Part shown: in pieces, positions 1-64,000 of the stretch
Layout: each line of letters starts with the position of its first letter
Numbering within the stretch: position 1 is the first letter of the stretch
The notes under the pieces: generated by a model
The model's database searches: none
What the model saw: the letters and a program-made list of their open reading frames with translations, nothing else
What the model was told of the DNA's origin: nothing
Source: Escherichia coli
GTDB taxonomy: Bacteria > Pseudomonadota > Gammaproteobacteria > Enterobacterales > Enterobacteriaceae
Length of the DNA stretch: 64,000 bases
Reading direction: 5' to 3' (one strand)
Assembly: GCF_965641715.1 (NCBI RefSeq)
Contig: NZ_OZ282453.1
Program-made: the position numbers and the translations under genes

Positions 1-2
1 AC

Positions 3-179
3 ATGTTATCACCGATTATTGAAAAATTGCAGAAGATGGAAATTAACTGCAAAATACATCCTTACATTTACATTGCAACAAATGATAGCATGAGCGGATT
101 TTATGCTTTCACCTGTAGTCAGATGTTAAACTCTGAATCACCAAATAATTGCAACTCTCTCTATTATAAAGCGGAGTAA
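3..179 (+). CDS. C-terminal end of an unidentified ORF entering from the left window edge (...NSLYYKAE*)
   Basis: Frame 3 is open from the window edge to TAA at 177-179. GGAG at 173-176 serves the next ATG at 184, suggesting an operon. Confidence 0.3.
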   Translation: MLSPIIEKLQKMEINCKIHPYIYIATNDSMSGFYAFTCSQMLNSESPNNCNSLYYKAE

Positions 180-183
180 TCAT

Positions 184-675
184 ATGACTCAAAGATATTT
201 TCTGTTTGCGGGAATAATTTTATGTGCTTTTATTGCAGCAATTCTGAGCCATATTGCGTTTCATCATGCCAATGAACCAGCAGAGCAAAACATATCATGT
301 AATGCCCATGTTATTAATTTCACCGATCATACAAAAATGGATCAATATTTTTCGTTAAATATGATTTCTGAAAATAACACAGGAAACATGTATCTCACGG
401 GCGCATACACGGTAGATGGAAAAAAGATGGGCTTCATCCGCCGATATGTGAGTTTTACATACAAGAAATTCCGTGATACCGTTTACTTCACCACTGTTAA
501 AATACAAAAAATACAAAAAGATGATAACATTAGTGATGAAATCCTTGAAAATATCACTTCTGATTTTTTCATAAAAGTAGACACCTCAATTAATTTTTAT
601 GTTACACGTCAAAATGATTACAACTACGTATTCTCTACAGGCAGGACACCACGCTTCATATGTATTTCCCACTAA
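184..675 (+). CDS. hypothetical protein, 163 aa, with one N-terminal TM helix
   Basis: ORF track. SD GGAG lies 7 nt upstream. Hydrophobic segment YFLFAGIILCAFIAAILSHIAF. AT-rich accessory-like DNA. No family recognised with certainty. Confidence 0.5.
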   Translation: MTQRYFLFAGIILCAFIAAILSHIAFHHANEPAEQNISCNAHVINFTDHTKMDQYFSLNMISENNTGNMYLTGAYTVDGKKMGFIRRYVSFTYKKFRDTVYFTTVKIQKIQKDDNISDEILENITSDFFIKVDTSINFYVTRQNDYNYVFSTGRTPRFICISH

Positions 676-776
676 CAGCATTGTTGCTCCTGGCGTTTGT
701 CACCAGTTAATAACCTTCTGATGGCTTTGTTTATATTTTAAGGCAATAAAAAACCATTCCAATATTGGTTAATTAT

Positions 777-2291
777 TTATCTGTTTACATACCATTGATA
801 AAACTCTGTCGCTTTCATTGGTTTTGCATATAAGTATCCCTGAACTAATGTCACGTTATTATGAATAAGATATTCCGCCTGGTGAGAGGTACTGACACCT
901 TCTGCAATCGTTATCAAATTGAGTCGATTACTCAGCTTAATAATAATATCTAAAACAGGCGTTTCGTCTTCCGCTGTAGTGAGCGTGTCTATAAAGCTTT
1001 TATCTATTTTAAGATAATCAACAGACAACTTTTGCAGAAGGCCAAGGGAACAATATCCCGTGCCAAAATCATCAACTGCAAATTCACAGCCATGGATCCT
1101 TAATTCATTTATTTTCTGTAATGCAAGATCAGTATCTTCAACCAGATTGCGTTCGGTAATCTCAAGAACAATGTTAAATTTATCAGATATTGCATTTTTA
1201 ATATGTAAAACATCAGCAACAAAATCAGGATGTGCAAGATGCTCCGCGGCAATATTTATCCCAAGGTGAAACGGCTTTTTCACTTTCCAGCTTTGTACAT
1301 CCTGAATAATCAGTTCAAAGAGATGCTTAGTTAACGGTATAATTAAATTTTCCTCTTCTGCAGCGCGGATAAAAACTACCGGAGATATATTTTTACCATC
1401 TTCGCGTTGCCAACGCATTAACGCCTCAACCCCCAGACACGCTTTGGTTGTCGTGTCACATACTGGTTGATAATGCACAGAAAATTCTCCGGATGACATT
1501 CCTTTCTTAATTTCTTCTGCCAGGGACATTTTCCGAGATATCCAGCGCTGCCATAAGAAGTACAGGATAAAAGAAAGAAGAATAGATAATGGAAGAATGT
1601 AAAATACATTACTAATGACATAGGGATATAATGAAATCATCGGCGTAGTAACTGTAAGACTAGCCTGACTGATCGCAGAATTAAAATCTTTTTTTAACAT
1701 ATATAACTTGTCATTATTATTTACACCACTAATAATTGCAGGCCCTTCAGTAAAGCTAAGAGAAAATGAATCATCATTCTCATCATCAAGAACATCCATC
1801 AGATCATAGATATATCGTGACTCTACAATACTAAAAGCTGTCATATCATTCCCTATTGGCATAAGGAACACTATGGCTGTTTTACCTGGTACAAAACTTG
1901 TACCGCTAATTGATACTATGCGTGATTCTTTATTTTTATTGTGAAAGCTCGTACCGTAAACATCGTTAACATTCATTTTTTTGAAACCGCTAACTGAAGA
2001 ACATATTTGGAAATTATTTTCTATAAGACCCGTTGTTCGAACATAGGGGGTCAATGCTCCGTTAGCAATCAATTGTTCCAGGATATCTTTGCAGGGTTTC
2101 ATCACCAGAATAGAAGTAAGCTTTGTCGTATGTTTGACAATTTGCGTAACATTATCAAGCTGTTTTAACAGAATACCGGCGGTAATTGTCGTATCTCTAT
2201 TCATTTGAAATATTGACATAGCAAACGATAGTAACACCCCCAGAATGCCTGGTATTATAATGAGTACAAACATTTTTTTGTTGAATACCAT
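777..2291 (-). CDS. pdeT: c-di-GMP phosphodiesterase, CSS-motif sensor domain + EAL domain (PdeT/VmpA-like)
   Basis: EAL signatures EALMRW, EITER, DDFGTGY, KIDKSF. N-terminal TM, a CSS tripeptide (QICSSVSG) and a second TM. Start trimmed to MVFNKKMFVL. Sits beside dgcT, where non-K-12 E. coli carry pdeT (from memory). Confidence 0.8.
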   Translation of the reverse strand: MVFNKKMFVLIIIPGILGVLLSFAMSIFQMNRDTTITAGILLKQLDNVTQIVKHTTKLTSILVMKPCKDILEQLIANGALTPYVRTTGLIENNFQICSSVSGFKKMNVNDVYGTSFHNKNKESRIVSISGTSFVPGKTAIVFLMPIGNDMTAFSIVESRYIYDLMDVLDDENDDSFSLSFTEGPAIISGVNNNDKLYMLKKDFNSAISQASLTVTTPMISLYPYVISNVFYILPLSILLSFILYFLWQRWISRKMSLAEEIKKGMSSGEFSVHYQPVCDTTTKACLGVEALMRWQREDGKNISPVVFIRAAEEENLIIPLTKHLFELIIQDVQSWKVKKPFHLGINIAAEHLAHPDFVADVLHIKNAISDKFNIVLEITERNLVEDTDLALQKINELRIHGCEFAVDDFGTGYCSLGLLQKLSVDYLKIDKSFIDTLTTAEDETPVLDIIIKLSNRLNLITIAEGVSTSHQAEYLIHNNVTLVQGYLYAKPMKATEFYQWYVNR

Positions 2292-2484
2292 ACATGTTTC
2301 CCCACGCATCAGGGTGATGCAACCTAAGAAATTATAGTACAATTGCCAGTAAAAGCGGGTGATAGCAGACTGATCAATGATAAGCATTTAAGATCATATA
2401 GTACTATGATATTTCTGAAAATTGTTACGCATGTCTGCGAATAGCTATTTAGCGCTTACCAAAATCACCCGCTAAAATGCCGCT

Positions 2485-3843
2485 TTATGGTGACTCACAA
2501 AAATTCACCACATCCCTCACAACCACCTTATTACGCCCGGTCTCTTTCGCCTCGTATAGTGCGTTATCAGCCAGTCGATAGATCTCATTCGGGTTTAACG
2601 CATTTTCCTGAGTCACAACAGCGCCAATACTAATCGTCACTTTTTGTGGTATGGCGTATTCAGGATTATCACCAGTTAAACGCTCAACATTTTCCCGAAT
2701 CCTTTCCGCTAAAGCTTTCGCACGTTCAGTATCGATGTCCGTCAGCAAGACGCCAAACTCTTCGCCGCCGACGCGCGCAAAAAGGTCATCTGGCCGTATG
2801 CTTTTCCCAATGATATTCACCACTGTTTTTATCACCTGATCGCCAATCGGATGCCCCCAGGTGTCGTTGACTTTTTTGAAGTGGTCGATATCCATAATCA
2901 TGACGCAATAAGGCGTTTTTTTGGCCGATGCTGATTGAACCGTCAGTTCATTAAAAAAATAATTTCTGTTAAATATATTGGTTAAGGGATCGCGATGTGC
3001 AATGTCCTTTGTTACTCGTAGCGCACTGAATATATGGCACATAAATATTACCATAACGGTTAACTTACTGACTACTTCAATAGTGCGACTAATATACCAA
3101 ATGGACACGCTATACCTGCTCATAAATAAAAGAGAGACATTGTACAGTACGGCACAAAAAGCAATCACTGTCACTCCATTCCAGATATCATAGCGTAAAC
3201 CATTAAAGTATAGATTAACCGAAAGCAAGGTTAACCACATGAAAATCATTATGGTAACATATGAAGCTTTCCAAACCACTTGACCATTTTCATTGGTTAA
3301 CTCGGCAATGTGTAAATCGTAGCTCTCATAATGGCTAGAAAGTATGTGAGCAACTATCGGCCCCCCAAGAACAAAAAACAAACTTATGCACAAAGTCATT
3401 TTTTTGGAAAATAAATTGCGCTGTTTTGTGTTTTCACTAACTTTATTCACCAATGCCAGAAATATTAATATGCACAAACTCATCTGACGAAACAAATAAT
3501 AAATTGCAATGTCATTTTGAACAACACTGCTTGTCAAACGCCCCTCAATCATTTGCTGAATGATAATGACGGTTTTAACAAAGTAAATCAAACAACTCAG
3601 AAAAGCCAAACTAAGTATACAGTTTGAAAATTGCCTACGGTCATAAATGAAATACAACTGCATAAAAATAAATGCAACAGTATCGATAAAAAATAAAGCA
3701 ATCATTACCATCAGATAGGTTGATCGTGGAACAACTTCCTCAACGCCTGGCTGATTAAACCAACTATTCACCAAAACCAAAGCAAGCCCAAACAATAAGC
3801 TCACTAAGACAGTACTACTAATTCTCAAATAGTCTTTTTCCAT
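2485..3843 (-). CDS. dgcT: diguanylate cyclase DgcT (YcdT), multi-TM + GGDEF
   Basis: Translation matches remembered YcdT from MEKDYLRISS. GGEEF active site (RVGGEEFGVLL). Divergent from pgaA. 452 aa from the trimmed start. Confidence 0.92.
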   Translation of the reverse strand: MEKDYLRISSTVLVSLLFGLALVLVNSWFNQPGVEEVVPRSTYLMVMIALFFIDTVAFIFMQLYFIYDRRQFSNCILSLAFLSCLIYFVKTVIIIQQMIEGRLTSSVVQNDIAIYYLFRQMSLCILIFLALVNKVSENTKQRNLFSKKMTLCISLFFVLGGPIVAHILSSHYESYDLHIAELTNENGQVVWKASYVTIMIFMWLTLLSVNLYFNGLRYDIWNGVTVIAFCAVLYNVSLLFMSRYSVSIWYISRTIEVVSKLTVMVIFMCHIFSALRVTKDIAHRDPLTNIFNRNYFFNELTVQSASAKKTPYCVMIMDIDHFKKVNDTWGHPIGDQVIKTVVNIIGKSIRPDDLFARVGGEEFGVLLTDIDTERAKALAERIRENVERLTGDNPEYAIPQKVTISIGAVVTQENALNPNEIYRLADNALYEAKETGRNKVVVRDVVNFCESP

Positions 3844-4189
3844 AAAGCTACACCAACCTGTAGGTTGTAGATCCCTTTCTATTATTAATAGATATAAGAA
3901 CTCTACAGTTGTCAATATGAAAACCCACTCACAAACAATACCGATGATGATAGTTGCAGACCGCAATTATTATTACCTTAGTGCTTTATACATTCTTTGC
4001 GACAAGACAGGCTTGTAAATATTTATAAATGGTTATAAGGAAATCCTTATAAAACATTCATTCATAGATATATTAGGAATAACAATTGAATCCGTGAGTA
4101 CAGTAACGCTGCATTTCATCAGGACTTTCGAAAAATCCGAAATCATGCATCGGAATTTACTGATTTAATTATTTTACTCCTAATTTATT

Positions 4190-4431
4190 TTGAAAAAGGC
4201 ATTGGGATTTATGCCGTATTCCTGAAGATCCTCATCATTGGAATGGATTTTCGGGCGAGAAAAGGATTTTATATGGACACTCTGCTCATCATTTCTTCTT
4301 CTCATCATCAACAATTCACGTCTCTCTTCCGCGTTTAATAACGGATTATGAGGTGCAAAAAATATCTTTCTTTTCAGTTACCTGTCATTAGATACAGAGA
4401 GAGATTTTGGCAATACATGGAGTAATACAGG
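4190..4431 (+). promoter_or_regulatory. pgaA 5' leader with GGA (CsrA-type) motifs, including over the SD and start codon
   Basis: Seen: cattGGAatGGAtttt, aaaaGGAtttt and acatGGAgtaatacaGGATG. CsrA repression of the pgaA leader is established in K-12. Confidence 0.5.
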
Positions 4432-6855
4432 ATGTATTCAAGTAGCAGAAAAAGGTGCCCGCAAACCAAATGGGCTTTGAAAATTCTTACTGCCGCATTT
4501 TTAGCAGCGAGTCCCGCGGCGAAGAGTGCCGTTAATAACGCCTATGATGCATTGATTATTGAAGCTCGCAAGGGAAATACTCAGCCAGCTTTGTTATGGT
4601 TTGCACAAAAATCAGCACTCAGTAATAACCAAATTGCTGACTGGTTACAGATTGCCTTATGGGCCGGGCAAGATAAACAGGTTATTACCGTTTACAACCG
4701 CTATCATTATCAGCAATTACCAGCGCGTGGTTATGCAGCTGTCGCCGTCGCTTATCGTAACCTGCAACAATGGCAAAACTCGCTTACACTGTGGCAAAAG
4801 GCGCTCTCTCTGGAGCCGCAAAATAAGGATTATCAACGGGGACAAATTTTAACCCTGGCAGATGCGGGTCACTATGATACTGCGCTGGTTAAACTTAAGC
4901 AGCTTAACTCTGGAGCACCGGACAAAGCCAATTTACTCGCAGAAGCCTATATCTATAAACTGGCAGGGCGTCATCAGGATGAATTACGGGCGATGACAGA
5001 GTCATTACCTGAAAATGCATCTACGCAACAATATCCCACAGAATACGTGCAGGCATTACGTAATAATCAACTTGCTGCCGCGATTGACGATGCCAATTTA
5101 ACGCCAGATATTCGCGCTGATATTCATGCCGAACTGGTCAGACTGTCGTTTATGCCTACGCGCAGTGAAAGTGAACGTTATGCCATTGCCGATCGCGCCC
5201 TCGCCCAATACGCTGCATTAGAAATTCTGTGGCATGATAACCCTGACCGCACTGCCCAGTACCAGCGTATTCAGGTTGATCATCTTGGCGCGTTATTAAC
5301 TCGCGATCGTTATAAAGACGTTATTTCTCACTATCAGCGTTTAAAAAAGACGGGGCAAATTATTCCGCCCTGGGCGCAATATTGGGTTGCGTCGGCTTAT
5401 CTCAAAGAACATCAGCCAAAAAAAGCACAGTCAATAATGACAGAGCTCTTTTATCACAAGGAGACCATTGCCCCGGATTTATCCGATGAAGAACTTGCGG
5501 ATCTCTTTTACAGCCACCTGGAGAGTGAAAATTATCCGGGCGCGCTAACTGTCACCCAACATACCATTAATACTTCGCCGCCTTTCCTTCGGTTAATGGG
5601 CACGCCTACGAGCATCCCGAATGATACCTGGTTACAGGGGCATTCGTTTCTCTCAACCGTAGCAAAATATAGTAATGATCTTCCTCAGGCTGAAATGACA
5701 GCCAGAGAGCTTGCTTATAACGCACCAGGAAATCAGGGACTGCGCATTGATTATGCGAGTGTGTTACAAGCCCGCGGTTGGCCTCGTGCAGCAGAAAATG
5801 AATTAAAAAAAGCAGAAGTGATCGAGCCACGTAATATTAATCTGGAGGTTGAACAAGCCTGGACAGCATTAACGTTACAAGAATGGCAGCAGGCAGCGGT
5901 CTTAACGCACGATGTTGTCGAACGTGAACCGCAAGATCCCGGCGTTGTACGATTAAAACGTGCGGTTGATGTACATAATCTTGCAGAGCTTCGTATCGCT
6001 GGCTCAACAGGAATTGATGCCGAAGGTCCGGATAGTGGCAAACATGATGTCGACTTAACCACCATCGTTTATTCACCACCGCTGAAGGATAACTGGCGCG
6101 GTTTTGCTGGATTCGGTTATGCCGATGGACAATTTAGCGAAGGAAAAGGGATTGTTCGCGACTGGCTTGCGGGTGTTGAGTGGCGGTCACGTAATATCTG
6201 GCTCGAGGCGGAGTACGCTGAACGCTTTTTCAATCATGAGCATAAACCCGGCGCGCGCCTGTCTGGCTGGTATGATTTTAATGATAACTGGCGTATTGGT
6301 TCGCAACTGGAACGCCTCTCTCACCGCGTTCCATTACGGGCAATGAAAAATGGTGTTACAGGCAACAGTGCACAGGCTTATGTTCGTTGGTATCAGAATG
6401 AGCGGCGTAAGTACGGTGTCTCCTGGGCTTTCACTGATTTTTCCGACAGTAACCAGCGTCATGAAGTCTCACTTGAGGGTCAGGAACGCATCTGGTCTTC
6501 ACCATATTTGATTGTCGATTTCCTCCCCAATCTGTATTACGAACAAAATACAGAACACGACACCCCATACTACAACCCTATAAAAACGTTCGATATTGTT
6601 CCGGCATTTGAGGCAAGCCATTTGTTATGGCGAAGCTATGAAAATAGCTGGGAGCAAATCTTCAGCGCAGGTGTTGGTGCCTCCTGGCAAAAACATTATG
6701 GCACGGATGTCGTCACCCAACTCGGCTACGGGCAACGCATTAGCTGGAATGACGTGATTGATGCTGGCGCAACGCTACGCTGGGAAAAACGACCTTATGA
6801 CGGTGACAGAGAACACAACTTATACGTTGAAATCGATATGACATTCAGATTTTAA
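4432..6855 (+). CDS. pgaA: PGA (poly-beta-1,6-GlcNAc) outer-membrane export porin
   Basis: 807 aa with TPR-like N-terminus and beta-barrel C-terminus. Matches PgaA length and sequence from memory. First gene of the pgaABCD order. Confidence 0.95.
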   Translation: MYSSSRKRCPQTKWALKILTAAFLAASPAAKSAVNNAYDALIIEARKGNTQPALLWFAQKSALSNNQIADWLQIALWAGQDKQVITVYNRYHYQQLPARGYAAVAVAYRNLQQWQNSLTLWQKALSLEPQNKDYQRGQILTLADAGHYDTALVKLKQLNSGAPDKANLLAEAYIYKLAGRHQDELRAMTESLPENASTQQYPTEYVQALRNNQLAAAIDDANLTPDIRADIHAELVRLSFMPTRSESERYAIADRALAQYAALEILWHDNPDRTAQYQRIQVDHLGALLTRDRYKDVISHYQRLKKTGQIIPPWAQYWVASAYLKEHQPKKAQSIMTELFYHKETIAPDLSDEELADLFYSHLESENYPGALTVTQHTINTSPPFLRLMGTPTSIPNDTWLQGHSFLSTVAKYSNDLPQAEMTARELAYNAPGNQGLRIDYASVLQARGWPRAAENELKKAEVIEPRNINLEVEQAWTALTLQEWQQAAVLTHDVVEREPQDPGVVRLKRAVDVHNLAELRIAGSTGIDAEGPDSGKHDVDLTTIVYSPPLKDNWRGFAGFGYADGQFSEGKGIVRDWLAGVEWRSRNIWLEAEYAERFFNHEHKPGARLSGWYDFNDNWRIGSQLERLSHRVPLRAMKNGVTGNSAQAYVRWYQNERRKYGVSWAFTDFSDSNQRHEVSLEGQERIWSSPYLIVDFLPNLYYEQNTEHDTPYYNPIKTFDIVPAFEASHLLWRSYENSWEQIFSAGVGASWQKHYGTDVVTQLGYGQRISWNDVIDAGATLRWEKRPYDGDREHNLYVEIDMTFRF

Positions 6856-6863
6856 GGATAAAT

Positions 6864-8882
6864 ATGTTACGTAATGGAAATAAATATCTCCTGATGCTGG
6901 TGAGTATAATTATGCTCACCGCGTGCATTAGCCAGTCAAGAACATCATTTATACCGCCACAGGATCGCGAATCTTTACTCGCCGAGCAACCGTGGCCGCA
7001 TAATGGTTTTGTAGCGATTTCATGGCATAACGTTGAAGACGAAGCTGCCGACCAGCGTTTTATGTCAGTGCGGACATCAGCACTGCGTGAACAATTTGCC
7101 TGGCTGCGCGAGAACGGTTATCAACCGGTCAGTATTGCTCAAATTCGTGAAGCACATCGAGGAGGAAAACCGCTACCGGAAAAAGCTGTAGTGCTGACTT
7201 TTGATGACGGCTACCAGAGTTTTTATACCCGCGTCTTCCCAATTCTTCAGGCCTTCCAGTGGCCTGCTGTATGGGCCCCCGTCGGCAGTTGGGTCGATAC
7301 GCCAGCGGATAAACAAGTAAAATTTGGCGATGAGATGGTCGATCGAGAATATTTTGCCACGTGGCAACAAGTGCGAGAAGTTGCGCGTTCCCGGCTCGTT
7401 GAGGTCGCTTCTCATACATGGAATTCTCACTACGGTATTCAGGCTAATGCCACCGGCAGCTTATTGCCTGTATATGTAAATCGTGCATATTTTACTGACC
7501 ACGCACGGTATGAAACCGCAGCAGAATACCGGGAAAGAATTCGTCTGGATGCTGTAAAAATGACGGAATACCTGCGTACAAAGGTTGAGGTAAATCCACA
7601 CGTTTTTGTTTGGCCTTATGGCGAAGCGAATGGCATAGCGATAGAGGAATTAAAAAAACTCGGTTATGACATGTTCTTCACCCTTGAATCAGGTTTGGCA
7701 AATGCGTCGCAATTGGATTCCATTCCGCGAGTATTAATCGCCAATAATCCCTCATTAAAAGAGTTTGCCCAGCAAATTATTACCGTACAAGAAAAATCAC
7801 CACAACGGATAATGCATATCGATCTTGATTACGTTTATGACGAAAACCTCCAGCAAATGGATCGCAATATTGATGTGCTAATTCAGCGGGTGAAAGATAT
7901 GCAAATATCAACCGTGTATTTGCAGGCATTTGCTGATCCCGATGGTGATGGGCTGGTCAAAGAGGTCTGGTTTCCAAATCGTTTGCTACCAATGAAAGCA
8001 GATATTTTTAGTCGGGTTGCCTGGCAATTACGTACCCGCTCAGGTGTAAACATCTATGCGTGGATGCCGGTATTAAGCTGGGATTTAGATCTCACATTAA
8101 CGCGAGTAAAATACTTACCAACAGGAGAGAAAAAAGCACAAATTCATCCTGAACAATATCGCCGTCTCTCTCCTTTCGATGACAGGGTCAGAGCACAAGT
8201 TGGCATGTTATATGAAGATCTTGCCGGACATGCTGCTTTTGATGGCCTATTGTTCCACGATGATGCTTTGCTTTCAGATTATGAAGATGCCAGTGCACCG
8301 GCTATCGCGGCTTATCAGCAAGCAGGCTTTAGCGGGAGTCTGAGCGAAATTCGACAAAACCCGGAGCAATTTAAACAGTGGACCCGCTTTAAAAGTCGTG
8401 CGTTAACTGACTTCACTTTAGAACTTAGTGCGCGCGTAAAAGCCATTCGTGGTCCACATGTTAAAACTGCACGAAATATTTTTGTACTTCCGGTAACACA
8501 ACCTGAAAGTGAAGCCTGGTTTGCACAGAATTATGCTGATTTCCTAAAAAGCTATGACTGGACTGCTATTATGGCTATGCCTTATATGGAAGGTGTCGCA
8601 GAAAAATCGGCTGATCAATGGTTAATACAACTGATCAATCAGATTAAAAGCATCCCTCAGGCTAAAGACAAATCTATTTTAGAATTACAGGCACAAAACT
8701 GGCAGAAAAATGGTCAGCATCAGGCTATTTCTTCGCAACAACTCGCTCACTGGATGAGCCTATTACAACTGAATGGAGTGAAAAACTATGGTTATTATCC
8801 CGACAATTTTCTGCATAACCAACCTGAAATAGACGTTATTCGTCCTGAGTTTTCAACAGCCTGGTATCCGAAAAATGATTAA
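6864..8882 (+). CDS. pgaB: PGA N-deacetylase lipoprotein
   Basis: 672 aa. Lipobox LTAC. Polysaccharide deacetylase motif LTFDDGY. Synteny. Confidence 0.95.
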
Positions 8883-10200
8883 TCGCATCGTATCGTTTTT
8901 TATATTATGTCTGGTGTTATGCATACCCCTATGCGTAGCGTACTTTCACTCTGGTGAACTGATGATGAGGTTCGTTTTCTTCTGGCCGTTTTTTATGTCC
9001 ATTATGTGGATTGTTGGCGGCGTCTATTTCTGGGTCTATCGTGAACGCCACTGGCCGTGGGGAGAAAACGCACCAGCTCCCCAGTTGAAAGATAATCCGT
9101 CTATCTCCATTATCATTCCCTGTTTTAATGAGGAGAAAAACGTTGAGGAAACCATACACGCCGCTTTAGCACAGCGTTATGAGAACATTGAAGTTATTGC
9201 CGTAAATGACGGTTCAACAGATAAAACCCGTGCCATCCTGGATCGCATGGCTGCACAAATTCCCCATTTGCGGGTCATTCATCTGGCGCAAAACCAGGGG
9301 AAAGCCATTGCGCTTAAAACCGGAGCTGCCGCGGCGAAAAGTGAATATCTGGTGTGCATTGATGGCGACGCGTTATTAGACCGCGATGCGGCGGCATATA
9401 TTGTGGAACCGATGTTGTACAACCCGCGTGTGGGTGCTGTAACCGGTAATCCTCGTATTCGTACACGTTCTACCCTCGTGGGTAAAATTCAGGTTGGCGA
9501 GTATTCCTCAATTATTGGTTTGATCAAGCGAACCCAGCGTATCTATGGAAACGTATTTACCGTTTCCGGTGTTATTGCCGCATTTCGTCGCAGCGCCCTG
9601 GCAGAAGTGGGTTACTGGAGTGACGATATGATCACCGAAGATATTGATATTAGCTGGAAGCTGCAGTTAAATCAGTGGACGATTTTTTACGAGCCTCGGG
9701 CGCTGTGCTGGATATTAATGCCTGAAACGTTAAAAGGGCTGTGGAAACAGCGCCTGCGCTGGGCTCAGGGCGGTGCAGAAGTATTCCTCAAAAATATGAC
9801 AAGGCTATGGCGCAAAGAAAACTTTCGAATGTGGCCACTGTTTTTTGAATACTGTCTGACGACAATATGGGCCTTTACCTGCCTGGTCGGTTTCATTATT
9901 TACGTAGTCCAACTTGCCGGTGTACCGTTAAATATTGAATTGACACATATCGCTGCGACACATACTGCCGGAATATTATTGTGTACGTTATGTTTACTGC
10001 AATTTATTGTCAGCCTGATGATCGAGAATCGCTATGAGCATAATCTGACTTCATCGCTTTTCTGGATTATTTGGTTCCCGGTTATTTTCTGGATGCTGAG
10101 CCTGGCAACGACATTGGTATCATTTACACGAGTCATGTTGATGCCTAAAAAGCAACGCGCCCGTTGGGTAAGTCCCGATCGCGGGATTCTGAGAGGTTAA
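8875..10200 (+). CDS. pgaC: PGA synthase, family-2 glycosyltransferase
   Basis: 441 aa with GT2 motifs ([20 protein letters not shown]). Overlaps the pgaB stop. Confidence 0.95.
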
Positions 10201-10201
10201 T

Positions 10202-10615
10202 ATGAACAATTTAATTATTACGACCCGACAATCGCCAGTACGTTTACTGGTTGATTATGTTGCCACAACCATCTTGTGGACATTATTTGCTTTGTTCATA
10301 TTCTTATTCGCCATGGATCTGCTGACGGGTTATTACTGGCAAAGCGAGGCCAGAAGCCGACTTCAGTTCTATTTTTTGCTGGCAGTGGCGAATGCCGTCG
10401 TGTTAATTGTCTGGGCGCTGTACAATAAGCTGCGTTTTCAAAAACAGCAGCATCATGCAGCCTACCAATATACGCCGCAAGAATATGCAGAGAGCTTAGC
10501 AATACCTGATGAGCTCTATCAGCAACTACAAAAAAGCCACAGGATGAGCGTACACTTCACCAGCCAGGGGCAAATAAAAATGGTGGTTTCAGAAAAAGCG
10601 CTAGTCCGGGCGTAA
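10202..10615 (+). CDS. pgaD: PGA synthase auxiliary subunit
   Basis: 137 aa with two TM helices. Immediately follows pgaC. Confidence 0.93.
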
Positions 10616-10628
10616 ACACCCAAAACAA

Positions 10629-10647
10629 AGCCCGGTTCGCCCGGGCT
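10629..10647. terminator. GC-rich hairpin between convergent pgaD and phoH
   Basis: AGCCCGG-ttcgc-CCGGGCT stem-loop. The T-run is on the minus-strand side (ctttgtttt), so it fits phoH best. Confidence 0.5.
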
Positions 10648-10664
10648 CTGCGCTTATAACACAC

Positions 10665-11729
10665 TTAACTGTAGGCATGTAGCGTACGTTGGCAAAGTGC
10701 CGAACGTACGCAATCCTCTTTACCGAACCGGACGATCCCGACCATTTCATCTTCTTCGAAACGTTCCAGCGCGTCACTTAATCCGGAGCACACGCCGCGA
10801 GGCAAATCGCATTGCGTGATATCACCGTTGACGATAACCGTCACGTTCTCCCCGAGGCGGGTTAAAAACATTTTCATTTGCGCGGCAGTCACATTCTGCG
10901 CCTCGTCAAGAATGACGACTGCATTTTCAAAGGTACGTCCACGCATATAGGCGAACGGCGCAATTTCCACCTTCCCTATTTCCGGTCGCAGGCAGTACTG
11001 CATAAAGGAAGCCCCTAAGCGCCGGACCAGCACGTCGTAGACCGGGCGAAAATAGGGAGCAAACTTTTCTGCGATATCTCCAGGTAAGAAGCCAAGATCT
11101 TCATCGGCTTGCAGAACTGGACGGGTGACGATAATCCTGTCGACATCCTTATGTATCAGGGCCTCTGCCGCTTTTGCTGCACTGATCCAGGTTTTTCCGC
11201 ACCCGGCTTCGCCCGTGGCGAATATCAGCTGCTTACTCTCAATAGCCTTCAGATAGTGCAATTGCGCTTCATTTCGCGCGAGGATGGGCGAAGTATCGCG
11301 ACTGTCGCGGGCCATACCAATGGCTTCTACGCCGCTCATCTGCACAAGCGAGGTGACCGATTCTTCTTCACGCTGCTTATGGCTGCGCGAATCCCGTCTC
11401 AGCACACGTTTTGCCTCGCGACGAGCTTTGATCACTGCTTTTTGTCTTCCCATGGAGAGCACCTTGAGTTGTTTGTATTCATCACACGCGCCGTTGGCAG
11501 CGCGATTATGCGCACGAACATCAGAGGGTTGGCTTCCTTGTAAGCCATAGTTTGCTTTTGGATAAAATGCCGAAAAACGGCTACGCGCACCGTTTACGGC
11601 GTCGGTAACACATGAAAAGAAAGGATGAGGTTGAAAATGCAAAGTGACGAGATGACTACCGGAGGAGAAAACTCCGCGAGTGGTGGCGCGTTGATTATCT
11701 AAAACATGTCCAGTACAGGACGTTACCAT
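10665..11729 (-). CDS. phoH: PhoH, ATP-binding Pho-regulon protein
   Basis: 354 aa. Walker A GEAGCGKT. Matches remembered PhoH. Confidence 0.95.
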   Translation of the reverse strand: MVTSCTGHVLDNQRATTRGVFSSGSHLVTLHFQPHPFFSCVTDAVNGARSRFSAFYPKANYGLQGSQPSDVRAHNRAANGACDEYKQLKVLSMGRQKAVIKARREAKRVLRRDSRSHKQREEESVTSLVQMSGVEAIGMARDSRDTSPILARNEAQLHYLKAIESKQLIFATGEAGCGKTWISAAKAAEALIHKDVDRIIVTRPVLQADEDLGFLPGDIAEKFAPYFRPVYDVLVRRLGASFMQYCLRPEIGKVEIAPFAYMRGRTFENAVVILDEAQNVTAAQMKMFLTRLGENVTVIVNGDITQCDLPRGVCSGLSDALERFEEDEMVGIVRFGKEDCVRSALCQRTLHAYS

Positions 11730-11949
11730 CCGCGATCTCCATAGTGACTGACTATCACTGCCGGGAACTTCCGCTGCTACTTAATAAGTACAACAGATCT
11801 CGCATTCATTGCAACAATATATTCACTTATATTTAACTATAAAACTCCATTTTAGTGACATTAGTTTCTACTGGAAAGATGACAGAGTGATGACAGAGAT
11901 GAAAAAAGCTGTGTGCTTTCAGCAGGATTCACATCAGGCATCAGTGCAC

Positions 11950-24609: not shown

Positions 24610-24795
24610 GCGCTCTCCCCTCTTGTAGATTGGCAACAGGATAGCAAAACCCCCGCCCGGCCTCGACCTTCTGCACTCTCATCGCGCACGAATGCATGTT
24701 TTATGTGCAACTGTTTTGACCGTTTAGTCCACTTTTTTCCAGATATTTTAGATAACCAGACATTAACACGCTAATAACATTCACTTTTTAAAAAC

Positions 24796-24811
24796 TGGCA
24801 TCCGCTTTGCA
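24796..24811 (+). promoter_or_regulatory. sigma54 (-24/-12) promoter of the rut operon
   Basis: TGGCAT-ccgct-TTGCA against consensus TGGCAC-N5-TTGCW. The rut operon is NtrC/sigma54-dependent (established). Confidence 0.8.
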
Positions 24812-24839
24812 AACAAGCCATTACGCGGCTGAAAAGGAT

Positions 24840-26680
<1,841 letters not shown>

Positions 26681-26691
26681 GGAGTTTAACG

Positions 26692-27078
26692 ATGCCAAAA
26701 TCCGTAATTATTCCCGCTGGCAGCAGCGCACCGCTGGCCCCCTTCGTTCCCGGCACGCTGGCTGATGGCGTGGTGTATGTCTCCGGTACGCTGGCTTTTG
26801 ATCAACATAATAACGTGCTGTTTGCCGATGACCCAAAGGCGCAAACCCGCCACGTTCTGGAAACTATCCGCAAGGTGATCGAGACGGCGGGTGGCACGAT
26901 GGCGGATGTGACCTTCAACAGCATCTTTATTACCGACTGGAAAAATTACGCCGCGATTAACGAAATCTACGCCGAGTTTTTTCCGGGTGATAAACCGGCG
27001 CGATTCTGCATTCAGTGCGGACTGGTAAAACCTGACGCGCTGGTGGAAATCGCCACAATTGCGCATATCGCCAAGTGA
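26692..27078 (+). CDS. rutC: RutC, RidA/YjgF-family aminoacrylate deaminase
   Basis: 128 aa. Synteny. Confidence 0.95.
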
Positions 27079-27085
27079 GGCCGCG

Positions 27086-27886
27086 ATGAAACTTTCACTC
27101 TCACCTCCCCCTTATGCTGATGCACCCGTAGTGGTGTTGATTTCGGGTCTTGGCGGTAGCGGCAGTTACTGGTTACCGCAACTGGCGGTGCTGGAGCAGG
27201 AGTATCAGGTAGTCTGTTACGACCAGCGCGGCACCGGCAATAATCCCGACACACTGGCAGAAGATTACAGTATCGCCCAGATGGCAGCGGAACTGCATCA
27301 GGCGCTGGTAGCCGCAGGGATTGAGCATTACGCAGTGGTCGGCCATGCGCTCGGTGCGCTGGTGGGAATGCAGCTGGCGCTGGATTATCCCGCGTCGGTA
27401 ACTGTGCTGGTCAGCGTAAACGGCTGGCTACGAATAAACACCCATACGCGCCGCTGTTTTCAGGTTCGCGAACGATTACTGTATAGCGGCGGCGCGCAGG
27501 CATGGGTGGAAGCGCAGCCGTTGTTCCTCTATCCCGCCGACTGGATGGCGGCCCGCGCACCTCGCCTGGAGGCAGAAGACGCGCTGGCACTGGCGCATTT
27601 TCAGGGCAAAAATAATTTACTGCGTCGACTTAACGCCCTCAAACGCGCTGACTTTAGTCATCATGCGGTTCGCATCCGCTGCCCGGTGCAAATCATCTGC
27701 GCCAGTGATGATCTGCTGGTGCCATCAGCATGTTCCAGTGAACTTCATGCCGCCCTGCCCGATAGCCAGAAAATGGTGATGCGCTATGGCGGACACGCCT
27801 GCAACGTGACCGATCCCGAAACATTTAATGCTCTGTTACTCAACGGGCTTGCCAGCCTGTTACATCACCGTGAAGCCGCCCTGTAA
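27086..27886 (+). CDS. rutD: RutD, alpha/beta hydrolase
   Basis: 266 aa from [15 protein letters not shown] nucleophile elbow. Confidence 0.94.
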
Positions 27887-27895
27887 GGAATTGCT

Positions 27896-28486
27896 ATGAA
27901 CGAAGCCGTTAGCCCAGGTGCGCTTAGCACCCTGTTCACCGATGCCCGCACTCACAACGCCTGGCGGGAGACACCCGTCAGCGATGAGACGTTACGGGAG
28001 CTTTATGCCCTGATGAAATGGGGGCCGACATCAGCTAACTGTTCTCCGGCACGTATCGTGTTTATCCGCACTGCAGAGGGAAAAGAACGTCTGCGCCCGG
28101 CGCTTTCCAGCGGCAATCTGCAAAAAACCCTGACCGCGCCCGTCACCGCTATCGTCGCATGGGACAGTGAATTTTATGAACGGTTACCGCAACTGTTTCC
28201 TCACGGCGATGCCCGCAGTTGGTTTACCTCCAGCCCACAACTTGCCGAAGAAACAGCGTTTCGCAACAGTTCCATGCAGGCGGCTTATCTTATCATCGCC
28301 TGCCGTGCGCTGGGGCTGGATACCGGCCCGATGTCGGGTTTTGACCGTCAACACGTAGACGACGCTTTTTTTGCAGGCAGCACGCTGAAGAGCAATCTGC
28401 TGATTAATATCGGCTATGGCGATAGCAGCAAACTTTTTGCGCGCCTGCCACGTCTGTCCTTTGAAGAAGCCTGCGGGCTGTTGTAA
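27896..28486 (+). CDS. rutE: RutE, nitroreductase-like malonic semialdehyde reductase
   Basis: 196 aa. Synteny. Confidence 0.94.
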
Positions 28487-28496
28487 GGAGCAAACT

Positions 28497-28991
28497 ATGA
28501 ACATTGTCGATCAACAAACTTTTCGCGATGCGATGTCCTGCATGGGTGCGGCGGTCAATATCATCACCACGGACGGTCCAGCCGGGCGCGCCGGGTTCAC
28601 CGCCAGCGCCGTCTGCAGCGTGACCGACACGCCTCCCACATTACTGGTGTGCCTGAATCGTGGGGCTTCCGTCTGGCCGGTATTCAATGAAAATCGAACG
28701 CTGTGTGTAAATACACTTAGCGCCGGGCAGGAGCCGCTTTCAAACCTTTTTGGCGGCAAAACGCCCATGGAACACCGCTTTGCCGCCGCCCGCTGGCAGA
28801 CGGGTGTGACCGGATGCCCGCAACTGGAAGAGGCGCTGGTTTCGTTTGACTGCCGTATCAGCCAGGTGGTGAGCATCGGCACCCACGACATTCTGTTTTG
28901 CGCCATCGAAGCGATTCATCGTCACGCCACACCCTACGGGCTGGTGTGGTTCGATCGCAGTTATCACGCGCTGATGCGCCCTGCTTGTTAA
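28497..28991 (+). CDS. rutF: RutF, flavin reductase
   Basis: 164 aa from [10 protein letters not shown]. Confidence 0.94.
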
Positions 28992-29011
28992 CCTCCTTAA
29001 GGAGACAGCTG

Positions 29012-30340
29012 ATGGCAATGTTCGGTCTTCCTCACTGGCAGTTAAAATCGACCTCTACAGAGAGCGGCGTGGTCGCGCCGGATGAACGATTGCCGTTTGC
29101 TCAGACGGCAATAATGGGCGTTCAACACGCGGTGGCGATGTTTGGCGCGACGGTGTTAATGCCGATTCTGATGGGGCTGGATCCCAATCTTTCCATTTTA
29201 ATGTCGGGGATCGGCACGTTACTGTTTTTCTTTATTACCGGCGGGCGCGTTCCCAGTTATCTCGGTTCCAGCGCGGCTTTTGTTGGTGTGGTGATTGCTG
29301 CAACGGGCTTTAACGGCCAGGGGATTAACCCAAATATCAGCATCGCGCTGGGCGGGATTATCGCCTGTGGGCTGGTTTATACCGTCATTGGCCTGGTGGT
29401 GGTGAAAATCGGCACGCGCTGGATTGAACGGCTAATGCCGCCGGTGGTGACGGGTGCGGTGGTGATGGCGATTGGCCTGAACTTAGCGCCTATCGCGGTA
29501 AAAAGTGTATCGGCTTCAGGCTTTGATAGCTGGATGGCGGTAATGACGGTGCTGTGTATTGGGCTGGTGGCGGTGTTTACCCGTGGCATGATCCAGCGGT
29601 TATTGATTCTTGTAGGATTAATTGTCGCCTGTCTGCTGTATGGCGTGATGACCAACGTTTTAGGGCTGGGAAAAGCCGTCGATTTTACTCTCGTCAGCCA
29701 TGCTGCCTGGTTCGGTCTGCCACATTTTTCCACTCCTGCTTTTAATGGTCAGGCAATGATGCTGATTGCGCCCGTGGCGGTGATTCTGGTGGCGGAAAAC
29801 TTAGGTCATCTCAAGGCGGTCGCCGGGATGACCGGACGCAATATGGACCCGTATATGGGGCGAGCATTCGTAGGCGATGGTCTGGCAACGATGCTTTCTG
29901 GTTCTGTCGGTGGCAGCGGCGTAACCACCTACGCCGAGAATATCGGTGTAATGGCCGTGACAAAAGTCTACTCGACGCTGGTGTTTGTCGCTGCTGCCGT
30001 CATCGCCATGCTGTTGGGCTTTTCACCGAAATTTGGCGCGCTGATTCATACCATTCCGGCCGCGGTGATTGGTGGTGCATCAATTGTTGTGTTCGGGCTG
30101 ATTGCCGTCGCAGGCGCAAGGATATGGGTACAAAACCGTGTCGATTTAAGCCAGAACGGTAATTTGATTATGGTCGCAGTAACCTTAGTGCTGGGCGCGG
30201 GTGATTTTGCTCTCACGCTGGGCGGTTTTACGTTGGGAGGAATCGGTACAGCAACCTTTGGCGCGATTTTACTCAATGCGTTATTAAGCAGAAGGTTGGT
30301 TGACGTTCCACCGCCAGAAGTTGTTCATCAGGAGCCATAA
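29012..30340 (+). CDS. rutG: RutG, pyrimidine (NCS2 family) permease
   Basis: 442 aa from MAMFGLPHWQ. SD AAGGAG upstream. Confidence 0.94.
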   Translation: MAMFGLPHWQLKSTSTESGVVAPDERLPFAQTAIMGVQHAVAMFGATVLMPILMGLDPNLSILMSGIGTLLFFFITGGRVPSYLGSSAAFVGVVIAATGFNGQGINPNISIALGGIIACGLVYTVIGLVVVKIGTRWIERLMPPVVTGAVVMAIGLNLAPIAVKSVSASGFDSWMAVMTVLCIGLVAVFTRGMIQRLLILVGLIVACLLYGVMTNVLGLGKAVDFTLVSHAAWFGLPHFSTPAFNGQAMMLIAPVAVILVAENLGHLKAVAGMTGRNMDPYMGRAFVGDGLATMLSGSVGGSGVTTYAENIGVMAVTKVYSTLVFVAAAVIAMLLGFSPKFGALIHTIPAAVIGGASIVVFGLIAVAGARIWVQNRVDLSQNGNLIMVAVTLVLGAGDFALTLGGFTLGGIGTATFGAILLNALLSRRLVDVPPPEVVHQEP

Positions 30341-30347
30341 ACAGAAA

Positions 30348-30380
30348 ACCGCCGGGATTACCGGCGGTGATGACTTTTTG
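30348..30380 (+). terminator. intrinsic terminator after rutG
   Basis: ACCGCCGG-gatta-CCGGCGGT 8-bp stem followed by gatgacttttt. Confidence 0.75.
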
Positions 30381-30422
30381 ACGAGCTTAAGAAAAAAATG
30401 CATTCGTCATTGATTAGCCCGG

Positions 30423-30596
30423 CTAGTTGTCGCTTTTGCCGTGACTGCTCTTGCCACCTTTTTTACCTGCTTCAGATGCGCGCTGCGGGTCATTCTTGAA
30501 ATTACCCCCGCTGTGCTGTCCACCTTTTTTACCTGCTTCTGATGCTCTTTCGCGGTCTTCTGCAAAATTGCCGGAACCGCCTCGATGGTTTGCCAT
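30423..30596 (-). CDS. ymdF: YmdF, KGG-repeat stress-induced small protein
   Basis: 57 aa from MANHRGGSGNF. Repeated ASEAGKKGG. Matches YmdF. Confidence 0.9.
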   Translation of the reverse strand: MANHRGGSGNFAEDRERASEAGKKGGQHSGGNFKNDPQRASEAGKKGGKSSHGKSDN

Positions 30597-30963
30597 TACT
30601 GACCTCCGTCTGGGTATAGACATCATATTGCATAGAATTAACGCGGCGTATGGCGGCTGCCATATTTTCGCTACGTGGGACTAAGCTTAGTGAACTGACG
30701 CGGGCAGACCCGCGTTTGGTAATATCCTGCAACAGCTTCTTAGCGAGAATAGATATCATCTCCAATAATTATCTATAAGCCGCTCTTATGATTAAAAAAA
30801 CGCGATGAGATAAAAATGTGTCATTTTGCGACAAAATTGCGTGCTTGTGAAAGTTGTTATAAATCAAATAAGTGGTTGTGAAATTTGCACTCTGAAAAGG
30901 ACGTCTTATCTTTAAATAAGTGGTAGCGAATCGCTACGGAATAGAGATAACACGAGGAGTGGT

Positions 30964-31005
30964 TAGAAATGGCTAAAGTTCTGGTGCTTTTACATAGCTA
31001 AACAC
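30964..31005. other. attL of the wrbA island (proposed crossover GT at 30984-30985)
   Basis: The host-to-island transition is located by comparison with the attR junction. GTGCTTT is shared at 30984-30990 and 42533-42539. Confidence 0.7.
30969..31001 (+). pseudogene. wrbA: orphaned native 5' end of wrbA (MAKVLVLLHS*), severed by island insertion
   Basis: ATGGCTAAAGTTCTGGTGCTTT equals the remembered native wrbA start (MAKVLVLYYS...). The sequence diverges after 30990 and hits TAA at 30999-31001. Confidence 0.85.
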
Positions 31006-31329
31006 GTACATTCAACTACCTGTTAATTACAGGACATAAACAGGTTAGTACCTATTCAATTTAAAGGCATTTCCCCAAGTATCTAAGCAATTCTACACAG
31101 ATTCTATGCAGTATCGGTATAGTCCCTTTTTATCATAACTTATTGAAATATATAAAGAATCTGTGAAGTATCTTTTCAGGGTAAACTGTATCGTGTTAGT
31201 CGTCCCTCTCCAGACACTACATATAGTGCTATATACAGGGTTATATAGCGATGTATAGATGCTTGGTCACCATACGTTACAGTTGCAAGAGATAACAATC
31301 AGCTATGTGAAAGTTAGGAAGTGATGGTT

Positions 31330-31367
31330 ATAGTTGATTCGGTTAGTTCTAGGAATCAACCTCATAG
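31330..31367 (+). repeat. hairpin unit U1 (ATAGTTGATTC...CTCATAG family)
   Basis: Stem GTTGATTC (31333-31340) / GAATCAAC (31353-31360), 12-nt loop, then CTCATAG. Confidence 0.7.
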
Positions 31368-31934
31368 TTACCTTGTCAAATCTTCGTAGTTCCTCTTAAA
31401 AAATCACTTACAGACACCTTAATATCTATACAGATTTCATGTAGAACACGATTAGTGCGTAAAAAAGCTATTATGTTAAAAACGCACTGTATACGTATCA
31501 GTACTGATTTATAAGGGTTTTGTGTATTGGCTGATAAGAGGCTATACAGCACCTTGAGAGCATGTCTTGTAAGTCATTGATACATAAGGTCACAGAAGTT
31601 TGTAGCTGTTACAGAGAAAACTGGATAGGACTTCACAGGACTATAAAATGTTACAGCAATTGATAGGTGAAATCTTCTTGATAGATGCTGTGAAGTGTGA
31701 TGAAGGTTTCTTGAGGTGGAGTTAACAGATGCTATGAAGAAAGTCAATAGATATTTTAAAATTCTGCAAAGGGGGCCACATAGCTGGTGTGACGGGTACT
31801 TAGCAGGTATAGACCTGTGATAGATATTTTCGAAGATTCGGGGAAGATGAGATTCAAAGAGGACTAGTCATTTTTTATAAAAATTTTCAGAGTCTGAAAA
31901 GTTACTGCACAGATTTTGCACAATCCTACCAAGC

Positions 31935-31969
31935 CTCATAGTTGATTCGATTAGAAGCTAATCTCATAG
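31935..31969 (+). repeat. hairpin unit U2
   Basis: CTCATAG-TTGATTC, then stem GATTAG / CTAATC with loop AAG, then (C)TCATAG. Confidence 0.7.
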
Positions 31970-31972
31970 AAA

Positions 31973-32085
31973 GCTCTGTAGCGAGTTTTAACCCCATTTT
32001 TAGGGGTAACCTGTAGGGATGTACCACCCACCTTAAAATAAAGGGGTAAAATCGCTTAGAATGCGTTACAGAGCGTCTGAGAAGC
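31973..32085. repeat. inverted-repeat arm Y (partner 35643-35755)
   Basis: The reverse complement aligns without gaps to 35643-35755. 81 of 113 positions are identical by hand count. Confidence 0.75.
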
Positions 32086-32596
32086 CATATTCACAGATTT
32101 TACTAAAACCTCAGACTTCTAAGTGGTCTTTTTAACAGGAGGGTTCTTTCTCATGTATCACCCTCTCTTCCCGCCAAGTAAGCTACACAGACCTAGAGAA
32201 TATGCCTTCACAGCATCTATATCAGGTCAGATTTAGAGGTCTTGATAGAATCTTCAAAGGTACTTGACAGATAACTATGAAGTTGTTAGGAAGGGGTGTT
32301 TAACGGGGGAAGAGATACGATATAACCCGAAGGGGAGAGTATCATCTTAACAGTGATTGTAAGAGTAAAACTGAAAAGATACTTAACAGAACTACCAAGA
32401 GGGAGCGATAAGACCAGAGGTAGTGACCTGTTAAACAGTTCGTTTCAAAGCTCTTAAGAGTCTGTTAAGTAAGGTCATGTGAACAATCATATCATTTTGT
32501 CAATGCTTTTGTCTTTGACCTAAATCAATAAAATGTATCGTTTGATGTGCTTTTAAACAAAATAGTTAAAAATCTTTTTAGAGGGGCGCTTCGCTT

Positions 32597-33265
32597 GTGT
32601 CACATCCAATAATCCATATCGGTCGTTATCATGGTGGTTCTGATGACTGGCGTACACCGTATCGTCTATTTCATAACCTGCATCGTGAGTATAGCTTCAG
32701 TCTAGATGGCGCTGCAACTGAGCATGACGCATTGTTGCCACGGTTCACCGATGATATAAACCGTCAATCATGGGTTGGTGAACGGGTCTTCGTTAACCCG
32801 CCGTTTAGCATGGCTGAACAGTTCCTCGCAAAAGCCCCTGAAGCTGATGTGTGTGTATGTCTGGTTCCGCACAGGTCAAAGACAACTTACTGGCTTCGGT
32901 GTGTATATACAAACCCCTTCCTGCATGAGATTCGAACATTACACCGAGCGGTTAAATACCTTCCACCAGCAGGAAAGAGAGGTGTTGTAGCGCGTTCACC
33001 ATTTGCAAGCTGTGTTTTGATATACAGGAACACACCCCGTAAACCGAAGGTTGAAATTACCCAGACAATCTATTGTGGCGACACAATGCTTTTACTTGCC
33101 GTGGTTAATAGGGGTGGTTTACGTGGAAGACCTCATATACACGATGCACAGACGCTTGACAGGTTGATTAAAATGCATGACCAAGGGCAATCCGTCAAGA
33201 GTATCGCAGAATCGCTAAGAATGCCTCTAAGCACCACTTACAGGATTGTTCAAAGGTTGAGCTAA
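32597..33265 (+). CDS. phage Dam-family N6-adenine DNA methyltransferase fused to a C-terminal resolvase-type HTH
   Basis: GTG start with GAGGGG 10 nt upstream. DWRTP...FSLDGAA and VFVNPPFS (motif IV) resemble the phage T1/Stx-phage Dam family. The C-terminus GRPHIHDAQTLDRLIKMHDQGQSVKSIAESLRMPLSTTYRIV resembles the Hin/resolvase HTH. Confidence 0.75.
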   Translation: MSHPIIHIGRYHGGSDDWRTPYRLFHNLHREYSFSLDGAATEHDALLPRFTDDINRQSWVGERVFVNPPFSMAEQFLAKAPEADVCVCLVPHRSKTTYWLRCVYTNPFLHEIRTLHRAVKYLPPAGKRGVVARSPFASCVLIYRNTPRKPKVEITQTIYCGDTMLLLAVVNRGGLRGRPHIHDAQTLDRLIKMHDQGQSVKSIAESLRMPLSTTYRIVQRLS

Positions 33266-33266
33266 A

Positions 33267-33296
33267 ATTCTCATATAGAGCACTGATTATGAGAAT
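33267..33296 (+). terminator. 9-bp perfect hairpin directly after the methyltransferase stop
   Basis: ATTCTCATA (33267-33275) / TATGAGAAT (33288-33296), 12-nt loop. No clear T-tract, so its function is uncertain. Confidence 0.35.
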
Positions 33297-33474
33297 GTTA
33301 AAGAGGCGATTTCCCCTTTCTGGGGTTATTCGCTTTTTACTGGAAGGGTTATTTTACAGAGGTTTTTCAAACCCCCTCAATAATAAAAAACGAGCAACAA
33401 ACGAAGAGCGAGAAATAAAATATTGAGACTGGTGAACGGGGTCTGTAAAGATTGTTTAAGAAGTCGGTTTAGGG

Positions 33475-33518
33475 ATTGGTAGATGATTCGGATGAAGCAT
33501 CCTCATAACAATACCAAT
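33475..33518 (+). repeat. hairpin unit U3 (nested stems)
   Basis: Outer stem ATTGGTA / TACCAAT. TGATTCG. Inner stem GGATG-AAG-CATCC, then TCATAA. Confidence 0.65.
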
Positions 33519-33574
33519 TAGAAGGTGGCTCTCCCTTTCTGGGGATATCGCCTTGTATCTTAGTGAGTCCAGGA

Positions 33575-33751
33575 AGTTCTCTGTGAAGGGACTTGTCAGT
33601 CCTTTATATTGGCTAATTACAACTTATTGAAAAATAAGCATTTTTAGAAATCACTGTTAAGGTTACAGAGTTCTCTGTGAAGAGACTCGTCAGCTCTCTA
33701 TATTGGCTAATTACAACTCATTGAAAAATAAGCATTTTTAGAAATTGCTGT
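33575..33751 (+). repeat. two direct 83-bp repeats with 94-bp period
   Basis: 33575-33657 against 33669-33751: 75/83 identical by hand count. Each copy contains CTGTGAAG...CTTGTCAG/CTCGTCAG and the hairpin CTTATT-gaaa-AATAAG (copy A; copy B reads CTCATT). Confidence 0.85.
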
Positions 33752-33871
33752 CAGAGAGGTGAGTACTTGATAGATACAGCTTTCCGGTTCTGTCAAGATA
33801 TTTTTTAATAGATAGCACAAAATGCTAAAGATACCCCTATACCATCACGTACAGGGGGTTTTGAAGGGAGT

Positions 33872-34060
33872 TTAACGGGGTTCTGTGTGGTTATCTGTTC
33901 TGGTCCTGTCCTTGAGGTCAAATGACCATTCACGACCAAACAATCTGAACACGATAAACACCCGAACGATGAAATAGCGGAGCAGAAGACCTGCAATCAG
34001 CCCAACACCTCCACCAGCCCATACATCAGGTGACCCCAGCTCAGGAGGGAGATTTACCAT
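33872..34060 (-). CDS. possible small membrane protein (62 aa from the internal ATG; 74 aa from the first ATG at 34096)
   Basis: Only minus-strand ORF in the island besides int. This patch is visibly more GC-rich than the surrounding non-coding DNA. AGGAA lies upstream of ATG 34060. TM segment GGGVGLIAGLLLRYFIVRVFIVF followed by a basic tail. Confidence 0.35.
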   Translation of the reverse strand: MVNLPPELGSPDVWAGGGVGLIAGLLLRYFIVRVFIVFRLFGREWSFDLKDRTRTDNHTEPR

Positions 34061-34097
34061 TAAATTTCCTGTGTGCAATGCAATACCATGTGACATA

Positions 34098-34153
34098 CAT
34101 AGTTGATTCGGTTAGTTGGGCTTGTACCAACCCCTATCGAATAAACCTCATAG
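34098..34153 (+). repeat. hairpin unit U4 (nested stems)
   Basis: CATAGTTGATTCGGTTAGTT is identical to U1 over 19 nt. Outer stem TTGATTCG / CGAATAAA, inner stem GTTGG / CCAAC, ends in CTCATAG. Confidence 0.7.
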
Positions 34154-34222
34154 CCACGCTTCATATTTCCCCCTCTCTCATAAACCATTATACCACAAAT
34201 GTTACGAAATTGTTAAAAATAC

Positions 34223-34251
34223 TTGACATTAGTCTTTGAAAATGCTAGTAT
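34223..34251 (+). promoter_or_regulatory. island promoter P1 (sigma70-type)
   Basis: TTGACA-17 nt-TAGTAT, preceded by TGTTAAAAAT and followed by TGTATATA. It is a near-copy of P2. A GTTAA-N7-TTAAC palindrome follows at 34261-34277. Confidence 0.65.
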
Positions 34252-34299
34252 TGTATATAAGTTAACAGAGAATTAACAATTATAAGGACTAGCTTATGA

Positions 34300-34857
34300 A
34301 TGAACGACAGAGAATTTAGAGCGATGCTTCAGGCATCGAGACAACGTAACAGATACAACTCCTACAGCTACACAGACACCCCCACCAGCTACGAACTACC
34401 CAAGCTCACCAGAGCAGAACGCAAAGGCCTTGATGAATTAATTCGTAGCATTACGCCACGAGATAGATTTATGCCAACCAGAAAGAGCACGAAGAACACT
34501 ATTAAAAATTATCTGGCTAACTTTGACAGCTACGAACAATTACCAAGTAAGCTTGATGATGTAATTATCGGATTCTGTAGAAGTGAAGGTCACCCGAAAT
34601 ACAACAAAAAACTATTTTATCTTCTAAAGAATCTTGACGAAATTAACTCAGCCACCGTGACAAATCATCTTCAGCGTCAAGCAACCAGACTTAGCCATGA
34701 ATTACCAAGCGATAAATATTGCGCTTTGCTTGCTGTAATGTGCGCAAAGTTAATTGGTGTTGTTGAGCATCATATTGCCGTTGGAAATATTGAGCCAATG
34801 GAAAACGAGCAACCAGATTTCGAGTTTGACCCGTATTTAGTTACAGAGGAATTTTAA
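34300..34857 (+). CDS. hypothetical protein, 185 aa
   Basis: AAGGA upstream. First gene after P1. No family recognised. Confidence 0.65.
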   Translation: MNDREFRAMLQASRQRNRYNSYSYTDTPTSYELPKLTRAERKGLDELIRSITPRDRFMPTRKSTKNTIKNYLANFDSYEQLPSKLDDVIIGFCRSEGHPKYNKKLFYLLKNLDEINSATVTNHLQRQATRLSHELPSDKYCALLAVMCAKLIGVVEHHIAVGNIEPMENEQPDFEFDPYLVTEEF

Positions 34858-35136
34858 ATGAAGAAACACACTTTGACCCGTATTTCAGAAGAAGCCTTTC
34901 ACGAGCTTACCCGAATTAAACAGACAACTAACCTCCCTCATCAAACTGTTATGCAGCTTGCAATTGCTAAAGAGGTTACTGAGTCGGATTTACTGAAATA
35001 TCCAGTCTCTAAAGGTCGTAAGCACATCCGAATTACTCAGGACGCTTTAGATACTTTGAAGGCACTTAACAACTTTAAAATTGATATCGCCCGACTATTG
35101 AGTATTAAGATTCACAAGTTAGCAATGGGGGTTTAA
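34858..35136 (+). CDS. hypothetical protein, 92 aa (possible ribbon-helix-helix DNA binder)
   Basis: ATG abuts the upstream TAA. The N-terminal KKHTLTRISEEAFHEL pattern looks RHH-like (weak). Confidence 0.55.
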   Translation: MKKHTLTRISEEAFHELTRIKQTTNLPHQTVMQLAIAKEVTESDLLKYPVSKGRKHIRITQDALDTLKALNNFKIDIARLLSIKIHKLAMGV

Positions 35137-35351
35137 TGCTATGCGTTACCTTTGAATACCACACGGATAAAATGATTCGCTACATCTCCGACCTCCTGAT
35201 TGAAGGAAACGGATTCGGTGACATCCATAACTCAAAAGATATTTTCATTAAAGCCATTGGCCCAAATGAAGTACTGAAAACAGCAGTTAAACCGGAATGG
35301 TTTGAGCGTCACAAGATTGAATTAGGTTATTGGGGTGAGGAGGTTTTATGA
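35136..35351 (+). CDS. hypothetical protein, 71 aa
   Basis: TAATG overlap with the upstream gene. Confidence 0.55.
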   Translation: MLCVTFEYHTDKMIRYISDLLIEGNGFGDIHNSKDIFIKAIGPNEVLKTAVKPEWFERHKIELGYWGEEVL

Positions 35352-35635
35352 AACCTTGGCATGAAGATGTTAGACGATATTTTACAGAACACCTTATCTA
35401 TGATGAATCCAGTGATTCCCTGTGCTGGTCTGATGGAGAGTCAGTCACGATAAACACCGACGACTACGGCAACAAAACATTTAATATAGGCCGATATACT
35501 TTCTACGTGAAATATGTTGTCTGGTTCCTTTATCATGGCTATCAATCCAACAAGCAAATTATCCATCGAAATGGTAACAGAGCCGATACCAGACCAAAAA
35601 ATCTTATGCAAGTCCGAGACTTTAAGAGAAATTAG
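35348..35635 (+). CDS. small HNH-type endonuclease-like protein, 95 aa
   Basis: ATGA overlap with the upstream gene. YVVWFLYHGY...IHRNGNRADTRPKNL resembles the HNH_3 motif (H-x-N-G-N..DNR..NL). Confidence 0.65.
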   Translation: MKPWHEDVRRYFTEHLIYDESSDSLCWSDGESVTINTDDYGNKTFNIGRYTFYVKYVVWFLYHGYQSNKQIIHRNGNRADTRPKNLMQVRDFKRN

Positions 35636-35642
35636 AAAAACA

Positions 35643-35755
35643 GCTTCTCAGACGCTCTCAATCGCATTCTAACGCAAAAAACTATCTTATTTTAGGGTGG
35701 GTAATACCACTGTACAGGCTACCCCTGAAAAAGACTGTTTAGCTCGTTACAGAGC
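35643..35755. repeat. inverted-repeat arm X (partner 31973-32085)
   Basis: See arm Y. Lies in the 156-bp gap between the HNH gene and the next ORF. Confidence 0.75.
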
Positions 35756-35791
35756 GATTGAGGAGGTCTGGTAAAAAGGAGATTTTAAGAA

Positions 35792-36121
35792 ATGAGAGAA
35801 TTAAACTTCCCACTACAGATTTTTATTGATACCGACACCGCCATGATGATTCAGGCTTTCACTGATGTAGGTGTTAGCATTGACTTTGATAAGTTGTTAG
35901 AGTTAATGACTGATAATGCGGAAAGCATCTCTGACTTTATTCAGTCGGTGGAGTTTAACGAGCCTCGAATGATGCTACCAATTAAAGACAGCAACATGAA
36001 AAGATTGGTTATCGAGCAAACGAACAAATTCAGCGTTAGCCCTGAAAAATATCTCAAGGCGGCTATAGCAATTTTGTACGCTGACAATATTTTGGTGACG
36101 GATTCGAAGGTGGTGCATTAA
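35792..36121 (+). CDS. hypothetical acidic protein, 109 aa
   Basis: AAGGAG lies 8 nt upstream of the ATG. Confidence 0.6.
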   Translation: MRELNFPLQIFIDTDTAMMIQAFTDVGVSIDFDKLLELMTDNAESISDFIQSVEFNEPRMMLPIKDSNMKRLVIEQTNKFSVSPEKYLKAAIAILYADNILVTDSKVVH

Positions 36122-36186
36122 TGGAATTGGTGATTATCTGTTTTGTATTGATTGGTATGATTGCAGGTGCATCTATTAAAGTATAA
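36121..36186 (+). CDS. 21-aa hydrophobic peptide MELVIICFVLIGMIAGASIKV
   Basis: TAATG overlap with the upstream stop (translational coupling). Single TM-like stretch. Below the ORF-track size cutoff. Confidence 0.4.
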   Translation: MELVIICFVLIGMIAGASIKV

Positions 36187-36211
36187 ATGTTACCAATCTG
36201 TTAAAAATCTG

Positions 36212-36240
36212 TTGACAAATAACCTTGAGCATGACATAAT
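36212..36240 (+). promoter_or_regulatory. island promoter P2 (sigma70-type)
   Basis: TTGACA-17 nt-CATAAT, preceded by TGTTAAAAAT and followed by TGTATATA. Confidence 0.65.
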
Positions 36241-36246
36241 TGTATA

Positions 36247-36503
36247 TATATGAGGATAGTCTTCTATCCGAAGTCTATAGGGAGAGCAATTCTCCTTGAA
36301 TTAAAATATTAATCATCTCTACATCAATGATAACTATATTCTGAGTTGGTGAGGTATGTTCTATACCGAACATTCTGAAAGGTGCAATGCTTTTCGTCAT
36401 GGCCTTTCAGTTTAGTCTGAGAGGCTATCTCAAAAAGTGCTTAATCATTCATTCATTGAATCCTTTACAGCTTTGCCCTAATCATGAGTTAGGGCGTTTC
36501 TTT
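36247..36503 (+). ncRNA. putative ~255-nt leader/short RNA from P2 to the first terminator
   Basis: No ORF of 60 aa or more. Hairpins GGATAG-tctt-CTATCC, GGAGA-gcaat-TCTCC and CTGAAAGG (36375-36382) / CCTTTCAG (36403-36410). Ends at an intrinsic terminator. Confidence 0.3.
36475..36503 (+). terminator. intrinsic terminator in the P2 leader
   Basis: GCCCTAA-tcatgag-TTAGGGC followed by GTTTCTTT. Confidence 0.7.
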
Positions 36504-36573
36504 AAGAGTTTTAAGCAGAGCTTTTAAAGAAAGTTTTTCCTGAAACTTCGTTAACGTTATAAAGCAAACCTTC

Positions 36574-36610
36574 AAAGCCCTTCACAGATTCAATGTTTAG
36601 GGCTTTTCTT
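36574..36610 (+). terminator. second hairpin/terminator in the P2 leader
   Basis: AAAGCCCT / AGGGCTTT 8-bp stem. The 17-nt loop contains CTTCACAGATT. Followed by TCTT. Confidence 0.45.
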
Positions 36611-36707
36611 AATAGAGCATCTTTAATAAATCGTTAAGTCATCTTCTAAGTGTATTGGCGTTGAAGGTGCTCTGTTAAGAAATAAACCACACTTAGAGGA
36701 AGTTATA

Positions 36708-37418
36708 ATGACAAACGATTTATATATTAACGGTAAAAAGGTTGATAGCTTCGGTGACTGGTCGCCACAGACTGAACATCCAGCTATCACTATTCAGCGC
36801 AAAGAACACGATGAAAGAATTGCACTTGAGCAAGAAATCCGAATGTCACCAAAGGTAATTTCCTTTGTGGCTCCTGAGCCTCAAGATATGCCGGATATTT
36901 GCAAAACTGAAGCATTGCTTGAGCTTGAAAAGAAATTTTACCCAGCTTTAAAAGCACAGCGTCTTAAACTAGATGACGCTTACAGTAAAGTTACCCTGAT
37001 GCAATCAGCTATTGAGCCATCAGAATTTGAGATTCAGGATGAATTGTCACAGAAACCATTTGTCTATTACCAATATGAAGACAATGATGGTTTTGGTACT
37101 TTTCCTGAGAATATCCCAGACGTGATTAATAATCCGATGGATGGATATCGAATTGTGAAGATGGTTAAGGCATCAAGAGGTGCTGGTCAGTTTATTTACA
37201 TGACTAATAAGAGCGATGAAGAACTCGCTGAACTTGCTAGACAGAACATCTTGGCATCACGTAACAAGCAGCTTGATAATGTTAAGTTGTATCTCTCAAG
37301 AGAGCTTCAGGCTATGAAAGACCTTGTGAAAGAATATGAAGATGCTAAGAAGATTGCTATGCAAGCCGATATTGAGCAGTTAGTGAAGATTTCTAGCAAA
37401 TATGCAAAGGCTATTTAA
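36708..37418 (+). CDS. hypothetical acidic/coiled-coil protein, 236 aa
   Basis: AGAGGAAG upstream. It sits where tail assembly chaperones sit in siphophage gene order, but I saw no sequence motif supporting that role. Confidence 0.6.
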   Translation: MTNDLYINGKKVDSFGDWSPQTEHPAITIQRKEHDERIALEQEIRMSPKVISFVAPEPQDMPDICKTEALLELEKKFYPALKAQRLKLDDAYSKVTLMQSAIEPSEFEIQDELSQKPFVYYQYEDNDGFGTFPENIPDVINNPMDGYRIVKMVKASRGAGQFIYMTNKSDEELAELARQNILASRNKQLDNVKLYLSRELQAMKDLVKEYEDAKKIAMQADIEQLVKISSKYAKAI

Positions 37419-37437
37419 TTATGATGTGAGGTGAAGA

Positions 37438-37653
37438 ATGATTGATTTAACTGAACGCTATGAAGTTATTAAGTCTGTTTGTGAGAACTTAAAGCTTCAG
37501 ACTAAACCAAAGCTACGAATTAAAAATCAGCATCAAGTTATCACCTCACACAAACCAAAGGTTAGAAGGATTCCTTCATGGTGTATTGACCGTGTTCCTG
37601 CTGATGCTCAATTAATTGGTGAGTCTGGTTCTTACACTTATATCCTTCATTAA
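37438..37653 (+). CDS. hypothetical basic protein, 71 aa
   Basis: GAGGTGAAG upstream. Confidence 0.5.
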   Translation: MIDLTERYEVIKSVCENLKLQTKPKLRIKNQHQVITSHKPKVRRIPSWCIDRVPADAQLIGESGSYTYILH

Positions 37654-37660
37654 AAATTAC

Positions 37661-37704
37661 AAAGGGGAGAGATTAGCCTTAATTGGTTAGTCTTTCCCTT
37701 TTTC
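37661..37704 (+). terminator. imperfect hairpin + T-run upstream of the tape-measure gene
   Basis: aaaggggagaga ... tctttccctttttcg, with a bulged stem. Confidence 0.4.
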
Positions 37705-37734
37705 GTATATGAACACTTAAGAGGTGAAACATGA

Positions 37735-39864
37735 ATGGCACAGTTTAAAGTTGATAGTTTTATCGTTGAGCTAGGCTTCAGCGAGAACGTTATTAAGGGC
37801 TTGCAAAGAGTTGAAAAGGCAGCTTTGCAGTCAGCACAAAGAATTGAGCGTAATTTGAATAGAGCGTTTAAGGTCGATACCAAGCAACTTGACAGCAATT
37901 TAACGGCTTCTTTGAAGTCAATGGAAGGAAAAATTAATAAGACCTTTGACCGTCTGGAAGCTAGAGCAAAAAATACTAAAGCTTTCCAGTTTACCACCAG
38001 ATTTAATGACACTGTTAATCCTCCAAAACAACCGAGACAGCCACGAATTAGCGGCAACAGAGCAATCACAGCAGCTTACTCAGCGAATATGAGCAAGTTA
38101 AAGGGCTTTGACCCTATTTTGCAGAAATACATCAAATCTCAGTTTTACGGGCTATCTGCTAAAGCTGGGTCAATGGATAACACCAAGTTTAATGAAGCCC
38201 TTGCTAAACTAAATTCAAGTGTAAGAGAAGCAATTGCTAAAGCTAAAGGTCATACATCCACCAGCATTAACGGTGACAGAGCAGCTAATAGTCTTGATAA
38301 CCTGTCTTCAGCGGCGGTTAAAACAGCAGGTGCATTTATCTCAATGCAGGCTGTATTAGCCAGTTATCAGAAGATTATGGAGGTTGGTTTACAGCGTGCA
38401 AGTGCTGAGCGTTCAATTGATTTCGTATTTGATAAAGATGCAGGTCAGGTAAAAGAGTTCACAAAGTCATTAGCTCAAACAACGGGTTTAGATATCGCTG
38501 AACTGCAATCACAGTTTGCTGGTTTCGGTGCTTCAGCTAAAGAGTCTATGGGTATTCAAGGTTCTGAAGAGCTTTTTAGAAATATGATTGGCTATGCTCG
38601 TTTAATGGGTCGAAGTGAAGAAGAGATTAAGCGAGCACTGACAGCATTATCACAGATGGCTGGTAAGGGTCAGGTTATGGCTGAAGAGCTTAAGGGGCAA
38701 CTAGCTGAAGCTGTTCCTGGTATGGTTCAGGTATTCGCTAAAGCAACCGGAAAGAGTGAACAGGAATTATTTGATGCCATGAAGAAGGGGGCTTTAAAAT
38801 CTGCCGATACTCTTCAGAAGGTCACTCAGGAACTGAATAGACAAATCACCGCTAAAGGTGGCTGGAAAGCTATTTCAGAAAGTACACAGGCACAACTAGG
38901 GAACTTGAAAAACTCTTGGAATACCACGCTTGACAGTATTTTCAGAGGTTCTGAAGATGGTTTACAGGACTTCACAAGAAGCTTAACCAATCTTCTAAAC
39001 GCTCTTGGTGGAACTGGTAAAACATTAGGTGAAAGTTTTGGTAGCTTGATGAGCGATATGTCACATGGTATCGATTCATTGACTGATATCTCTTACAGGG
39101 TACGAGGTTTCTTTGATGAGGTGACATTAGCTTACCGTTCACTAAATGACACTCAGAAAAAAATTGTTGATGGTTTATCTGATGGGTTAATTGATGGTTT
39201 GAAAATGCTTGCCGTAGCTGTTACTGCTCAAAAGGCTGCAAATGTAGCTGGAGGCTTGTTAAACCTTGCAAACGCTGTTACTTCATTCGGTGACGCTGTT
39301 AATAAAGCTAAAGCTGGCAAGGCTGGTTCTTCAGGTGGTGCGCTAAGTAAAGTCGGTAGAGTTGTCCTTTATGCTGAGTTGGTAAACTTTGCTCTTGATA
39401 ATTTAAACCCTGAAGCAGCTAAGAATCCGAACTTACATCAATCAGGTATTGGAACAGAGACAAACTTCAACCCTGAATACAAAGGCGATTCTACACCAAA
39501 CCAAATTAATGATGGATGGGCTAAGATTGGTAGTTCTATCGCTGACTGGTTTAATGGTGCGGCTAATAAAATTGCTAACTTCCAAGAGCCAATGAGTAAC
39601 CTTGTTAATAACACACAATCAACTCCACCAGCTATTACAGGTGACATGGTTAATAGCAATGCTCAACTTGCAATGGCTATTAGTGAACTATCACGTAAGG
39701 TTGATGCTTTAACAGCAGAATCTAAGAAGCCCTTGTCACTTAATATCAAAGGTGAAGCAATTGTTAGACCGGATGAACCAGCTTTCTTTACTTTCAATCA
39801 ATCAGCTAATGACCAGTTCACGCAGGATATGCTCTTAAGTTCAAGCTATCCAGAGGAAGAATGA
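37735..39864 (+). CDS. phage tail tape-measure protein, 709 aa
   Basis: GAGGTG lies 8 nt upstream. LSQMAGKGQVMAEELKGQLAEAVPGMVQVFAKATGKSEQELFDAMKKGALKSADTL matches the conserved tape-measure N-terminal domain pattern. Long Ala/Gly/Ser-rich helical protein. Confidence 0.8.
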   Translation: MAQFKVDSFIVELGFSENVIKGLQRVEKAALQSAQRIERNLNRAFKVDTKQLDSNLTASLKSMEGKINKTFDRLEARAKNTKAFQFTTRFNDTVNPPKQPRQPRISGNRAITAAYSANMSKLKGFDPILQKYIKSQFYGLSAKAGSMDNTKFNEALAKLNSSVREAIAKAKGHTSTSINGDRAANSLDNLSSAAVKTAGAFISMQAVLASYQKIMEVGLQRASAERSIDFVFDKDAGQVKEFTKSLAQTTGLDIAELQSQFAGFGASAKESMGIQGSEELFRNMIGYARLMGRSEEEIKRALTALSQMAGKGQVMAEELKGQLAEAVPGMVQVFAKATGKSEQELFDAMKKGALKSADTLQKVTQELNRQITAKGGWKAISESTQAQLGNLKNSWNTTLDSIFRGSEDGLQDFTRSLTNLLNALGGTGKTLGESFGSLMSDMSHGIDSLTDISYRVRGFFDEVTLAYRSLNDTQKKIVDGLSDGLIDGLKMLAVAVTAQKAANVAGGLLNLANAVTSFGDAVNKAKAGKAGSSGGALSKVGRVVLYAELVNFALDNLNPEAAKNPNLHQSGIGTETNFNPEYKGDSTPNQINDGWAKIGSSIADWFNGAANKIANFQEPMSNLVNNTQSTPPAITGDMVNSNAQLAMAISELSRKVDALTAESKKPLSLNIKGEAIVRPDEPAFFTFNQSANDQFTQDMLLSSSYPEEE

Positions 39865-40020
39865 TTTAACGGTGTTCTACGTGAATAAAGCAAAGTTAAT
39901 ACCCACACCAAAAATTATTTTTCACGTAGCTCACGCTTAACAGAGAAAATACATATATATCAAAGGCTTGGTTAAAAATGATTAAAATACACTAAGCCTT
40001 TGAAATCAAAGGAGAATTTA

Positions 40021-40794
40021 ATGATTTTTAGCAATCAAATCCGCTACAGTGGCAAAGATGGCATCTATTTCCACTTAAGAGATAATGTAGATGCCTTCTT
40101 AACCTTATCAGCAACTGAAAACATGGAATTTGACAGTCCTATGCAGGTGACTACACAGAACATGCAATCAGGGCAAACCGTCACAGATAATGTGCAAAGA
40201 GCACCCAGAACAATCACTATTAGTGGTGTCGTTGTAGTTGGCTATGAAGGAAGCTTATTATTAACTCGTCAGGGTCAATTAGTAGAAAACTTCATTGACA
40301 CTCTTGAAAGCTGGAGAGACCAGAAACAAATTATTTCAGTGATTTGTAAAGATGGTATCAAGATTGATGACTCAATTATTACCAACTTTAAAGCCTCTAA
40401 AGATGTTACTATCTCTAACGGTCTTCGTATCCAGCTAACTTTTCAGGAAATTAACTTCAAAGCCATTGTAGGGCAAACTGATGTTTCAGCAGCTACTGGC
40501 AAAACTGCTACCACTAATGATGGTGGTGCTACCAGTAAAAAGAATGCGGGTAACGTGACTACTGAACGCAATAACGCACCTATGTTGATGTGTCAGGAAC
40601 TGTATAGCTACTCAGCATCTGAGCTATCTGATGAAGCGCTAAGGGTCCGTAGCAATTGCTCTAAAAATGTCACGGTGAAAGATGGTGTAAGCACCTTCAC
40701 AGCCTCAGCTAATGAGCAGGCTTCAAAAGTGCTTAAGTCGGGTAATGCTTTACGGAAGTTTAGTGTGAATCCGAATAAGAAGGGCACTTATTGA
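40021..40794 (+). CDS. putative tail-tip/distal-tail-like protein, 257 aa
   Basis: GGAG lies 6 nt upstream of ATG 40021. Sits directly after the TMP. The assignment rests on position only. Confidence 0.45.
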
Positions 40795-40811
40795 TTGGTA
40801 ACAATACCAAT
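40794..40811. terminator. hairpin between the convergent tail gene and int
   Basis: ATTGGTA-acaa-TACCAAT. These are the same arms as the outer stem of unit U3. Confidence 0.45.
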
Positions 40812-40813
40812 TC

Positions 40814-42457
40814 CTAAGCGTCCACCTCTTCCATATCACCAGCAGGATAAATCCTTGTTACTGGTTCACCAAAAATAAGCATATCATCTAGTGACTGCAT
40901 CTCATCGGTTGCTTCTTCAAGCGTTAAGGTGTGGTCATCTTTACCATCAAGAGGGAAACCACGAATCATATTTCCATTGTGAAGATATATATCCACCAGC
41001 TTTTCATTACCAGAAACAACAATCTCTTTCACCAGACGCTTAATGATAATCTGGGCTTCAGTTCTCCCCTCTACAGACTCCATATCAAGACCGCTTAAAT
41101 CCAAGCTTGATACAGATTTTACCCTCGCCTTTTCTCGTGATAACTGAACTATCAGTTCATCTTTTTCTTCCTGCTTAACCCGTAGTGCTTCCTGAATCTG
41201 AGTGATGTTAGGAAGCTGTATCAGCGTCTCAGTAAGTTTTTCAAGTTCACTATCAACGGTGTTTAGTCTGCGTTGTAGCTCATCCAATTTAGCTGTGTCA
41301 GTAGCTTCATCGTGTAGCTGTGATAGTTTGCTGAACAGACGACTACAAAGCTGTGTATCAAGTAACTTTCTGGACACTGTACCGTAGCTACAACGGGACT
41401 CCTTATTACCATTGCAACGGTAAGTACCTTGATAAACGGGTTTACGTATCCCTGTAGGAGTCATTACAAGCCCACACTTACAACGGATAAGCCCCTTCAG
41501 TATGTTCACATATAGCCAGTGTTCACCGCTGGATGTTTTCCCCTTCCCTGTTTCCTCTAACAGTTGCTGTACAGCGTAAAACTTAGAGTCTGTGACAATC
41601 TGAGGATAGAACCCTTCAATTTCTTCACGTAACACTGTTTTACGGTCTTCTGTAGAAATCTTAGCGGGAAGGTAACCTAATACACTTCGTGAAGTCAGGA
41701 TGTGTTTAACGCTTAATGCTGACCAGTTGCCATCCGGTTTCTTAGTCTTGGATATTCTGACCTTACGCTGATTAATGGTCGGGTAACCTTGTTCGTTTAG
41801 CCATTTACAGATAGCAAACATCGACATACCAGAAAGACGCTTGTCATAGATGATATTCACCAGTGACGCTTTATCTTCATCAACGATGTAGTGTGAACCG
41901 TCTTCTGATAGCTCTAACCATCCGGGGGCTTGCTTACCCATAGGCTTCTTAAGTTCTCTTGCAAGCTGTGTTTTATGGTTCCAGACCTGAGCTATACGCT
42001 TTTGCTTAACAAGAGATTCCTGATGTGCTCTCTCAGCTATGATGATGTGCTTAATCAACTTCACAGGGTCTGTTAATGCTGATTTGTCGTAGAGTTCACC
42101 ATCTCCCAGAGTCAGTATAGAGACTCCTTTCCTCAGTATCTGCCTGACATCATCTATAGCTGTGTCGATATCAGCCCTACTGAAGCGGTCAAAGTTCTCT
42201 ACAACAATCAGGGAACCTTCTGGAATAGCCCCAGACATAACATTTTCAAACATACGTCTGAAGTCAGAACCTTGAGCCTTATGTTGCTGGTGAAAACCAG
42301 ATTTACCCTTATCAACGTATCTGTGAGCAGGAAGAAGGTAATAATCGTTTTTGTGCTTAGAGTAGAAAGCATCAATGAGGTTTGTTTGCCGTCTTAAGGA
42401 GTCTCCTGAGTCTTGCTCTTTAGTACTCCACCTGATGTATGTCACTAGCAGCTTCAT
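40814..42457 (-). CDS. large serine recombinase (integrase), 547 aa
   Basis: N-terminal resolvase catalytic domain ([28 protein letters not shown]). Recombinase domain. Cys-rich zinc ribbon (CKCG...YRCNG...C). Coiled-coil. Terminal position 75 bp from attR. Confidence 0.88.
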
Positions 42458-42508
42458 ATCTTCGGACTATGCTTATCTAAGTGGTTCATTGAACAGGAGA
42501 ACAATGAT

Positions 42509-43114
42509 ATGAGTGTTAAGGCAAGAATACTAGTGCTTTATTATTCCATGTACGGACATATTGAAACGATGGCACGCGCAGTCGCTGAGGGTGCAAGCAA
42601 AGTGGATGGCGCTGAAGTTGTCGTTAAGCGTGTACCGGAAACCATGCCGCCGCAATTATTTGAAAAAGCAGGCGGTAAAACGCAAACTGCACCGGTTGCA
42701 ACCCCACAAGAACTGGCCGATTACGACGCCATTATTTTTGGTACACCTACCCGCTTTGGCAACATGTCCGGTCAAATGCGTACCTTCCTCGACCAGACGG
42801 GCGGCCTGTGGGCTTCCGGCGCACTATACGGAAAACTGGCGAGCGTCTTTAGTTCCACCGGTACTGGCGGCGGTCAGGAACAAACCATCACATCCACCTG
42901 GACGACCCTTGCGCATCACGGCATGGTGATTGTCCCCATTGGCTACGCAGCGCAGGAATTATTTGACGTTTCACAGGTTCGCGGCGGTACGCCGTACGGC
43001 GCAACCACCATCGCAGGCGGTGACGGCTCACGCCAGCCAAGCCAGGAAGAACTGTCTATTGCTCGTTATCAAGGGGAATATGTCGCAGGTCTGGCAGTTA
43101 AACTTAACGGCTAA
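42509..43114 (+). CDS. wrbA: NAD(P)H:quinone oxidoreductase WrbA, hybrid allele with an island-encoded N-terminus
   Basis: 201 aa. [17 protein letters not shown]... against remembered native [14 protein letters not shown].... AGGAG at 42495-42499. The remainder matches WrbA. Confidence 0.92.
42513..42554. other. attR of the wrbA island (proposed crossover GT at 42533-42534)
   Basis: Island-to-wrbA transition. See attL. Confidence 0.7.
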
Positions 43115-43134
43115 TCTTCAACAGGAGGATACGC

Positions 43135-64000: not shown

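Follow-up and report, generated by a model that had tools for sequence, protein, structure and literature searches.

An att-adjacent large serine recombinase gene with weak expression signals in an 11.5-kb island of Escherichia coli wrbA, and a published candidate for its directionality factor

Background

Large serine recombinases (LSRs) join attP to attB in one direction and require a recombination directionality factor (RDF) for the attL x attR reaction. Those of phages are known together with their RDFs, as in the pairs phiC31 Int and gp3, Bxb1 gp35 and gp47, SPbeta SprA and SprB, and phiRv1 Int and Xis. In these systems int adjoins attP, and the RDF is a small partner without a family of its own that sets the direction of recombination, binding the zinc-ribbon/coiled-coil region; Xis of phiRv1 is a DNA-binding RDF. 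In the circles of IS911, IS30 and IS2, a -35 and a -10 element from the two ends assemble a strong promoter. The Stx prophages 933W and Sp5, which integrate in wrbA, are lambdoid elements of about 60 kb with tyrosine integrases.

The PLE of Vibrio cholerae expresses its int constitutively and needs no ORF of its own for excision; PexA of phage ICP1 is the RDF for PLE Int (McKitterick and Seed 2018, PMC6002521). Two E. coli enzymes, Ec03 and Ec04, are presented by Durrant et al. 2022 (PMC10083194) as genome-editing tools, whereas the island, the expression of int and the RDF are not covered there. Ec04 is entered in a table of "experimentally characterized" LSRs, a list that Shin et al. term "active integrases". 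A published quality criterion for LSRs places the gene at most 500 nt from its att site.

Here we consider an int gene and its surroundings in 64,000 nucleotides of E. coli DNA (assembly GCF_965641715.1, contig NZ_OZ282453.1), which we call the window; all positions refer to it. We found no published description of the island in the literature on phage satellites, Felix O1-like phages and wrbA serine recombinases.

Results

The junctions were set by aligning the window against the empty K-12 site, and the element-specific DNA spans 30991-42532; the left boundary, put at 30986 in the preliminary description, is thus moved to 30991. It forms an island of 11.5 kb in wrbA with the int cassette at its right end (Table 1). 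The att sites have a common core of 7 bp, and the arms of attP and attB are partly similar; short attP and attB sites with a small central identity are what is expected of an LSR. The crossover dinucleotide lies inside the core, and the symmetry of attP (14 of 26 positions) suggests that it is GT at 30984-30985. The insertion point falls at codons 6-7 of wrbA. The native ATG (30969) opens a remnant, MAKVLVLLHS-stop, which runs into the island and includes the B half-site of attL. The gene is rebuilt at the other end, where the island supplies AGGAG (42495-42499), an ATG (42509) and the first eight codons, within the spacer and on the strand opposite to int, exactly as had been noted before; in relatives, PGAP annotates the same 201-aa WrbA. 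The new ATG is overlapped by the inferred P half-site. A 45-aa plus-strand ORF (42375-42512), whose stop overlaps the wrbA start as ATGA, was judged to be a chance antisense ORF. An Rfam scan of 30700-43500 at E<=1 gave zero matches.

Table 1. Features of the island and its borders (positions in the window)
Feature	Position	Strand	Description	Basis
Orphaned native wrbA start	30969-31001	+		K-12 alignment
attL core	30984-30990		GTGCTTT; identical stretch in attL, attR, attB and attP	K-12 alignment
P' half-site of attP	30991-31018		conserved with wrbA-type int; swapped in yecE and tonB types	
Palindrome and repeats	31019-31047		CCTGTTAATTACAGG, then ACAGG/CAGG repeats about 10 bp apart	
ORF o92	34858-35136	+	92 aa, single-chain tandem ribbon-helix-helix; best published RDF candidate	
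int (LSR Ec04)	40814-42457	-	547 aa, ATG start	
Spacer, int ATG to att core	42458-42532		75 bp; int 5' region (minus strand); rebuilt wrbA RBS and start (plus strand)	
Rebuilt wrbA	42495-43114	+	5' end from the island, remainder host sequence	
Inferred P half-site of attP/attR	42507-42532		predicted Int binding	attP symmetry analysis
attR core	42533-42539		GTGCTTT	K-12 alignment

The int gene starts 75 bp from attR and faces host DNA, in agreement with the preliminary description, and the start cannot be placed farther upstream because an in-frame TAG stop lies four codons before it. The arrangement is not special, since an LSR gene adjoining its att site is the norm. The protein has the N-terminal resolvase catalytic domain with its nucleophilic serine: the motif YIRWSTKEQ occupies residues 7-15, and S11 is invariant in an alignment of five Int proteins. 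Pfam assigns Resolvase (PF00239, 6e-11, residues 5-155) and Recombinase (PF07508, 6e-20); Zn_ribbon_recom (PF13408) is reached at 2e-4 and 22.1 bits, under the 25.3-bit cut-off. Residues C326, C328, C348 and C356 are invariant in the same alignment, and a heptad-like segment follows the zinc-ribbon cysteines at about 395-450, which is the succession of DBD1 and then DBD2, a zinc ribbon in which a coiled coil is embedded. PHROG 95 ("integrase") matches at 2e-78.

This recombinase is already known. It is identical to Ec04 across the approximately 400 residues shown by Durrant et al. 2022 (PMC10083194); the published attB agrees with the one derived here, and the published attP equals the derived junction except for a few variable bases past the P' half-site. 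By sequence, then, int and its att sites are those of a published LSR and are nothing new. Exact copies of the protein lie on 154 contigs, and the cluster formed at 90% identity contains 2970 members; a scan of a contig collection holding one genome per species gave three loci. An inactive or pseudogenised int had been named beforehand as grounds for rejecting the first reading, and the outcome is the opposite: the gene is intact, 58 of the 73 E. coli genomes that match the int-plus-spacer query contain 80% or more of it, and int is conserved at 95-100% per 100-bp bin across six sequences.

The expression signals of int are weak, as the preliminary description had them: there is no sigma70 match above background and no SD. 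A promoter scan of the minus strand of the spacer found nothing. The best weight-matrix match in the int upstream region (TTGCCT-18-TCTCCT, 7.15 bits) has no usable -10, and its score is reached by 27% of random 82-bp windows of the island. The pairing energy of the SD is -1.0 kcal/mol for int and -6 to -13 kcal/mol for most other island genes. Promoter matches at the corresponding position score higher in the other int types (11.0, 9.6 and 8.3 bits). The best -10-like hexamer available to int, TATCAT (42509-42504), is overlapped by the inferred P half-site, and so are the -35-like hexamers. The spacer is invariant in six wrbA-type sequences, an observation that is not significant (the overall divergence is about 2%, and the sequences are non-independent). 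A weak promoter score is not proof of weak transcription, and leaderless or phage-driven expression of int is possible.

It had been proposed that the DNA upstream of int changes on excision, and such a junction does exist: a natural attP is found on three metagenome contigs (L024, L025 and L026), equal to our reconstruction except for one base in two of them. One of these, L025, is a contig of 11,233 bp whose 55-bp terminal overlap carries the attP junction, one base off the reconstruction. For a tonB-type island there are contigs of 10,909 bp from two samples, each with a 55-bp terminal overlap and with different start points, which is consistent with a circle. Circular attP-form contigs in metagenomes mean that the attP form, excised or newly transferred, occurs in nature; the contigs could come from newly transferred DNA and not from excision. 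The further suggestion that the left arm provides a promoter for int in the circle did not hold. On the minus strand of 30991-32600 there is no match above 9.4 bits, and that best match is 1.6 kb away; near attP no match rises above background. The best hybrid promoter across the junction, TTGAAT-17-TAAAAG (6.8 bits), lacks the conserved final T, and a strong promoter with its -35 and -10 on opposite sides of the circle junction is therefore not what we see. As no good promoter was found in the left arm, a state-dependent promoter of int is unsupported.

The same cargo is combined with at least five LSR/att modules. The island types compared are wrbA, yecE, tonB, lafU and mdtG; their LSRs are 27-40% identical to the present Int or to each other, and Ec03 (Durrant et al. 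2022, PMC10083194) is the tonB-type LSR of sister islands with this cargo. In all five types the 5' end of int is att-proximal. In island L006 the module is inverted relative to the cargo, with the 5' end of int still next to att; the int module is inverted in the lafU-type island, so the DNA upstream of int in a lafU-type circle would be the Dit end. Comparison with the islands that use other LSRs indicates that the part of the left arm belonging to the int module is limited to the P' half-site (about 28 bp). Some relatives have IS insertions or a truncated int. A 65-aa ORF upstream of int in an mdtG-type island, considered as a module-borne RDF, is the N-terminal fragment of host mdtG.

The palindrome listed in Table 1 is the first conserved cargo feature beside attP/attL. 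The wrbA-, yecE- and tonB-type islands examined, like the circular contigs, have it at this same place immediately behind the P' arm; two tonB-type islands (L013 and L015) have a 221-aa ORF between the palindrome and att. We consider it a candidate binding site of an accessory DNA-binding protein.

Neither Pfam nor PHROGs assigns any ORF of the island to an excisionase or RDF family, which upholds the earlier statement that no RDF is recognisable. One of the small ORFs of 34300-36121 had been guessed to supply it, and this agrees with the sole published lead: o92 is the syntenic orthologue of EL023_RS13870, which a table in the preprint of Shin et al. gives as the AlphaFold-multimer-predicted RDF of the sister LSR Ec03. 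For that orthologue, contact with the integrase where DBD2 adjoins the coiled coil, as expected of an RDF, is a published prediction. Ec04 is absent from that table of predicted RDFs, and four of the RDF predictions tested by the same authors failed (Shin et al.). The structure model of o92 (pLDDT 92) has a beta-alpha-alpha fold present twice, and the closest PDB folds are TraY, DndE and AvtR; a PDB sequence search with the o92 profile gave nothing meaningful. The ORF occupies the same position in all of about 15 islands examined, the most divergent included, as would be required of an RDF that each member of the family has to encode. Relatives of o92 are confined to Escherichia, Citrobacter and Salmonella; the IMG/VR matches, long provirus calls, were uninformative. 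A change of o92 matched to that of the integrase is not observed: in the identity matrices of o92 and Int for nine islands there is no co-variation with the Int type (Spearman -0.27), some pairs having Int 95% identical with o92 at 60%, and others Int 31-36% identical with o92 at 92-95%. Such behaviour is unexpected for a specific LSR partner, and it makes the assignment uncertain. We therefore treat o92 as the best published candidate for the RDF of Ec04, an uncertain one that derives from a predicted complex.

The cargo shows sequence ties to Felix O1-like phages. The Dit of the island is 74% identical in amino acids and 90% in nucleotides to gp119 of garuso (Felixounavirus), the 90% nucleotide identity to Felixounavirus genes extending over 519 bp; the ends and flanks of the TMP gene are conserved with Felixounavirus at the DNA level; the motif CTGT[GT]AAG is common to the island and a non-coding array of the phage; and the host range of the island matches that of Felixounavirus. 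When the proteins of the island were all compared with garuso by tblastn, matches were confined to TMP and Dit; homologues of o92 and of the remaining small ORFs are thus absent from this phage. Pfam and PHROG searches with all ORFs recognised only Dam-HTH, HNH, TMP, Dit-like and LSR proteins; capsid, terminase, replication and lysis genes were not found in the island by these searches, and in being small and free of capsid, terminase and lysis genes it resembles a PLE-type element. Any hint of excision, replication and packaging induced by a helper would be indirect, in the circular attP-form contigs, a 23-kb contig that includes attP and a fragment with a coverage of about 1478x. The island around int resembles an as yet undescribed Felix O1-like phage satellite.

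Discussion

The island resembles the PLE (PMC6002521) in that an LSR sits in a small capsid-less island with a putative tie to a virulent myovirus and the RDF is unrecognisable by homology. It differs in that it carries the tail genes TMP and Dit and that an RDF candidate encoded by the island itself has been published; its dependence on a helper is putative, and so would be a phage origin of its RDF. Like phiRv1 Xis, o92 would be DNA-binding if it is the RDF; whereas phage RDFs are matched to their integrases, this candidate is common (92-95%) to islands whose LSRs are about 30-36% identical. As in the IS circles, circularisation alters the DNA upstream of the recombinase gene, but the best hybrid site here is weak. 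With 933W and Sp5 the island shares the host target gene, at 11.5 kb and with an LSR.

We believe that the locus is best read as a standard cassette in which attP lies next to int, with low, constitutive and self-limited expression of int and a separate directionality factor, and we put the chances of this reading at about even. Ec04 Int would have inserted the island into wrbA, the gene being restored by an RBS, an ATG and eight codons that the island brings along. The spacer would then do three jobs, being the new 5' end of wrbA, the Int-binding P half-site and the seat of any int promoter, and on this account int has only weak signals. We infer low and roughly constitutive expression of int from the spacer, probably self-limited, whether the island is integrated or circular. 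The timing and direction of recombination would then depend on the directionality factor and not on the transcription of int. The best candidate for this factor would be o92, expressed from a strong promoter (34223-34251) and possibly docking on the palindrome beside the P' arm; the fallback would be a protein supplied by a Felix O1-like helper phage, in the manner of ICP1 PexA for the PLE.

The finding as first stated matters little: an att-adjacent LSR, weak signals and no recognisable RDF are usual, and the enzyme and its sites are published. Ec03 and Ec04 are genome-engineering enzymes, however, whose reactions could be reversed with a working RDF; concrete and cheap targets for testing one are o92, shared between islands without co-varying with Int, and the conserved site next to attP. 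The island may moreover be a satellite of virulent Felix O1-like phages, and such elements are well studied mainly as the PLE of Vibrio cholerae. It is tempting to go further and to propose an undescribed family of enterobacterial islands of about 11 kb that parasitise or counter virulent Felix O1-like phages, with an excision factor anchored on the DNA at CCTGTTAA..ACAGG beside the P' arm; we hold this proposal to be unlikely as it stands. The islands would be the E. coli counterpart of the Vibrio PLE with swappable LSR/att modules, those of the genome-editing Ec03 and Ec04 included, and the anchored factor would be the TraY-like ribbon-helix-helix protein of the island or a phage protein recognising the CTGT[GT]AAG repeats. 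Anchoring on cargo DNA would allow one factor to serve at least five LSRs of 27-40% identity.

An alternative is an explanation on the PLE model, in which the island has no RDF and a protein of a Felix O1-like phage binds the resident Int, triggers excision and may also drive int. PexA of ICP1 is a precedent (PMC6002521), and the Felixounavirus ties in Dit, the TMP gene ends and CTGT[GT]AAG agree with it, as do the narrow distribution of the o92 family and its lack of co-variation with Int; published work concludes that scavenged or moonlighting proteins often serve as RDFs. A single phage protein would nevertheless have to serve at least five LSRs of 27-40% identity, which is the same promiscuity problem as for o92; the published in-silico pulldown found an island-encoded partner for Ec03, and the helper relationship is itself putative. 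We regard this explanation as doubtful, while giving it some weight. The idea that int is promoterless while integrated and receives transcription from the left arm, through attP, in the circle only, so that Int would appear after transfer or excision and be shut off by integration, seems to us distinctly unlikely. The geometry is real, natural attP junctions exist, the spacer has no above-background match and int has no SD; the -10-like hexamers TAGAAT, TATATT and TATGAT (31090-31152) face attP and, once the DNA is circular, lie 180-240 bp upstream of int. These hexamers, however, have no acceptable -35, and the 9.4-bit ceiling applies to the whole of the arm scanned; a promoter there would lie outside the exchangeable module, as only about 28 bp of the arm co-travels; the inverted lafU-type module puts the Dit end in its place; and excision requires Int during the integrated state.

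The standard cassette has also to be weighed against two explanations that look outside the island or deny its activity. The integrated int might be read from host DNA, antisense to wrbA and yccJ, the source being the convergent agp or a chance promoter in wrbA. The best minus-strand match near int, TTGCCA-17-AAAAAT (42762-42734, 10.3 bits), lies in host DNA, and the hairpin after agp has no T run behind it on the minus strand; but this match lies in the wrbA coding sequence with or without the island and is probably due to chance, each other att site would require a different host promoter, and the distances are 280-940 nt, so that we find such read-through highly improbable. A fixed, decaying prophage remnant with an int no longer in use is hardly credible. 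The lack of capsid, terminase and replication genes and the damaged relatives would fit it, but int is intact and conserved, the same cargo goes with at least five LSR/att modules, and the circular attP-form contigs of the wrbA and tonB types contradict it.

Results

When attL and attR are aligned with the unoccupied K-12 site, the 5' end of wrbA proves to be interrupted by an insertion of 11,542 bp (30991-42532). The preliminary description was right about the spacer between the int ATG and the att core, which is exactly 75 bp (42458-42532), and wrong about the left edge: the island DNA starts at 30991, not 30986. It also placed a new ribosome binding site and ATG of wrbA in this spacer, on the strand opposite to int, and both are there (see the table); the resulting 201-aa WrbA is also the one annotated in relatives. 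attP is most symmetrical, at 14 of 26 positions, when centred on the first GT of its core, which places the P half-site at 42507-42532; so located, it would coincide with candidate promoter hexamers of int and with the wrbA start. The native wrbA promoter and start now drive a 10-codon remnant, MAKVLVLLHS, reading into the left arm of the island (30700-31001). Transcription of the rebuilt wrbA must start within the island and run antisense to int; the 350 bp upstream of 42509 hold no good promoter on the plus strand (top score 6.1 bits).

Features of the island and of related islands (L numbers are the related islands or contigs compared; LSR, large serine recombinase)
Feature	Position or island	Strand	Details
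int	40814-42457	-	547-aa ORF, LSR
attL core	30984-30990		GTGCTTT, 7 bp; alignment with empty K-12 site
attR core	42533-42539		GTGCTTT, 7 bp; alignment with empty K-12 site
Rebuilt wrbA RBS	42495-42499	+	AGGAG, inside 75-bp spacer
Rebuilt wrbA ATG	42509	+	inside 75-bp spacer
Clear island promoter	34223-34251	+	15.5 bits
Clear island promoter	36212-36240	+	15.3 bits
Clear island promoter	34216-34187	-	13.3 bits
CTGT[GT]AAG octamer regions	31161-32462, 33581-33675, 36587-36672		
Inverted repeats	31158-31179, 31894-31915, 32371-32390		20-22 nt
Small serine recombinase (relatives)	L002 2656-3204; L006 5429-5977; L013 7283-7852; L016 2195-2770		
yecE type	L005, L018		same cargo, other LSR
tonB type	L007, L013, L015		upstream of tonB; LSR is Ec03
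lafU type	L006		between lafU and dinB; module inverted relative to cargo
mdtG type	L016, L017		inside mdtG; same cargo, other LSR

The start of int is fixed by an in-frame TAG four codons upstream, and the catalytic serine motif YIRWSTKEQ occupies residues 7-15. The protein matches Resolvase, Recombinase and, below threshold, Zn_ribbon_recom in Pfam, as well as PHROG 95 “integrase” (2e-78). Searching its N-terminal peptide in the supplement of Durrant et al. 2022 (PMC10083194) identified it as the LSR Ec04 (WP_053290909.1), identical over the approximately 400 residues printed there; the attB and attP derived here agree with the published Ec04 sites, save for a few variable bases past the P' half-site of attP. 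That supplement lists Ec04 in a table titled “experimentally characterized” LSRs, which Shin et al. call the list of “active integrases”. The exact Int sequence was found on 154 contigs; the cluster at 90% identity to which it belongs counts 2970 members, from E. coli, Salmonella and Shigella. A query of int with the spacer matched 73 of 5426 complete E. coli genomes (58 of the 73 hold at least 80% of it), and among the matches listed all that reach the spacer adjoin wrbA. The closeness of int to att is the rule, because the quality filter of Durrant et al. retained only LSRs at most 500 nt from a predicted att site. The feature is real but ordinary, and already catalogued as Ec04.

The DNA upstream of int does change on excision, as had been proposed: an exact search found the predicted attP junction in three metagenome contigs (L024, L025 and L026). 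The two ends of L025 (11,233 bp) overlap by 55 bp, which marks a circular assembly. This contig holds a wrbA-type int with its 75-bp spacer, the core and the left arm, and differs from our reconstruction by one base inside the P' half-site; L024 carries attP with the same difference. The L026 junction equals the reconstruction exactly; its contig, of 23,009 bp, is roughly twice the unit length and may be a concatemer. A tonB-type island was found in two samples as 10,909-bp contigs (L020 and L021), each with a 55-bp terminal overlap and with different start points, consistent with a circle; the rotation check of the pair used the untrimmed overlap and does not establish their identity. The attP-form contigs indicate that the islands are mobile now and that attP-form DNA accumulates, the source of which could be excision or newly transferred DNA. 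L022 is a fragment with approximately 1478x coverage.

The statement that int has no good promoter or Shine-Dalgarno (SD) sequence holds. A consensus scan of the minus strand of the spacer gave no match; the best site by position-weight matrix, TTGCCT-18-TCTCCT, has a useless -10 and scores 7.15 bits, which 27% of random 82-bp island windows equal or exceed, and the second, TAGTAT-17-TATCAT, scores 6.1 bits. Anti-SD pairing in the 22 nt upstream of int is -1.0 kcal/mol, compared with -6 to -13 kcal/mol for most other island genes. Promoter matches between att and int are higher in the other modules (lafU 11.0 bits, yecE 9.6, tonB 8.3), two of which have good SDs for int. The wrbA module has the weakest int signals among those compared, plausibly since the 5' end of wrbA has to be encoded in the same spacer.

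The reconstructed circle shows no sign of the alternative promoter proposed for the left arm: nothing on the minus strand of the 1.6-kb arm exceeds 9.4 bits, and the 9.4-bit site lies 1.6 kb from attP. The best junction-spanning site, TTGAAT-17-TAAAAG (6.8 bits), lacks the conserved final T, and the few -10-like hexamers aimed at attP (31090-31152) have no -35. At the other end of int, only 19 bp (40795-40813), with a short palindrome TTGGTAacaaTACCAA, separate its stop from the convergent stop of the Dit gene; a convincing terminator was not found there, so read-through of the operon encoding the tape-measure protein (TMP) and Dit would give RNA antisense to int.

Cargo 80-90% identical in nucleotide sequence to that of this island (about 31019-40796) is found at further sites, accompanied by different LSRs. 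The LSRs are 27-40% identical across types, except for the mdtG and yecE types (about 63%), and the int 5' end is the att-proximal end in every type, roughly 45-155 bp from the junction. In the lafU-type island int lies at the left end facing inward, that is, at the other end of the island than elsewhere; in its circle int would lie on the same strand as Dit and downstream of it. On the left, conservation of the cargo begins with the palindrome CCTGTTAATTACAGG, which is followed by ACAGG/CAGG repeats (31019-31047). In the islands of the wrbA, yecE and tonB types that were examined, this feature adjoins the P' half-site, but L013 and L015 (tonB type) have a 221-aa ORF separating the palindrome from att. 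The exchangeable unit is thus int, the spacer and attP, and of the left arm it takes in only about 28 bp. At least five LSR/att modules (wrbA, yecE, tonB upstream, lafU-dinB and mdtG; L005, L006, L007, L013, L015, L016-L019) pair with one cargo, and two of these LSRs are the genome-editing enzymes Ec04 and Ec03 (Durrant et al., PMC10083194).

No small island ORF matches an excisionase or recombination directionality factor (RDF) family in Pfam or PHROG, in agreement with the preliminary description; no such match was to be expected, as the RDFs of LSRs have no fold in common (Shin et al.). The guess that the RDF is among the small ORFs at 34300-36121 covers a predicted candidate. In the preprint of Shin et al., AlphaFold-multimer with DBD2 alone as bait predicted EL023_RS13870 (MKNKHTLTRITKTA...) as the Ec03 RDF; its orthologue here, by synteny and sequence, is the ORF 34858-35136 (o92). 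Shin et al. present the Ec03 pairing as a prediction and report that four tested RDF predictions failed; their table of predicted RDFs does not include Ec04. The o92 model (pLDDT 92) is a single-chain tandem ribbon-helix-helix, and the folds closest to it belong to DNA-binding or architectural proteins, namely TraY of the F relaxosome, DndE and AvtR. The family is confined to Escherichia, Citrobacter and Salmonella.

Capsid, terminase and recognisable replication genes were not found in the island. The Dit-like protein of the island shares 74% identity with gp119 of garuso, a virulent phage of the genus Felixounavirus (90% nucleotide identity over 519 bp, 40036-40554). The TMP is only 31% identical to that of garuso; the DNA at both ends of its gene is conserved with the phage (37726-37869, 39836-39879 and 40765-40806), an arrangement that would suit exchange of the cassette by recombination. 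The octamer CTGT[GT]AAG occurs 15 times in the island (7 in the left arm) and 34 times in garuso, where seven copies (49508-50205) make up an array on one strand of a 1.6-kb non-coding region flanked by convergent genes; in the 51-kb host flank CTGTGAAG is absent and CTGTTAAG occurs three times. In island and phage alike, the octamer may bind a protein encoded by one or the other that acts in replication, packaging or regulation.

Discussion

We believe that, most likely, the dual-use spacer would drive low and roughly constitutive synthesis of Int, with the direction of recombination set by a separate factor. Int would perhaps limit its own expression, which we infer from the P half-site lying over the int promoter hexamers. 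A promoter whose state differs between the integrated and circular forms has no positive support: no int promoter is visible in the left arm, and the arm's small share in the exchangeable unit argues against one there.

The leading candidate for the separate factor is the island ribbon-helix-helix protein o92, with a helper-phage protein as its main rival. The latter has a precedent in the Vibrio cholerae island PLE, where the LSR is constitutive, island ORFs are not required for excision, and the RDF is PexA of the phage ICP1, supplied from outside the island (PMC6002521). Across nine islands o92 identity does not track Int identity (Spearman -0.27): a tonB-type Int pair 95% identical has o92 variants 60% identical, and Int pairs 31-36% identical have o92 proteins 92-95% identical, which counts against a specific partnership. 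o92 may be a promiscuous factor, perhaps held in place by the conserved site next to the P' arm; otherwise it is a regulator, and the RDF has another source.

The greater interest lies outside the claim on int, in the nature of the island and in a possible single shared factor serving many LSRs. The shared Dit, TMP gene ends and octamer point to a putative satellite or anti-phage island of Felix O1-like phages (30991-42532, especially 37726-40806). An earlier description was not found in the limited collection of literature searched, and the island looks undescribed.

Other features of the island

The strongest minus-strand promoter, TTAACA-18-TATAAT (34216-34187), which diverges from the strong promoter that serves the 34300 operon, precedes a conserved 62-aa ORF (33872-34060, minus strand), and a terminator-like hairpin (33857-33834) follows the ORF. 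This ORF encodes a single hydrophobic helix, MVNLPPELGSPDVWAGGG(V/I)GLIAGLLLRYF.... Its product could be a toxin, exclusion or abortive-infection protein. A 1-kb non-coding stretch contains two tandem 83-nt direct repeats (33575-33657 and 33669-33751, 90% identical), which also occur in relatives and have no match in Rfam. The cassette after o92 (35136-35635, compared with L001, L005, L007, L013, L015 and L016) varies independently of the int type: a 71-aa ORF with a 95-aa HNH endonuclease, a 90-aa HNH with a 66-aa ORF, or a 128-130-aa HTH protein. The Dam-type methyltransferase (32597-33265) has a C-terminal resolvase-type HTH_7 domain, and its gene is missing in some relatives. The left arm of several relatives has instead a small serine recombinase of 182-191 aa, absent from the window; the inverted repeats of the left arm could be candidate sites of such an enzyme.
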